Source of the DNA: an uncultured virus (IMG/VR IMGVR_UViG_3300030117_006168)
Lineage: Duplodnaviria > Heunggongvirae > Uroviricota > Caudoviricetes
Reading direction: 5' to 3' (one strand)
Length of the DNA stretch: 64,000 nucleotides
Virus record (IMG/VR): IMGVR_UViG_3300030117_006168
The first letter of the stretch is position 1, and every line of letters starts with the position of its first letter. A program made the translations under genes and the position numbers. Positions 1 through 64,000 of this stretch are shown piece after piece. The notes under the pieces are model-generated. The model did not search any database. It saw only the letters and a program-made list of their open reading frames with translations, and was not told the DNA's origin.

Positions 1-1
1 A

Positions 2-211
2 TTTTCAAATGAGGTTAATGCAAAATATCATGATATAAAATCATGGGCAATAGAAAATGAAAGCCTAGAAGAAAGAACAATTAGAATCCTAGAAAACGCA
101 GGAGTAGATAAAGCTTTGATAAAAAGAAAATTTCTTGTGCCTAGCGATTTCTATTTAACGCCTCAACAGGCAATTAATTATGGGGTTATAGATCATATTT
201 TAGAGAGGTAA
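2..211 (+). CDS. ClpP-like protease, C-terminal part (truncated by window edge)
   Basis: Manual translation ends ...FLVPSDFYLTPQQAINYGVIDHILER*, matching the ClpP C-terminal pattern D-x-[YF]-x-T-x-x-x-A-x-x-Y-G-[LIV]-I-D; catalytic Ser lies outside the window. Confidence 0.7.
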   Translation, partial: FSNEVNAKYHDIKSWAIENESLEERTIRILENAGVDKALIKRKFLVPSDFYLTPQQAINYGVIDHILER

Positions 212-213
212 AA

Positions 214-360
214 ATGCAACAGATAAGTCAACAAGTAATTAAAACTAAAAAAACTAAACTTACTAAAAAATCAAAAGGTTTAAAACATGAGAGGGTAAAA
301 CATCATGATAAGTCCACATATCGAAACTTTAAAAGGGAAAAGGAGGAAATAGGAGTATGA
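214..360 (+). CDS. small basic hypothetical protein (48 aa)
   Basis: ATG at 214 after GAGG; MQQISQQVIKTKKTKL...; stop overlaps next ATG (ATGA). Confidence 0.55.
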   Translation: MQQISQQVIKTKKTKLTKKSKGLKHERVKHHDKSTYRNFKREKEEIGV

Positions 361-536
361 TGACAAAAGACCAGGTAGAACAGAGAATTACAGAGCTTTA
401 TAGTCAAATTGCCACATCAAGAGCTGGTGTAGCTGAGGTACAAAGAGAATTAGATAGTTTAATTAAAATGAAATTTGATAATGAGGGCAACAGGATCTTT
501 GAAAATACTGAAACTAGAGGTTTATTACAGGGGTAG
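357..536 (+). CDS. small hypothetical protein (59 aa)
   Basis: AGGAG upstream, MMTKDQVEQRITELYSQ...GLLQG*; coiled-coil-like. Confidence 0.6.
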   Translation: MMTKDQVEQRITELYSQIATSRAGVAEVQRELDSLIKMKFDNEGNRIFENTETRGLLQG

Positions 537-554
537 TGTTGTAAAAATACAACA
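537..554. promoter_or_regulatory. 18-bp inverted repeat upstream of early promoter (putative operator)
   Basis: TGTTGTA-AAAA-TACAACA, followed by an A-tract and the -35 box at 576. Confidence 0.5.
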
Positions 555-575
555 AAAAAAAGATGAAAAAAGCTG

Positions 576-604
576 TTGACATTTCATCAATATGCCTATA
601 AAAT
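576..604 (+). promoter_or_regulatory. sigma70-type early promoter
   Basis: TTGACA-17bp-TAAAAT with upstream A-tract. Confidence 0.8.
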
Positions 605-610
605 GGTTTT

Positions 611-848
611 AACAGTTGAGATAGTTCTAAAAGATCATAAGTCTTAAATCAAGCAGATCAAGTCAGATAAATCGAAATGGTAGTTAGGTGGAAAAAGTAT
701 GACGACCTAACTTGATAAAGCTTCTACTTTGTCCAGCTTATCAAGATAGTGTTAGTAACAACTGTTTGAGATAAAAAGTTGTCGGCGGAGGACGAAAAAT
801 CTCCTTCACAGGAAGCCAAGACAATACCTAACTACGAAACCTTTTTTT
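611..848 (+). ncRNA. candidate structured non-coding RNA of unknown family
   Basis: Starts at predicted TSS, ends in a T-run, no credible ORF; complementary pairs 611-618/759-766, 680-689/826-835, 711-722/735-745, 779-790/801-824. Confidence 0.5.
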
Positions 849-859
849 TATTATGAATT

Positions 860-935
860 AGCGGTGTAGAGAAGTAGTCATCTCATCTGGCTCATATCCA
901 GAAGATCGCAGGTGCAAATCCTGTCACCGCAACCA
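860..935 (+). tRNA. tRNA-Met(CAT), initiator (fMet) type
   Basis: 76-nt cloverleaf: acceptor GCGGTG/CACCGC with A1xA72 mismatch, D stem GAGA/TCTC (A11:U24), anticodon stem TCTGG/CCAGA with loop CTCATAT, T arm GCAGG/CCTGT, encoded CCA. Confidence 0.93.
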
Positions 936-937
936 AT

Positions 938-1252
938 TTGAAAGATATTATGGGTACGATTAATACGGGCGTCAGATGGTCTAAAAAGACCAGAAAAATG
1001 TTGTTAAAGAACAAGACAAAAAAAGTTAAATTAACGGCTCAAAAATCACCCATTGAAATTAGACCCGTTTGCCCTCCTAGGCAAACTTATAGACCACCAT
1101 CTCTAAATTCTGGAGATGCCGTGGCACTTAAAAAAGACAATCAAGTTTATACTGGTAGTAATATGAAAGGCATTGGTACGTTGCATAAAAGCAACGCTGT
1201 GCCTATTTTTACTGATGAGGAAGCCAAAGATCAAGCAAACATGAGAAGATAA
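938..1252 (+). CDS. conserved T4-like phage hypothetical protein
   Basis: ORF with C-terminal YTG...KGIGTLHKSNAVPIF...ANMRR motif that I recognise from T4-like phage proteins; true start may be ATG 950. Confidence 0.7.
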   Translation: MKDIMGTINTGVRWSKKTRKMLLKNKTKKVKLTAQKSPIEIRPVCPPRQTYRPPSLNSGDAVALKKDNQVYTGSNMKGIGTLHKSNAVPIFTDEEAKDQANMRR

Positions 1253-1264
1253 TGCTTGACATTT
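1235..1264 (+). repeat. 30-bp direct repeat, copy 1
   Basis: GCAAACATGAGAAGATAATGCTTGACATTT; 28/30 identical to 1633-1662. Confidence 0.9.
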
Positions 1265-1284
1265 CAGGCAACCTCCATTAGGAT
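1256..1284 (+). promoter_or_regulatory. sigma70-type early promoter
   Basis: TTGACA-17bp-TAGGAT. Confidence 0.8.
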
Positions 1285-1317
1285 GGAATCATAGTTAAAC
1301 AGAAAAGGAAATACGAA

Positions 1318-1626
1318 ATGCTAACAGTTACAAATCTTACCTCCGTAGATTACTTAATTAGAAATCTTCCATTAGCTGATGCCACAATGTTGGGTGATAT
1401 TATCGCTGAAACAATTGAAGTTGTGAATGATGTTGCTGAGGTCCCTTATACTGAAGATGAGCTAAGAGGTTTTACCCTTATAGGGTTTGAGGATTTTCTA
1501 GCTGATCAAATTAATGAGCACTCTACTCTTGGTTTTCATGATCATGAGGACGAGAATGTGATCCGTTATGAAAGATTCGTAGAAATACTTGAAAGATTGA
1601 CTTACAGGGATGAAGAGGTTGCCTAA
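1318..1626 (+). CDS. acidic hypothetical protein
   Basis: 102-aa ORF, AAGGA SD, own promoter, flanked by direct repeats. Confidence 0.75.
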   Translation: MLTVTNLTSVDYLIRNLPLADATMLGDIIAETIEVVNDVAEVPYTEDELRGFTLIGFEDFLADQINEHSTLGFHDHEDENVIRYERFVEILERLTYRDEEVA

Positions 1627-1636
1627 TATTAGGCAA
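1619..1636. promoter_or_regulatory. perfect 18-bp palindrome upstream of early promoter
   Basis: TTGCCTAATATTAGGCAA equals its reverse complement. Confidence 0.5.
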
Positions 1637-1662
1637 ACATAAGAATATAATGCTTGACATTT
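1633..1662 (+). repeat. 30-bp direct repeat, copy 2
   Basis: GCAAACATAAGAATATAATGCTTGACATTT. Confidence 0.9.
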
Positions 1663-1682
1663 GGGTATTTAACCTGCATTAT
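1654..1682 (+). promoter_or_regulatory. sigma70-type early promoter
   Basis: TTGACA-17bp-CATTAT. Confidence 0.65.
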
Positions 1683-1715
1683 AAAACAGTACATTATAAC
1701 TATGAGGAAATATAG

Positions 1716-2156
1716 ATGTCTAAGATTAAATACAAACCGTATCAAAAACTACTGATTTTGTTTTTCAATAATAAAGACGAAAAAGGTAGAGCTAAAGTTA
1801 CAGTAGATGAAATAGATTCTACTATGGCTGATCAAATTCATATGTATAGATTGTCAACATACATTTGGCATATCAAAACAAATGTGAATGGTGTTGTGCG
1901 AAGTATTCGTGGCGACACACCAGAAACAAAACGAAAGGTCGTTGCTTACGAATTATGCAATGTGAACGAGGTAGCAGACAGACTCAAAGTAATGGGTATT
2001 ATGAATGCTAGTCAAACTTTCATTGACATACCAGTAAAGACTTTAAAAAAGTTTCGCCCTAAAAAAGTGAAAAAATTAACTGATTTAAATGCTCAGTTAT
2101 CTGATTCTTTAAAAGCCATTGAAACAACAGAAAAAGTGGAAGAGAGGGTCATATAA
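1716..2156 (+). CDS. hypothetical protein, possibly winged-helix DNA-binding
   Basis: 146 aa, basic, GAGGA SD; helix (YRLSTYIWHIK) followed by beta-hairpin-like KVVAYEL; fold is a guess. Confidence 0.6.
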   Translation: MSKIKYKPYQKLLILFFNNKDEKGRAKVTVDEIDSTMADQIHMYRLSTYIWHIKTNVNGVVRSIRGDTPETKRKVVAYELCNVNEVADRLKVMGIMNASQTFIDIPVKTLKKFRPKKVKKLTDLNAQLSDSLKAIETTEKVEERVI

Positions 2157-2914
2157 TGAGATTAGTTTCTTTTGCTTTGGCTATGGCCATAACCACTAGC
2201 GCTTTTGCTCTTGATCGTAATTACCCAATGGCAAAGTCAGAAAATTCTATTGAAGCTCAAGGCACTTATTATTTTGGGCCAGAAACTTCAGAGAATTTAG
2301 CTTGTTCATTGGCTGAAGAAAGAGCAAAAGAAGCCGCCATTTTAAAGAAAGTTGGTGAGATAGTAGAGTTGATGGAAGTACAAACTTGCCGTAATGAAGA
2401 TTGTGAAACATCAAGAGAATTTGCTAACACTTTGACTGGTGCTATACGAAAAATAATTTCAAGAAAAATTGAAAAGATCATTGAACAAGGTAAATCATCT
2501 TGTATTGTAACGATTCAAGCTGAAGTTGATGAGGTAAGAAATCAAACAGTCTTTTATATACAAAATGAGTCTTTTCAATTTAAAAACAATGAGAACATTC
2601 AATTTGTAGGTGTTGCAAATAGAAAAGGTAAACTTATTGTTTTTCATCAATCTGATACCGTTTACACAAAGTTTTATGAAACTACTGTAAACAAAGTAGG
2701 TAGTCAATTTAAGATACCTAATAACGGTAAAAAGATAATCGCAAAATTACCTGAAGGTAAAGATTTATCTAAAGAAAGATTGATGTTTTTGTTTTTAGAG
2801 GTTGACATTCCAGTAAAACAGGTATATACTCATAATGAGATACAGAAGTTTGTTGAAAACGTACCTGTATTACAAAGGCGTGTTGTTTATCATTCAACTC
2901 AAATTGTGAGGTAA
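2156..2914 (+). CDS. exported protein (LPP20/FlgT-N-like N domain, DUF4384-like C domain)
   Basis: Sec signal peptide ending AFA; ACSLAEERAKEAAI helix, paired Cys; domain names tentative. Confidence 0.6.
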   Translation: MRLVSFALAMAITTSAFALDRNYPMAKSENSIEAQGTYYFGPETSENLACSLAEERAKEAAILKKVGEIVELMEVQTCRNEDCETSREFANTLTGAIRKIISRKIEKIIEQGKSSCIVTIQAEVDEVRNQTVFYIQNESFQFKNNENIQFVGVANRKGKLIVFHQSDTVYTKFYETTVNKVGSQFKIPNNGKKIIAKLPEGKDLSKERLMFLFLEVDIPVKQVYTHNEIQKFVENVPVLQRRVVYHSTQIVR

Positions 2915-2916
2915 TT

Positions 2917-3054
2917 ATGAAATATATTATGGTTTTGTTAATTACTATCTTTGTTACCGGTTGTGGTACAATAGGTGGTGCAGTAGATGGTGCTGGTGAT
3001 GATCTAAAAAGAGCTGGCAAGTATGTTAAAAACATTGGAAAGGACGATAAATGA
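2917..3054 (+). CDS. entericidin EcnA/B-like small lipoprotein (not in ORF track)
   Basis: GAGG SD; MKYIMVLLITIFVTGC-GTIGGAVDGAGDDLKRAGKYVKNIGKDDK; lipobox VTGC and C-x-T-x-x-G...G-x-D-[LI]-x-x-x-G pattern. Confidence 0.75.
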   Translation: MKYIMVLLITIFVTGCGTIGGAVDGAGDDLKRAGKYVKNIGKDDK

Positions 3055-3644
3055 ATAAGAAATTATTGATTATTCCGATTGTGTTAGCCTTATCTGCTTG
3101 TAGTAGTGTGAAGTATGACACAGGCTTTGAGTACAAAGCACCAGAGTTTGGTGGTGGTGACCAAGGCGATCAAGTAAAATATCCAGATTGGTATGATAAA
3201 CTTGAGGTTGATAATGAGAACCTTCACGCTGTAGCTACTGAATTTTCAAATGACTTTCAGTTTGCTGTTGATAAAGCTATGTTGTCAGCTAAACGTGAGT
3301 TAGCATCAAATTTTTCATCCCATGTTGAGGCAATGATGAAAGATTTTACATCAGAGTTAGGCGATGTAGATGTTTCAACAGCCAATGACATAAACAGAAC
3401 CACAAAGTTGGTCGTATCAAGAGTTAATCTTGTTGGTGTTCAGCGTTCTAATTTTAAGGTTGTGCATGAAAAAGCTGGTTATCGTGCTTTTGTAAAACTC
3501 AAGTATTCGTCTAGTTTATCGAATAAACTTATACTTGAACAAATCAAAAGAAATTCAAAACTCAAGGCTAAGTTAGAGTCTACTGAAAAGTTCAAAGAGC
3601 TTGAAGAGTCAGTTGAAACCATTAATAATGGAGAAGTTACATAA
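3051..3644 (+). CDS. LPP20-like lipoprotein
   Basis: Lipobox LSAC, P-x-W motif (YPDWY), AVDKAMLSAKRELA helix. Confidence 0.7.
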   Translation: MNKKLLIIPIVLALSACSSVKYDTGFEYKAPEFGGGDQGDQVKYPDWYDKLEVDNENLHAVATEFSNDFQFAVDKAMLSAKRELASNFSSHVEAMMKDFTSELGDVDVSTANDINRTTKLVVSRVNLVGVQRSNFKVVHEKAGYRAFVKLKYSSSLSNKLILEQIKRNSKLKAKLESTEKFKELEESVETINNGEVT

Positions 3645-3645
3645 A

Positions 3646-4221
3646 ATGAACATATTTTATTTACACAAAGATCCTCAAGAGTGTGCTAGATTACATTGTG
3701 ATAAGCACGTTGTAAAGATGATTATAGAATATGCTCAACTTTTATCGACAACTCACCGTGTTTTAGATGGTGAGTTGTTTTTCGATAAAGCTAAAAATGG
3801 TCGTAAGTTAAGAAGGTTTAAATTACCTGATGAAAGAGATCAAAAATTAATGTTGGCTGTTCATGAAAATCACCCATCAAATATCTGGTTGCGACAATCT
3901 AGAGAAAATTATATATGGCTCTGGACAATGTGGTATCACTTAAATAGAGAATATACATATAGATATGGTAAGATACATTCTTGTATGAGATTATTGATGG
4001 ATTTAGTGCAAGCGCCAAAAAATATACCAAATGGTAAATTTACACCGCCTACACCAGCGATGCCAGAGGAATGTAAAATTGCCGGTGATTCTCTAGGGTC
4101 ATATCATAAGTATTACATAGAGAAGAAAAATTATTTTGCCAAGTGGACTAAAAGAGAAATACCATCTTGGTATACTGAAGGACTAAATAAATATAATGCC
4201 AACATACCTATTTCACAATGA
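3646..4221 (+). CDS. pyrimidine dimer DNA glycosylase (DenV-family)-like protein
   Basis: MNIFYL...HCDKHVVKMIIEYAQLLST, HENHPSNIW, YTYRYGKIH motifs; start moved to ATG 3646. Confidence 0.75.
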   Translation: MNIFYLHKDPQECARLHCDKHVVKMIIEYAQLLSTTHRVLDGELFFDKAKNGRKLRRFKLPDERDQKLMLAVHENHPSNIWLRQSRENYIWLWTMWYHLNREYTYRYGKIHSCMRLLMDLVQAPKNIPNGKFTPPTPAMPEECKIAGDSLGSYHKYYIEKKNYFAKWTKREIPSWYTEGLNKYNANIPISQ

Positions 4222-4504
4222 AGATACTGGTGAATTTTTTGAAGATTTTTTATCTAATTCACGCCGAGAATCCCTGCTCGAAAAAAATCCCCATATTAAA
4301 CAAGTGCCGGCTCCATTTGCAATTACATCAATGACCGGTAATATGCACTCTAAAGTTCCCGATGGTTTTAAAGACGTTTTATCTAAAGTGGCTGAAGCTC
4401 ATCCAGAGAGCACAGTAGGTCAAAGATATGGCCGAAAGTCAATTAAAGAGATTAAATCTAGAGAAGTTATAAAGCGCCATGTGAACAAATGGAAAAACAC
4501 CTAA
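4196..4504 (+). CDS. FmdB-like small regulator, conserved in T4-like phages
   Basis: MPTYLFHNEDTGEFFE N-terminus (MPTY-x-F pattern, Zn-ribbon cysteines absent), VPDGFKDVLSKV. Confidence 0.65.
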   Translation: MPTYLFHNEDTGEFFEDFLSNSRRESLLEKNPHIKQVPAPFAITSMTGNMHSKVPDGFKDVLSKVAEAHPESTVGQRYGRKSIKEIKSREVIKRHVNKWKNT

Positions 4505-4508
4505 TTTT

Positions 4509-4799
4509 GTGGAGAAATTATACATGATGATAACTTTACTAAAGGAAATGCTTATGTATAGACGTTCAATGCAAATAGAAATGAGAAACGAGAAAATTCA
4601 CAATAAACCTAAAAAAATTAATCAAGAATTAGGTATAACAGAAGATTTATGGAGTCCAGAAAACATTGCAAAGAACAGAGAGGCATTAAGAAGAAAAAGT
4701 TGTCCATGGGAATTCAAAGGTATGACTCAAACAGAGTGGTATGAAGAGGGTAGAAGAGAATATTACAAATTTGGTTGTTGGGGTGAAGGAACAGCTTAG
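4509..4799 (+). CDS. hypothetical protein
   Basis: ORF filling the gap in the operon; start uncertain. Confidence 0.55.
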   Translation: MEKLYMMITLLKEMLMYRRSMQIEMRNEKIHNKPKKINQELGITEDLWSPENIAKNREALRRKSCPWEFKGMTQTEWYEEGRREYYKFGCWGEGTA

Positions 4800-4804
4800 A
4801 TAAG

Positions 4805-5491
4805 ATGAATAAATTTAAATTATGTAAATTAGAATCATTAGATTTTGATTTAAAAACACAAACAACAGAACAAGGAAGGCGCTACATCACACCAAGTGGT
4901 GATGCCTATCCTTCTGTTACAACAGTTCTATCAGAATACAATAAAAAAGCCATACTAGAATGGCGTCAAAGAGTTGGCGCTGAAGAGGCAAATAAAATCT
5001 CAAGAGTGGCTGCTAATCGTGGCACAAGAGTACATTCTTTATGTGAAAATTATCTTTTAAATAAACTTACAGAGTTAAAAGAACAAAGTTTGATGCCTGA
5101 TGTAAAACAAATGTTTAGTAGTATAAAACCAATAATGGATACAAACATTGGTGATGTTTATGCAACTGAACAAGCTTTATATTCTAATGTAATGAAGTTA
5201 GCAGGGCGAGTGGATTGTATAGCCGATTGGCAAGATGAATTAGCTGTTATAGATTTTAAAACGTCCAGTAAACCAAAAAAAGAAGAGTGGATCACAAATT
5301 ATTTTATGCAATGTGCCGCTTACGCTGAAATGTTTACAGAATTAACCAATAAGCCGGTAAATAAACTTGTGGTTTTAATAGCTGTTCATGATGAAGAGCC
5401 ACAATTTTTTGTAAAAGAAAAAAAAGATTATATGCAATCTCTTTGGCAATATATCGACAAATATTGGTCTAAGAGTATTGACAATTCATAA
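4805..5491 (+). CDS. PD-(D/E)XK (RecB/Cas4-like) exonuclease
   Basis: YPSVTTVL, RGTRVH, AGRVDCI, IDFKTS, QCAAYA motifs. Confidence 0.9.
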   Translation: MNKFKLCKLESLDFDLKTQTTEQGRRYITPSGDAYPSVTTVLSEYNKKAILEWRQRVGAEEANKISRVAANRGTRVHSLCENYLLNKLTELKEQSLMPDVKQMFSSIKPIMDTNIGDVYATEQALYSNVMKLAGRVDCIADWQDELAVIDFKTSSKPKKEEWITNYFMQCAAYAEMFTELTNKPVNKLVVLIAVHDEEPQFFVKEKKDYMQSLWQYIDKYWSKSIDNS

Positions 5492-5506
5492 TTCAGCAGT
5501 TACAAT
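5478..5506 (+). promoter_or_regulatory. sigma70-type early promoter
   Basis: TTGACA-17bp-TACAAT. Confidence 0.85.
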
Positions 5507-5536
5507 GAATTATATTATGAAAAAGTGAGGTATGAA

Positions 5537-5737
5537 ATGCCGTTTATTACTGAAACAGTTGAAAATTTAAAAACACAAACAGATGAAGTTATGAATACAG
5601 GTGATACATCTGATGTTGTATTCGTCATGCTGATTGTAATCGTGTTGTGGGCTTTTTCAAAGTTTACAGCTTTTATATTAAAAGGAATAGGTGCAGTAAT
5701 TCTAGCACTTGGATTTTACACATTATTTTTTGCATAG
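5537..5737 (+). CDS. small membrane protein (two TM segments)
   Basis: GAGG SD before ATG 5537; two hydrophobic stretches. Confidence 0.65.
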   Translation: MPFITETVENLKTQTDEVMNTGDTSDVVFVMLIVIVLWAFSKFTAFILKGIGAVILALGFYTLFFA

Positions 5738-5747
5738 GAGAAAAAAA

Positions 5748-6248
5748 GTGGCAACTTTAAGACTTGAATTTACAAATGATGAAAACTCTAAATCAATTGA
5801 AATTTCATCTGATGTTAATAATTTAGAGGAGGTTGATAATCTCATAACAGATTTTAGATCATTGATTGTGAGAGAAAAATTTACAGCTGAAGCTGATGAC
5901 GAAGATCAATTAAATTTTGAATTTGATGGACAAACACTCATGTATGCTGATGGTGGGGGACAACTAAACGGTCAATATGGTACATCTACTGATACTAAAA
6001 CAACATGGGAAAAAGTCGTTGATCAAGAGGTAAAATATCGTGAACTCGATAACTCTAGGCTAACTGATGAAGAGGATTTAAAAACCACTTGGCCTTTTCC
6101 AAAAGAAAGACCAGCTGACTCTGGATTATATGATAGACTAGATAGACCTGCTCAAGCTACTTTAAGAGTTGATAGTGATAGTAAAGATGAGGATCCTGAA
6201 TATTTTTCAGCTTCTGATTACAGATCCGCTTATTATGGCGGTGCGTAA
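5748..6248 (+). CDS. acidic hypothetical protein
   Basis: AGGAG SD then GTG at 5748, in frame with listed ORF. Confidence 0.65.
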   Translation: MATLRLEFTNDENSKSIEISSDVNNLEEVDNLITDFRSLIVREKFTAEADDEDQLNFEFDGQTLMYADGGGQLNGQYGTSTDTKTTWEKVVDQEVKYRELDNSRLTDEEDLKTTWPFPKERPADSGLYDRLDRPAQATLRVDSDSKDEDPEYFSASDYRSAYYGGA

Positions 6249-6251
6249 CAA

Positions 6252-6476
6252 ATGGCCACAAAAGATGAAATGAGAAAATTTGCTGTGGCTATAGAAGGTA
6301 AAGTGGCAAATACAGACTACACTTATCTAGAAGCAATTGTAGAATACTGTAAAGAAACTGAACTAGAAATAGAAGTCGCAGCTTCTCTTGTAAATGCTAA
6401 TTTAAAATCTAAGATAGAATTACAAGCGAGTGATTTGAATTTACTTAAAACAAAGGACTCTAAGTTACCAATATGA
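6252..6476 (+). CDS. 33: late promoter transcription co-activator gp33
   Basis: YLEAIVEYC...EIEVAASL...LKSKIELQASDLNLLK; upstream of gp59 as in T4-like phages. Confidence 0.9.
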   Translation: MATKDEMRKFAVAIEGKVANTDYTYLEAIVEYCKETELEIEVAASLVNANLKSKIELQASDLNLLKTKDSKLPI

Positions 6477-7081
6477 CCGGATATGAAACATTTGCTCTTT
6501 ACAATTCTTTAAAATTGCATTTTACAAAAGATAGTTTTGACTTCTTTAAGTATGGTGGTAAGTCTAGAATATCTGTTAATGCTTTTGAAAACAGAAAAGA
6601 CAAATGGTTCTTTTACAAAATCTCAAGGAGATATATAAAAAGAGAAGAACTAATTTCATTCATGGTTTCTAATTTATTGGAAAACGAGAATTTATGGATT
6701 GGTGAACTACTAGAAGAAAAATCAAACAAAGTATATCTAAAAAGACAAAAGGTTATTCAATCTCTATCCTACACTTTTAAAAATGATTGTTTAAATTTAT
6801 TTGAGGGTGCAGAAAATCCGAATGATGTATTAAAAACATCAGGTGACTACCCAATACTATTAAAAAAGGCATTACAAAAGGAGGTCGAGATTGAAACCAT
6901 ATGTATTTTAAATTCTCTTCTTAAATTCTTTAAAACTTGGAATCAAAAAATAACTGATACAATTAGATGGCCTGAATATTGCCGAAAAATTAATAAGTAT
7001 GCCCCATTTTTAAAATATAATGATGTACAATATAAGCTGATTTTAAAAGAGATTATAAATAAAGAACATGAAAAAGTTTAA
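6473..7081 (+). CDS. 59: helicase loader gp59
   Basis: Y-x-x-LKLHF, FDFFKYGGK, F-x-x-RKDKWFF; synteny 33-59-32. Confidence 0.9.
   Translation: MTGYETFALYNSLKLHFTKDSFDFFKYGGKSRISVNAFENRKDKWFFYKISRRYIKREELISFMVSNLLENENLWIGELLEEKSNKVYLKRQKVIQSLSYTFKNDCLNLFEGAENPNDVLKTSGDYPILLKKALQKEVEIETICILNSLLKFFKTWNQKITDTIRWPEYCRKINKYAPFLKYNDVQYKLILKEIINKEHEKV
7054..7061 (+). promoter_or_regulatory. T4-type late promoter
   Basis: TATAAATA 6 nt before ATG 7068. Confidence 0.7.
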
Positions 7082-7616
7082 GACATTATATAACGAATCT
7101 AGTTTAAGTAGAGTACACGCTCATACGCAAGGCAGAAATATAGGTATGATAACTGCCCATCGTGGTGAGTTTACTGCTTCTGAAAATAAATCTAGAAATA
7201 AATCATTAGAGAAAGATATTCGTAAAGCTGGTCATGGCTTCATACGAGTAAAGGGTCGTTATATTGAAAATCATGGTACACCACAGGCAAGACCAGTTGA
7301 TGAACATTCTTACCTAGTTGTTGGTAAAAAAGGTAAAGATGGTGGTGCATTAAAAGGCTTTCTCAAGAAGCATGGCGAAAAATACGGACAAGACTCTGTA
7401 TTACATAAAGCTCATGATTCTAATGATGCACATTTACATGGTACCAAAGAAGGTGGTTATCCAGGTAAAGGCAAGAAAGAAAGTGTTGGAACTTTTCACC
7501 CAAATCGTGCAGGAGAATTTCATACTGCTATGAGAGGGCATAGAACATTTGCATTTGAAGAGGTGAATTTTACATCACCAGTTACATTTTCTTCAAGGCA
7601 AGAAACCGAATTTTAG
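7068..7616 (+). CDS. late hypothetical protein, putative internal head protein
   Basis: MKKFKTLYNE N-terminus resembling capsid-targeting leaders; basic and His/Gly-rich; late promoter. Confidence 0.7.
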   Translation: MKKFKTLYNESSLSRVHAHTQGRNIGMITAHRGEFTASENKSRNKSLEKDIRKAGHGFIRVKGRYIENHGTPQARPVDEHSYLVVGKKGKDGGALKGFLKKHGEKYGQDSVLHKAHDSNDAHLHGTKEGGYPGKGKKESVGTFHPNRAGEFHTAMRGHRTFAFEEVNFTSPVTFSSRQETEF

Positions 7617-7645
7617 TTGACAACTAAAATAAATTATATTATGAT
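7617..7645 (+). promoter_or_regulatory. sigma70-type promoter for gp32
   Basis: TTGACA-17bp-TATGAT. Confidence 0.85.
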
Positions 7646-7661
7646 ATGTAAGTGGACAAGT

Positions 7662-7692
7662 CGTTTATACTCCGTTAATACACCGTTAATAC
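7662..7692 (+). repeat. three 9-bp direct repeats, 11-bp period, in gp32 leader
   Basis: CGTTTATAC-TC-CGTTAATAC-AC-CGTTAATAC directly before the AAGGA SD. Confidence 0.8.
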
Positions 7693-7704
7693 GAAAGGAA
7701 CATT

Positions 7705-8586
7705 ATGAGCAGTTTCGCAAACCTCAAGAGAGATCGCAACTCTTTAGCTAAGCTAAATAAAGCGATACAATCTTCAGCACAACCAGCAGAGGCTGGGTCA
7801 AGAGATGATACAAGATTCTGGCAACCATCAGTAGATAAATCTGGTAATGGTATGGCAGTTATTCGTTTTTTACCTGCACCTCCACTTGATGGTGATGACT
7901 CTTTACCTTGGGTAAGGTTGTTCTCACATGGTTTTCAAGGACCTGGTGGTTGGTACATAGAAAACTCCCTTACTACTTTGAATCAAAAAGATCCAGTAAG
8001 TGAGTATAATTCAGTTCTATGGAATTCTGGTGTTGAAGCAAATAAAGAGATCGCCAGAAAACAGAAGCGTAAGCTTTCTCACATATCAAATATTCTGGTT
8101 GTTTCTGATCCATCAAACCCTGAGAATGAAGGTAAGGTCTTTCTTTACAAGTATGGTAAGAAAATCTTTGACAAACTTTCAGAGGCAATGAACCCTGAGT
8201 TTCAAGATGAAACAGCAATCAACCCATTTGATTTTTGGGATGGTGCTAACTTCAAACTCAAGATTCGCAAAGTAGAGGGCTATCGTAATTACGACAAGTC
8301 TGAATTTGCAAGTCCAGAGGCTTTGTATGATGGTGATGAAGCTAAGTTGAAAAAGATTTTCGACCAAGAATATTCATTACAAGAGTTTGTTTCTCCTGGA
8401 AACTTTAAGTCTTATGATGTGCTTAAAACTAGATTGAATAAAGTTTTAGGCCTTGATGGCACAGAGTTACCAAAAACTAAAGCAGAAACAAATACAATCA
8501 CAGATGATGAAGCATCAAGCTTTAATACTGCTGAGATAGCAGAAGAAGATGATTTGAATCATTTTAAGGATTTAGTGAATAACTAA
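7705..8586 (+). CDS. 32: single-stranded DNA-binding protein gp32
   Basis: DDTRFW, GNGMAVIRFLP, HGFQGPGGWYIENS, YGKKIFDK, NYDKSEF, acidic tail. Confidence 0.97.
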   Translation: MSSFANLKRDRNSLAKLNKAIQSSAQPAEAGSRDDTRFWQPSVDKSGNGMAVIRFLPAPPLDGDDSLPWVRLFSHGFQGPGGWYIENSLTTLNQKDPVSEYNSVLWNSGVEANKEIARKQKRKLSHISNILVVSDPSNPENEGKVFLYKYGKKIFDKLSEAMNPEFQDETAINPFDFWDGANFKLKIRKVEGYRNYDKSEFASPEALYDGDEAKLKKIFDQEYSLQEFVSPGNFKSYDVLKTRLNKVLGLDGTELPKTKAETNTITDDEASSFNTAEIAEEDDLNHFKDLVNN

Positions 8587-8610
8587 ATTGTTCACATTAT
8601 GAACATTTTG

Positions 8611-8636
8611 AACCCTGCTTCGGCAGGGTTTTTTTT
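8611..8636 (+). terminator. rho-independent terminator
   Basis: AACCCTGC-TTCG-GCAGGGTT followed by T-run; C(UUCG)G tetraloop. Confidence 0.92.
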
Positions 8637-10386
8637 ATGTATACCTAAGAGATGGATCTGTTTTAGATTTATCTTTTCCAAAAACAGTATTTTCTACTGT
8701 AAGATTTCTGTTATTATTTGATATATTATTTACAATTACCGGTGTTTTTGGTTTTCTTTGTTGACTATGACCTGCATCAATTGATGATGAACCTGATGCA
8801 ATATCACCACCACTTGGTCCTTTTGTTGCTGCCGATTCAATCAATGCAACTATTTTTGGCGCTCTTCTACCAACTTGCCTGTACCATTTACTATCTTCAA
8901 GACCTCTTGCAGCTGATGTGAAATCACCCTCTTTTAAAGCTTTAGATGTGTTTGGCCATTTTGGCCACCATTTACCCATGTTGAAACCTAAATCTATCAT
9001 AGCCGCTTTACCAGCATAATTGGCTTCATTATAACCGGGTGTTCTTGAAGCTATTTCTTTATGATGAGCATAATCTTCTTCAAACATATCCATAACTTCT
9101 TTTTCACTAAAAGTTCTATTCATATTATCAGGTAAAGATTTACCATCACCAATTAAATGTCCAACACCAATGGTCCATAACCCAACTGAATCTTTATATG
9201 GTTCATAACGAATACCCTCATGTTCTATGATCATTGCTTTAATATCATCTTCACCAGTTACTTTTGTAACCGGTTTATCTTTAGCAGGATCTTCAGATAC
9301 AGATGTTGGTTTTGTTGTTGGCGATGTTTGATCTTTGGCTTCCTCATCCAAATATTTCATCCCTTTCGGAGGTGGACCTCTTCTGGCTTTTCTTTCTTTT
9401 TCCATCTCCATATCAATTAATCTTTTATTCGCTTGTCTTTGCAATATACGAATTTCTATGGCTTTTTTCTTACTAACACCTTCTTGTTCCATTATTGATT
9501 TTAAATCACCAGTAGGATTAATTAATCGACCCTCTTCTTTTAATCTTTTGCGAATTTCAGCTCTTTGTTCTTTCTCTTCGGTTTCTATTTCACTTTTTGT
9601 TAAAGGTATGCCAGCAAATTTTAAAATAGCATTAGGTACAAATTTTCTAGCGCCTGGAACCTTAATAAAATTTTTAATACCGGATTTAATTGTTTCTGTA
9701 ATTGAACTTATGGCACCTTTAAATTTTTCGTATCCTGATTTAAAAATATCTAAAACAGGTGAAATAAATTCCATAAATTTATTAGATATTTTTGAAAATA
9801 CGCTTGTTACTTTTTCAACAACACCTTTAAAAAAGTTTCCAATACCATCTGTGAATTTTTCATATAACCCAGCAGCTTTATCTTTCAAACCTGTGGCTGT
9901 TTCTAAAAACCACTCTTTTATTTTTTTAGTCCACTCGGTGAATTTTTCCTTAATCATATTACCCACATCTTTAAATTTTTCTATAATGGCATCTTTGAAA
10001 TTATCAAATGCAAGTTTTACAATTACACCGAGAGCTAAAACACCAACTAATATTTTAAATATCTTACCAGGTTTTAACATATCTTTTAATAACTCAAAGA
10101 AACTTTTTTTCTTTTTACCACTTGTTACTTGAGTTACACCTTTATCTTTACCTAATTCAACTTCTAATTTCTTTTCTCTCTCTTCTTCTTTTAAAAAGAA
10201 AGCGTCTTGTTTTTTAGCTGCACTTTCACCTCTACCTTCTATAATTACTGCTAGATTTTGGCCTGCAACATTCAAATCTCTGGCTATACCAGAGAGAGCC
10301 ATAAAGTTTTGACCAATACTTTTTAATACCTTTTCTTTTTCAGAGGTACTTTTTTCTACGTTATCTAAAAGGTCTTTAAGTGCCAT
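8635..10386 (-). CDS. tape-measure/gp29-like tail protein with C-terminal phage lysozyme (GH24) domain
   Basis: Helical F/W-spaced repeats and a TM-like segment; HEGIRYEPYKDSVGLWTIGVGH gives E-x8-D-x5-T triad; DSKWYRQVGRRA. Confidence 0.8.
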   Translation of the reverse strand: MALKDLLDNVEKSTSEKEKVLKSIGQNFMALSGIARDLNVAGQNLAVIIEGRGESAAKKQDAFFLKEEEREKKLEVELGKDKGVTQVTSGKKKKSFFELLKDMLKPGKIFKILVGVLALGVIVKLAFDNFKDAIIEKFKDVGNMIKEKFTEWTKKIKEWFLETATGLKDKAAGLYEKFTDGIGNFFKGVVEKVTSVFSKISNKFMEFISPVLDIFKSGYEKFKGAISSITETIKSGIKNFIKVPGARKFVPNAILKFAGIPLTKSEIETEEKEQRAEIRKRLKEEGRLINPTGDLKSIMEQEGVSKKKAIEIRILQRQANKRLIDMEMEKERKARRGPPPKGMKYLDEEAKDQTSPTTKPTSVSEDPAKDKPVTKVTGEDDIKAMIIEHEGIRYEPYKDSVGLWTIGVGHLIGDGKSLPDNMNRTFSEKEVMDMFEEDYAHHKEIASRTPGYNEANYAGKAAMIDLGFNMGKWWPKWPNTSKALKEGDFTSAARGLEDSKWYRQVGRRAPKIVALIESAATKGPSGGDIASGSSSIDAGHSQQRKPKTPVIVNNISNNNRNLTVENTVFGKDKSKTDPSLRYT

Positions 10387-12164
10387 TAAGTTGCTAACGC
10401 CTCATTTAATGTTGAATCGAAAACATCAGCAGGTTTACCTTTAGCACCACCACCCACACTACCTTGATTATTATTGTTAGTTGTGTTATTGATCATATCA
10501 CCCATATCAGCTGATGATTCCATTCTTTGACTTTCAGATAATTGAGAGGACTTTTCACTCATAGCGGCTCCGCCTGATGGTGCTGGAGGTGGAACTTCCA
10601 CCGGTGATGCTGTAGGTTGAATACCTTTTGAACCACCTCGACTCTCAGCCAACATAGCTTCTATTTTTGTTGTTCTTGCCTTCTGTTCATCTAAATCTTT
10701 TTGTTGTTCTTCTTGTTCAATTTTTATATCTTCATCAGATATTCCAGGTTCAGCCGCTCTTAATTCATCAGCGGTCATAACACGATTCATTTTATCTTCT
10801 TCTGATGGATCATATTCTTCATCAGCATAATCAGGTCCAGCATCTTCATCATAAGCAGGACTTGCACTATACCCACCATTTTTCATATCTTCATCTTTTA
10901 ATTCATATTTGTTTACAAATGGCTCAGGTGAACTAGAAGAACCTCTACGTTTACGATTCGGTCTACGAGATTCTCCTGAAGCACGCCTAGCTGCAACTGC
11001 AGCTTGAAACTCAGCATCTCCGCCATCATCAGCGTATGCCTTTTCTGCCACAGACATAGGTGAATCTCTTTGAACTGTTACTGTTTTTGTGGTTGTGGTT
11101 TCTTCTTTAAATCCTTCTCCACTTTTTTTCTCAACTTCTGTTGTAGCATCTGACTGAATTATTTGTTTCATTGCCTCTTTTTCAGCGTCACTACCACTTT
11201 TAACATTATCAGCTGCACCTGTATTCACAGGTGGTGTTTCAACACTACCACCAGTATCACCTCCACCAATTTGCATACTCTTAGGTAATATTGCATTAAG
11301 GCCATTGATGATAGTTTTTTTGATGCTATTGAAAATTTCACTCATCTTACTAAAAACAGGTTCAACAAATTTACCTAATTTTGCACCGATATTCTCAATT
11401 GTTTCTCTATTGAAAAAACCAAATGTTAAAAACTCTAAGACACCGCCAAGACCAGCCATGATAGCACTTGATAAACTACCAGTTTTTTTATAATCTTCAA
11501 AACCTGCCGTGATGCCTTTAAAAAGTGATGCTATGATTGTAAGAGGTACAAAAATTTTAGTGACAAGCTTCATTAACATTTTTTTAGAAAATAATTTTTT
11601 AAGTGCAGACATGAAAATGTTAGCAAACTTTTTAATCATACCAAGAATACCACCACCACTCTTAGCATCATCAGCTTCTTTTTCAACTACTTTTTCTGGT
11701 CCACCCATTTGTGCCTCTAAAGCAGCTTCTCTTTCATCTTGTTTCATAAAGTAATCATCAGCACCAGTTTTCTTTTCACCACCTTCAATCTTTACGAGCT
11801 TTTGCATATTTTGTCTTAGCACATTTACATCACGAGCAATTCCTGGTAAAGACATTGAATTTTGTGCTATACTTTTCAATATGGACATTTCTTTAGCTGA
11901 ACCCTCTTGAACGGCTTTAGTTACTTGAGTTACAGATCCTGCGTCCTCTTTTTTCTTTTCACTTTTGACTTTTCCACCACCAAGAGCTCTACGGCCTAAT
12001 ACTGAAATTATATCATCTCCAGGTAAAGCAGCTGATACTATACTTTTTCTAGTAAATTTACCAGCAATATCTTTACCAACTCCTTTGGCTGCCGTGCCTA
12101 AACTACCTACGACACCGCCGCCACTTTCCACAGATGACATATATTTTTTGGCAAAATCTACCAT
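10386..12164 (-). CDS. tape-measure/gp29-like tail protein
   Basis: Downstream of gp26/gp51, hydrophobic amphipathic middle, low-complexity acidic C half, paralogous to next gene. Confidence 0.65.
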   Translation of the reverse strand: MVDFAKKYMSSVESGGGVVGSLGTAAKGVGKDIAGKFTRKSIVSAALPGDDIISVLGRRALGGGKVKSEKKKEDAGSVTQVTKAVQEGSAKEMSILKSIAQNSMSLPGIARDVNVLRQNMQKLVKIEGGEKKTGADDYFMKQDEREAALEAQMGGPEKVVEKEADDAKSGGGILGMIKKFANIFMSALKKLFSKKMLMKLVTKIFVPLTIIASLFKGITAGFEDYKKTGSLSSAIMAGLGGVLEFLTFGFFNRETIENIGAKLGKFVEPVFSKMSEIFNSIKKTIINGLNAILPKSMQIGGGDTGGSVETPPVNTGAADNVKSGSDAEKEAMKQIIQSDATTEVEKKSGEGFKEETTTTKTVTVQRDSPMSVAEKAYADDGGDAEFQAAVAARRASGESRRPNRKRRGSSSSPEPFVNKYELKDEDMKNGGYSASPAYDEDAGPDYADEEYDPSEEDKMNRVMTADELRAAEPGISDEDIKIEQEEQQKDLDEQKARTTKIEAMLAESRGGSKGIQPTASPVEVPPPAPSGGAAMSEKSSQLSESQRMESSADMGDMINNTTNNNNQGSVGGGAKGKPADVFDSTLNEALAT

Positions 12165-12374
12165 TTATCTTCTAGCCTTATTCATTTGTTTTTGCATTTC
12201 TATTCTTTCATTTTCTTTCTTAATATAGTCTGTTAATAATTGAATATAAATGGTTCTCTCCCACGGCAACATATTTTCTAATTCTGTTAAACTGTATTTG
12301 TGGTACTGCATTAAAGCAAAGTTTGTTTCAAAATAATTCTTTAATGTATCATAACGAAAGATCAGACGAAAAAA
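12165..12374 (-). CDS. 51: baseplate hub assembly protein gp51-like (not in ORF track; probably reached by -1 frameshift; first ATG at 12311)
   Basis: Manual translation FFRLIFRYDTLKNYFETNFALMQYHKYSLTELENMLPWERTIYIQLL...ARR*; NFALMQxHKYSLTExENMxPWER is the gp51 signature of marine T4-like phages. Confidence 0.85.
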   Translation of the reverse strand, partial: FFRLIFRYDTLKNYFETNFALMQYHKYSLTELENMLPWERTIYIQLLTDYIKKENERIEMQKQMNKARR

Positions 12375-13078
12375 TTTTGTATACCTTTTACAGTAATATT
12401 TTCCTCATGGCCACATTTACTACATTTGAAATCTAATTCTTTTTTAATTTCTGGCATTGTATCAAAAAAGTTTTTAAATTTCTCTAAATCTTTTTGTTGC
12501 AAATTATCAATAAAATCTTCTAATTCTTTTGGCGTAGTATCTTTTGCATAATACACCTGATCTTCATCATAAATGTAATCAATACAATCAATCAATATTT
12601 TTATCATTGCATCATTTTCTTCTAGCTTGTCAACTTTTTCAAATATCTCAAAAGTTGGATATTTTAAACAAATGCCTAATTTATCGGTGAGTTGTATTTT
12701 ACTATTATGACCCTCATGTATTGTGGGTTCAATTTCTAAAATGTTTACATCAAACTCTACAATATGATTACATTTTTTTTCTTCAACTACTTGATTGCAT
12801 TTGTACTTTAGGTTTACCACTTCTTCAACTGATCTAGCTCTTAAATTCATAAAGAGATATTCTAAATCAAAAGATGGTAAACTGTTTACATCTATTTCAT
12901 CAACAATACAATTATTTAAAACTTGTCTAATTGTTGATACCATTTCTTTAGTATCTTCAGACTCAGATGCCATTAAAAATAATTTTTGTTCTTTGACCAA
13001 AAATGGTCTAAACTTTACTGCTTTGCCAGTTGATAAGAGATTTACCTCAAATAACGGCGTATCTAACTTTGGTAACAT
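12362..13078 (-). CDS. 26: baseplate hub subunit/chaperone gp26
   Basis: LPKL-x-TP, VKFRPFLVKEQK, FDLEYLF-x-x-LRARSV, C-x-x-C, ends GIQNFFV. Confidence 0.92.
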   Translation of the reverse strand: MLPKLDTPLFEVNLLSTGKAVKFRPFLVKEQKLFLMASESEDTKEMVSTIRQVLNNCIVDEIDVNSLPSFDLEYLFMNLRARSVEEVVNLKYKCNQVVEEKKCNHIVEFDVNILEIEPTIHEGHNSKIQLTDKLGICLKYPTFEIFEKVDKLEENDAMIKILIDCIDYIYDEDQVYYAKDTTPKELEDFIDNLQQKDLEKFKNFFDTMPEIKKELDFKCSKCGHEENITVKGIQNFFV

Positions 13079-13091
13079 AATTTTTCACCTT

Positions 13092-13898
13092 TTAACTAAA
13101 TGTAAATAACCTACTAAAATTACTCCCTATATTATTTGAACTGGAAAAGTTTCTTAAACCACCACCAATAAGATCGGCAGCTTTACTTCCTAATATACTA
13201 GCTGCAACTTTACCTGCATCAAATCCACCTTCATATTTCACTTCATATTTTTGATATGCAAATGAAACACCTAATCTATGAAAACCATCATCACTCCAAG
13301 ATAATGCCATTGGAGCTATACCAACAGGGAAAGCATCTTGTAATTCTACAACATAAATTTGTTTAACTAAATCATCATATTGTATAATTTTTATATTTGT
13401 ATAATATCTACTACGATCACCTTTTGCGAATCTCATATTATTTGTATCAGATGGCATAATACATTCCATGTATCTTTCAAATAACTTTCTTTCATAAAAC
13501 TGATTTGAAACTATAAAAGTTAAGTTAATATCTGTGTACATTTTTTGATATGGCACTTTAAAAATTGGACCATATATTTTAACATCAGCTGTTGCAAATG
13601 TTTTTCCTGGTAATTCAGCAGCTTCACATTGTAAAGCTAAGTATCTTGATAAAGCTGCATTAGATGTTTTAGAGTAATCATTAGTTTCATTACCACCACG
13701 ACCTAAAGCTGTATTAAAAGCTTCTGAAACATCACCAATAACTGAATTTGGAAAGTTTAGTATCTTTTCTATAATACTATTACCCACAGCTTCATTCACA
13801 TAGGGTGGTATTGGTAATATGACTTCAAATCTAGATGGTTTTGCTGGACCATCCTTTGCTGACATATTTGATAAAAATAGATTGGGTGAAAATGACAT
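13092..13898 (-). CDS. tail-tube-fold baseplate protein (gp54-like tube initiator)
   Basis: GPAKPSRFEV, CEAAELPG, AFPVGIAPMALSW, VSFAYQ - gp19/gp54 fold motifs. Confidence 0.75.
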   Translation of the reverse strand: MSFSPNLFLSNMSAKDGPAKPSRFEVILPIPPYVNEAVGNSIIEKILNFPNSVIGDVSEAFNTALGRGGNETNDYSKTSNAALSRYLALQCEAAELPGKTFATADVKIYGPIFKVPYQKMYTDINLTFIVSNQFYERKLFERYMECIMPSDTNNMRFAKGDRSRYYTNIKIIQYDDLVKQIYVVELQDAFPVGIAPMALSWSDDGFHRLGVSFAYQKYEVKYEGGFDAGKVAASILGSKAADLIGGGLRNFSSSNNIGSNFSRLFTFS

Positions 13899-13924
13899 TA
13901 CTCTTCCTTATAATAGATTTTAAG

Positions 13925-13932
13925 TATTTATG
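13925..13932 (-). promoter_or_regulatory. late promoter (variant)
   Basis: CATAAATA on minus strand upstream of 13898. Confidence 0.65.
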
Positions 13933-14349
13933 CTAAATGCCTAAATCTTTTTCAGTTACAATCTTAAATAGCCAACCATGTTCTTGACAAAATATATCAG
14001 CTGCTCGCCATTTTTGTTGATTTACAGCATATGTGGCAGCTTCTTGTAGAAATTTCTTAGTTTTTCTTTTTTGTTTTGGTTTTTGAGTTTGATGAAATGG
14101 TTTCACTTCTAACATGAATGTTTTTTCTTTTGTTTTTACAACAAAGTCTGGATAATATCGGTGTATTTTTTCATCAATAGGTGACCTATAACGTACAAAC
14201 ATCTCTTCAGACGCCCACCACTCTACTTTTGGTTGCGTATCTAGATATTTCATTACACGAAGTTCCCATGTTGATCTATAAATGATATTACTTGGGTCAC
14301 CTTTGTATTTCTTTGAGTTTTGAGGCTTAAATCTTCCTTTATATGACAT
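13933..14349 (-). CDS. 4: head completion nuclease gp4
   Basis: KYKGDPSNIIYRSTWE, WASEE, HRYYPDF, EVKP, VNQQKW-x-AA. Confidence 0.95.
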   Translation of the reverse strand: MSYKGRFKPQNSKKYKGDPSNIIYRSTWELRVMKYLDTQPKVEWWASEEMFVRYRSPIDEKIHRYYPDFVVKTKEKTFMLEVKPFHQTQKPKQKRKTKKFLQEAATYAVNQQKWRAADIFCQEHGWLFKIVTEKDLGI

Positions 14350-14354
14350 AAATA
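14347..14354 (+). promoter_or_regulatory. late promoter (variant)
   Basis: CATAAATA upstream of gp48. Confidence 0.65.
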
Positions 14355-14381
14355 ATATCTAGTCAACTTAAAGGAAATAAT

Positions 14382-15806
14382 ATGTCACTTTTTAGCTTCG
14401 GAGATATAAAATTTAACAAGGGTGACCTATCACGCAAAGGTCCTCTCTCAGCTCTTACAAAGAGTGAATATGAAACTAATAATCTAAGATACCCCATAGA
14501 TGTAGGTAATGCCGATAAAGGTCATTACATGGTTTTCTATGTTCGCAAACAAGATAAAACAAAAGCTGGCGGAGGACAAAACCCAGTAAGTCCAGAAGCT
14601 TTAGTGCCTACTACGGGTGCAATAGAAGGCCTTTCAGCAAAAACAAAATCATTAGTTTCGGGTGGTGTATCAACTAATTTTGGGCCACCTTCTTCACTTA
14701 AAATTCCTGGTGTAAGTGATATAAGTACAAACATAGGTGGTGATTTAGTAGGAAAAATTCAAGGTGGTTTAAGTCAAATAGATAGTGCAGTAGGAGGTGC
14801 GCTCAGCGGTATTCAAAGTTCATTGGGGAAAGTGTCTGGTAATATACAAGGTGGACTCAAGAATATTTTTGGATCCACAACATTACCAAAAGGAGGTGAC
14901 TCAGCACAATCTAGGTCCGTTATACAAAATAACGTGGCACAAGTAAAAGGTGGCAGTTTAGATTTTCTCAAGACAACAAAGAGAACATCTGAAGCAATAA
15001 GCTTGTATATGCCAGATACCCTAATGTTTAATCAAACACAAAGTTACGATCAACTGAATATTGGAACAAGTCCTATAGGTCAGTTAATGGCAGCCGGCGG
15101 TGCAAATGCTGATGCGATAAAATCTGGTATTGATGCTGCGGTAAATAAAGATATGGACGCCGCTAAACAATCAATAAAAAGCGTTGATGGGGAGGGTCTT
15201 TTAAAACAAGGTGGTATGTTTGCTGGAGCTAATTTAGCGAAAGGTCTTGCCGGTGGAGCTGGTGAGTTAGCATTTACAGCTGCTACTGGTGCCGTAGTAA
15301 ACCCAATGTTAGAAATGATTTATCGTTCACCAAATTTTAGGTCTTTTCAATTTGATTTCAACTTTTTTCCAAGAGATGAGAAAGAAGCATTAGAAGTACA
15401 AAAAATATTAAAAGCATTTACATTTCATCAAGCACCTGAAAAATTAGCAGGTGTTCCAGGATTCTTAGTACCACCTTCAGAATTTGATATTGAGTTTTAT
15501 TATGGTGGTAGAATAAATCCAAATATTCCAGGTATTGCACCAGGTTGTATTCTCACAACGATAGATATAAATTACGCACCAAGTGGTGCAAGTTTCTATG
15601 AGGTTCCAGGTGAAACAAGTCCATCATTAGGTGGAACTGGTATGCCATTCGCTGTAAATTTAGTATTACAATTTCAAGAGACCACTTATCTTACAAAATC
15701 TGATTATGATGATACAATTGGTAATAGTCTTTCAGGTTCTGAAACATCTAAAACTACAAGCACAGGTGTAAGAAAAGTAAATCAAGCACCGAGTGGAGGT
15801 CAATAA
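14382..15806 (+). CDS. 48: baseplate tail tube cap gp48
   Basis: LRYP, ISLYMP, NPMLEMIY-x-x-P-x-FRSFQF-x-F-x-FFPR, C-x-L-x-x-I-x-INYAP. Confidence 0.88.
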   Translation: MSLFSFGDIKFNKGDLSRKGPLSALTKSEYETNNLRYPIDVGNADKGHYMVFYVRKQDKTKAGGGQNPVSPEALVPTTGAIEGLSAKTKSLVSGGVSTNFGPPSSLKIPGVSDISTNIGGDLVGKIQGGLSQIDSAVGGALSGIQSSLGKVSGNIQGGLKNIFGSTTLPKGGDSAQSRSVIQNNVAQVKGGSLDFLKTTKRTSEAISLYMPDTLMFNQTQSYDQLNIGTSPIGQLMAAGGANADAIKSGIDAAVNKDMDAAKQSIKSVDGEGLLKQGGMFAGANLAKGLAGGAGELAFTAATGAVVNPMLEMIYRSPNFRSFQFDFNFFPRDEKEALEVQKILKAFTFHQAPEKLAGVPGFLVPPSEFDIEFYYGGRINPNIPGIAPGCILTTIDINYAPSGASFYEVPGETSPSLGGTGMPFAVNLVLQFQETTYLTKSDYDDTIGNSLSGSETSKTTSTGVRKVNQAPSGGQ

Positions 15807-15807
15807 C

Positions 15808-16497
15808 GTGGCAAACTACTTTAGATTTTTTCCAACAACCTTTTATACATCTGATAATAATTCAAAAGGTGTAGATACTGTTACAAGTATTGTTTCTAGA
15901 TTTACAATTGCAAATAATCTAAGAGATAATACTGGCGTATTTTATCCATATGATATTCAAGACACAGATACAGCAGAGATTATTGCAAGTAAAATATATG
16001 GCAATCCTGAAAGACATTGGATCGTATTATCTTTTAATCAAGTAATTGACCCACAATGGGACTTTCCACTTACACAAGATAATTTTATTTCTTATGTAAA
16101 TAACAAATATGCAGCTAATGGTGCAGCTAATACACCAACACAAACTGGTGTTACATGGGCTCTAAGTGAAAATAATATACAAGCATATTTCTTAAAAACA
16201 ACAAGAACAATAAATGCTCAAAATACCGTATCTTCAATATCAGAATCTAAAAGTAATACAACACTTGTAGTTCAAACAGAAGTAGATAAAAACACATATG
16301 CAAATACAACGGCAACTAGTACATCTGTATTCTCTCTTGTTGATGGTTCAAAAGTAAAAGAAAAAACAGAAAAGTTTACACAATCATACTATACCTATGA
16401 GTTTAATAAAAATGAAGAGAAAAGAAAAATTAAAATATTAAAACCAGAATTTGTTATGGAATTAGAGAAAGAGTTTAGGCGAGTGTTTACAAAATGA
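15808..16497 (+). CDS. 53: baseplate wedge subunit gp53
   Basis: GGAGG SD then GTG (MANYFRFFP); LysM-like AEIIASKIYG...HWIVL-x-x-N; NEEKRKIKILKP. Confidence 0.9.
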   Translation: MANYFRFFPTTFYTSDNNSKGVDTVTSIVSRFTIANNLRDNTGVFYPYDIQDTDTAEIIASKIYGNPERHWIVLSFNQVIDPQWDFPLTQDNFISYVNNKYAANGAANTPTQTGVTWALSENNIQAYFLKTTRTINAQNTVSSISESKSNTTLVVQTEVDKNTYANTTATSTSVFSLVDGSKVKEKTEKFTQSYYTYEFNKNEEKRKIKILKPEFVMELEKEFRRVFTK

Positions 16498-17831
16498 GTC
16501 TTACTGTATCAAAGTCAACTGACTATAAAATTAATGAATTAGCCATTGTATCAAAAAATGGTAAAATAGATATATCAAAAATTTTTATAGAGCTGAGTAT
16601 TTTTGATTCAATTTATATGCCTGTTATGAGTGGTAATGTATTGATTAAAGATTCGGTAGGGATGGCCTCTAAATTATTATTTGATGGTTCAGAGGTTATT
16701 TTGATAGACATACAAAAAGATGAAGAAGGTAGAATAGGTAACTTAAAAAAGGCCTTTAGAATTTATAAACAAACAGATAGAAGTGCAGATGGTGAAAGTT
16801 CTGAAACTTATATTTTAAATTTTGTATCACAAGAATTATTATTTTCAGATCAACAAAGAGTCAATCAATCATACAGAAAAACATATACTGAAATGGTTGA
16901 GAGGATTATGTTAGATTATTTGTTAATACCACAAACTAACCTAGGTGGTATTTACGAACCATCATCAGGCATTAGAGATACTATTATACCAAATTTAAGA
17001 CCAATTGAAGCCATAGAATGGGTGATGAGAAAAGCTGTAAATAACGAAAACTCACCAAGTTATGTTTTTTTTCAAAATTTAATTGGTTATAATTTTGCAT
17101 CTTTAAGTGTATTCTTAGAAAAACCTTTTGTTTTAGATGTAAAGTTTGAAACAAAAAATAAAAACGAAGAGGGTGCAGCTTTTGAAGAATTGTCAACGGC
17201 AAGATCATTTGAGGTCATTTCAGAATATGATAATATAGCAAGAACAAGAAAAGGTGTTGATGCAGGTACTTTTATTGGTTTCGATTTAGTCACAAAAAAT
17301 ATATCAAGAAGGCCGTTATCATTTGATGATCATTATGGTAATATGAAACATGGAAATAAAACACCAAATTTTTCAGCAACTAAAAATAAAGATGGTCTTT
17401 TAAATTCAGCCATGTTTGATTCAAGAATAGTTTTAGATACCTTTTCAACACCACGAGCTTTAAGTAATTATGTAAGAGAACATGATCCAGAATCAGTTGT
17501 ATATAATTCAAGAACAGAAGATTATGCTTTTCAAAGAAAAGCTATATTTGAAAATTTAAAAATGAGAAGAATAAAACTTGTAATGCCTGGAAATTTTACT
17601 TTAAGTTCAGGTTTTAACGTAAATGTAAATGCACCTACTTTCGGAGAAAAAGCTAAAGGTGATGAAAATAAAAATCCACTTTTATCAGGTAAATATTTAA
17701 TTACAGCATCAAGACATATTTTAGGTCCTGATAAACACGAAAGTATAATTGAATGTTCATCAACATCATCAGATTTAGATTTCGTACAGCAAGAAACTGA
17801 AGAACAAAGTGAAACATTAAGGGTATATTAA
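16494..17831 (+). CDS. baseplate hub protein (gp27-like)
   Basis: Between gp53 and gp5; IIPNLRPIEAI, YVFFQ, LSGKYLITASRH. Confidence 0.7.
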   Translation: MSLTVSKSTDYKINELAIVSKNGKIDISKIFIELSIFDSIYMPVMSGNVLIKDSVGMASKLLFDGSEVILIDIQKDEEGRIGNLKKAFRIYKQTDRSADGESSETYILNFVSQELLFSDQQRVNQSYRKTYTEMVERIMLDYLLIPQTNLGGIYEPSSGIRDTIIPNLRPIEAIEWVMRKAVNNENSPSYVFFQNLIGYNFASLSVFLEKPFVLDVKFETKNKNEEGAAFEELSTARSFEVISEYDNIARTRKGVDAGTFIGFDLVTKNISRRPLSFDDHYGNMKHGNKTPNFSATKNKDGLLNSAMFDSRIVLDTFSTPRALSNYVREHDPESVVYNSRTEDYAFQRKAIFENLKMRRIKLVMPGNFTLSSGFNVNVNAPTFGEKAKGDENKNPLLSGKYLITASRHILGPDKHESIIECSSTSSDLDFVQQETEEQSETLRVY

Positions 17832-18752
17832 ATGGAATATAATGATACTTTTTTAGGTAAAAACGGTTTTATTTGGTGGGTTGGTATTGTTGAAGATAGA
17901 CAAGACCCACTTAAATTAGGTCGTTGTAGAGTGAGGTGTGTTGGTTGGCACCCTAATGATAAAGTACGAGTGCCAACAAAAAACTTGCCGTGGGCAAAAC
18001 CTATGTTGCCGTTAAATAATCCACACCCATACCCACCAAAAGAAGGTGATATGGTTTTTGGGTTTTTTCTTGATGACACAGGCGGTCAAGATCCAGTTAT
18101 GATGGGAGTTTTTCCAAATATACCTTTAACTGAGCCAAACGCCCAGGAAGCATTTAACGACCCCAGGACGCAAGAAGAGTTAGATGTTGCACCGATTAAA
18201 CCAACTGGCGTGGAATCTGTACCAGTAAATCCAGTTGCAAACAATTACCCTAGAAATTTAGATGAACCAACAACTTCAAGACTTGCAAGAAATGAAACGG
18301 CAAATACAGAATCAGCTGTATCTTTTAAAAATGCTCGTATTACGGCAAATAATACATCATCAGTTGAACCAGTTCCTTCATACAATGCGACATACCCATA
18401 TAATAAGGTATATGAATCTGAATCGGGTCACGTTATGGAGTTTGATGATACAAGAGATAATGAAAGAATTAACTTGTATCACCGTGCAGGTTCTTACATG
18501 GAGTACGGTCCTGATGGTTCCATGGTTGAGAGAGTACAGAAAGACAAGTTCTCCGTAACAGTTGGGGACGAGAGTGTGCTAGTCAAAGGAGACGTATCTG
18601 TTACGATTGAGGGTAGTAAAACAGTTCTCATCAAAGGGGACGCAAATATAACTGTAGAGGGTAATGCAGATACTCTCGTAAAAGGCACATACACATTAGA
18701 ATCGGAGGGTGATATGACACTCAAAGCACCTAGAATAGATTTGAATCCATAA
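17832..18752 (+). CDS. 5: baseplate central spike gp5 (no lysozyme domain)
   Basis: WWVGIVEDRQDPLKLGRCRVRCVGWH OB-fold, YPYNKVYESESGH, V-x-G beta-helix repeats, ends RIDLNP. Confidence 0.93.
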   Translation: MEYNDTFLGKNGFIWWVGIVEDRQDPLKLGRCRVRCVGWHPNDKVRVPTKNLPWAKPMLPLNNPHPYPPKEGDMVFGFFLDDTGGQDPVMMGVFPNIPLTEPNAQEAFNDPRTQEELDVAPIKPTGVESVPVNPVANNYPRNLDEPTTSRLARNETANTESAVSFKNARITANNTSSVEPVPSYNATYPYNKVYESESGHVMEFDDTRDNERINLYHRAGSYMEYGPDGSMVERVQKDKFSVTVGDESVLVKGDVSVTIEGSKTVLIKGDANITVEGNADTLVKGTYTLESEGDMTLKAPRIDLNP

Positions 18753-19039
18753 TGGCTGCGGTACATAGAAACGGAGACTCAAGGTCATGTGGTGCATCTA
18801 CTGTTTCAGGACAAGGTAAGAATGTCTTTGCAAATGGTAAATTAGTTTCAATTAACGGTGACCCAAATAGTCATGGGGCTGGCGCCTTGTCAGCATCAGT
18901 AAATCAGGTATTCATTGGGGGTGCAATGATTGTAGATAACGGTGATTCAGCATCAGCAGATAGTCTGTGCCCATCTGGGCCAGCTCATTGTTCGCCCAAT
19001 GCAACAAGTGGTTCTCCTAATGTTAATGTTGGAAGTTAG
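18752..19039 (+). CDS. 5.4: PAAR-like spike tip protein gp5.4
   Basis: Three GD-x repeats, NVFANG, GSPNVNVG; His/Cys ligands; follows gp5. Confidence 0.88.
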   Translation: MAAVHRNGDSRSCGASTVSGQGKNVFANGKLVSINGDPNSHGAGALSASVNQVFIGGAMIVDNGDSASADSLCPSGPAHCSPNATSGSPNVNVGS

Positions 19040-19040
19040 G

Positions 19041-19048
19041 CATAAATA
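19041..19048 (+). promoter_or_regulatory. late promoter (variant)
   Basis: CATAAATA before gp25. Confidence 0.6.
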
Positions 19049-19052
19049 GAAA

Positions 19053-19457
19053 ATGGCAGAGATAACAATAAAAACAGAGGGATCATTTAATGATTTGGAT
19101 TTGAACTTCAATGTTCACCCAACAACAAAAGATGTCACTCAATTTAAAAATGAAAGATCAATAGTAAACTCTATTAAGAACCTGATCTTAACAAATCATT
19201 ATGAAAGACCTTTTCAACCTGAGCTTGGTTCTAATTTAAGAAGGATGCTTTTTGAACAAGTTGATAATCTTACGGGCGCTCAATTAGAAAGAGAAATAAC
19301 AGAGGTGATAGGTAACTTTGAACCAAGAGCTACCGTAAAAGATGTTACTGCCGTGCCAGCACCTGATGAAAATGGTTATTCTGTTAATTTAGTGTTTTAT
19401 ATGGATAACAATGCAGCTCCAATTTCAATAGATTTCTTTTTAGAGAGAGTAAGATAA
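19053..19457 (+). CDS. 25: baseplate wedge subunit gp25
   Basis: DLDLNF, SIKNLILT, ERPFQPELGS, FEPR. Confidence 0.95.
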   Translation: MAEITIKTEGSFNDLDLNFNVHPTTKDVTQFKNERSIVNSIKNLILTNHYERPFQPELGSNLRRMLFEQVDNLTGAQLEREITEVIGNFEPRATVKDVTAVPAPDENGYSVNLVFYMDNNAAPISIDFFLERVR

Positions 19458-19458
19458 A

Positions 19459-21519
19459 ATGGTTGATAGACTAAGAGTTACCGAACTTGATTTTGATACA
19501 ATCAAGAATAATTTAAAATCTTTTCTAAAACAGCAAAGCACATTTACTGACTACGACTTTGATGGTTCAGGTCTTTCTGTTCTTATAGATTTACTGGCTT
19601 ATAACACACATTATAATGCCTACTATTTAAATATGGTTGCAAATGAATCATTCTTAGATACTGCTTTGCTTCGTGACTCAGCTGTGTCACACGCAAAAAC
19701 TTTAGGTTATACACCACATTCTAGAAAAGCGGCCGTAGCTACAATTACACTTACAGCAAATTCTGCTACAACAAAAGCTGGCACTTTAACATTGGGCGAA
19801 GGATTTTCATTTCTATCTGATCAAATAGATGGTAAATCTTATAATTTTACAGTTTTAGACGATACATCTGTAACAAAATCAAATAACTCACAATACATAT
19901 TTTCTAATCTTTCAATTAGTCAAGGTCAGTTACAATCAACACAATTCACTTATGATGAGAGTTCAAACCCTAAACAAGTATTTGTTTTACCAGACAAAAC
20001 TTTAGATACATCAACAATTAAAGTTGGTGTTCAACCAAATGTTTCAAATACATTCTCAGCAATTCATAGCCAAGCAACAGATATTTTAGATGTTGATGGC
20101 ACATCAGAAGTATTTTTCTTACAAGAGAATAGAGATGGTAATTATGAAATATTTTTTGGTAATGATAGTATTGGTAAAAAATTACAAGATGGTTCAATTA
20201 TAACTGTTACATATTTGGTAACAAATGGTGTTGATGCTAATAAAGCAAATAACTTTGTGGCTAAATCGAGTTTAACAGACACGAATGGTGATTCTACAAC
20301 TCTCACACTCACACCTGTAGACGCTGCAACTGGTGGTTCCGAAAAAGAAACTGTTGATTCTATAAAGTTTTCAGCACCAAATCAATTCACTTCACAAAAT
20401 AGATTAATTACTAAAAAAGATTTTGAAACAACTGTTTTACGAGAAGCACCAAGTATAGAATCTATATCAGTTTGGGGTGGTGAAGATAATGTGCCAGTTG
20501 TTTATGGTAAAGTATTTTTATCTTTAAAAGGCAAAGATAATTTTTTTGTATCTGATGCAGAAAAAGAAAGAATTAAAGATAAAATAATTAAACCAAAAGC
20601 TCTTTTAGGATTAGAGGCTGAATTAGTTGACCCTGATTTTACATTTGTTTCAGTTGATTCAACGATATTATATGATACAAGAAAAACAGCTTTGACTACT
20701 GATGCTTTTAAGTTAGCGATTAAAAATTCAATTATTACATATAAATCACAAAATTTAGATAAGTTTGATAGTACATTTTCTTTATCTAAATTATCAAAGG
20801 CAATTGATGACACAGATCAAAATGCAATTATAGGATCAGAAACTTCTGTAAAATTACAAAAAAGAGTTACACCAATACTTGGCACAACAGCTTACACAAT
20901 TGATTTTGGTGAAAAACTAAAAAGAGGTACAGCAGATGATAAATTAACTACAACTGCTTTTAATGGTTTTGATTCTGGTGGTAATTCTAGATCAGTTCAG
21001 TTTGAGGAAGTGCCACAATCATTTTCAGGTGTTTCAAGAATAGAGGTAAATGATCCTGGTTTCTCATACACGGTGGCGCCAACCGTAACAATCAAAGGTG
21101 ATGGTTCTGGTGCTACTGCTTTTGCAACAATATCGGGTGGTTCAATTGTAGCTATCACTCTTTCAAATAGAGGTATAGATTATACAAATGCTACAGTTGA
21201 AATAACAGGAGGTGATGGTGTAGGCGGCGAGGCCTCTGCTATTGTAGATTCAAGAGTAGGCTCAATTAGATCAATATTTTTTGATAATGATGGTAATAGA
21301 CAGGTTATAAATGCGGCTGCTGGTGAAGTTGATTATGATAGTGGCATCATAACAATTAATGATATTAATATATCTAGTGTGCCAACTTCAGATGGTTTAA
21401 TTAGATTTACAATTGGTTCTGAAAGTGGTGTCGTAGAGTCAGTTAGAAATAATATAGTGACAATTGATCCAGAGGATCCAGATTCAATAACGGTAAATTT
21501 AGAAGTTCTTAATACATAA
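19459..21519 (+). CDS. 6: baseplate wedge subunit gp6
   Basis: LDFDTIK, FTDYDFDGSGL, LAYNTHY, NESFLDTA, QNRLIT, VWGGE. Confidence 0.96.
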   Translation: MVDRLRVTELDFDTIKNNLKSFLKQQSTFTDYDFDGSGLSVLIDLLAYNTHYNAYYLNMVANESFLDTALLRDSAVSHAKTLGYTPHSRKAAVATITLTANSATTKAGTLTLGEGFSFLSDQIDGKSYNFTVLDDTSVTKSNNSQYIFSNLSISQGQLQSTQFTYDESSNPKQVFVLPDKTLDTSTIKVGVQPNVSNTFSAIHSQATDILDVDGTSEVFFLQENRDGNYEIFFGNDSIGKKLQDGSIITVTYLVTNGVDANKANNFVAKSSLTDTNGDSTTLTLTPVDAATGGSEKETVDSIKFSAPNQFTSQNRLITKKDFETTVLREAPSIESISVWGGEDNVPVVYGKVFLSLKGKDNFFVSDAEKERIKDKIIKPKALLGLEAELVDPDFTFVSVDSTILYDTRKTALTTDAFKLAIKNSIITYKSQNLDKFDSTFSLSKLSKAIDDTDQNAIIGSETSVKLQKRVTPILGTTAYTIDFGEKLKRGTADDKLTTTAFNGFDSGGNSRSVQFEEVPQSFSGVSRIEVNDPGFSYTVAPTVTIKGDGSGATAFATISGGSIVAITLSNRGIDYTNATVEITGGDGVGGEASAIVDSRVGSIRSIFFDNDGNRQVINAAAGEVDYDSGIITINDINISSVPTSDGLIRFTIGSESGVVESVRNNIVTIDPEDPDSITVNLEVLNT

Positions 21520-24500
21520 TGTCTAGAGTAAATCCGCAAGATTTAAAAACCTCACTTTTAATCAATCGTCAAGTTCCTGAGTTTATTCGGGAAGACCACC
21601 CTCTTTTTATTAGTTTCTTAGAGGCGTATTATGAATTTTTAGAAACTGAGCAGGGTACACAAAATAATGACTTAACAAAAATATCAAAGGATTTAAGATA
21701 CCTCCCTGATATTGATACATCATTAGATGCCTTTGAGTCCAACTTTTTAAATACTTACGCCAATCTTATACCAAAAGATGTAACAGTTGATAAAGCTTTT
21801 TTAATTAAAAATGTATTACCATTATATCTTGCAAAAGGCAGCCCTAGATCATTTCAATTTTTATTTCGTATGTTTTTTGGGCAAGAAGTCGAATTAAAAT
21901 TTGGAAAAGATCAACTACTTAAAGCTTCAGATAGTGACTATAAATTAGAAAATATTTTAAGTGCAAGAACTGAAATCAGTTCTTTTTACACAGGCGATGG
22001 GAGTAATAATGTTTTTCATTTAGCTCAACCTGTTTCAAGAGATGAAATAGAAGTAAGAGTTAGTGGTGAACTTAAAAGTGCAAATTCTTTAAATGCTGGA
22101 GCTAATAGTGAATTTCTCCATGTCGAAAGAGAAAGACAAAAATTAATCTTTCATACACCGCCAGCTAATGGTGCAGATATTAGAGTTACATATACAAATT
22201 TAGAAGCTGGTGGGTTTGATGAAACACTTTTAAATAATAGAAAAATAATTGGCCAAACATCTAATGCTTCATCAATTGTATCAACTGCAATATCAAGAAT
22301 TATTGACCCTCTCCATAAAATAGAATTATTTTTAGATAGAAAAGATATAACTGGAGATTTTAGTCAGAGTGAAGAGTTAAGAACTGATATTGTAGTAAAT
22401 GGCACTTTAGTAAACATTTCTTTAAATACAGTTTCATCAATTGAATCAATTAAAGTTGATGATGGTGGTACTTCTTATAACGTAGGTGACATTGTACCAA
22501 TTGATGCTGGTGCTTTTCAAACAATTGCAAGGGCTGAAGTTGAAACAATATTTACAGATTTTTTAAGAGATCCTGTAATTTCTGGTAACACGTTATATGA
22601 TACATTTAGTGCTAATGGTGGATCAGGATTTGAACCAGGTAGTTTTTTAACAGGTGGTAATTCAGAAGTTGGTTTTATTTCTTATTCAGTTGTAGATGTT
22701 GATGCAAATGGTATTAATACACCAAATACATTTACAATGATGGGTACAGTAATAGGCGCTAATACCTCTTCAAATTCTTCACAAACATTTGCAGACTTAT
22801 GTATTTCTAATGCAGCTATTGGTGGCACAGGTTTAAACAATACACAAATATCGTTGAGATACAGCCAAGTTTTTGGTAATAGTCAATTGAGTGCTGATGC
22901 AGCTGATAGTGCTGGTATAAATGTAAACACTTCAATTTGTCATGTTGTAAATTCATATACAACTGCATCAAATATTGGCCCAGCAAAAGTTGTTCGTGTG
23001 GTTTCATCTAATACTCAAGTAGCTAACATGAATTTAGACCCGATTGGAGCTCTTACATCTACTTCAACAGAGATGCCTGAAGGTCCTACAAAAATGATAC
23101 CAGCTGACGTAACATCACTAAGAAGTATAGGATCTTTAGAAATAGTAGATGGTGGCACTCTTCATACTATTAGAGATATGGTGGAATTTAGTGATGTTGC
23201 TTTTGGCGCCGGTGCAACTGCTAGGGTTTCTGAAACTGGTTCTGGTGGTTCTGTTACTAATATCAATCTAGAAGATCCATACTATGTAAACGAAGGACCT
23301 GTAAGAACGGGTGGCACCGCTAATGTAGGATTTAATGGTCAATTCGCAATACCAAACTGTTATACTTTTGGTGCAAATACAGCAAATAGTCCAGATGGCC
23401 TTAATGCTATTTACATGACAAGGGGTTCATACTTAAATGGCATGGATTTCATTTCAGCTCCACACCCAGTAAAAGTTGGCGACACAATAACATTTTTAGG
23501 ACATGAAAGACAAGTCGTAGAAGTTAATACAGCTATTGGTTCAGCACAACAAAAAGGGGCAGGATTTTTAAAAGTTAATACACCTTTTCCAGCAGAAATT
23601 GATTTTAGAACAATACAAATTGGTGGTAATAATGCTCAATATGGCGATACTTCAAATACTTTTTTAGCAAATGTAGCAAACACTTTTCATTTAAGAGGCG
23701 CACCACTCAAAATTAATCAGGCTGGGCCAAAAGGTGGAACAGGTTACCGTGCGAGTCATCTACCTACTGTAACTGTTTTTAGATCACTTGCATCTAATGG
23801 CCGTTTTGGTGGAACTGCTGGTAATATTTCATCTTCATTAAGTGCTGTTAATGTTAGAACCGTTGGTATATTAGGTGATGGTGAAAACATAAAAACAAGT
23901 GCTAATACTCAACAAAAAGGTATCATAACATCAATTAAATTAACTGACTTTGGTTCAGGTTATCAAGTGCCACCAAGTGTAGATTTAACAACAACAGGTG
24001 ATGGGAATGCGTTGGCTGTTGCTGAACTTTTACCACCAATTAGAAAACTTGCAGGTAGATTTACTTCATCTAAAGGTTTAATTTCCGCAGATGAAAGAAA
24101 AATACAAGGTGCAAATGTTTTTCAAGCTTTTTCATATATCACAAATATACCATTAGAATTTGAAAAATATAAAACAATAGTAAAAGGTCTTGTACACCCA
24201 GCTGGCTATAAGAATTTTGCTGAGTTTAAGGTTCAACCACTTGTTGAGTCAGATACTTCTATATCAGTTAAAAGTCAATCAAATAGTATTCCAGGTCTTA
24301 TTAATGTTGGTAATCCGTTACATATTAATTCTACCACATTTAATGTATCTACTCAAACAGTTATTACTGTATCAAATACCACACCAAATACAAACCTTGT
24401 GGCTGCTAATGCAGCTGGTATAATTGTAGAGGGTCAATCTAGATTGGGTATTTCAAATGATGATGTAAATGCTGTAGGAACAAATGAAGAGAACTTTAAC

Positions 24501-24620
24501 CCACTTATTATAAAAGTTAATTCAAATAATACAATAGAAGTTAATTCAGCACAAGTTTTCTCAACTTTAGCTAACAATTATGTTCACTTGAACAATCAAC
24601 CTATTATAATTTATACATAA
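21519..24620 (+). CDS. 7: baseplate wedge initiator gp7-like
   Basis: QVPEFIREDHPLFISFLEAYYEFLE, YLAKGS, VHPAG; lies between gp6 and gp8. Confidence 0.85.
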   Translation: MSRVNPQDLKTSLLINRQVPEFIREDHPLFISFLEAYYEFLETEQGTQNNDLTKISKDLRYLPDIDTSLDAFESNFLNTYANLIPKDVTVDKAFLIKNVLPLYLAKGSPRSFQFLFRMFFGQEVELKFGKDQLLKASDSDYKLENILSARTEISSFYTGDGSNNVFHLAQPVSRDEIEVRVSGELKSANSLNAGANSEFLHVERERQKLIFHTPPANGADIRVTYTNLEAGGFDETLLNNRKIIGQTSNASSIVSTAISRIIDPLHKIELFLDRKDITGDFSQSEELRTDIVVNGTLVNISLNTVSSIESIKVDDGGTSYNVGDIVPIDAGAFQTIARAEVETIFTDFLRDPVISGNTLYDTFSANGGSGFEPGSFLTGGNSEVGFISYSVVDVDANGINTPNTFTMMGTVIGANTSSNSSQTFADLCISNAAIGGTGLNNTQISLRYSQVFGNSQLSADAADSAGINVNTSICHVVNSYTTASNIGPAKVVRVVSSNTQVANMNLDPIGALTSTSTEMPEGPTKMIPADVTSLRSIGSLEIVDGGTLHTIRDMVEFSDVAFGAGATARVSETGSGGSVTNINLEDPYYVNEGPVRTGGTANVGFNGQFAIPNCYTFGANTANSPDGLNAIYMTRGSYLNGMDFISAPHPVKVGDTITFLGHERQVVEVNTAIGSAQQKGAGFLKVNTPFPAEIDFRTIQIGGNNAQYGDTSNTFLANVANTFHLRGAPLKINQAGPKGGTGYRASHLPTVTVFRSLASNGRFGGTAGNISSSLSAVNVRTVGILGDGENIKTSANTQQKGIITSIKLTDFGSGYQVPPSVDLTTTGDGNALAVAELLPPIRKLAGRFTSSKGLISADERKIQGANVFQAFSYITNIPLEFEKYKTIVKGLVHPAGYKNFAEFKVQPLVESDTSISVKSQSNSIPGLINVGNPLHINSTTFNVSTQTVITVSNTTPNTNLVAANAAGIIVEGQSRLGISNDDVNAVGTNEENFNPLIIKVNSNNTIEVNSAQVFSTLANNYVHLNNQPIIIYT

Positions 24621-24623
24621 ATA
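24616..24623 (+). promoter_or_regulatory. late promoter (variant)
   Basis: CATAAATA before gp8. Confidence 0.6.
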
Positions 24624-24629
24624 CAATCT

Positions 24630-26282
24630 ATGGCTACAAAATTTTCTACTAGATCACTCTCACTTAAAAATGCTGAAAACTATATTGATAGATTTACAGC
24701 AAATACAAATGATGTTGAAATTCAATATGTTTTTGTTGGTGATGATATTGGTGCAAACGATCAAACTACCACTACTATTACAAACTCTAAATTTGACACA
24801 GATGATACGTTATCGAGAATAATTGGTATGAAAAGAGTAACAGGTGGTGATTTAAGTGTTGTCGTACCTAGAGTTGATTGGGAAACTGATAAAATTTATC
24901 AACAATTTGACCCAACAGTTTTAACAGATACTTTAGTTTCAAATACCTCAGTTAATGATTTAACTAGAAAACCAATGTATGTGATTACGTCAGAAAGAGG
25001 CGTTTATAAATGTTTGTCAAATAATAGTAACGGACTTAGTTCATCAGATACAACATCAACAGTAGAACCATCTGGTGATTTCAATACAAGTAATGGTGTA
25101 ATATCAACTGCTGATGGCTATATTTGGAAATATATGTACACAATTAGAGATAATAATAAATTTATTGACTCTGATTTCATGCCAGTTGCTACAAGAAATA
25201 CCACAGATATGTCAGCTAATACTGTTTATGGTAACTTTAATTTAAACAATATTGGTGTAAGAGAAGGTGAATTAACAACAATTGTTTTAAATGATGGCGG
25301 TACTCTGTATCGTGATCTTACAAATGTACCTTTTGGTGCTTTTGCAAAAGGCGAAACCATGCTCACTTTACAGACTTGGTATCTAACACATACAGGTTTA
25401 GCTGTTGCTTCTAATGTTCTCTCTGCTAATATGTCCATAACTGGAAATGGTATTGCAGCTGATACAATTATTACAGAGGTTCACAATGGTAATAATAATG
25501 TTAGAATAAGTAAAGCCGCTGTAACAAGTAGCCTTGCAGCTAATGTGACTCTTTTTTCACCTAAAACAAGAATTTTCATTGATGGTGATGGCACAGGCGC
25601 TTTAGCTAATGCAACTGTAAATTCAACGGGTATATTAGATAAAATTACAGTAGACACAGTTGGCACAGGATATACTAGAGCAAATGTGAGAGTGTTTGGC
25701 ACAGGTAGTGGTGAAACAACAAGACCAATACTATCTCCATATTTTGGCCACGCATTTAATATAGCCCAAGATTTAGGTGCAAATAGCGTTATGGTTCACA
25801 CAAAAATAGGTCAATTAGATGCAACTGAAGGTAACACAATACCTACAGGAATTACATTTAGACAAACAGGACTTATTAGGAAACCTTATAAATACGGTTC
25901 AAATAATAGAAGTTCATCAGCTAACAATATTTCAGCTAATAGTGCTGTTGCACAAGTTACTAAATTAACAGTTGGCACAGGAACAAGTTATACAGATAAC
26001 GAATTTGTATATCAAGGAACAAGCAATACAATATTTACGGCCTCAGCACAGGTTTTGAGAACCGTAAGTTTAAATACAATAGAATTAACGAAAGTGGTTG
26101 GAGATTTTAAATTGAACGAGGCATTAGTGGGTGATTCGTCAGGTACATCAAGAACAGTAACCTCAACGACAAACCCAGAATATCAACCACAAAGTATGGA
26201 ATTATTATTTGTTGAAAATTCAACACCAACAACAAGAACAGAAAGTCAATCAGAAGATGTTAGACTTGTATTACAATTTTAA
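24630..26282 (+). CDS. 8: baseplate wedge subunit gp8
   Basis: VVPRVDW, VYKCLSN, DGYIWKYMYTI, ends EDVRLVLQF. Confidence 0.93.
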   Translation: MATKFSTRSLSLKNAENYIDRFTANTNDVEIQYVFVGDDIGANDQTTTTITNSKFDTDDTLSRIIGMKRVTGGDLSVVVPRVDWETDKIYQQFDPTVLTDTLVSNTSVNDLTRKPMYVITSERGVYKCLSNNSNGLSSSDTTSTVEPSGDFNTSNGVISTADGYIWKYMYTIRDNNKFIDSDFMPVATRNTTDMSANTVYGNFNLNNIGVREGELTTIVLNDGGTLYRDLTNVPFGAFAKGETMLTLQTWYLTHTGLAVASNVLSANMSITGNGIAADTIITEVHNGNNNVRISKAAVTSSLAANVTLFSPKTRIFIDGDGTGALANATVNSTGILDKITVDTVGTGYTRANVRVFGTGSGETTRPILSPYFGHAFNIAQDLGANSVMVHTKIGQLDATEGNTIPTGITFRQTGLIRKPYKYGSNNRSSSANNISANSAVAQVTKLTVGTGTSYTDNEFVYQGTSNTIFTASAQVLRTVSLNTIELTKVVGDFKLNEALVGDSSGTSRTVTSTTNPEYQPQSMELLFVENSTPTTRTESQSEDVRLVLQF

Positions 26283-26291
26283 AGGTAGATA

Positions 26292-29200
26292 ATGACTACA
26301 ACAAATTTTAATGTAACACCCTACTATGATGATTTTGATGAGGATAAAAATTTTTATAGAATCCTTTTTCAACCTGGTAGGGCAGTTCAAGCTCGTGAAT
26401 TAACACAATCACAAACCATACTTCAAGATCAAGTTAAAAAATTTGGTGAATTTGTATTTAAAGATGGCTCTAGAGTTACGGGTGCAGAAATATTCTCTGT
26501 TCCAGAATTTGGTGGAAAAGTAGAAAACATTGAAAATAGTCAAAAACCTACAGCACGCTCTGTTAAATTAGAATCTACTTTTGAAAGTTCAACAATTAAT
26601 GTTTCTAGCTTTGTAAATAAGTATATTACAGCAAATACAGCTAATGTTCAACTTGCAAATGTTAAAAATATTTACTTTGTTCATCATGCAGATCCAGCTA
26701 TAGGCACAGATCCAGATACCTTATATGTTTCATACATAAGAACAACTAATGTAACCCTAAGTGGAGCAACTTCAAATTCCACTATGGAATTACAAAATGC
26801 AAATACTACAATTCAAAATTCAGCTAATTTGCAAGTATTTTCAACATCTGATGTAGCACCAGCAAATTTAATTGCAACAGTTACAACTCAAATTGCAGCG
26901 GATGGAAGTGGCATTTATCCTGAAGCCCCTGCTAAATTATTAGGTGTTGATGAAGGTGTATTCTTTACAAGTGGAATTTTTGCAAAAAGTCAAAAACAAA
27001 TTATAGCAATTGACAAATATGGTTCAAATGCAAATGTAAGTGTGGGTTTTGATGTTGTAGAAAATACAATATCATCAACTTCTGATACATTATTATTAGA
27101 TCCTGCTTTAGATTCATCAAATTATCTAGCACCGGGTGGTGATAGACTTAAAATTTCACTTACATTAACTAAAAAAGATTTAGATTCTAATAATTCATTA
27201 CCTAGTTTACAAACAAACAAATATATTGAATTAGTTAGATATAGAAATGGACAATTAATAAAAGATACTTCAGGTATAAAATATGCTGATTTAGGTAGAA
27301 CACTTGCAAGAAGAACTTTTGATGAATCAGGCGATTATATCGTAGATGGCTTAGAACCTAGATTAACACCAGTTGGCAATTCAACAAATTTCTTTTTGAA
27401 TATATCAAAAGGTAAAGCATATGTAAAAGGTTATGAAATAGACAAAACAAATGACATTACGAAATTAGCTATTAAAAGGGCTCAAGATCAAGAGTCAGTT
27501 ACAGGGTATGATCTACCTACTGCTTATGGTAATTTTTTACATATACACCAGTCAAACAATGCCATATTTAATTCAAATACTTCAGAGAGAATTTTATTAC
27601 ATTCATCAAATACTGTTACAAATACTCTCACACAAATCGGTGAGGCATATGTAAAAAATATAGAATATGTAAGTGGTGATGGTTTTGATGCTGTTCATAA
27701 GTTACATTTATTTGGTGTTAAGAGAACGAGTGCAAATAGTTTACCACTATCAATGACAAAATCAATAGTAGGTACTGGACTAGGTCAAGCTAATGCAAAT
27801 GTCGAATTATCTTCTATAACAACTATAGAAACATCAGGCACAATAGTTAATGACAATTCTAATCATATCATTGTTGCTGACTCATCACAAATCAGAATTG
27901 GTGATGAGGTCTTTGGTCATAATCTTTCTTCTTTTACTGGAATAACAGGAGAGGGTGAGAGAAGAGTTCATGTTACAGCGATTAATGGGTCTAACATTAC
28001 ATTATCTGCTCCAAACAATGGGTCGTCTAGAAAACCTTATAGTAAGGAAATTGCAAACACTTATACATTTCAAAGAGCTTCTATTCAAGATACAAATGAT
28101 ACTCTATCTGTTTTCCCAGCGGCTTACTCTACTGTAGCTTCAGTAAATCAAATTGATTATGATACAAGAAGAATATTTAAGACTGTTACATTTACTGATG
28201 GTGTTGCTTCAATTGTTACAGATGATGGTTCAGAGAGATTTAAGGCAGCTGGCACAGCGGCTTTGAAAAAAGAACTTTATGCAATCATGATTCGCACAGG
28301 GTCAACCCCATCTTATTCAGCTAATCATGCTGTAAATATGGCGAACTCAGATGTATCAATTTCAACTCCGACACCAAGCGAGGGTGCTCAGGCTACAGCG
28401 ACAATAGACTTAGGTGATGATGCTTTTGATGGAACGGCAGATATACTTGCAACACTTGATGTAACAGATGCAGGTAGAAGAACAAAAACTTCAAATAGTC
28501 ATTTCAAATTATTTACAGCACTTACAAATAATTCGACAACATTACATTCATTAGGTATTACTGATGTTACAAATGTTACTGGTATATTCATTGCTAGTGG
28601 GTCAGATGCACCTAATACTACAAATGTAAATGTATTATCTTCATTTGTTATTGATACTGGCCAGAGAGATGGTTTTTACGATCACGCTACCATAAAGAAA
28701 AAGGCTAGTGCTATAGGTGTCGTAAATACTGGTAAAGTTAATGTAACTTATACAAGATTTGCACATACTGGTCTAGGCCACTTTGATGCAAATTCATACC
28801 CAACTTATGAAGAGATACCTCAGTATATTGATAATAAGGGTAATAAAACAGAATTAAGAGATTCAATAGATTTCAGACCACTTAGACAAGATGATGAGTC
28901 ATCAAATGTTTATAGTAATTCATCAATGACATTTACAAGAAATCAAATTGTTGATAGAAGAGTTGGATCAGCTGATGTTGATTTAAGTTATTATTTAAGT
29001 AGAATTGATAAAGTTGTTTTAGGATTTGATGGTGAGTTTAGAGTTATCGAGGGTGATAGTGCCTTGAATAATCCAGCCACACCACTAGATGACCCTGATT
29101 CTATGACATTATATAAATTAACATTCCCGCCTTACACCTTTCAAACAAGTAATGTAGATATTGATATTGTAAAAAATAGAAGATATACAATGAAAGATAT

Positions 29201-31817
29201 TGGTGGTATTGATGATCGTCTATCAAGAGTAGAATACTATACCGCTCTAAATTTATTAGAGTCAGAAGTAGTTGGTTCTACATACTTTAGTAATAGTAAT
29301 ATAGAACTTATAAACAATGGATTTTTAGTTGATGACTTCAAGGGGCATAGTATAGGTGATGTTCTAAATGATGATTATAAGTGTTCTATTGATTACGATA
29401 ATCAGATATTACATCCAAGATTTAAGGCGAATGGTACAAATACATCTATACAAAGTGGATCTTTGACAAATACAGGTAATGTTCTTACATTACCATTTAC
29501 AACACAAGTTTATACCGCTCAAAATGTTGCATCAACTTCTGTTAATATAAACCCATTTAATGTTATTTCATTCGTAGGTTATGTTAAGCTTGACACAGAT
29601 GTCACTAATTATGCTGACTTTGATTCAAGACCTATTGTAGTAAGTAATCGTGATGGTAATTCTGATAATTATGAATTTGGGGAAAATTTCCAAGGCTCAG
29701 TATGGAGTGAATGGGATCTTTTATCATTCAATAATGATACTACAAGAAAATATACATATTACGATAAAAATGGTGCAAAAGTTTCTACAACAACTTCAGC
29801 TGAAGAAGCATCAAGTCAATCAACAAAAACAGAGTCAGATAGAATTTTCTACTATATGTCAGCTGAGAATATTGACTTTGAGATATTTGGTTACAGGCCA
29901 AATACAGAAGTTCATGCTTTCTTAGATGGTCAAAATGTATCAGATAGATTAAGATCATTTAACTCAACAACAAATGCCTTTGAAACAGCTCCTTCAAAAT
30001 GTTTAATTATTTCTGATGATAACGGTTTTGCAAAAGGTAGATTGGTTATACCAAACAATGAGAGCACTAATCGACAATTTGCAGCTGGTGAACATCAAAT
30101 ATTTTTCTCCGATTCCATTGCATCACCTAATGTTTTCTCAACATTTGCAGAAACTAGATATTATTCTGGCACACCAAAATCAAGAGTAATAGCACCGGTG
30201 GTGGAAACAAGACAAGATGCGCCAAGAGAACCTACACCTGTTGCAACAGACTGTTACTTTTATCATCCTGATCAGGCAAAAGAACCAAATTGTCAACAAT
30301 TGGCAGATTTTAGAGCAGAACTACCTGAAAATGGTGGTTCTGGTGATTACGATATTTCTAATGCAACCTTTGATTATGCTGAACCAATCATTAGACAGGC
30401 TTATTTGGATATTTTAGGTCGTAAACCAGATAAAGGTGGAATTATCTTCTATCTGGAAAGAGTACAGAGTGGTGAGTTAGACGCTTTCACACCAGGAACT
30501 CTTAAACAAAATATAGAAGCAATATTTAGGGATTCGGCCGAATTTAAGGAAAAAAATGAGTGCCCACTAGGTCAAGATCCACTTGCACAAACTTTCTTTA
30601 TAAATGAATTTACAAATCCAAAAGGTATATTCATAACTTCAGTTGATGTATTCTTTGCATCAAAAGACTCAACTTTACCTGTTCATTTTGAGATAAGAAA
30701 AGTTTATAATGGTTACCCATCTGAAACTGTGATCGCTAAATCAAGAGTTACTAAAAATCCTGATGATATAATTTTACCAAGTGACCCTAATGTTCCAGAA
30801 CCAACAAGATTTACCTTTGATGCACCATTATTTTTAGAGCCAGATCAATACTCAATGGTTCTTCTAACAAGTTCATTTGAGTATAATGTTTATATTGCAA
30901 CAGTTGGTCAAAATAGATTAGATACTGGACAATCAATTGTTGGTCAACCATATTTGGGCTCTTTGTTTAAATCGCAAAATGCTTCAACATGGACCGCAGC
31001 TCAAGAATCTGATTTGTGTTTTGTAATTCACCAAGCACAATTTAATACAACTGGAGATATTAGTTCTATTATACAACCTGTAAAAAATGCTCCATTACCA
31101 GATCAGGCTTTTGATTTGTTGAGAATTAATGCACCATTCCAGACTTTCTCTGATAAGACGAGTATGTCATTTAAATTAGGTCTATTAACAGAGGGACAGT
31201 CTAATATGGATGCAGGTATAACAACATTACCTAACTCCGATACTTACTTAGAAAATAGAAAAGAATTTAAGAAAAACGCAGATGCAAATTTAGAAATTAC
31301 AATGTCAACTACAAATGCTGATGTTTCACCAGTTTTTGAACAAGATAGATGTAGATTTGTTTTTGTAGAACACTTAATTAACTCAAGTGCTAATACAGAA
31401 GTTGTAGCAAGACCTGAAACAGGTGCCTCTGATGGTGGTGCTTCATCTAAATATATCACCAGAAAAGTTACTCTAGGGGAAGGTTTTAATGCAACAGCTT
31501 TAAGAGTGATATTAGCTAAAAACTTACCTGAGGGTTCTTCAATAAGTGTGTTCTATAAAGTACAATCTGATTTAGATGAAACTACCGCTTTTGAAGATTT
31601 ACCTTATGTTGAAATGAATAAGATAACACAAACACCTGTAAATCAAAATATAAATGAATATTACGATTGCGAGTTTAAGGCAGAAGATATTACATATTCT
31701 TCAGCTGGCATAAGCTTTGATTCATTCAGGTCTTTTGCAATAAAAATCGTACTCTTCTCTACAAATACAGCGAAAGCTCCTACGGCTAAAAACCTTAGAG
31801 TTATTGCATTATCATGA
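26292..31817 (+). CDS. VrlC-like (DUF4815-type) large virion structural protein
   Basis: PYYDDFDEDKNFYRILFQPGRAVQARELTQ, LARRTFDESGDY, GKAYVKGYEI, DPLAQTF, QPYLGSLFKSQN, ends LRVIALS. Confidence 0.9.
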   Translation: MTTTNFNVTPYYDDFDEDKNFYRILFQPGRAVQARELTQSQTILQDQVKKFGEFVFKDGSRVTGAEIFSVPEFGGKVENIENSQKPTARSVKLESTFESSTINVSSFVNKYITANTANVQLANVKNIYFVHHADPAIGTDPDTLYVSYIRTTNVTLSGATSNSTMELQNANTTIQNSANLQVFSTSDVAPANLIATVTTQIAADGSGIYPEAPAKLLGVDEGVFFTSGIFAKSQKQIIAIDKYGSNANVSVGFDVVENTISSTSDTLLLDPALDSSNYLAPGGDRLKISLTLTKKDLDSNNSLPSLQTNKYIELVRYRNGQLIKDTSGIKYADLGRTLARRTFDESGDYIVDGLEPRLTPVGNSTNFFLNISKGKAYVKGYEIDKTNDITKLAIKRAQDQESVTGYDLPTAYGNFLHIHQSNNAIFNSNTSERILLHSSNTVTNTLTQIGEAYVKNIEYVSGDGFDAVHKLHLFGVKRTSANSLPLSMTKSIVGTGLGQANANVELSSITTIETSGTIVNDNSNHIIVADSSQIRIGDEVFGHNLSSFTGITGEGERRVHVTAINGSNITLSAPNNGSSRKPYSKEIANTYTFQRASIQDTNDTLSVFPAAYSTVASVNQIDYDTRRIFKTVTFTDGVASIVTDDGSERFKAAGTAALKKELYAIMIRTGSTPSYSANHAVNMANSDVSISTPTPSEGAQATATIDLGDDAFDGTADILATLDVTDAGRRTKTSNSHFKLFTALTNNSTTLHSLGITDVTNVTGIFIASGSDAPNTTNVNVLSSFVIDTGQRDGFYDHATIKKKASAIGVVNTGKVNVTYTRFAHTGLGHFDANSYPTYEEIPQYIDNKGNKTELRDSIDFRPLRQDDESSNVYSNSSMTFTRNQIVDRRVGSADVDLSYYLSRIDKVVLGFDGEFRVIEGDSALNNPATPLDDPDSMTLYKLTFPPYTFQTSNVDIDIVKNRRYTMKDIGGIDDRLSRVEYYTALNLLESEVVGSTYFSNSNIELINNGFLVDDFKGHSIGDVLNDDYKCSIDYDNQILHPRFKANGTNTSIQSGSLTNTGNVLTLPFTTQVYTAQNVASTSVNINPFNVISFVGYVKLDTDVTNYADFDSRPIVVSNRDGNSDNYEFGENFQGSVWSEWDLLSFNNDTTRKYTYYDKNGAKVSTTTSAEEASSQSTKTESDRIFYYMSAENIDFEIFGYRPNTEVHAFLDGQNVSDRLRSFNSTTNAFETAPSKCLIISDDNGFAKGRLVIPNNESTNRQFAAGEHQIFFSDSIASPNVFSTFAETRYYSGTPKSRVIAPVVETRQDAPREPTPVATDCYFYHPDQAKEPNCQQLADFRAELPENGGSGDYDISNATFDYAEPIIRQAYLDILGRKPDKGGIIFYLERVQSGELDAFTPGTLKQNIEAIFRDSAEFKEKNECPLGQDPLAQTFFINEFTNPKGIFITSVDVFFASKDSTLPVHFEIRKVYNGYPSETVIAKSRVTKNPDDIILPSDPNVPEPTRFTFDAPLFLEPDQYSMVLLTSSFEYNVYIATVGQNRLDTGQSIVGQPYLGSLFKSQNASTWTAAQESDLCFVIHQAQFNTTGDISSIIQPVKNAPLPDQAFDLLRINAPFQTFSDKTSMSFKLGLLTEGQSNMDAGITTLPNSDTYLENRKEFKKNADANLEITMSTTNADVSPVFEQDRCRFVFVEHLINSSANTEVVARPETGASDGGASSKYITRKVTLGEGFNATALRVILAKNLPEGSSISVFYKVQSDLDETTAFEDLPYVEMNKITQTPVNQNINEYYDCEFKAEDITYSSAGISFDSFRSFAIKIVLFSTNTAKAPTAKNLRVIALS

Positions 31818-32026
31818 CAATGTATAAAGTGAAAGATCACCCAACACTTTTAAGAGATTCTAGAAGTAAGGCTATCTTAAATACAGATTTGTTAAAGTTG
31901 AATAAAGTAAAAAAACAAAGAGAAACAACTATTACAATACAAACTTTAACTCAAGAGGTAAATGTAATTAAAAATGAGTTTCAAGAAATAAAAACACTTC
32001 TAAAACAAATAGTGGCAAAGAGATAA
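31814..32026 (+). CDS. small conserved coiled-coil virion-associated protein
   Basis: KVKDHPTLLRD...AILNTD...EIKTLLKQI; typical follower of VrlC-like genes. Confidence 0.75.
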   Translation: MTMYKVKDHPTLLRDSRSKAILNTDLLKLNKVKKQRETTITIQTLTQEVNVIKNEFQEIKTLLKQIVAKR

Positions 32027-32029
32027 AAA

Positions 32030-32797
32030 ATGGCAATTATTAATAGAGTATCAACATCTAATACATTTCAACAGCACGTTGCTACAACAGATGAAACTGT
32101 AACCACCCTTAATGCTTTAACAGAAGGAACAGGTGGTACTTTCACTTTAAGTAGTGATATTAAAGTTGATGGTAGTTTAGATGTAACAGGTAATTTAAAC
32201 CTATCAGTAGGTGAATTTGATAACATTACAACAAATGGTAATGTTGTAATACAAGGTGGTGTTTCAGATGCTAATATAGGCTTAGATATTAATGGTCTCT
32301 ATCAATTTTCAGCTAATACATCAGGCGCTGTAGCCTCAAGATTTAGTGTACATAATTACGGATCCTCAGCTTACCTTTTCGATCAAGCACCAGGAAATAA
32401 TCCTGATCTTGATTTACAAGCTGGGCAAACATACGCTTTTGACTTACAAAAACTAAACGGTGTTCATCCATTTGTAATTCGCACAACAAATGCAACTGCT
32501 AATGTTGGTGATTATACAACTTATGTAAATGTGGGGATGACTCATGTTCAAACTGCATCAAATGGGTCACTTATAATTTCAAAATCTGGTAATGCTCAAC
32601 AAAAAAACAAAGGTATATTATACTGGAAAGTTCCAGCAAATACGGCTGGTGATGGTAAAACATATTTTTATCAATGCACCTCTCATGCTAGTAATATGGT
32701 AGGCAGAATATACATTGGTAATAGATCAAGAATAATCGAGGCAAAAGCTAATTCAATAACAGATGAAGCATTATCACTTGCGATTGCTTTAAGCTAA
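32030..32797 (+). CDS. tail fibre-associated protein with cupredoxin-like domain
   Basis: SNTFQQ N-term; L-x-AGQTYAF...HPF...YFYQCTSHASNMVG; ends ALSLAIALS. Confidence 0.7.
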   Translation: MAIINRVSTSNTFQQHVATTDETVTTLNALTEGTGGTFTLSSDIKVDGSLDVTGNLNLSVGEFDNITTNGNVVIQGGVSDANIGLDINGLYQFSANTSGAVASRFSVHNYGSSAYLFDQAPGNNPDLDLQAGQTYAFDLQKLNGVHPFVIRTTNATANVGDYTTYVNVGMTHVQTASNGSLIISKSGNAQQKNKGILYWKVPANTAGDGKTYFYQCTSHASNMVGRIYIGNRSRIIEAKANSITDEALSLAIALS

Positions 32798-32828
32798 ATA
32801 AGGGTAATAAATAAGGAAAAAATGAAAA

Positions 32829-33146
32829 ATGGCAAATACTTTTAAAAATTATCCAGCATCAAACGTATCGTCAAATACGGTTGTCTACACTACGCCGGCG
32901 GCCACCCAAGCTACCCTTATTGGTATGACAATTGCAAACAAAACGGCGAGTTCAGTTCTTGCTAATGTTCATTTGAACATTTCAGGAGTTCAATATCATA
33001 TGATTCAAGATGCGACAATACCAACAGGCGGTGCTTTAGTTCCCATAGGAAATGACCAAAAGGTCGTAATGGAAGCTACTGACACATTATCTGTGCATTG
33101 TTCTGGTAATTGTGATGTAATTTTATCAGCTTTGGAGATAACATAA
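32829..33146 (+). CDS. small beta-rich fibre adaptor, paralog 1
   Basis: MANTFKN...VYTTPA...IANKT...KVVMEATD...SALEIT. Confidence 0.75.
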   Translation: MANTFKNYPASNVSSNTVVYTTPAATQATLIGMTIANKTASSVLANVHLNISGVQYHMIQDATIPTGGALVPIGNDQKVVMEATDTLSVHCSGNCDVILSALEIT

Positions 33147-33147
33147 T

Positions 33148-33717
33148 ATGGGTTCATACATTGGTCGCTCACCTGATAACGAACTATTCCAGAAAAGTGT
33201 AGTTAGATATGATGGTGATGGGTCTACAAAAGATTTTGGATTAGGTCAAGCAGTTAATGATGGTTTCGATTTAGATGTATGGGTTGCTAACGTACATCAA
33301 ACATTTGGTGCAAATCAATCATATGTTGTAACACCAGCAAACAGCACAATTAATTTTATAGAAGCACCCCCAGCTGGACAAACAAATATAGTTATTGTAA
33401 ACAGAGAAAAACAAAGATTTGCAACAATAACTCCTGATGATTTTTCAGTTACCACAAATAAAGTTGACACAGGTGCAATTACAGATGATAAATTATCTAC
33501 AACAGGTGTAACAGCTGGTAAATATGGTTTTATATCGTCCACTTCTGCTAATTTAGTTCTTCAAACAATTGAAGTGAGTAGTAAAGGTCGAGTAAGTAAC
33601 GTATCAAATTTAAGAGTGCAAGATTTAGATTTTTCAGGTCTACCTACTGGAGGTGGTGGAGTAGTTGTTGGCCGATTATATAAAGAATCTAATAATTTAA
33701 TTTTTATTAAAACATAG
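33148..33717 (+). CDS. short fibre/stub protein
   Basis: SYIGRSP, DGDGSTKDF, GVTAGKYG...V-x-x-KGRV motifs shared with 34183 and 37501. Confidence 0.7.
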   Translation: MGSYIGRSPDNELFQKSVVRYDGDGSTKDFGLGQAVNDGFDLDVWVANVHQTFGANQSYVVTPANSTINFIEAPPAGQTNIVIVNREKQRFATITPDDFSVTTNKVDTGAITDDKLSTTGVTAGKYGFISSTSANLVLQTIEVSSKGRVSNVSNLRVQDLDFSGLPTGGGGVVVGRLYKESNNLIFIKT

Positions 33718-33728
33718 GAGAAGTAAAG

Positions 33729-34172
33729 ATGTCACATTTTGCAGAGGTGAATCCAGATACAAACACGGTTGTTCGTGTTATAGTAGCTGAACAAGATTTT
33801 ATAAATTCTGGCGCTGTTGGACCTGCTAACAGATGGATACAAACATCATATAATACATTACAAAACGTGCATTACGCCGAAGCAGCTAATGGTGAATATT
33901 TACCAGATGGCGGTACACCATTAAGGGGTAATTATGCTGGCATAGGTTATGAATATCATGCTGATGTGAACGGCACAGGCAAAGATGCTTTTGTGGCACC
34001 AAGATCAAATAATCAATGGGACAGTTGGAAAATTAGTAATACTAAATTTCAATGGGAAGCACCTTATGAAATGCCTACTGATGCTAACGTAGCAAATTCA
34101 GAATCTTACCAGTGGAATGAAAATGCTTATCAAGCAAATAATCAAACTGGTTGGATTAAGGTATACGGATAA
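33729..34172 (+). CDS. conserved fibre-associated phage protein
   Basis: MSHFAEV...VVRVIVA...WIQTSYN...RGNYAGIGY...DAFVAP, a family I recognise next to Gly-rich fibre genes. Confidence 0.75.
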   Translation: MSHFAEVNPDTNTVVRVIVAEQDFINSGAVGPANRWIQTSYNTLQNVHYAEAANGEYLPDGGTPLRGNYAGIGYEYHADVNGTGKDAFVAPRSNNQWDSWKISNTKFQWEAPYEMPTDANVANSESYQWNENAYQANNQTGWIKVYG

Positions 34173-34182
34173 AGGATAAAAA

Positions 34183-34701
34183 TTGGCTTACATAGGTAAC
34201 GAACCAAGAACTGCAAATTTTATTGTTGACTCATTTGATGGCGATGGGTCAGAGGATGATTTTGTTTTAACGGTAGCACCAGCGAGTAAATCATCTTTAC
34301 TTGTATTTGTTGCAGGCGTTAGACAGAACGTAGCCGCCTATTCATTAAGTGGAACAACTTTAACATTTAATGCTGGATTTATACCAGCATCTGGAACAAA
34401 AAATATTGAAGTAGTGCATATTGCTCAAGGCGCTGAAAGTTCAATTGTTGAAGTTGCAGATGGCACAATAACAGCTGCTAAATTAGCTACAGATGCTGTT
34501 ACTGATTCAGCTATTCTTGCAAATACAGTTTCTAGAAATAAAATAGCAAATACAGGTGTTACGGCAGGAAGTTATGGGTCAGCAAGTCAAATACCTACTC
34601 TTAAAGTAGATGCTTCAGGTCAATTAACATTGGCTTCAAATGTAACAGTAGACATACCAGAAGCTGGAATTAATGGATTATTTTTCACAGGTACAAATTA
34701 G
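34183..34701 (+). CDS. short fibre/stub protein (TTG start)
   Basis: AAGGA SD, MAYIGNEP, FDGDGS, GVTAGSYGSASQIP...VDASGQLT, ends GINGLFFTGTN. Confidence 0.75.
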   Translation: MAYIGNEPRTANFIVDSFDGDGSEDDFVLTVAPASKSSLLVFVAGVRQNVAAYSLSGTTLTFNAGFIPASGTKNIEVVHIAQGAESSIVEVADGTITAAKLATDAVTDSAILANTVSRNKIANTGVTAGSYGSASQIPTLKVDASGQLTLASNVTVDIPEAGINGLFFTGTN

Positions 34702-34711
34702 GAAATAAAAA

Positions 34712-35041
34712 ATGGCAACCAATTATAAAGTATTAGGACAATTAAAACCAGGTGCAAATACTCTTGCAGACTTATATACGGTACCAAGTTCAACTGAGTG
34801 TGTGGTATCTACAATAGCAGTTTGTAATCAAACAGCTACAAACGCATCATATTCAATAGCAATAGCGCCAGATGGTGCAACAGCTAATGATGCACATTTC
34901 ATTATAAGAGGTGGTGCTGTGCCACAAGCTGATTCAATAGGGGTTACTTTAGGTATAGCCATGAACGCTGCTGATAAAATAAGAGTAAACACTTCAACTT
35001 TAGGTGTATCATTTAGTGCATTTGGTTCTGAAATTTCTTAA
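34712..35041 (+). CDS. small beta-rich fibre adaptor, paralog 2
   Basis: MATNYKVLGQ...LYTVPS...VCNQ...SFSAFGSEIS. Confidence 0.75.
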   Translation: MATNYKVLGQLKPGANTLADLYTVPSSTECVVSTIAVCNQTATNASYSIAIAPDGATANDAHFIIRGGAVPQADSIGVTLGIAMNAADKIRVNTSTLGVSFSAFGSEIS

Positions 35042-35053
35042 TAGCCCAATATT

Positions 35054-36043
35054 ATGGCCGTATTCTCAATTTCAACTAAAAGAGTAGGCAGACCTGAAGG
35101 TTATCAATACCCAATAGGTTTATCCACAATCGCCACATCTATTAACGTGGCCACAAGTACGACTGGTGGTACTCAAACAGTAGATGGCACAAACGCCGTT
35201 CATACAATCACTTCATCAGGAAATTTTGTCACAAGCCCAGCTGCTAATTTTAACATAGAATATCTTGTTGTTGCTGGTGGTGGAGGAGGTGGCTGTTTTA
35301 CTGGCGGAGGCGGTGGCGCCGGAGGTTTAAGATTTGGGTCAGGTTTAGCCGTAACGGCAGGTAATACATATGTTGTCACAGTAGGTGCTGGAGGCGCAGC
35401 TAAAAGTGAAGCAGCCGGTGGAACTGCTGGTAATGATGGCGCAGATTCAAATATCGCACAAGGAATTGCAGCTACTTTAGCTACTGGTGGTGGAGGCGGT
35501 GGCACATTACAACCAAGTAGCCCATCACCAAACGCACATGGTAGAACGGGTGGTTCTGGAGGCGGAGGTGCTCACGCATCTAATCCTGGAGGAACAGGAA
35601 ATAACCCACCTGTAAGTCCATCACAAGGAAATAATGGTGGCACAGGAAGTCCAGGTCCAGTAGGAAGTGGAGGTGGTGGTGGCGGACACAACGCTGCTGG
35701 TAGTAATGCAGGCTCTACGGGTGGAAATGGCGGAGCTGGTTCTTCTTATTCAATTTCTGGTTCGTCAGTTGCTTATGCTGGTGGCGGAGGTGGAGGTGGC
35801 GATTCTGCTGGCGGTGGTCCTGCAGCTGGAGGATCTGGAGGTACCGGTGGTGGAGGAGCAGGTAGTAAAGATGCAGCTACAGCTACAAGTGGAACGGCGA
35901 ATCGTGGTGGTGGAGGCGGAGGATCAGGAGATGCAGGCGCTCAATCTGGCGCTGGCGGTTCAGGTGTCGTAATTATAAGGTATATTATGGCTCAAGATTC
36001 ACTAGAGTATGATATTCTTGGAGCACCAGGAGGGCCAGCTTAA
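35054..36043 (+). CDS. glycine-rich adhesin-like protein 1
   Basis: EYLVVAGGGGGG...VTVGAGG...YAGGGGGG...GGSGVVIIRY. Confidence 0.8.
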   Translation: MAVFSISTKRVGRPEGYQYPIGLSTIATSINVATSTTGGTQTVDGTNAVHTITSSGNFVTSPAANFNIEYLVVAGGGGGGCFTGGGGGAGGLRFGSGLAVTAGNTYVVTVGAGGAAKSEAAGGTAGNDGADSNIAQGIAATLATGGGGGGTLQPSSPSPNAHGRTGGSGGGGAHASNPGGTGNNPPVSPSQGNNGGTGSPGPVGSGGGGGGHNAAGSNAGSTGGNGGAGSSYSISGSSVAYAGGGGGGGDSAGGGPAAGGSGGTGGGGAGSKDAATATSGTANRGGGGGGSGDAGAQSGAGGSGVVIIRYIMAQDSLEYDILGAPGGPA

Positions 36044-37041
36044 TGAGAGGAACTATTTCCACTTTTACTTTTCGACCTGAAGGTTATGCTTATCCAATAG
36101 GGTTAACTAGCAAAACTATTTTAGGCACAGCAAATGCAGCTACAAACACAACTGGCGGCACACAAACAATAGATGGGACAAATGCTGTTCATGAATTTAC
36201 ATCCACTGCTAATTTTGTACCAAGTTTCGCTGTAACAGGAGAATTTTTAATAATTGCAGGTGGCGGAGGAGGTGGTGCAGGTGGTGCTGGTGGAGGTGCA
36301 GGTGGGTTTAGATATAGTTCAGGTCTTTCTTTAGTTAAAGATAAAGAATATAAATTTACAATTGGCGGTGGCGGAGCTGCTGGTACAGGTGGTTCTAGTG
36401 CATTTAATCCTGGAACAAAAGGTACTGATTCTTCTATTACATCACCATCACCTTTTTCAGATATAGTTTCAACAGGTGGTGGTTACGGAGGATCAAGAGC
36501 TAATGGAGGACCTGGAGGTTCTGGTGGCGGAGGCGGTGGTTTTCCTAATGGCACTTATTCAGGTGGGAGTGGAAATACTCCGCCTGTAAGTCCTTCACAA
36601 GGTAACAACGGCGGTATTGGTCACTCTGATAATGCAACATGGACAACGGGAGGTGGAGGCGGCGGTGCTGGCGCCGTTGGTGGTGAAGCGCCATCTCCAG
36701 GTAGTGCAGGTGGAGTTGGGGGAGCTGGTACAGCATTATCTATTTCAGGATCATCTGTGACTAGAGCAGGTGGCGGAGGTGGAAGTGGCACAACAGGAGG
36801 TAGTAGACCTGGAGGGGCTGGAGGATCTGGCGGTGGAGGTGCAGGTGCTGGAGGCGGCCCGACTGGAACTGCTGGAACTACAAACACTGGTGGAGGTGGC
36901 GGAGGTGGTTCAGATGGAGGTACAACAACAACAGGTGGTGCTGGTGGATCTGGAGTAGGATATGCAAGATATGTTTTCTCAGCATCTGCACCAGAGGTAG
37001 TTTATGATATAGGTGGTGCAACAGGTGGACCTGTGTCATAA
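36043..37041 (+). CDS. glycine-rich adhesin-like protein 2
   Basis: Same scaffold; shares GN-x-PPVSPSQGNNGG with protein 1. Confidence 0.8.
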   Translation: MRGTISTFTFRPEGYAYPIGLTSKTILGTANAATNTTGGTQTIDGTNAVHEFTSTANFVPSFAVTGEFLIIAGGGGGGAGGAGGGAGGFRYSSGLSLVKDKEYKFTIGGGGAAGTGGSSAFNPGTKGTDSSITSPSPFSDIVSTGGGYGGSRANGGPGGSGGGGGGFPNGTYSGGSGNTPPVSPSQGNNGGIGHSDNATWTTGGGGGGAGAVGGEAPSPGSAGGVGGAGTALSISGSSVTRAGGGGGSGTTGGSRPGGAGGSGGGGAGAGGGPTGTAGTTNTGGGGGGGSDGGTTTTGGAGGSGVGYARYVFSASAPEVVYDIGGATGGPVS

Positions 37042-37054
37042 ATACAAAAAGATT

Positions 37055-37062
37055 TATAAATA
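37055..37062 (+). promoter_or_regulatory. T4-type late promoter
   Basis: TATAAATA (plus CATAAATA at 37037-37044). Confidence 0.75.
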
Positions 37063-37086
37063 GAGAATTAAGGAGGATTATTTAAA

Positions 37087-37497
37087 ATGAATGTGAATGA
37101 TATAGCAAAAAGTTTTACAGGTCAATCTGGTCTTGGTTATGGTATTGATACAGCAATCAAAGCTTTAAGACCAAATGCTAAATTTGAAATGAACGCTGGT
37201 GGTGGTGAGTTTTCTTTCCCTACATGGGATGATCCTGATGGTAAGAAACCACCAACTAAAAAACAGATTATGGATGAATTTGAAAGACAAAAAAAAGTAG
37301 CAGAATATTATCAGTATGCTTATGATCGTTGTCATGAATACCCTGATGGATTTGAACAGTTAGATATGTTATGGCACGCTGTAAATAGTGGCAAAGATTT
37401 GAAAGAGTCAGAGTGGTTTAAAAGAATAGAAGCAGTTAAAAAGAATAACCCAAAACCTGAAGGTGATCCACCTCCAGAGTACGAACCAGAGGACTAA
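37087..37497 (+). CDS. fibre assembly/chaperone-like protein (XkdW-like)
   Basis: AIKALRPNAKF, R-x-x-EYP-x-x-x-EQLDMLWH, IEAVK-x-x-x-PK. Confidence 0.65.
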   Translation: MNVNDIAKSFTGQSGLGYGIDTAIKALRPNAKFEMNAGGGEFSFPTWDDPDGKKPPTKKQIMDEFERQKKVAEYYQYAYDRCHEYPDGFEQLDMLWHAVNSGKDLKESEWFKRIEAVKKNNPKPEGDPPPEYEPED

Positions 37498-37500
37498 TAA

Positions 37501-37866
37501 ATGGCATTATCAAGAGTTTTCTTAGTAGGATCCGGTGTCGATATTATTATCGGTGCGAATACTGTTACAACAGGTTCAATTAAAGCTAACACTATTCTAC
37601 CAAATAATGTAGCAGAGGGAACTCTTACGGCTGATAGAATAAAAGGTAATACAATTAATTCGAGCCACATAGCAAGTGGTACAATATTAAGCACTTCATT
37701 AGCTAACGTAGCAAATCCACCAGGAGGTTTAAGTTATGGTGGTGCAAGTGCTATACCTTCAATTTCAGTAAATGACAAAGGTCAAATAACAAGAGTAGCT
37801 AACGTAGCTGTATCAATTGGTGATGGCGGTGGCCTTAATCCATTTTTATTATTGGGAGTAGGATAA
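37501..37866 (+). CDS. short fibre/stub protein
   Basis: I-x-x-x-T-I repeats, SYGGASAIPSISVNDKGQIT, ends GGLNPFLLLGVG. Confidence 0.75.
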   Translation: MALSRVFLVGSGVDIIIGANTVTTGSIKANTILPNNVAEGTLTADRIKGNTINSSHIASGTILSTSLANVANPPGGLSYGGASAIPSISVNDKGQITRVANVAVSIGDGGGLNPFLLLGVG

Positions 37867-38252
37867 TGGCACAATCTTATGGAATATTAGGACAAATATA
37901 TCTAGGACAAAGTGGGTCCTCTAACACCAACAATGTACTTTCAAATGTATATTCTTGTCCTGTAGGCTCTAACACAATTATCAATTCAATTTATCTTTGT
38001 AACCAAAGTGCTACAAATGGTAATGTTTCAGTTGCACTTTATCCTCATACACTTGGTACCAATCCTATTGGGGAGGTTGGAAATAGTCACTTTGTTTTAA
38101 AAGATCAAGAAATAAGGCAAGCTGAATCACTTATACTTAATTTAAATTTGACAATGAATGCTGGAACCACACTCGCTGTAAATAATGCAGTTAGAACAGG
38201 TGAAACTTTTTCTAATGTGTCAATAAGTGCATTTGGTGTCGCAATAACATAA
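37866..38252 (+). CDS. small beta-rich fibre adaptor, paralog 3
   Basis: MAQSYGILGQ...VYSCP...LCNQ...SISAFGVAIT. Confidence 0.75.
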   Translation: MAQSYGILGQIYLGQSGSSNTNNVLSNVYSCPVGSNTIINSIYLCNQSATNGNVSVALYPHTLGTNPIGEVGNSHFVLKDQEIRQAESLILNLNLTMNAGTTLAVNNAVRTGETFSNVSISAFGVAIT

Positions 38253-38262
38253 CGGAAAAATA

Positions 38263-38610
38263 ATGCCATCACAATATAAAACATTAGGTCAAATTTCTCC
38301 CGCAGCTAATACAACAACAAATGTTTATGTAAGTCCAGCAGATATTGGCGGTTCACCTGTTAATACAGTTATAGGAACATTAACAGTTCACAACCATACA
38401 GATGCAAATGCTTCATATAGTTTCTTTGTCAGACCAATCGCTCAAACTTTAGCTGATAAACACTTTATTATTAAAGGTGGTGTCGTACCGGCAAGAGAAC
38501 TTGTAACAATTACAGGAGCGGTTTGTATGAACTCTAGTGTGATTCTTGCAGCTAATACAAATAAAACAGGCATTACTTTTAATGCCTATGGCGCTGAAAT
38601 TACTACATAA
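38263..38610 (+). CDS. small beta-rich fibre adaptor, paralog 4
   Basis: MPSQYKTLGQ...VYVSP...HFIIKGGVVP...FNAYGAEITT. Confidence 0.75.
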   Translation: MPSQYKTLGQISPAANTTTNVYVSPADIGGSPVNTVIGTLTVHNHTDANASYSFFVRPIAQTLADKHFIIKGGVVPARELVTITGAVCMNSSVILAANTNKTGITFNAYGAEITT

Positions 38611-38616
38611 TGAATC

Positions 38617-39891
38617 ATGTCAGTAAATTTCAAATTTAACAAAATTCAATTACAAAGAACTAGACCAGACAAATATAAATTTCCTATTGGTCTAAGTTCT
38701 GGCTTCTTAACACCCACAGGAAATTCTGCTTCTGTAACAGAAGGTGGATTACAAACGTGTTTAGCTGGAGGTGATGGCACTCCTGGAACTGTTGCAGCTG
38801 GTAACACATTTCATACCTTTGCAAACCCAAGCGGATCAGGAACTTTTACTCCATCATTTACAGGTGATATAGATTTATTAGTTGTAGCTGCTGGCGGAGG
38901 TGGTGGATTTTGTGGTGGTGGAGGTGGTGGCGGTGGTATTGCTTTTGCTCAAAATTTTCCCGTTATAGCAGGTAGAGATTATACTGTATCCGTAGGCGCT
39001 GGCGGTGCTCTCGGAAATGATGGGTCTCCAACCGGTTCTGGACCAGGTCATAATGGGGCAAATAGTTCTTTTAAAGATTCAGTAACAAATGTAGAAGTTG
39101 TAGGTATAGGAGGTGGTGGAGGTCACGGAATACCCTCATTTCCTTCAAATTCTGCGACAAGTGATCGTTTTGTTCGATCTCAATTTGGAGGTTCTGCTGG
39201 AGGAGCAGGTTCACTACCAGCACTTTCCCCTCTAAGGACACCTGGAACCCCAGCTACACAACCAAGTCAAAATGAAGGAATTTCAGGTGTATCAAATTTT
39301 GGTCAAGCCAGCGGCGATTCAACTTGGAATGTTAATCCTCACCCAGCACTCGGATCAAATGGGGGTGGTGGCGGAGCAGGTCAAGAGGGTGGAGGAAATC
39401 AACCTACATCTGTAGCACAAGAAATAGGAGGAAAAGCTCCAGGTGGGACTGCAAGTACAGCTGAGTCTGGAGGCACAGGCATAAATTTTGCTGGGTTTGC
39501 TGAAGCTGGAGTAGGCACTTCAGGAGGTTTCGGCATAGGTTTATCATCACCACAATCAGCAGGATTTTTCGGTGGTGGCGGAGGCGCTGGTGGTTGGTAT
39601 GATCCAGGTGATGCAAGAGTAGTTGGTCTTGGAGGCGCCGGAGGTGGAGGCGGAGCTCCTTTTTCTCCTGCATCAGAACCCGGTTCTACTGCACCTAATG
39701 GAACTGGTTTAGCAAACACAGGAGGTGGAGGCCGAGGTGGTTCAGGTATGGCCTCTAATCTAACCCCTTTTGTAATTAATAGATCAGGCACTCCATCAGA
39801 TGCAGATGGGCCAAAAGCAGGCGGTTCAGGAATAGTTGTAATTAAATATAGAACAGATGCAAATGCAGTAACAGGATTTTTCATAAGCTAA
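38617..39891 (+). CDS. glycine-rich adhesin-like protein 3
   Basis: DLLVVAAGGGGG...ANTGGGG...GGSGIVVIKY. Confidence 0.8.
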   Translation: MSVNFKFNKIQLQRTRPDKYKFPIGLSSGFLTPTGNSASVTEGGLQTCLAGGDGTPGTVAAGNTFHTFANPSGSGTFTPSFTGDIDLLVVAAGGGGGFCGGGGGGGGIAFAQNFPVIAGRDYTVSVGAGGALGNDGSPTGSGPGHNGANSSFKDSVTNVEVVGIGGGGGHGIPSFPSNSATSDRFVRSQFGGSAGGAGSLPALSPLRTPGTPATQPSQNEGISGVSNFGQASGDSTWNVNPHPALGSNGGGGGAGQEGGGNQPTSVAQEIGGKAPGGTASTAESGGTGINFAGFAEAGVGTSGGFGIGLSSPQSAGFFGGGGGAGGWYDPGDARVVGLGGAGGGGGAPFSPASEPGSTAPNGTGLANTGGGGRGGSGMASNLTPFVINRSGTPSDADGPKAGGSGIVVIKYRTDANAVTGFFIS

Positions 39892-40862
39892 TGGGCGTAA
39901 ATTTTACTAGAAACCAAGTTGCTAAAGAGAAACAAAGAATAGAGACCACAAGACCTACGGGTTTTACTTTTCCTCTAGGTCTGACCTTTGGAAAATTAGT
40001 TGTTGCATCTCAAAATGCTTTTCCTACATCTACTGGTGGCACTAAAACAACAGATAGCACTAATAGTGTTCATACATTTACCACATCAGGCACTTTCAAA
40101 CCAAGTTTCACAGGCACAATAGAATATTTGGGAATCGCAGGTGGTGGCGGTGGAGGCCCAACAGGACCTGGAGGTGGATCAGGCGGAGGTGGTGGCGCTG
40201 GTGGTTTAGTATATCTTCATAATGCTCCGGTTGAAAGAGATGTTTCATACACTATCACAGTTGGTGCTGGCGGAGCTGCATCTCCAGGAACTAGAGGTAG
40301 TAATACAAATACAACAATACCCACAATTGTAGAGTCAATAGGCGGTGGCGCTTTTGGTTTTGGAGGTGGTTCTGCTGGGGGTGCACCTGGAGCTAGAAAT
40401 GCCTCAGCACCGGGAACAGTTCATGCTGGCGTTCAAGGTCCTGAGGCACCTCAACCTTCTACTCCTCCAGCTGGAGGATTATCACTCGGTAATCCTAATC
40501 AAGGTAGTAGAGGCGGTGGTGGAGCAGGAGCTCCAGGAACTAATCCAGGAGCTCCTTACGCAACTCCTACAGCAGGTGGAGGTGGAGCCGGTTACGCTAT
40601 GTCTATTTCAGGAACTAGAGTTGGTTACGCAGGTGGCGGAGGCGGAATCGCATATGTAATTAACGGATCGCCAACTAATATCCCTACTGGATCTGGAGGT
40701 CACGGCGGTGATGGACCAGGAACTTCTGCTTCAGCTAATAGAGGGAGTGGTGGTGGCGGTTGTAACGGATTTGGTGCAGGAGGCGGTGGAGGAGGTGGTT
40801 CAGGTATTGTAATTGTAAGATACATTAGTAATCAAGAACTTGAAGGTTATTTTATAACTTAA
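39891..40862 (+). CDS. glycine-rich adhesin-like protein 4
   Basis: EYLGIAGGGGGG...YAGGGGG...GGSGIVIVRY. Confidence 0.8.
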   Translation: MGVNFTRNQVAKEKQRIETTRPTGFTFPLGLTFGKLVVASQNAFPTSTGGTKTTDSTNSVHTFTTSGTFKPSFTGTIEYLGIAGGGGGGPTGPGGGSGGGGGAGGLVYLHNAPVERDVSYTITVGAGGAASPGTRGSNTNTTIPTIVESIGGGAFGFGGGSAGGAPGARNASAPGTVHAGVQGPEAPQPSTPPAGGLSLGNPNQGSRGGGGAGAPGTNPGAPYATPTAGGGGAGYAMSISGTRVGYAGGGGGIAYVINGSPTNIPTGSGGHGGDGPGTSASANRGSGGGGCNGFGAGGGGGGGSGIVIVRYISNQELEGYFIT

Positions 40863-40871
40863 AATTAAAAA

Positions 40872-40905
40872 CTCCTGTTTATACTAAATAGAAGAAAAAC
40901 AGGAG
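40872..40905 (+). promoter_or_regulatory. RBS-sequestering hairpin with late promoter in its loop
   Basis: CTCCTGTTT (40872-80) / AAACAGGAG (40897-905); ACTAAATA at 40883-90. Confidence 0.75.
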
Positions 40906-40911
40906 AACGAG

Positions 40912-41250
40912 ATCGCTACTTATACTGAGCTCTTTTTAGAGCAATACGCAAATTTTTCAAATACCATACACGCAAAAGATAATTCAGGTGCAAACATTAA
41001 CCTGTTTGGTTATCTTGCAAACTCTCAAATTAGAAAATCCCAGTTTTCCGCTACGGCTAATGATTTTGTTGCAACAATCACCAGTAACGGAACTGGTCAA
41101 ATAACACTTACTATGACCGCAGCGAATACTGGGAACCTTACAGCTGGGCGATATATGTATGATGTTCTTATTCATAAAACAGCAACGGGTGAAAAAACAA
41201 GAGTAGTTGAAGGTATCGTTAATATATTACCAGGTGTTACAAGGACATAA
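40912..41250 (+). CDS. conserved virion protein upstream of gp13, non-canonical ATC start (not in ORF track)
   Basis: 112 codons (I/M)ATYTELFLEQYANFS...SQIRKS...AGRYMYDVLI...KTRVVEGIVNILPGVTRT*; AGGAG 6 nt upstream; in-frame TAA at 40885. Confidence 0.85.
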   Translation: MATYTELFLEQYANFSNTIHAKDNSGANINLFGYLANSQIRKSQFSATANDFVATITSNGTGQITLTMTAANTGNLTAGRYMYDVLIHKTATGEKTRVVEGIVNILPGVTRT

Positions 41251-41253
41251 AAG

Positions 41254-42261
41254 ATGCCAACTTATACTAGAGGAAGAACAGGACAACCATCAACTAGACA
41301 ACAATTCAAAGAATATTGTTTAAGAAGATTAGGGTTTCCAGTAATTGAAATCAATGTAGATGATGATCAACTAGAAGATCGTGTTGATGATGCTTTAGAT
41401 TATTTTCATGACTACCATTTTGATGGTGTAGAAAAATTATTCATGAAACATCAGATCACACAAGAAGATATGGATCGTAAATGGATATACGCACCATCAG
41501 CTGTTATATTTGTAAACAATGTTTTTCCTTTTGATGATTCTAATGCTTCAATCAATATGTTTGATTTAAGATACCAATTGAGATTACATGACTTGTATGA
41601 CTTTACATCTGTTTCTTATGTGTCTTATGAAATCACAATGCAACATATACAAACATTGAATCTTTTATTTTCAGGCAAACCACAATTTAGATTTAATCGT
41701 CATCAAAATAAATTATTTTTAGACATATCTTGGGACGCTGATATACAAGTAGGTGAGTATGTTATTATAGAATGTTATCGTCAACTAAGACCTGATACAG
41801 TTAATATAACTGGTCTTGCAACTGCTGAAACATTCGTTGAAACTGTTTCAAATACACTTACTGGTTTTGGTACTACATTCGACCAAGAGTTAGTTGAAAA
41901 TGATTTTATTACAGTTGCAAATACAACTCAAGGTGTAAGTGAAGAATTACAAATTTCACAAATAAATTCACCAACATCTATCACTTTAGTTAAAGCACCA
42001 ACAGCTAATGTTACAAATGGTTCTATAACAGTAGAAGGTTTTTCAGATGTTTGGAATGATAGGTTTCTAAAAAGATATGCAACAGCTCTAATTAAATATC
42101 AATGGGGATCTAATTTATCAAAATTTGCTGGCATACAAATGCCAGGAGGTGTTACTCTTGATGGACCTAGAATACAAGAAGAGGCGAAAGCTGAAATAGA
42201 CAAATTAGAAGAGGAGATGCAAATTTACAATGTAGCGCCTAATGAAATTTACATGGGTTAA
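41254..42261 (+). CDS. 13: neck protein gp13
   Basis: YCLRRLGFPVIEINVDDDQ, YHFDG, QWGSNLSKF-x-G-x-QMPGGVTLDG. Confidence 0.96.
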   Translation: MPTYTRGRTGQPSTRQQFKEYCLRRLGFPVIEINVDDDQLEDRVDDALDYFHDYHFDGVEKLFMKHQITQEDMDRKWIYAPSAVIFVNNVFPFDDSNASINMFDLRYQLRLHDLYDFTSVSYVSYEITMQHIQTLNLLFSGKPQFRFNRHQNKLFLDISWDADIQVGEYVIIECYRQLRPDTVNITGLATAETFVETVSNTLTGFGTTFDQELVENDFITVANTTQGVSEELQISQINSPTSITLVKAPTANVTNGSITVEGFSDVWNDRFLKRYATALIKYQWGSNLSKFAGIQMPGGVTLDGPRIQEEAKAEIDKLEEEMQIYNVAPNEIYMG

Positions 42262-42263
42262 TT

Positions 42264-43169
42264 ATGGCTACTAATCAGTATTTCAATCCTTTTCCAGCAA
42301 ATCAAATTACAAATGAGCAGCTTCTTGTAGAAGATTTGCTTATCGAGTCCATGAAAATTTATGGCATGGACACTTTGTATTTACCAAGAACAAGTCGTGA
42401 TACAGTTGACTTTCTTTATGGTGAAGATACACTCAAACAATATGTGCAATCATTTCCTCTTGAAATGTATCTTGAAAACATACAAGGTTTTGAGGGTGAA
42501 GGTGACTTTGTTTCTAAGTTTGGTTTAGAAATAAGAGATGAAATAACTTTACTTGTATCTCGTAGAAGATTTATTCACACAGTAAGAGAGCTAGCGGATA
42601 TAAATCGACCAAGAGAAGGTGATTTAGTTTACGTCCCTCTTACAGATGCTTTTTTTGAAATATCTTTTGTAGAACATGAAAATGAACAGGCGATGTTTTA
42701 CACTTTGGGTCGTGGTCGTGGTGCAAATGTTTATGTCTATGCTCTAAAACTTAAAAAGTTTGTTTTCTCAAACGAACTTGTGCTTACTGGTAATCCTACA
42801 ATAGATGATAAGATTAAAGACTATTATCCAAGAACAAGAATTACTTTATCTGGTGATGGCACAGGCCAATATGATGTAAATGAAACTGTATTTCAAAGTA
42901 GTGATTTAACACTTGCTAACGCATCAGTTCAAGCAGTTGTTCACACCTTTGTACCAAATACACATATAGATGTGATTAGAGTACAAGGCACATTTACTTC
43001 AGCTAATGTAATTGGTGAAACATCAAATGCCACATTTACTGTTTCTACTTCAGATGATACTGCAACAATGAATACAGCTTTTGAAAGTATTATTGACAAC
43101 GCAAGAATAGAGGCAGATGCAGATGGTATATTAGACTTTAGTGAAACAAATCCATTTGGTGAGGCATAA
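42264..43169 (+). CDS. 14: neck protein gp14
   Basis: EQLLVEDL-x-IES, YLPR, SKFGLEIRD, RPREGDLVY, DFSETNPFG. Confidence 0.96.
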   Translation: MATNQYFNPFPANQITNEQLLVEDLLIESMKIYGMDTLYLPRTSRDTVDFLYGEDTLKQYVQSFPLEMYLENIQGFEGEGDFVSKFGLEIRDEITLLVSRRRFIHTVRELADINRPREGDLVYVPLTDAFFEISFVEHENEQAMFYTLGRGRGANVYVYALKLKKFVFSNELVLTGNPTIDDKIKDYYPRTRITLSGDGTGQYDVNETVFQSSDLTLANASVQAVVHTFVPNTHIDVIRVQGTFTSANVIGETSNATFTVSTSDDTATMNTAFESIIDNARIEADADGILDFSETNPFGEA

Positions 43170-44170
43170 TGTTAGGTAATGCACATTTTTATAATCGTAC
43201 AATACGAAAAGTTGTTACAGCTTTTGGTACAGTTTTTAATGATATTCTTTTACAAAGATATAATTTAGATAATACAGTAAAAAAAGAAATCTTTAAAGTG
43301 CCTTTGTCGTATGGTGCAAAAGAAAAATATCTTACAAGAATTACATCAGACCCTACTTTAACTAAAGCAGTAGCCACAGTTATACCTCGTATTTCATTTG
43401 AGATGGTGAGTATGACTTATGATACATCAAGAAAATTAAATTCACTTATTAGAAATTTTGCGGCTAATACATCAACAGCAATTAAAACTCAATTCAATCC
43501 AATACCATATAACTTTGATTTTAACTTATCAATTTATGTAAGAAATACTGAAGATGGTACGCAGATACTAGAACAAATATTACCTTTTTTCACACCAGAT
43601 TTTACTGTAACAGTTAATTTTATTTCTGAAATGAATCAGAAATATGATATGCCAATTATATTAAATTCAGTACAATCAACAGTTGACTATGAAGGTGATA
43701 TGATGAACACACGTTTAATTATGTGGGATTTACAATTCACGGCTAAAGGTTATATTTGGCCACCTGTTAAATCTGGTTCATATATTCGTCAAGCAAACAC
43801 CAACATTTATATTGAAAGTCAAACTAAATCAGCTCAACAAGTTACTACTGATTTGAACCCTCTCACTCCTGATAGACTTTTAATAGAGGGTGAAACTATC
43901 CGTGTAACATCAAGAGATTTAGTTGGTGTTGTAGAAAGATTTACGAATGTTGCTAATAGTAAATTAGTTGCAACAGGGTTAAATAAACTATTAGAAGCTG
44001 GTGATATTGTAACGGGTGATTCATCAAATGCAACAGTTACAATTCGATCAGTTCAAAGTGAACCATTAAAAGCGGCTTTTGTAAAACTAACGCCAGTACC
44101 ATCTAATGCAGAACCTGATGATGAGTTTGGCTTCTCTGAAACAATAACTGAATATCCTGACACATTATGA
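43169..44170 (+). CDS. 15: tail sheath stabiliser/completion protein gp15
   Basis: FYNRTIRK-x-V-x-AFGTVFN, VPLSYG-x-KEK, QILEQILPFF-x-P. Confidence 0.96.
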   Translation: MLGNAHFYNRTIRKVVTAFGTVFNDILLQRYNLDNTVKKEIFKVPLSYGAKEKYLTRITSDPTLTKAVATVIPRISFEMVSMTYDTSRKLNSLIRNFAANTSTAIKTQFNPIPYNFDFNLSIYVRNTEDGTQILEQILPFFTPDFTVTVNFISEMNQKYDMPIILNSVQSTVDYEGDMMNTRLIMWDLQFTAKGYIWPPVKSGSYIRQANTNIYIESQTKSAQQVTTDLNPLTPDRLLIEGETIRVTSRDLVGVVERFTNVANSKLVATGLNKLLEAGDIVTGDSSNATVTIRSVQSEPLKAAFVKLTPVPSNAEPDDEFGFSETITEYPDTL

Positions 44171-44565
44171 AAAAACTAAATGAAAATTTATCAAATTTAT
44201 TAGACATACCAGCAATTCAAGAAAAACCAAATGAAATAGTCCCTGTAAAAACAGAAGAAGAAATTTCTAATGATGCTCAATTTGCTCGGCAAAATATAAA
44301 AGGCTTGATTACAAAAGGTGATGATGCCTTAGATAGTTTATTAAGGGTAGCAAAAGAATCTGAACATCCAAGAGCTTTTGAAGTTGTCGCACAAACACTT
44401 AAAAATTTAGGTGAATTAAATAAAGATTTACTTGAAATACAAAAAAGAAAAAGAGATTTAGAACCTAAAAAAACATCAAGTGATATTAATGTAGATAAAG
44501 CTGTATTTGTCGGGTCAACAAACGATCTTGTGAAGATGTTAAAAGGTAAAAGAGATGCCAAATAA
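44167..44565 (+). CDS. 16: terminase small subunit gp16
   Basis: ESEHPRAFEV, AVFVGSTNDL. Confidence 0.95.
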   Translation: MKKLNENLSNLLDIPAIQEKPNEIVPVKTEEEISNDAQFARQNIKGLITKGDDALDSLLRVAKESEHPRAFEVVAQTLKNLGELNKDLLEIQKRKRDLEPKKTSSDINVDKAVFVGSTNDLVKMLKGKRDAK

Positions 44566-46186
44566 AAATGATGGTTACTTAGGTAATGATAAACTAAAAA
44601 AAGTAGGTGTAGACCTTTCATACACAAAAGAACAAGTAAAGGAAATTATAAAGTGTACGGAAGATCCTGTTCATTTTATAAAAACATATGTTCAGATCAT
44701 AAGTGTAGATAAAGGCCTTGTGCCTTTTGATATGTGGCCTTTTCAAGAAAACATGGTCACAGAGTTTCATAAAAATCGTTTTTCAATATGTAAAATGCCA
44801 CGACAAGTTGGTAAGACAACTACAACAGTTGGTTATATGTTATGGTCTGTTTTATTTCAAAATGATTATACGATTGGTATTCTTGCAAATAAAGGAGCTC
44901 TTGCAAGAGAGATACTTGGTCGATTGCAAAAAGCTTATGAAAATTTACCTTTATGGTTACAACAAGGCATAGTTGTTTGGAACAAAGGTAATATAGAATT
45001 AGAAAATGGTTCTAAGATATATGCCTATGCAACATCTAATTCAGGTGTGCGAGGTGGTACATACAATTTAATTTTTCTTGATGAGTTCGCTTTTGTGCCA
45101 CACAACATTGCACAAGAGTTTTTTACTGCTACATACCCTGTTATATCATCTGGTAAAACAACAAAAGTAATTATTGTTTCTACACCAAATGGTTTGAATA
45201 TGTTTTATAAAATGTGGACTGATGCTGTAGAAAAAAGATCAACATACAATCCAATTGAAGTTCATTGGTCTAGTGTTCCAGGTAGAGATGATGCGTGGAA
45301 AAAAGAAACTATACGAAATACATCTGAAGAACAATTCAGACAAGAGTTTGAAACAGAGTTTATAGGTTCATCTGCTACATTAGTTTCAGGAGCTAAATTA
45401 CGATCTCTTGCATTTTTTAATCCAATTAGTTCAATTGATAAACTTGATATGTATGAAGAACCAAAAAAAGATCATGTTTATATAGCTACAGTTGATTGTT
45501 CAGAAGGTGTGGGTCAAGATTACTCAGCTATAAATATCATAGATGCAACACAAACGCCTTACAGGCAAGTTGCAAAATATAGAAGTAATGATTTACCTTT
45601 ATTGTTTTTTCCGAATATAATTTATTCAATCGGTATGAAATATAATGGAGCTTATGTTTTAATTGAAACAAACAACATTGGCCAACAAGTGGTTGATATT
45701 TTACATTACGATTTAGAATATGAAAACATCTATAAAATAGATCAACATCATATAAAAGGTCAGACAATATCAGGAGGGTTTAGACGAAACTCATCTTTTG
45801 GTATTAAAACCACTAAATCAGTTAAAAAAATTGGTTGTGCAAATCTAAAAACTCTTATTGAAAGTGATAAGTTAATTATTGTTGATTTTGATACGATTGC
45901 AGAACTTAATTCATTTGTTCGGATTCGAGAATCTTATGGAGCTGAAGAGGGTAATAATGATGATTTAGCTATGGGACTTGTATTATTTGGTTGGTTAACA
46001 GCACAAACTTATTTTAAAGATAGTACAAATGTTGATGTTCGTTCAATTTTATTGAAAGAACAAAGTTTATTAATAGAGGAAAGTTTGACTCCAGTTGGTA
46101 TAATTGATGATGGTTTACAAGAAGAAGTAACAGTTGATAGTGGTGATGTCTGGACAAAAAGTGGTCAGTTTAACACAAGATTGTAA
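44555..46186 (+). CDS. 17: terminase large subunit gp17
   Basis: PRQVGKTT Walker A, IFLDEFAF Walker B, STPNG, nuclease D residues (TVDCSEG, DDLAM). Confidence 0.98.
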   Translation: MPNKNDGYLGNDKLKKVGVDLSYTKEQVKEIIKCTEDPVHFIKTYVQIISVDKGLVPFDMWPFQENMVTEFHKNRFSICKMPRQVGKTTTTVGYMLWSVLFQNDYTIGILANKGALAREILGRLQKAYENLPLWLQQGIVVWNKGNIELENGSKIYAYATSNSGVRGGTYNLIFLDEFAFVPHNIAQEFFTATYPVISSGKTTKVIIVSTPNGLNMFYKMWTDAVEKRSTYNPIEVHWSSVPGRDDAWKKETIRNTSEEQFRQEFETEFIGSSATLVSGAKLRSLAFFNPISSIDKLDMYEEPKKDHVYIATVDCSEGVGQDYSAINIIDATQTPYRQVAKYRSNDLPLLFFPNIIYSIGMKYNGAYVLIETNNIGQQVVDILHYDLEYENIYKIDQHHIKGQTISGGFRRNSSFGIKTTKSVKKIGCANLKTLIESDKLIIVDFDTIAELNSFVRIRESYGAEEGNNDDLAMGLVLFGWLTAQTYFKDSTNVDVRSILLKEQSLLIEESLTPVGIIDDGLQEEVTVDSGDVWTKSGQFNTRL

Positions 46187-46190
46187 AAAC

Positions 46191-46198
46191 ACTAAATA
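46191..46198 (+). promoter_or_regulatory. late promoter (variant)
   Basis: ACTAAATA upstream of gp18. Confidence 0.65.
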
Positions 46199-46251
46199 GA
46201 GAATAAATCGAAATCAAATTTTTAATTGTCTAGTCTAAAGAGGAGAAATCC

Positions 46252-48219
46252 ATGGCATTTCAGCTATCACCAGGAGTAAACGTATCTGAGATTGATCTCA
46301 CTACAATTGTTCCTTCAGTTGCCACTTCCATTGGCGCTACCGCTGGACAGTTTGCTTGGGGTCCTGCAAATGAGGTAAAAACTATATCAGATGAAGTTTT
46401 ATTGCAGGAAGAGTTTGGAAACCCAGATGATGGAAACTACGAATATTGGTTTTCAGCGGCAAACTTTTTAGCATATGGAAATAATTTAAAAGTTGTAAGA
46501 GCAGTAAGTAAAGATCATGCAACAGGTTCATTAAATGCAGCTGCAAATGTCGGTGGTGCATTACTTATAGAGAATGATGATGATTATGATTTAAACCATA
46601 GTACCGCAAATACAAATGTTGGCCCTTTTGCAGCTAAATACGCAGGTGCAAGAGGTAATTCATTGAGAATCTCTATTTGTCCAAGTACAAACGCATTTTC
46701 ACAAAATATATCACAATCACCTGCAAGTTTTTCTATTACTGCAAACGCATTGAATATTGTTAATGATATTACAAATGTAATCAATGTTAAAAAAGTAGAT
46801 GCAAACGGGTATATTACAGGAACGCCTACAGGACCTAAAGTAATAGAGGGTGATAAAGTTTCAGTAGATGGTGGCACAACTTATAAAGATGTTGTGGCCG
46901 CAAATGCTACTACTATAACAGTTGCAGCTGCTCAAGCATTTTCAGCTAATATAGCAAACAACACAGCTATTCTTCGTAAGTGGCAGTATCATGACGATTT
47001 CAAGATCGCACCAGGAACTTCAGATTATGCAAATGCTAGAGGCGCTACAGGTGACGAATTACACGTTGCAGTTGTTGATGAAGATTCACTATTTTCTGGT
47101 ACTGCAAATACATTTTTAAATAAGTTTGTTGCTGTTTCTAAGGCTAGTGATGCTTTGACTTCAGAAGGTTCTACAAATTTCTATAAGAATGTAATTAATG
47201 ACCAGTCTGAATATGTTTGGTGGACAGCACATCAAAATGGTGGTACTAATTGGGGTACAACCACTACTGCTACATCAACATTTACAAATCTAGATACACC
47301 GTTTAGTGCATCATTAGTACAAGGTGCTAATGGCGCTGTTTCAACTGCTAATGTTGTAACTGCTTTTGCTGAGTTTACAGACCCAGCAGCCGTTGATATT
47401 AACTTAATTGTAACAGGTCCAGCAGATTCTACTGTTAGTGCTTCTGTTATAGATAATATCTGCTTGACTCGTAAAGATTGTATGGCATTTTTATCACCTG
47501 AAAGAGCAGATGCTTTAAATAACGCTGGTAGTGAAGCTACTGATATAATTGCATATCGTAACTCACTTACATCAACATCATTTGCCTTTATGGACTCTGG
47601 ATACAAATATCAGTATGACAAATACAATGATGTATTCAGATATGTACCATTAAACGGTGATATGGCGGGTCTATGTGTAAGAACAGATTTAGAGAGAGAT
47701 CCATTTTTCTCACCTGCTGGTTTAAATCGTGGTATTATTAAGAATGTAGTTAAACTTGGATATAATCCATCAAAAGCAGATAGAGATGATCTTTATAGTA
47801 GTGGTATTAACCCTGTGGTTACATTCCAAGGCGAGGGTACAGTATTGTTTGGAGATAAAACAATGCAATCTAAACCTTCAGCGTTTGATAGAATTAATGT
47901 TCGTAGATTGTTTATCTTGTTAGAAAAGGCAATATCAAGAGCTGCAAGATTCTCACTCTTTGAATTTAACGATCAATTTACACGTTCACAATTTGTTGCT
48001 CTTGTAGAACCATTCTTGAGAGATATACAAGGTCGCCGTGGTATAACAGACTTCAGAGTAGTTTGTGATGATACAAATAATACTGGTGAAGTCATAGATC
48101 GTAACGAGTTTGTAGGTGATATTTACATTAAGCCTGCAAGGTCAATTAACTTCATACAACTTAACTTCGTTGCTGTAAGAACAGGAGTTTCATTTGAAGA
48201 GATTGTAGGACGCTTCTAA
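46252..48219 (+). CDS. 18: tail sheath protein gp18
   Basis: SPGVNVSEIDLT, FSPAGLNRG, FDRINVRRLF, IKPARSINFI. Confidence 0.98.
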   Translation: MAFQLSPGVNVSEIDLTTIVPSVATSIGATAGQFAWGPANEVKTISDEVLLQEEFGNPDDGNYEYWFSAANFLAYGNNLKVVRAVSKDHATGSLNAAANVGGALLIENDDDYDLNHSTANTNVGPFAAKYAGARGNSLRISICPSTNAFSQNISQSPASFSITANALNIVNDITNVINVKKVDANGYITGTPTGPKVIEGDKVSVDGGTTYKDVVAANATTITVAAAQAFSANIANNTAILRKWQYHDDFKIAPGTSDYANARGATGDELHVAVVDEDSLFSGTANTFLNKFVAVSKASDALTSEGSTNFYKNVINDQSEYVWWTAHQNGGTNWGTTTTATSTFTNLDTPFSASLVQGANGAVSTANVVTAFAEFTDPAAVDINLIVTGPADSTVSASVIDNICLTRKDCMAFLSPERADALNNAGSEATDIIAYRNSLTSTSFAFMDSGYKYQYDKYNDVFRYVPLNGDMAGLCVRTDLERDPFFSPAGLNRGIIKNVVKLGYNPSKADRDDLYSSGINPVVTFQGEGTVLFGDKTMQSKPSAFDRINVRRLFILLEKAISRAARFSLFEFNDQFTRSQFVALVEPFLRDIQGRRGITDFRVVCDDTNNTGEVIDRNEFVGDIYIKPARSINFIQLNFVAVRTGVSFEEIVGRF

Positions 48220-48245
48220 ATAAAGGATAACACAGGAGAAAATAA

Positions 48246-48791
48246 ATGGCCTTTAACGTAAACGAATTTAGAACACAGATGGTGGGCGATGGCGCCCGCC
48301 CTAATCTGTTTGAGGTCGGCTTACCTTTTCCAGGCTTTGCCGCTCCAGGCAACGCACAAGCAAAAACAACTTTCATGGCTAGAGGCGCTCAGATTCCTGG
48401 TGCTTCAATCGGTGTCGTACCAGTTACATACTTTGGTCGTGAATTAAAATTTGCAGGAAATAGGATATTTGCTGACTGGACAATAACAGTAATTAATGAT
48501 GAAGATTTCATTATTAGAAATGCAATGGAAAGATGGATGAACGGTATCAACTCTCATAGTTTGAACGTGAGAAACCCAGCCGGTTTAACACCATTAGGAT
48601 ATACAGTTGATGGTGACGTAAAACAATTCGCAAAAAGTGGAGATGAACTTAAAAAATACAAATTTATCGGTCTTTACCCAACCGATCTTTCACCTATTGA
48701 ATTAGAGTGGGGATCAAACGATACGATTGAGGAGTTTACTGTAACATTTTCATATCAATGGTGGGAAGCCGAAGAAACTGGTGTTATTTAA
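48246..48791 (+). CDS. 19: tail tube protein gp19
   Basis: GARPNLFEV, GRELKFAG-x-R-x-F-x-DWTITVINDE, IEEFTVTF-x-YQWW. Confidence 0.97.
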   Translation: MAFNVNEFRTQMVGDGARPNLFEVGLPFPGFAAPGNAQAKTTFMARGAQIPGASIGVVPVTYFGRELKFAGNRIFADWTITVINDEDFIIRNAMERWMNGINSHSLNVRNPAGLTPLGYTVDGDVKQFAKSGDELKKYKFIGLYPTDLSPIELEWGSNDTIEEFTVTFSYQWWEAEETGVI

Positions 48792-48831
48792 GAGGGGGCT
48801 TTTTAGCTCCCCCAAAATATAGGATGGATAT

Positions 48832-50502
48832 ATGGCGATAAAATTATTTGGATTTACCCTTGGCAAAAAAGATCAAGCAAAAGAGCAACCTACTGAACAG
48901 GCCTCTTTTGCTTTACCTAATGAGGCCATGGATGATGGTGCTGTTACTGTACAAAACAATGCTTATTACGGTACATATGTTGATTTAGAAGGTTCTGTTC
49001 GCAATGAATTAGAACTGATTACAAGATACCGTGAAATGTCAAATCACCCTGAGTTAGATGCAGCTATTGATGATATAGTCAATGAGGCTATAACACATGA
49101 TCTTGATGGCAAATCAGTAGACATTAATGTTGATAATTTAAAACAACCTGAGACCATTAAGAAAAGAATTATGGAAGAGTTTAACAATATCAAACATATG
49201 TTAAACTATGGTAATTTGGCTGATGACTTATTCAAAAGATGGTATATAGATGGTAGACTATACTTTCATATTGTAGTTAATGATAAATCACCAAAAGAAG
49301 GTATAAAAGAATTAAGGTATATTGACCCAAGAAAAATAAGAAAAGTTCGTGAAATAAAGAAAGATCGTGACCCTAAAACCGGTGCAATGATTATCAAATC
49401 AATCGGTGAATATTACGTTTATAATGATAAAGGCACGACAACACAAACATATACAGCAAACATGAATAGTGGTTTGCGTATTGCTACAGATTCAATCATA
49501 TACTGTTCATCAGGTATGATGGATGCAAGAAATACATTTGTCATTTCTTATTTACATAAGGCGATTAAGCCTTTAAATAATTTAAGAATGATAGAAGATG
49601 CGATTGTAATATATCGTATATCGAGAGCACCAGAAAGAAGAATATTTTACATTGATGTAGGTAACTTACCAAAAGGTAAAGCAGAACAATACTTGCGTGA
49701 TGTAATGATTAAGTATCGTAACAAAATGGTTTATGATGCTTCAACTGGTGAACTCAGAGATGATCGTAAACATAAGTCAATGTTAGAGGACTTTTGGTTG
49801 CCTCGTAGAGAAGGTGGTAAGGGAACAGAGATTACAACACTACCAGCTGGCCAAAATTTAGGTGAGCTAGAAGATGTTAAGTATTTTCAAAAGAAACTTT
49901 TACAATCATTGAACGTGCCAATTTCACGTTTAGAACCACAACAAGGTGGTATGATTGGCTTAGGTAGAGTTTCAGAGGTCACAAGAGATGAAGTTAAGTT
50001 TAATAAATTTATCATAAGATTACGCAATAAGTTTGCACAAGTATTTGATCATGCTTTAAGAGTGCAGTTGTCACTTAAAGGTATAATGAGTATTGATGAG
50101 TGGGACGTTGCAAGAGAAGATATTTATTATGACTTTAAGAAAGATAATAACTTTTCTGAAATGCGAGAAGCAGAACTTCTTCGTGAAAGACTTAACTTAT
50201 TAGGTACAGTTGATCCATATATTGGTCGTTATTATTCAACAGAGTGGGTAAAGAAAAATGTTTTACAATTATCTGATGAAGAAATAATGAAGATGGATAA
50301 ACAAATGAAAAAAGAGGGTGCTATTCTTCAACAACCCGAAGTAGATCAAGATGGGATTCAGACCCAAACACCACAGCCACCAAACGGGTCTGGCCCATCG
50401 CCTAACAATTCAGATAATTTAGCTACGGCTAGAGGCTTGAATACAGAAAGTATAGTTAGATTAATTAAAGAATCTGACAAGGCTGTACTAAATAGAAAAT
50501 AA
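48832..50502 (+). CDS. 20: portal protein gp20
   Basis: WYIDGR, IYRISRAPERRIFYIDVGNLP, EDFWLPRREGGKGTEITTLP. Confidence 0.98.
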   Translation: MAIKLFGFTLGKKDQAKEQPTEQASFALPNEAMDDGAVTVQNNAYYGTYVDLEGSVRNELELITRYREMSNHPELDAAIDDIVNEAITHDLDGKSVDINVDNLKQPETIKKRIMEEFNNIKHMLNYGNLADDLFKRWYIDGRLYFHIVVNDKSPKEGIKELRYIDPRKIRKVREIKKDRDPKTGAMIIKSIGEYYVYNDKGTTTQTYTANMNSGLRIATDSIIYCSSGMMDARNTFVISYLHKAIKPLNNLRMIEDAIVIYRISRAPERRIFYIDVGNLPKGKAEQYLRDVMIKYRNKMVYDASTGELRDDRKHKSMLEDFWLPRREGGKGTEITTLPAGQNLGELEDVKYFQKKLLQSLNVPISRLEPQQGGMIGLGRVSEVTRDEVKFNKFIIRLRNKFAQVFDHALRVQLSLKGIMSIDEWDVAREDIYYDFKKDNNFSEMREAELLRERLNLLGTVDPYIGRYYSTEWVKKNVLQLSDEEIMKMDKQMKKEGAILQQPEVDQDGIQTQTPQPPNGSGPSPNNSDNLATARGLNTESIVRLIKESDKAVLNRK

Positions 50503-50532
50503 ATAAACTAATGTATATAATAGGAGATAAAA

Positions 50533-50838
50533 ATGGCTGATTTAGATGATTTTATTGATAAAGTGGTTGGTGGCCAAGCGAGTGCAGCTAGAGAACAATT
50601 ACAAGGAATGTTGTCTACTAAAACTGCTGATGCTTTGCAAGATAGAAAACATGAAATAACAAACGCTTTATTCAATGATGGTGAAGAGGTAGAGGCAGAA
50701 GAAGAACCCGTAGAGGGTGAAGAAGAGGTGACAAGCCAGTATGGCGATGATCCTGCAATTGAAAATGATGAGATACAAGAAATAGATCCATTTTCAGGAC
50801 AACCAGTAGAACCAGAGGGAGAAGTAGAAGAAGCATGA
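50533..50838 (+). CDS. prohead core protein (gp67-like)
   Basis: Small, very acidic, immediately after gp20. Confidence 0.65.
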   Translation: MADLDDFIDKVVGGQASAAREQLQGMLSTKTADALQDRKHEITNALFNDGEEVEAEEEPVEGEEEVTSQYGDDPAIENDEIQEIDPFSGQPVEPEGEVEEA

Positions 50839-51470
50839 AAACTTTACAATCACTAATGCAAGAAGTTTCAGGTCAGGCTCGTATGAAAAATACGTCTGAC
50901 TATAAGATAGTGATTGGCGCTGATGGTAAAAAGAAAAAAATTCGAGCTCATAGAATCAAAGTAGGCGATAGAGCTCCAACAGTTGGTGATGATCCAGAGC
51001 AGGATATGGTAACAGATGAAACATCGCCAATAAAAGATCCACCTTTTGTTTTAGTTTTCAAAAGAAAAGCAATCAGACCATATCCAGGTGGTATAAAGGT
51101 TGCAATGTATTATAATAAAAATTTAGACAAGTATGTTACGGTGCCTTATGGTAAAGGTATGTTAGATAATCCAATGCAAGCAGAGGAATTTATGAAAACA
51201 TTTAAAGAGTTTTCTGAAAAAGAAATGATAGAAGAGATGAAGGTTATGGATCATCTTCATGACATTGTTAAAAACAAACAAGCTAAAAGAGTAAAGTTTG
51301 CTGATGGGTCATCTAGAACTGTAGATCATTTTACAGCATCTGCTATTACAGCTGTACATAAAAAAGTAAATGATGCAAATAAAGAAAAGTTATCAGACAT
51401 GGTACATAAAAGTCCAGGTCATTTAAAGAAGGCTGCCGATTTTGCTTTTAGTCAGGTAAAAACTAAATGA
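50835..51470 (+). CDS. putative prohead core/internal head protein
   Basis: Between gp20 and gp21; MKTLQSLMQE N-terminus and internal MKTFKEF. Confidence 0.65.
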   Translation: MKTLQSLMQEVSGQARMKNTSDYKIVIGADGKKKKIRAHRIKVGDRAPTVGDDPEQDMVTDETSPIKDPPFVLVFKRKAIRPYPGGIKVAMYYNKNLDKYVTVPYGKGMLDNPMQAEEFMKTFKEFSEKEMIEEMKVMDHLHDIVKNKQAKRVKFADGSSRTVDHFTASAITAVHKKVNDANKEKLSDMVHKSPGHLKKAADFAFSQVKTK

Positions 51471-51793
51471 ATTTAGATTTTCTTTTAGACTTCTTACGAG
51501 AAGCGCCACAAAATATTATGAAAATTGGGCGCACTAAAAAGATTAGAAGAAGAATTAGGCGTGATAGAACTGGTAAGATAGTAGTACAGAGAAATAGAAT
51601 TAGATCAGGTGTAAAAGGTTATGCAGCTACAGGTAAAGGTGGTTCAGTAAAAAGAATACCTGCTACTGCAAGAGTTAAAAAAGCGAGATTGTTAAAACGG
51701 TCTTGGAAAACAACGAGGAGAGCTAAACTTCGCCGTTCAATGTTGAAAAGGAAACTTTCAATGAGAAGGCGAGCATCACTAGGACTAAGATAA
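51467..51793 (+). CDS. highly basic prohead core protein (gp68-like position)
   Basis: Arg/Lys-rich 108 aa, ends KRKLSMRRRASLGLR. Confidence 0.65.
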   Translation: MNLDFLLDFLREAPQNIMKIGRTKKIRRRIRRDRTGKIVVQRNRIRSGVKGYAATGKGGSVKRIPATARVKKARLLKRSWKTTRRAKLRRSMLKRKLSMRRRASLGLR

Positions 51794-52246
51794 ATGAGTA
51801 CAAAAAATACAACAATCACAAATAAATTAAGAGGCCCATCTGTTATTAGAGTTAGTAGTAGAGTTGGTGGCGCAGGAGAAACACATACAGATGTGGCAAA
51901 CATATTCATGGCGAACTTATCAGCCACAGAATCTACGTCAAATAGTTACGGTGGTTTAACAATCGAAACAGTAACAGCGGCTAGTATTCAAAGTTTATTC
52001 TATAGCAGTAACGGTGTTATAGAAATAAAAAGAGTTGGTGACGCCGGTGTAGCTGCCTCTGCTAACGCAAATCTTTTATCATTACAAGCCGGTGTTGGCT
52101 CTGTTGACTTTTCTAAAGACTTTCAAGCACTTGATGAAGGTAAAACAAAAAATATTTTCATTGAATTTGTAGATGATGCTCAAGGTACTGTTGTTATGAA
52201 AGTATCTAAAGTAGCCACCTACAGCCCAGCTGCTGATACATTCTAA
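51794..52246 (+). CDS. hypothetical virion protein
   Basis: ORF in head operon directly before gp21. Confidence 0.65.
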   Translation: MSTKNTTITNKLRGPSVIRVSSRVGGAGETHTDVANIFMANLSATESTSNSYGGLTIETVTAASIQSLFYSSNGVIEIKRVGDAGVAASANANLLSLQAGVGSVDFSKDFQALDEGKTKNIFIEFVDDAQGTVVMKVSKVATYSPAADTF

Positions 52247-52255
52247 GGAACAAAA

Positions 52256-52906
52256 ATGAAACTCATATCAGAAACATATTTCACAGAAGTGAAAACAATT
52301 ACAGAAGAAAAAGATGGGAAAAAGAATCTTTATATTGAAGGTACTTTTCTTGTCGGTGATACTGTAAACAAAAACAATCGAATGTACAAAATGGATACGC
52401 TTCGTAATGAAGTGGCTCGTTATGATAAAGAGTATGTTCAAACCAATCGTGCCTTAGGAGAGTTAGGACACCCAGATACACCTACAATTAATCTTGAAAG
52501 AGTATCACATAAAATTGTTTCACTAAACGAAAATGGTAAAACATTTTATGGTAAGGCAAAAATCTTAGAAACACCATACGGACAAATTGTTAAGAACTTT
52601 ATTGACAATGACGTAAGTGTTGGGGTTTCTTCAAGAGCATTAGGTTCTTTAGAACCACAGAAAGAAGGATATAATTTGGTGCAAGATGATTTGAAACTTG
52701 CTACGGCTGCTGATATTGTCGCTGACCCATCTGCTCCAGGTGCTTTCGTAAATGGCATTATGGAAAATAAAGAATGGATGTTTGTCGAGGGGCGCTTCGT
52801 AGAAGCTGATTTTGACAAAGCAAAGAAACAAATTAAAGAAGCAACAAAATCTGAAATAGAAGGAGTTGCTCTCAAATTATTCGATAGTTACCTCAGAAAA
52901 CTTTAA
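52256..52906 (+). CDS. 21: prohead protease gp21
   Basis: ALGELGHP, GVSSRALGS, DIVADPSAPGAFV. Confidence 0.97.
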   Translation: MKLISETYFTEVKTITEEKDGKKNLYIEGTFLVGDTVNKNNRMYKMDTLRNEVARYDKEYVQTNRALGELGHPDTPTINLERVSHKIVSLNENGKTFYGKAKILETPYGQIVKNFIDNDVSVGVSSRALGSLEPQKEGYNLVQDDLKLATAADIVADPSAPGAFVNGIMENKEWMFVEGRFVEADFDKAKKQIKEATKSEIEGVALKLFDSYLRKL

Positions 52907-52909
52907 TTT

Positions 52910-52917
52910 TATAAATA
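52910..52917 (+). promoter_or_regulatory. T4-type late promoter
   Basis: TATAAATA upstream of gp22. Confidence 0.8.
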
Positions 52918-52946
52918 TAGTTTAGAAAACAAAGGAGATAAATCAG

Positions 52947-54050
52947 ATGTCAGATCAAAATCAACTCATGGAAGCAGCTGCTGAAGTATTAAATAGAAGT
53001 AGAGCAGATGCGTCCTCACAGCCAATGGAAAAAGCTGACGCCTCTTCAGTAGGTGGTACGCAAGATTTAGGTGGCCCAACACCTGAAAATTATAAACAAG
53101 ATGATGATTCAGCAAAAGTTAAAGCATCTGCTATGGCAGCTGATAACTCTGCTAAGAATCAAGCAGGACTAAAAATGAAACCTTCAGCAGCTTCGGCTAA
53201 TCCACAGGATAAAGAGCCTAAAATGGAAGAAACTGAATCTGAATCTGAAGAAGAGGTAATACAAGAAAAAGGTATGCCTCAAGGATTAAAAGACTTCTTA
53301 GAAAAAAAGAAAGACGAAATGAAAGAAGAGATACATCAAGACGTTGCAGCTCTTTTCTCTGATGATACAAGTATTTCAGATGAGTTTAAGGCAAAAGCTT
53401 CAACTCTTTACGAAACAAGAGTTAATGACCGTGTCGCACAGATACAAGAGGAAATTGACTCACAATACGCAGCTGCATTTGATGACGCTGTACAAAAAAT
53501 TAGAACTGAACTTACAGAAAAGGTAGACGATTACCTTAACTATGTTGTTGAGCAGTGGATGACGGACAATCAAATCGCAGTAGAGTCTGGTCTCCGTGCA
53601 GAGATGACTGAAGAGTTTATTGTAGGTTTAAGAGATTTATTCAAAGAACATTATATTGATGTTCCTGAAGAAAAAGTTGATTTAGTTGATGAATTAGCTA
53701 CTAAAGTTGAAGAATTAGAATCTCAGCTTAATGAAGAGATGGAAAAAGGTATGACATTCGCTAAGGCATTAGTCGAGGCTAAAAAGAATGAAATTACCGT
53801 AGATGTATGCGAAGGACTTACTAAAACTCAATATGAGAAAATTAAAACACTTGCAGAAAGTGTCGAGTTCTCCACAGAGGAAGAATTTGTAGAAAAAGTA
53901 AAAGTCATTCGTGAAAATTACTTTCCCACAGAGGGATCGAAGAAAGCTGAGCAAGAAACACTCAATCAAGAAGTTGATCTACCAGCTGAACAAGCTCATG
54001 ATCCATTTGTTGATGCCGTTTCCAACGCTATTTCACAAACAAAAAAATAA
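52947..54050 (+). CDS. 22: prohead core scaffold gp22
   Basis: EFKAKAS-x-x-x-E, VDDYLNYVVEQW, F-x-EHYIDVPEEK. Confidence 0.96.
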   Translation: MSDQNQLMEAAAEVLNRSRADASSQPMEKADASSVGGTQDLGGPTPENYKQDDDSAKVKASAMAADNSAKNQAGLKMKPSAASANPQDKEPKMEETESESEEEVIQEKGMPQGLKDFLEKKKDEMKEEIHQDVAALFSDDTSISDEFKAKASTLYETRVNDRVAQIQEEIDSQYAAAFDDAVQKIRTELTEKVDDYLNYVVEQWMTDNQIAVESGLRAEMTEEFIVGLRDLFKEHYIDVPEEKVDLVDELATKVEELESQLNEEMEKGMTFAKALVEAKKNEITVDVCEGLTKTQYEKIKTLAESVEFSTEEEFVEKVKVIRENYFPTEGSKKAEQETLNQEVDLPAEQAHDPFVDAVSNAISQTKK

Positions 54051-54074
54051 TTTAATCTAAAACAGGAGAAAAAG

Positions 54075-55406
54075 ATGTATCTTTCAGAGAGTTTACAAAA
54101 AAAATGGGGAGGAGTCTTAGATCACCCTGATCTACCAAAGATTGATGACCCATATAAGAAAGCGGTAACAGCCGTTATTCTTGAGAACCAAGCAGTTGAG
54201 ATGGGTAAGTCTGCTCAAACATTGCAAGAGACCTCGCCTACAAACTTTGCAGACACCGGTGGTTTTGGTTCTGCTGGTAATCAACAAAAAGCTGGTTTTG
54301 ACCCAATCTTAATTTCTTTAGTCAGAAGAAGTTTACCAAATCTTATCGCATATGATATTTGTGGTGTTCAGCCAATGACTGGACCAACCGGTCTTATCTT
54401 TGCAATGAGAGCTAAATTTGATAACATGGGTGGTACAGAGGCCTTTTATGACGAGGCGAATACGGCTCACGCAGCTTCAGAAGGTAATGCTCCACAAGCA
54501 CTTGCAATTGGTGGTACACCTCCAACTGCTGTGTTTACTGGTAACGCTGCTCCTGATTCTGGTATGACAACAGGTAAGGCAGAGGCATTAGGTGATGGAA
54601 ATGCTGCTAACACATTCCATGAAATGGCCTTCTCAATCGAGAAAGTTACTGTAACCGCAAGAACAAGAGCACTCAAAGCTGAGTATTCTATGGAACTTGC
54701 TCAAGACTTGAAAGCAGTTCATGGTCTTGATGCTGAAACAGAGTTGTCAAACATTCTTTCAGCAGAAATACTTGCAGAGATCAATCGTGAGGTTGTTCGT
54801 GAGATTTACAAACAGGCTATTGTCGGCGCAAAAGTTGGAACAGTTACACATGGTAAGTTTGACTTAGATACTGACTCAAACGGTCGTTGGATGGTTGAGA
54901 AAGTAAAAGGTTTAGCATTCCAGTTAGAACGTGAAGCAAACGCTATCGCCAAGTTGACTCGTAGAGGGAAAGGTAACATCATGATTTGTTCAAGTGATGT
55001 AGCATCCGCTCTCGCTATGGCAGGTTTACTTGATTATAACTCCGCTTTACAGGGACAAGTTAATCTTACAGTAGATGATACAGGTAATACCTTTGCAGGT
55101 ACAATGTTTGGACGTATTAAAGTCTACATTGATCCTTATACTCCTGCTTCTTCAACAAATGAGTTTGCTGTTGTAGGATACAAAGGCACAAATGCCTATG
55201 ATGCTGGTATATTCTATTGCCCATATGTACCACTACAAATGGTCAGAGCAGTTGGTCAAGACACTTTCCAACCAAAAATTGGATTTAAGACTCGTTACGG
55301 TCTAGTCGCTAACCCATTCGCTCAAGGTACTGATGTAGGTGAAGGCGCATTAACAGCACAAACTAATAACTACTATCGTATTTTCCAAATCGCTAACTTA
55401 ATGTAA
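54075..55406 (+). CDS. 23: major capsid protein gp23
   Basis: GVQPMTGPTGLIFAMR, RALKAEYSMELAQDLKAVHGLDAE, YCPYVPLQM, FQPKIGFKTRYG. Confidence 0.99.
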   Translation: MYLSESLQKKWGGVLDHPDLPKIDDPYKKAVTAVILENQAVEMGKSAQTLQETSPTNFADTGGFGSAGNQQKAGFDPILISLVRRSLPNLIAYDICGVQPMTGPTGLIFAMRAKFDNMGGTEAFYDEANTAHAASEGNAPQALAIGGTPPTAVFTGNAAPDSGMTTGKAEALGDGNAANTFHEMAFSIEKVTVTARTRALKAEYSMELAQDLKAVHGLDAETELSNILSAEILAEINREVVREIYKQAIVGAKVGTVTHGKFDLDTDSNGRWMVEKVKGLAFQLEREANAIAKLTRRGKGNIMICSSDVASALAMAGLLDYNSALQGQVNLTVDDTGNTFAGTMFGRIKVYIDPYTPASSTNEFAVVGYKGTNAYDAGIFYCPYVPLQMVRAVGQDTFQPKIGFKTRYGLVANPFAQGTDVGEGALTAQTNNYYRIFQIANLM

Positions 55407-55424
55407 AAATTAATTAGTATCTTT

Positions 55425-55454
55425 AAAGAGGAACTTCGGTTCCTCTTTTTTTTT
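55425..55454 (+). terminator. rho-independent terminator
   Basis: AAAGAGGAAC-TTCG-GTTCCTCTTT plus T-run. Confidence 0.93.
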
Positions 55455-55475
55455 GGCTTTCGCTTATAGAACTTA

Positions 55476-55483
55476 TATAAATA
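55476..55483 (+). promoter_or_regulatory. T4-type late promoter
   Basis: TATAAATA 4 nt before gp3 ATG. Confidence 0.75.
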
Positions 55484-55487
55484 GAAG

Positions 55488-56024
55488 ATGGCAGGCATAA
55501 CAGATAAAAACCCTAGTAATCCTAATTTTTTACACCCAAATAAATTTGTGTTCTCATTTGCAAGAGCACCTAATTTACAATACTTTTGTCAATCTGTAAC
55601 AGTACCAGGATTATCAATTGGTGAGGCCATGTTTAATACACCATTTGTGGATTTGTTTTCACCTGGTGATAAACCAATGTATGACTTGTTAAATGTCACA
55701 TTTTTAATTGATGAAGATTTAAAGAGCTGGTTAGAAATACATGATTGGCTTCGTGCTATGTCATTTCCTGAGGGTTATGCAGATTACAAAAATATGGGTA
55801 AATTAAATAAATTTGCTAATAATCAACCAAAGTTTCCGCAATTTCATGATGCTTCACTTACTTTATTTTCTTCAGCAAATACCCCTAGATTTAGATTTAA
55901 ATTCAAAGATGCTTTTCCAACAACACTTTCTACGTTTGTAATTAATTCAGCTGATTCACCAGATGAAATACTTACAGCTGATGCTACATTTAGATTTGCC
56001 TATTATAATGTTGAAAAATTATAA
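55488..56024 (+). CDS. 3: tail tube terminator gp3
   Basis: NPNFL-x-P-x-x-F, YFCQSV-x-VPG, FLIDEDL, F-x-DAFPT-x-L. Confidence 0.92.
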   Translation: MAGITDKNPSNPNFLHPNKFVFSFARAPNLQYFCQSVTVPGLSIGEAMFNTPFVDLFSPGDKPMYDLLNVTFLIDEDLKSWLEIHDWLRAMSFPEGYADYKNMGKLNKFANNQPKFPQFHDASLTLFSSANTPRFRFKFKDAFPTTLSTFVINSADSPDEILTADATFRFAYYNVEKL

Positions 56025-56051
56025 AAAATAGTGTACCCTCCTAGAAGGAGG
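56011..56051 (+). promoter_or_regulatory. putative sigma70 promoter overlapping an SD-sequestering hairpin of uvsY
   Basis: TTGAAA-17bp-TACCCT; CCTCCT-AGA-AGGAGG. Confidence 0.5.
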
Positions 56052-56057
56052 TAAATT

Positions 56058-56492
56058 ATGAAACAAATTGATGAACTACTTGAATTATGGAAAAAAGATT
56101 GTGATATAGATCGCACAGAACCAGGTAAAGAATTATCTAAAGTGCCTGGTTTACACAGCAAATATCTTAATATCTTATCAAGACACAGATTACTTTCTAA
56201 AGACGCTGAGTTTAAATACATGAAACTTAGAAGAGTAAAGTGGGAATATTATACGGGTAAAATGAGTGAAGAAGAATTAAAAGAGAGAGGTTGGGAACCT
56301 TTTCAGTATGTTCTCAAATCCGAGTTGAATACATACTTAGAGAGTGACACAGATTTAAATAAATTCATGGCAACAAAAGCTTACCATGATGAGATAGTAG
56401 AACTTTGTACAAGCATATTAAAAGAGTTGAATAGTAGGACTTATCAACTTAGATCATTGATTGATTGGGAAAAATTTATAGGCGGGATGTAA
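56058..56492 (+). CDS. uvsY: recombination mediator UvsY
   Basis: W-x-KD-x-x-ID, LHSKYL, WEYYTGK, R-x-YQL-x-x-x-IDWEKF. Confidence 0.93.
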   Translation: MKQIDELLELWKKDCDIDRTEPGKELSKVPGLHSKYLNILSRHRLLSKDAEFKYMKLRRVKWEYYTGKMSEEELKERGWEPFQYVLKSELNTYLESDTDLNKFMATKAYHDEIVELCTSILKELNSRTYQLRSLIDWEKFIGGM

Positions 56493-56499
56493 TATATTA

Positions 56500-57966
56500 A
56501 TGAGCGACATAGTATTAAATAAACTAAACGAATCTTTTTTAAAAGTTGAATGTGAGCCCCACTATGAAATGGAATTATCTTCTTATTTTACTTTCTACGT
56601 TCCTGGTTATCGTTTCATGCCTGCTTACAAGAGTCGAGCATGGGATGGAAAAATTTGTTTATTCAACAGACGTAACCACACAATATACCATGGTCTAATA
56701 CCCCATATAAAAAAATTTTGTTCCGAGAGAGATTATAAGCTCGATATTTCCCCTGATGTTAACATAACACATTCACTATCTCTAGTTGAGGCAGTAGACT
56801 TTATTAAGACTTTAAATTTACCTTTTGAAGTTAGAGATTATCAATTACAATCATTTGTTCAATGTATAAGAAATAAAAGAAGGTTGGTGTTATCACCAAC
56901 GGCTTCCGGTAAGTCACTTATATTATATTTAATTGTTCGATACTTAATGAAAGATCATAGTAAAGGTCTTTTAATTGTTCCCACCACATCTCTTGTTGAA
57001 CAGATGTTTACAGATTTTAAATCTTATGGCTTTGACTCTGATAAACATTGTCATCGCCAGTATTCAGGTAAAGAAAAACATACAAATAGTTTTTTAACAA
57101 TATCAACATGGCAATCTGTTTATAAAAATGATAAAGAATATTTTAAACAATTTGATTTTGTGATCGGTGATGAAGCACATCAGTTTAAAGCTAAATCACT
57201 TACAACAATATTATCAAATTGTATTAACTCTAAATACAGGATAGGAACAACAGGCACCTTAGATGGTACTCAAACACATAGATTGGTTTTAGAAGGACTC
57301 TTTGGCCCTGTTTATAAAGCTACAACAACATCAGAACTTATAGAGAAAGGACAACTTGCTGATTTTAGAATAAAATGTTTAATTCTAAAATATGACGAAT
57401 CAATAAGACAACAGGCAAGAAAATGGGACTACAATTCAGAAATAGATTATATTGTTAAAAGTGAGGCAAGAAATAATTTTATTCGTAATCTAGCTTTATC
57501 TTTGAAAGGTAATACATTAATTTTATATCAGTATGTAGAGAAACATGGTAAAAACTTGTATGACCATATTCAAAGTAAAGTGGGTAAAAGAAAAACATTT
57601 TTTGTCTTTGGTGGGACAGATACGGAAATTAGGGAATCTGTTCGATCAATTCTTGAAAATGAAAAAGATGCAATAGTTGTGGCTAGTTATGGTACTTTCA
57701 GCACAGGTATTAATATTCGTAATCTACACAATATAATATTTGCAAGCCCATCAAAATCTAGAATAAGAAATTTACAATCAATAGGAAGAGGACTTCGTAA
57801 GAGTGAAACAAAAGAAAAAGCCACCTTATTTGATATAGCAGATGATTTTCGTATAGGCAAATTTGCCAATTATACGTTGAAACATTTTATAGAAAGGTGT
57901 AAAATATATGATGAAGAAAAATTCGCCTACAAATTTTATAACATAGAGTTGAAAAATGGAAAATAA
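56500..57966 (+). CDS. uvsW: DNA helicase UvsW
   Basis: WDGKI, SPTASGKS, DEAH, GTTGT, LQSIGRGLR. Confidence 0.97.
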   Translation: MSDIVLNKLNESFLKVECEPHYEMELSSYFTFYVPGYRFMPAYKSRAWDGKICLFNRRNHTIYHGLIPHIKKFCSERDYKLDISPDVNITHSLSLVEAVDFIKTLNLPFEVRDYQLQSFVQCIRNKRRLVLSPTASGKSLILYLIVRYLMKDHSKGLLIVPTTSLVEQMFTDFKSYGFDSDKHCHRQYSGKEKHTNSFLTISTWQSVYKNDKEYFKQFDFVIGDEAHQFKAKSLTTILSNCINSKYRIGTTGTLDGTQTHRLVLEGLFGPVYKATTTSELIEKGQLADFRIKCLILKYDESIRQQARKWDYNSEIDYIVKSEARNNFIRNLALSLKGNTLILYQYVEKHGKNLYDHIQSKVGKRKTFFVFGGTDTEIRESVRSILENEKDAIVVASYGTFSTGINIRNLHNIIFASPSKSRIRNLQSIGRGLRKSETKEKATLFDIADDFRIGKFANYTLKHFIERCKIYDEEKFAYKFYNIELKNGK

Positions 57967-58408
57967 AGAAATCAAAATCGTAAGATTAAAGTCTGGAGAA
58001 GATGTAATAGCCACTTTCACAGAAAATAAAAAAGAAAAAAAAGTGACACTAGAAAGTCCAATGCACATAATCTTCAAAAGATCACCCACATTAGAATCAA
58101 ATAGGCCAATGATGTATATGTATCCTTGGGTGCCAGTTGAAATGGTAGAAAAAGATATAGCATTTATAGATTCTGTAAATGTTTTAACTACATTTCAACC
58201 AAAAGGTGAGATGATAGAATATTATGAAAACGTAATCATTGATGCAAAAGAAAGAGCTAAAAAACTAGGTAATCAAAAAGTGTTTGAAGAGGAAATAGAA
58301 TATGAAGATTATGATGATGATGTTGATCCTGCCAAACCCTTTTTAGACGAAATAGAAGAAATCAAAAAGGCTTTAAAAGAAAGAAGAACAAAAAAATTGG
58401 TGCATTAA
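57956..58408 (+). CDS. conserved Sm-like-fold hypothetical protein following uvsW
   Basis: IKIVRLKSGEDVIA, PWVP; usual position between uvsW and gp55. Confidence 0.7.
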   Translation: MENKEIKIVRLKSGEDVIATFTENKKEKKVTLESPMHIIFKRSPTLESNRPMMYMYPWVPVEMVEKDIAFIDSVNVLTTFQPKGEMIEYYENVIIDAKERAKKLGNQKVFEEEIEYEDYDDDVDPAKPFLDEIEEIKKALKERRTKKLVH

Positions 58409-59082
58409 TGGATATGGATTATAAAGATGTAATTGTGAAAAAACCTTGGGGTCAAGAATACCTTTGTTATAATAATAATGAGATTGCCATTTGGCTTTTA
58501 CATATAAAAAAAGGAGAAAAAACTTCTTTACATTGTCACCCAAATAAAAATACTGGTTTTGTTGTTCTTGATGGTCAAACAAAATTATCATTTATAAGAG
58601 GTGGTGTTGACATATATGGATTGAATAAAATTAATATATTTCGTTCAAGATTCCACTCTACATATGCTGTAACAGATTCTTTTATTTTTGAAATTGAAAC
58701 GCCTGAAGATAAAGAAGATTTAATAAGATTAGAAGATTCTTATGGTAGAGAAGATAAACCATATGAAAGTTCAAGTCACCATCTACCTAAAAATGATGCT
58801 TGTATATGGATAGATGAAGCATCTATTAGTCCTAGTGAATTAGAGTTATGTGGTTGTAAAATAAGTCACTTACAAATTATAGATAAAAAACAGTTACTAA
58901 ATAAAAAAGAAGAGGAAGTATTTGTTATAACAAATGGTGGTTTAGTTGTAGATGATAAAGGAAAAAGACAAAAAATATTATGGCCAGGTGATACCATTGA
59001 TGGTCAAACATTAGATAGACTAACGAGAGCTTTTAAATTGGATTATTACACAACTGTATTACATATAACAAAAAATGTTTGA
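58408..59082 (+). CDS. cupin (mannose-6-phosphate isomerase C-terminal-like)
   Basis: KKPWG-x-E, TSLHCHPNK, FHST, EIETP...DLIRLEDSYGR. Confidence 0.8.
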   Translation: MDMDYKDVIVKKPWGQEYLCYNNNEIAIWLLHIKKGEKTSLHCHPNKNTGFVVLDGQTKLSFIRGGVDIYGLNKINIFRSRFHSTYAVTDSFIFEIETPEDKEDLIRLEDSYGREDKPYESSSHHLPKNDACIWIDEASISPSELELCGCKISHLQIIDKKQLLNKKEEEVFVITNGGLVVDDKGKRQKILWPGDTIDGQTLDRLTRAFKLDYYTTVLHITKNV

Positions 59083-59533
59083 ATATAATTGCAAAATCGT
59101 AAGAGTAGTAGATGGCGACACAGTAGATGTCGATATTGACTTGGGTTTCGGTCTTTGGATTCACAAAGAACGAATACGTCTGTATGGTATAGATACACCA
59201 GAGTCCAGAACTAGAGATTTAGTAGAAAAGAAATATGGACTTTTTGCAAAAAAGTTTGTTGAAAAATATATGCCCGTAGATAGCATACAGATATTAAGAA
59301 CACAAAAAGATAGGTCTGGTAAATTTGGCCGTGTTTTAGGTGAATTTGTATTAGAACAACCAATTTCTGATTTATTAGGGCTTAAAAAAATAGACACTCT
59401 GAATAAATTAATGATTAATCATCATGTAGCTGTTGAATATCATGGTCAATCAAAAGAATTAATAGAAGAAGAACATATAAAAAATAGGGAATTAGTACAC
59501 AAAATATGGGGAATGATTGAAGAGGAAAAATGA
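59075..59533 (+). CDS. staphylococcal nuclease (SNase)-like protein
   Basis: RVVDGDTVDV, RIRLYGIDTPESRT, GKFGRVLG. Confidence 0.9.
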   Translation: MFEYNCKIVRVVDGDTVDVDIDLGFGLWIHKERIRLYGIDTPESRTRDLVEKKYGLFAKKFVEKYMPVDSIQILRTQKDRSGKFGRVLGEFVLEQPISDLLGLKKIDTLNKLMINHHVAVEYHGQSKELIEEEHIKNRELVHKIWGMIEEEK

Positions 59534-59578
59534 TACACTTATTTGATTTAAATAAAACATTATGGAATTGGAAATTAT

Positions 59579-61090
59579 ATGCAACCTGATATTTTATTTG
59601 TACACCCAAACGCATCTGAAAAAATTTATCAAGGATTATCATCTAAAAACTCTGCCATAGAACCACCTATTTGGGCCGCTATGTTGGCAAAAAGTGTTTT
59701 GTCACTAGGTTATAGAGCTGAGTTACTTGATGCTGAAGTAGAAGGTTTAGACTACACAGAAACAGCAAAAAGAATTTTTTCCTATAAACCAAGAATAGTT
59801 TGTTTTGTTGTTTACGGTCAGCAACCTAGTGCATCATCTCAAAACATGGAAGGTGCTACAGAGGTAGCCAGATTATTTAAACTTTTTGAACCTGAAGGCT
59901 TTGTACTATTTGTCGGTGGCCACGTTTCAGCTTTACCAAGTGAAACTTTACAAAAACACACTTTCATAGATGCAGTTTGTCAAAATGAAGGTGTTTACAC
60001 TATACATAATTTATTAAAAACAAATTTATCAACAGATCATTTAAAAGACGTTGATGGTTTATGTTATAGATTAGATAATATAATTTTAACTAATAAACCA
60101 TCACCAATTGTACCTAAAAGTGATTTAGAAACTGTGTTACCTGGAATGGCATGGGAGTTATTACCATCTTTAAAAAAATATAGAACAGCTGGTTGGCACT
60201 CTTGGTCGAATAACACAGAGAAACAACCTTTTGCAGCTTTATATACAAGTCTTGGTTGTCCTTATAGGTGTTCATTTTGTATGATAAACATCATTAATAG
60301 AACAAAACCTGGATTTAATATAACAAGTGAAGATAGTAATATATTTCGTTGGTGGTCTCCAGAATTTATTATAAAACAATTTGATTACATTGCAGAACAA
60401 GGTGTAAAAAACGTAAAAATAGCTGATGAGTTATTTGTTTTAAACCCTAATCACTTTATGAAAATATGTGATTTAATTATTGAAAGAGGGTATGATTTTA
60501 ATATTTGGGCTTATTCAAGAGTCGATACTTGTAAACCAAAATACTTAGAAAAATTAAAACAGGCAGGTGTTAATTGGTTAGGTCTTGGTATAGAAAATCC
60601 TAATAATGTGTTAAGAAAAGAAATACATAAAGGTGGTTTTAAAGATGTAAAAGTTTTAGATTTAATTAATACAATTCGTGAGGCTGGTATAAATGTGGGC
60701 GGTAATTATATATTTGGATTACCTTATGATACACATGAAACAATGCAAGATACTTTAGATTTTGCTTTAGATAATCCAACAGAGATGGCTAATTTTTATT
60801 CTGCTATGGCCTATCCAGGAAGTCCACTATATAAAGAGGCGGTAAAAAATAAAATTGATCTACCAGAAACATACTCAGGTTATAGTCAACATTCTTATGA
60901 AACACATAACTTAGCAAATGATCATTTGAAGGCATCTGAAATTTTAGAGTTTAGAGATTATTCTTGGGATACTTATCATTCACATCCAGGATATTTAAGT
61001 CTGATGCGATATAAGTTTGGTCAAAAAGCTGTAGATGAATTAAATAGCACAAAGAAAGTTAAATTGAAACGTAAATTATTAGGAGACTAA
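59579..61090 (+). CDS. cobalamin-binding radical SAM enzyme
   Basis: N-terminal B12-binding-like domain (EPP-x-W, GGHVSALP), GCPYRCSFC (CxxxCxxC), LGIE, YIFGLP, YPGSPLY. Confidence 0.92.
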   Translation: MQPDILFVHPNASEKIYQGLSSKNSAIEPPIWAAMLAKSVLSLGYRAELLDAEVEGLDYTETAKRIFSYKPRIVCFVVYGQQPSASSQNMEGATEVARLFKLFEPEGFVLFVGGHVSALPSETLQKHTFIDAVCQNEGVYTIHNLLKTNLSTDHLKDVDGLCYRLDNIILTNKPSPIVPKSDLETVLPGMAWELLPSLKKYRTAGWHSWSNNTEKQPFAALYTSLGCPYRCSFCMINIINRTKPGFNITSEDSNIFRWWSPEFIIKQFDYIAEQGVKNVKIADELFVLNPNHFMKICDLIIERGYDFNIWAYSRVDTCKPKYLEKLKQAGVNWLGLGIENPNNVLRKEIHKGGFKDVKVLDLINTIREAGINVGGNYIFGLPYDTHETMQDTLDFALDNPTEMANFYSAMAYPGSPLYKEAVKNKIDLPETYSGYSQHSYETHNLANDHLKASEILEFRDYSWDTYHSHPGYLSLMRYKFGQKAVDELNSTKKVKLKRKLLGD

Positions 61091-61091
61091 T

Positions 61092-61625
61092 ATGATGAAG
61101 CCAAAGGCATTAATTATAACATGGGAAAGCTTTCAAGATCAAGAAGTTGTTTATCCTTATTATAGATTAAAAGAAGAAACAGATGATGTAAAGATCATAT
61201 CTAATGTAAAAGGTAGATTTCATGGTATTATGGGTGTAAATATGTTCTCTCATGATACACTAGATAATTTACCAATTTATTCAGATTATGACTTTTTAGT
61301 TTTACCTGGAGGTGTTAAGTCGTTAGAAAAACTAAGACAAGAAGAAAATGTTTTAGAGTTTATTCGTCAATGGGATGTAGATGGTAAATTGATAGCTTCA
61401 ACTTGTCATGGTGCTCAGTTAATGATATCCGCTGAAATTACAGAGGGTAGAGAAATAAGTGGTTATTATAGTATTAGAGATGATATAAACAATTCTGGTG
61501 CAATATACGTTGATGCACCTGCCGTTATTGATGATAATATTGTATCTTCACCACACTATGATTATATGGGTGATTGGATGAAAGCTGCAATTACATTATA
61601 TTATGCAAATTCTGAGAGAGGGTAA
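61092..61625 (+). CDS. DJ-1/PfpI family protein
   Basis: FQDQEVVYP, VLPGG, ASTCHGAQ nucleophile elbow. Confidence 0.9.
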   Translation: MMKPKALIITWESFQDQEVVYPYYRLKEETDDVKIISNVKGRFHGIMGVNMFSHDTLDNLPIYSDYDFLVLPGGVKSLEKLRQEENVLEFIRQWDVDGKLIASTCHGAQLMISAEITEGREISGYYSIRDDINNSGAIYVDAPAVIDDNIVSSPHYDYMGDWMKAAITLYYANSERG

Positions 61626-61631
61626 ATTATA

Positions 61632-62606
61632 ATGATAATAACTAAAACACCTTATAGACTTTCTTTGTTTGGTGGTGGCACAGATTACTCTGATTGGTAC
61701 GCTTATAATAAATCAAAGATTATATCAGCTGCAATAGATCATCATTGTTTTTTAAGTGTGAAAGACTTACCACCTTATTTTAGTTATAAGTATAGAATAT
61801 CTTATTCAAGATTAGAAGCTGTAAATTCAATTGATGACATAGATCACCCATCTGTAAGAAATTGTTTAAAACATTTAGATATAGAACAAAGTTTGACAAT
61901 TACACATGATGGTGAAATGCCGGCAAAATCTGGTGTAGGCTCTAGTTCTGCTTTTACTGTTGGTTTATTAAATGCTTTATTTCATAAAAAAGGTTTTGAT
62001 CTTACACCAAGAGATTTAGCTGAAAAAGCAATTTTTGTAGAACAAGTATTAAATCATGAAAGTGTTGGTATTCAAGATCAAATTACAGCTGCATATGGTG
62101 GTATAAATTTAATTACAGCAGGTTTAGGTAATGATTGGGAAGTAGAGCCAGTCAAAATATCAGATGAATATCTAAAAGAAATGGAAGATCATATACTTTT
62201 AGGTTTTTCTGGTAAGAGTAGAATTGCAGAAGTACAGGCAAGAAAACAAGTAGAAAGAATTGGTAAAAATAAAAATTATTTAAATGAAATATCAGATGTA
62301 GCAAATGTGGGTATACGATATATTATAAATGAAGAAGAAATAGAAAAAGTGGCTAGTATGTTAAAAGCCACATGGAATTTTAAAAAACATTTAACAGATG
62401 ATTTGACGAATAAAAAATTAGATTATATATTTGACCTATCAGAAGAGAATGGGTCATTAGGTGGAAAATTAATGGGTGCTGGAGGTGGTGGTTTTTTTGT
62501 ATTTGTTGTGCCGCCAGAAAAACAAGAAAAATTTAAACAAGCACTCAGATGTATAAAAGTTTGGGTGCCTTTCAAGCTTAGTAAAGGAGGAAGTCAAGTC
62601 ATATGA
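61632..62606 (+). CDS. GHMP-family sugar kinase (HddA heptose-7-phosphate kinase-like)
   Basis: TPYRLSLFGGGTD, PAKSGVGSSSA, G-x-QDQ, GGKLMGAGGGGF. Confidence 0.9.
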   Translation: MIITKTPYRLSLFGGGTDYSDWYAYNKSKIISAAIDHHCFLSVKDLPPYFSYKYRISYSRLEAVNSIDDIDHPSVRNCLKHLDIEQSLTITHDGEMPAKSGVGSSSAFTVGLLNALFHKKGFDLTPRDLAEKAIFVEQVLNHESVGIQDQITAAYGGINLITAGLGNDWEVEPVKISDEYLKEMEDHILLGFSGKSRIAEVQARKQVERIGKNKNYLNEISDVANVGIRYIINEEEIEKVASMLKATWNFKKHLTDDLTNKKLDYIFDLSEENGSLGGKLMGAGGGGFFVFVVPPEKQEKFKQALRCIKVWVPFKLSKGGSQVI

Positions 62607-62785
62607 CCGCTCAAGAACTGTACAGAGATGTTTTATTACAAGAGGCTAAAAGAATTAGAGAATTTATTAGTAAAAATAAATTAGAATTAGGCACCAATAA
62701 ATTAATAATCACGGCAAATGTTCTAGAAGAAAGAGCTGAACAGCTTTTAAATGAGATTACTTCAAACGGAACACCGCTATCATAA
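62603..62785 (+). CDS. small hypothetical protein
   Basis: AGGAGG SD, ATGA overlap with kinase stop. Confidence 0.6.
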   Translation: MTAQELYRDVLLQEAKRIREFISKNKLELGTNKLIITANVLEERAEQLLNEITSNGTPLS

Positions 62786-62807
62786 CAGTTTGTCAACCCT
62801 TTGTCAA
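62779..62807 (-). promoter_or_regulatory. antisense sigma70-type promoter
   Basis: Minus strand TTGACA (62807-62802)-17bp-TATGAT (62784-62779). Confidence 0.6.
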
Positions 62808-62815
62808 GGAATATA

Positions 62816-63415
62816 ATGCACAATTACCAAGAAAATTTTGAAAAAAAAGGATATGTTTTTGTAAAAGATTTTATACCTAAAGATGTTGCAAAATATTTAT
62901 TTGAGTATTTAAAATATTCAAGTCATGCTTTGGTTTTGTCAAGACAGGCAGTTGGTGGAGATGAACAAGTTCCAGATTCTTTTGCACCAAGACATGGTGA
63001 TATGGCCTTTCAGGCATTAATGAAACAAATGCGACCTACAATGGAGATTATTACCGGGTTGGACTTGTGTCCTACTTACACTTATGTTAGACTATATCGT
63101 GAAGGTAATATTTTAAAGAAACATAAAGATAGACCTTCATGTGAAGTATCAGTAACAGTAAAATTATCGGATACAAAAAAAGGTGATTACAATTGGCCCA
63201 TTTATATGGATGGTACTGAATGTATTTTAGAAGATGGTGATGCAGTAATTTATCGAGGATGTGATTATGAGCATTGGCGTGAACCCTGTGAAGGTGGTAA
63301 AAATTATCGTTTAGGTCAAGCTTTCTTACACTACATTGATAAAAGTGGCCCTTATTATCCTCAATATGCTTATGATCAAAAACCATATGCCAAATTATTT
63401 GAAAGTGAATTATGA
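62816..63415 (+). CDS. 2OG-Fe(II) oxygenase
   Basis: TYVRLY, LKKHKDRPSCEVS (HxD), HWRE, QAFLHY; AAGGA SD before ATG 62816. Confidence 0.88.
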   Translation: MHNYQENFEKKGYVFVKDFIPKDVAKYLFEYLKYSSHALVLSRQAVGGDEQVPDSFAPRHGDMAFQALMKQMRPTMEIITGLDLCPTYTYVRLYREGNILKKHKDRPSCEVSVTVKLSDTKKGDYNWPIYMDGTECILEDGDAVIYRGCDYEHWREPCEGGKNYRLGQAFLHYIDKSGPYYPQYAYDQKPYAKLFESEL

Positions 63416-63930
63416 GTAAAGAATCAAAACATTACGTTAAAAATGCAGACTTTTTAGAAGCTTTAATAAAATATAAAGAAGCTTGTGAGATTGCTAAAGA
63501 AGAAAACAAAGAAGAACCTCCTATACCAAATTATATTGGTGAATGTTTTTTTAAGATAGCTGAACATCTATCAAGAAAACCTAACTTCATATCATATTCA
63601 TTTCGTGATGAAATGATTTCAGATGGTATAGAAAATTGCCTAATGTATTTTCGTAATTTTAATCCAGAGAAAAGTAAAAACCCATTTGCATATTTTACTC
63701 AAATAATTTATTATGCCTTTTTAAGAAGAATTACGAAAGAGAAAAAACAATTATATGTAAAATACAAGGCAACAGAACAAATGGGTATAATAGAAGAACA
63801 TGAAGTATTGCCTGATGGAAGCTTGAAACCTTTTGAACTCTATGATAATATAGCAGAGTTTATTCAAAACTTTGAAGAAAGCAAAAAGAAAAAGCAAGAA
63901 AAGAAAAAAGGCCTTGAAAAATTTTTATGA
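63412..63930 (+). CDS. 55: late transcription sigma factor gp55
   Basis: HYV-x-N, YIGECF-x-KIA, PNF-x-x-Y-x-FRDEMISDGIENC, NPFAYFTQI-x-YYAFLRRI. Confidence 0.97.
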   Translation: MSKESKHYVKNADFLEALIKYKEACEIAKEENKEEPPIPNYIGECFFKIAEHLSRKPNFISYSFRDEMISDGIENCLMYFRNFNPEKSKNPFAYFTQIIYYAFLRRITKEKKQLYVKYKATEQMGIIEEHEVLPDGSLKPFELYDNIAEFIQNFEESKKKKQEKKKGLEKFL

Positions 63931-64000
63931 AGCTTTGTATATTAGGTGATACCCATTTTGGTGCGAGAGGTGACTCGGTAGATTTTCATAACTTTTTTGA
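63927..64000 (+). CDS. 47: recombination endonuclease subunit gp47, N-terminus (truncated)
   Basis: MKLCILGDTHFGARGDS metallophosphoesterase D-x-H motif right after gp55. Confidence 0.88.
   Translation, partial: MKLCILGDTHFGARGDSVDFHNFF

Follow-up and report, generated by a model that had tools for sequence, protein, structure and literature searches.

Comparison of sequence variants indicates that a short stretch behind an early promoter of an uncultured phage (IMG/VR record IMGVR_UViG_3300030117_006168; Duplodnaviria, Heunggongvirae, Uroviricota, Caudoviricetes) is a real non-coding RNA gene. It occupies positions 611–841, + strand, of the 64,000-nt stretch of DNA that was analysed as a whole and that we call the window, and by the same comparison it represents a new, uncatalogued family among the small structured RNAs of phages. 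As for what the gene would do, we put the probability at roughly 50% that it stands alone and yields a structured, stable, end-locked small RNA that is made from an early promoter and acts in trans. This is the best explanation that we can offer, and everything said here of function is purely inferred.

The RNA locus is in the early-type region of a marine T4-like myophage. The window is A+T-rich (~33% G+C), and its PHROGs matches are those of a T4-type myophage (gp32-like SSB, helicase loader, sheath, portal and scaffold; further matches are to baseplate wedge and hub proteins, the major head protein and the large terminase). No deposited phage has a major head protein more than 62% identical to that of the window; the best matches are cyanomyoviruses and the Methylophilales phage Melnitz. 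The early region runs from a stem-loop (537–554) through a promoter (576–604), ~235 nt without a conserved ORF and a T-run (842–849) to a tRNA-Met(CAT) gene (860–935). At its very edge the window begins within a Clp-protease-like gene (Pfam PF00574, E=4e-4), the C-terminal portion of which (2–211) lies directly 5' of the early small ORFs. Two further early-type promoters with AATGCTTGACATTT lie at 1254–1284 and 1651–1682, the second of them preceded by the stem-loop GCCTAATATTAGGC (1623–1636), and both belong to PeSL-like (promoter-early stem-loop) cassettes before small ORFs without family matches. Far from the locus, at 35054–40862, each of four adjacent genes close to those of neck and fibre matches phrog_2295 (unknown function); the clearly higher G+C of this block (~42% vs. 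33%) suggests a paralogous, possibly acquired, gene set. The elements of the RNA locus, in window coordinates, are as follows:

537–554, + strand: stem-loop TGTTGTA-AAAA-TACAACA, read from the sequence; a related stem-loop stands before the promoter in relatives.
576–604, + strand: sigma70-type early promoter, TTGACA (576–581), 17 nt, TAAAAT (599–604); 11 of 12 consensus positions.
611–618, + strand: 5' strand of the pseudoknot helix PK, AACAGUUG; starts at the predicted first transcribed base and pairs with 759–766.
619–679, + strand: 5' expansion, A/U-rich, with repeated AUCAAG (alignments A2 and A6).
680–689, + strand: 5' strand of the closing helix P1; pairs with 826–835, and 3 of the 10 pairs change on both sides.
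690–750, + strand: middle expansion, with GGAAAAAG...GACGACCUAACU (local partner for the P1 strand, 705–712) and a hairpin (711–745); absent in 6 of 15 variants.
751–758, + strand: junction ending in conserved AGUAA (AGUAG in variant L072; A6).
759–766, + strand: 3' strand of PK, CAACUGUU; pairs with 611–618.
767–777, + strand: single-stranded junction UGAGAUAAAAA, nearly invariant in A6.
778–825, + strand: bulged hairpin P3 (778–783/820–825, 784–786/815–817, 787–792/802–807, C793 bulge, 794–795/800–801, loop 796–799).
826–835, + strand: 3' strand of P1, which abuts P3 directly; pairs with 680–689.
836–849, + strand: tail GAAACC, then the T-run (842–849); CGAAA follows P1 in all variants.
860–935, + strand: tRNA-Met (CAT), a frequent neighbour outside the RNA, 25 nt downstream of it.

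The RNA stretch is absent from deposited phages, in that a distant-mode search of GenBank phage DNA matched the tRNA alone. Homologues of the downstream 104-aa ORF led to 39 viral loci, and DNA like 540–940 was present in 11 of the 41 loci examined; the upstream 59-aa ORF, searched in viral contigs, gave two loci, none of them new. Exact-pattern scans of viral contigs returned 9, 12 and 11 stretches and supplied the new members L078, L082 and the L072 record (L049, one of the nine, was dropped as a G+C-rich chance match). The same kind of scan returned 21 stretches from metagenome contigs, among which L054, L056, L067 and L070 were unrelated chance matches and L051 and L058 incomplete copies, and 2 from bacterial and archaeal genomes, both rejected by covariance model. 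In 10 larger related viral records, covariance models R1 and R2 had a single real match, that in G001, and this search of related records added locus L072; the R1 matches L073 and L074 (16–17 bits) were judged to be due to chance. The models matched nothing in L012–L039, upstream of distant homologues of the 104-aa ORF, and nothing in Melnitz-3, HTVC008M and DSL-LC03, where an empty answer is of little weight.

Once chance matches and incomplete copies had been dropped, there were 15 distinct sequence variants, the window included, from 13 IMG/VR contigs and 17 metagenome contigs that are partly the same records. By length, taken over everything between and including the first helix strand and the closing helix, they fall into classes of 221–225 nt (the window's class), 205 nt (L072), 172 nt, which does without window 690–750, and 112–114 nt (L010 and L078), which does without both 619–679 and 690–745. 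The 5' expansion at 619–679 is found in the 172–225-nt forms (95.7–100% identity among those that carry it), is replaced by other sequence in L072 and is absent in the 112–114-nt forms; on this comparison, 619–679 and 690–750 are optional expansions. What is invariant across the variants is a core, AGUAAC..CUGUUUGAGAUAAAAAGUUGUCGGC...GGACGA.....CUCC...CCAAG.CAAUAC. The RNA occurs once in the 64-kb window and once in its 144-kb relative G001. Region 540–1300 was also present in DNA runs of eight sea-water studies, at no less than half of the sampled words. Two alignments, A3 and A4, were set aside, as MAFFT had misplaced the P1 strand or an incomplete row in them.

A preliminary description of this stretch, made from the letters alone, had named several complementarities, and on re-reading the sequence all of them are where it had placed them. 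AACAGTTG (611–618) is the perfect complement of CAACTGTT (759–766), GTAGTTAGGT (680–689) complements ACCTAACTAC (826–835) over 10 bp, the part 682–689 complements 705–712 over 8 bp, and the hairpin at 711–745 is present (711–718/738–745 and 720–722/735–737, with A719 bulged). A GC-rich branched element had also been described at 779–824; a G+C-richer element does lie there (778–825), but it is a single bulged hairpin, unbranched. The folding energy of 605–860 (256 nt) is unexceptional (z −1.27; 22 of 200 shuffles fold as well), and an 8-bp perfect match is expected, by our estimate, about once in an A+T-rich 230-mer. The pairings of the single sequence are thus not beyond chance, and comparison with relatives had to decide.

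We found that the relatives keep the structure. Against shuffles, the compact forms gave z −3.9 (L078), −3.1 (L006 core) and −2.2 (L010), the P3 hairpin alone gave z −2.6, and RNAalifold on eight sequences recovered the distal helix and the long hairpin. The explicit structure (PK, P1 and P3) was scored on alignment A6 of the 15 variants, in which the PK 5' strand is misaligned in two short-class rows and counted as gaps there. Over 35 pairs, 99.2% of 507 cells are standard pairs (99.3% of cells in P1), and double-side changes occur at six pairs, of which P1 has three, P3 two (G-C to A-U and A-U to C-G) and PK one. None of 500 shuffles reached the observed percentage paired, number of double-change pairs, number of double-change cells or covariation score, and 170 of the 500 reached the observed value of a fifth measure, further pair types. 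When the partners were slid by 1–3 columns, pairing fell to 35–56%. The G-U pair 778/825 is invariant and 788/806 is found in 14 of 15 rows, with one gap; since the complementary strand would have A-C mismatches in place of G-U pairs, the + strand is the one that is read as RNA.

Given that 611<680<766<835, PK and P1 cross, as had been noted for the 611/759 and 680/826 helices, and the pseudoknot of two crossing helices stays paired through changes on both sides in relatives. By direct tabulation, none of the 15 variants loses any of the eight PK pairs, and the helix occurs in three states: AACAGUUG/CAACUGUU in 12 variants; AACAGUUG/CGGCUGUU, with two U-G pairs, in L010 and L078; and GAUGGUUG/CAACUGUC in L072, whose 5' strand has three changes, all still paired and one of them matched by a change in the partner. 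We therefore regard the 611–618/759–766 pseudoknot as likely on the comparative evidence, and P1 and P3, on the same evidence, as more secure than the pseudoknot. The informative changes come from three divergent lineages only (L010/L078, L072 and variation within the long forms), and so the covariation amounts to few independent events. A760G and A761G, the short-form changes that support PK, also fit a competing local hairpin, and U766C of L072 could pair with a local GACAG as well. The bases of the PK 3' strand can form a weak local hairpin (753–756/761–764), and in the short forms 1 nt lies between the PK strand and P1, which limits the geometry.

The promoter points to the same first base as the fold. 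From the end of the −10 hexamer to the first helix strand there are exactly 6 nt in 14 of 15 variants, and the spacing is kept among several differing promoter sequences. In the fifteenth, L071, inspection by eye places GATAAT, a hexamer outside the search pattern, at that distance. By this spacing, the first base of the RNA would be the first base of the PK helix. A pairing between GGUUUU (605–610) and GAAACC (836–841) was rejected, as it lies 5' of the predicted start and L003-type promoters do not preserve it. At the other end, the window has the T-run at 842–849 that had been described; among the variants it is present in some only, is absent in L072 and amounts to five T in the short forms, and we found no canonical terminator in window 1–3000.

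Traces of the RNA are present in RNA libraries. Six RNA-library runs contain a small share of 540–1300, and four RNA-library runs from three studies were compared with 400–1400. All contigs of the four fall within 598–840, barring the upstream extension of one piece from run X19; there is no cover over 400–569 or 842–1400, and the uncovered part proves nothing. The single contig of run X17 (165 nt) has an insert over 609/610–749 between adapter remnants, and this insert starts within 2 nt of the predicted +1. Runs X15 and X16 (one sample) gave a 151-nt contig over 699–840 that stops at 840 without a loose end. X19 gave three pieces of other variants, one of which extends 50 nt upstream of 598 into an L003-type promoter, an extension that may be due to DNA carry-over or read-through. 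For the discrete transcript that had been supposed, such contigs are supportive and not proof; strand, level and true ends are not shown by them.

We then asked what kind of constraint the stretch is under. Compared with relatives L003, L006, L009, L055, L064 and L066, the RNA core is 94–96% and the 5' segment 96–97% identical, vs. 85–88% for the tRNA and 69–88% (DNA) for the flanking ORFs; the RNA stretch is thus under stronger constraint than the adjoining tRNA. The earlier judgement that it holds no credible ORF is borne out by the variants, among which no + strand ORF is conserved; a 25-codon TTG frame on the + strand (779–856) has a stop inside it in L003-type variants. On the minus strand, a TTG frame of 22–37 codons (window 724–824) is open in 15 of 15 variants. 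From the way its sequence varies, we consider the frame to be a by-product of RNA conservation: between the window and L078, 5 of the 24 residues aligned are different, the C-termini shift with every indel, and the P3 segment has ~7 nucleotide changes, almost all of them non-synonymous (by-eye count).

Among catalogued RNAs we found no counterpart. Searched with Rfam 15 (4227 models) at gathering score, the whole window matched the tRNA alone; over 400–1100 at E up to 10, the one addition to the tRNA was a chance miRNA match (E=1, other strand), and in four relatives, which between them cover every length class, only tRNAs and chance matches came up. With this result, the proposal of an uncatalogued structured small RNA behind an early phage promoter stands: it is kept in 15 variants, it lies outside the Rfam families, the search for homologues brought both conservation and double-side changes, and contigs of RNA libraries carry it. 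The RNA is not described in the literature searched, and it may be among the 8,495 unnamed viral candidate RNAs of PMC10690425. ToxI-like tandem repeats were not found in the RNA.

Small stable RNAs beside the tRNA genes of T4 have been known for about fifty years. Two of them, rnaC (species 1, 139 nt) and rnaD (species 2, 119 nt), are small non-coding RNAs of the T4 tRNA region (AF158101 annotation), and the RNA described here resembles them in belonging to a T4-type phage, in lying beside a tRNA gene and in being probably co-transcribed and processed with the tRNA. However, the T4 RNAs lie downstream of the tRNAs with no promoter directly in front, whereas the window RNA lies upstream and has its own promoter, and the fold of T4 rnaC has a tRNA-like T arm and lacks a pseudoknot at the 5' end, whereas the window RNA is predicted to be pseudoknotted. 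At E up to 10, model R1, run with filters off over T4 69000–75000, left both rnaC and rnaD unmatched; its best match (E 0.2) lies elsewhere in the locus. The relation to rnaC and rnaD is one of kind, not of family. We also observed that T4 rnaC (L097:1909–2047), which ends in its tRNA-like T arm, folds with z −4.6 vs. shuffles and rnaD with z −0.8, and that rnaC and the 5' end of the L072 RNA share the 9-mer GGUUGAGAU, probably by chance.

The layout of the locus recalls the PeSL cassettes of T4-type phages (Arbiol 2010, PMC2839356), which Comeau 2014 (PMC4122927) presents as a short stem-loop and promoter, followed by a ribosome-binding site and the start of an ORF. As in those cassettes (PMC4122927), a stem-loop (537–554) stands just 5' of a sigma70-like promoter (576–604) in a plastic early region with differing neighbours; unlike them, the promoter drives a covarying fold of 112–225 nt, with no Shine-Dalgarno or start codon of a conserved + strand ORF. 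By this analogy the PeSL layout would explain the mobility of the cassette, not the RNA, and the sequence contexts indicate that promoter and RNA move as a unit between genomic contexts behind a PeSL-like cassette. In flavivirus exonuclease-resistant RNAs, the 5' end is locked by a pseudoknot in a junction enclosed by a closing helix. The 5' helix of the window RNA is of 8 bp vs. 2–4 bp in the flavivirus RNAs, and the window RNA differs from these in having no sign of a ring or of sequence likeness.

In our preferred reading, that of a stand-alone trans-acting RNA, the host RNA polymerase would transcribe the RNA from the sigma70-type early promoter. In the fold that the comparison supports, the first eight bases of the transcript pair with 759–766, and P1 closes the body and stacks end to end on P3. 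Both ends are thus buried, the triphosphate 5' end by a helix of 8 bp and the 3' end by one of 10 bp; locked in this way, they would be protected from the end-dependent RNases of the host, and the RNA, as a compact and RNase-resistant particle, would accumulate early. Action in trans would proceed through the conserved junctions AGUAA and UGAGAUAAAAA, the bulged C793 and CCAAG, with the invariant junction nucleotides serving as a tertiary core or as a surface to which a protein binds. The target would most likely be a host or phage protein, rather than a partner in antisense pairing; across the 64-kb window, antisense targets numbered 6 matches of 11 nt vs. 6.9 expected, with none of 12 nt. 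Where tRNA-Met follows, the two would probably be co-transcribed, and an RNase P cut at the tRNA 5' end, with 3' trimming, would free the RNA.

The neighbourhood bears on whether the RNA could instead work in cis. A tRNA-Met lies within 260 nt 3' of the RNA for 11 of 15 variant representatives; it is missing within 255–260 nt for L009, L065 and L068 and missing also for L072, and L011, with the same RNA sequence as L065, does carry it. In L072 (144-kb record), the RNA comes after a glycosyltransferase-like gene and has its own promoter; a convergent RCC1-repeat ORF ends 7 nt past the RNA, and nothing lies downstream on the RNA's strand. An obligate leader or attenuator role is thereby excluded. 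No conserved protein neighbour was found, the flanks of L072 being glycosyltransferases and the RCC1-repeat protein. The anticodon stem of the window's own tRNA-Met(CAT) lacks the three G-C pairs typical of initiators, so that an elongator Met tRNA or an Ile tRNA of the lysidine type is probable.

Further elements occupy the gap between RNA and tRNA in relatives. Several have an extra element of ~98 nt between the T-run and the tRNA (L003:2798–2905, L006:2797–2905) that the window, at 849/850, does not have; an 11-bp stem, GTTTGTTGGAG/CTCCAACAAAC, encloses a structured interior that repeats the RNA motifs AGTAGTAA and ACAGTTGAG, and is followed by ATTTTATTTTTT, which makes the element terminator-like. 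L009 and L068 have a shorter version of it and no tRNA. In the metagenome variants L063 and L071 (560–646 in each, minus strand), a different, G+C-richer element of ~85 nt, CTTGCTAGGGCGGCATTGTAGTCAAGCCC..., lies between RNA and tRNA, and the promoter before the RNA differs as well; the RNA is thus combined with varying flanking modules.

The alternative that survives best, possible although we doubt it, is a cis-acting 5' module that would stabilise or process the downstream tRNA-Met and early ORFs, or would act as an antiterminator through RNA polymerase. The put RNAs of phage HK022 reportedly modify RNA polymerase to read through downstream stops, and several relatives do have a strong terminator-like hairpin between RNA and tRNA at which read-through would be needed. 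The RNA also starts at the predicted +1, 14–127 nt 5' of tRNA-Met in those 11 of 15 representatives, and its short forms have no terminator before the tRNA. Such a module would, however, have nothing to act on downstream in L072 and no tRNA within 255–260 nt in L009, L065 and L068, and it would be more conserved than the tRNA that it serves. The RNA-library contigs, moreover, lie on the RNA and not on the tRNA or an ORF (an absence that is weak evidence). The narrower proposal of the preliminary description, an attenuator of the tRNA, has to be given up, as the RNA of L072 and L009 has its own promoter but no tRNA, that of L072 is followed by no gene on its strand, and the T-run is missing in L072 and down to five T in the short forms.

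Quite improbable, in our view, is a conformational switch or riboswitch-like sensor, in which a ligand or protein would shift the RNA between alternative pairings that govern termination at the T-run. Competing pairings do exist in every form (682–689/705–712 in the long one, and a 4–7-bp hairpin using the PK 3' strand), and the junction nucleotides are highly conserved, as is typical of ligand pockets. But the pairing that had been proposed as mutually exclusive with the distal helix, 680–689 with 705–712, lacks its partner in 6 of 15 variants and shows no double-side change. The 711–745 hairpin is likewise absent in 6 of 15 variants, and for all three pairings, the 753–756/761–764 hairpin included, there are no double-side changes and 500 of 500 shuffles do as well; A740G in some variants leaves a U-G pair in the 711–745 hairpin. 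By this comparison, the pairings of 690–750 are a lineage-specific expansion and not an arm of a conserved switch. As a riboswitch or attenuator platform the locus also lacks any terminator-like site in 1–3000, a conserved T-run and, in L072, a gene to regulate, and no Rfam riboswitch matched at E up to 10.

HDV-like ribozymes typically have a G-U wobble at the cleavage site together with a short P3/L3 and P1.1, and theta ribozymes are linked to the maturation of tRNAs that lie upstream of them, whereas the window tRNA is downstream. A self-cleaving HDV-like ribozyme would nevertheless be suggested by analogy, as the topology matches by inspection: the strand order is that of P1-P2-P3-P1'-P4-P2', with crossing long-range helices. 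Theta ribozymes, which are HDV-like, are phage-borne and tRNA-associated, and the catalytic cytosine of the HDV-like fold is the first position of the J4/2 junction (PMC10879173). We consider this reading very improbable and reject membership, since P3 (to 825) abuts P1 (from 826) and leaves no J4/2 nucleotide for the cytosine as PMC10879173 places it. Furthermore, no 3-bp hairpin abuts 759 in any length class, so that P3/L3 and P1.1 cannot be drawn; the 5' helix opens with an A-U pair in 12 rows and a G-C pair in 1 row, not with G-U; the helix begins at the transcription start, which leaves nothing to cleave off; and no HDV-family Rfam model matched at E up to 10 in four variants.

We give just as little credence to there being no RNA gene at all, with the stretch being a DNA element (replication origin or PeSL-like recombination cassette) or the minus-strand ORF: that frame is open in every variant and the locus does move between genome contexts behind a PeSL-like stem-loop and promoter, but double-side helix changes and + strand G-U pairs are unexpected for a DNA site or coding sequence, the frame's differences are mostly non-synonymous with shifting C-termini, its TTG start has no well-spaced ribosome-binding site, and PeSLs (PMC4122927) are short and ORF-driving, not a conserved fold of 110–235 nt.

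Returning to the stand-alone trans-acting RNA, we see it as a structurally unrelated counterpart of the small stable RNAs of T4, under clear purifying selection, and as an uncatalogued family added to the structured RNAs of abundant uncultured marine phages. The spacing between promoter and helix, the covarying fold and the ocean RNA-library traces (three studies) together make the RNA well defined as an object for folding in vitro and for pull-down work. We have also considered a bolder version, unlikely as it is at present, in which the RNA would be the first of a new class of phage effector RNA: a compact, doubly end-locked pseudoknot would survive the host RNases and capture a specific host protein within minutes of infection (such as a nuclease of a defence system, an RNase, or a factor of translation or tRNA handling), and the optional expansions would tune the RNA to different hosts. 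If this were true, structured RNAs, not proteins, would carry out part of the early takeover by marine T4-like phages, and the RNA described here would provide a testable model for the unexplained rnaC and rnaD of T4.
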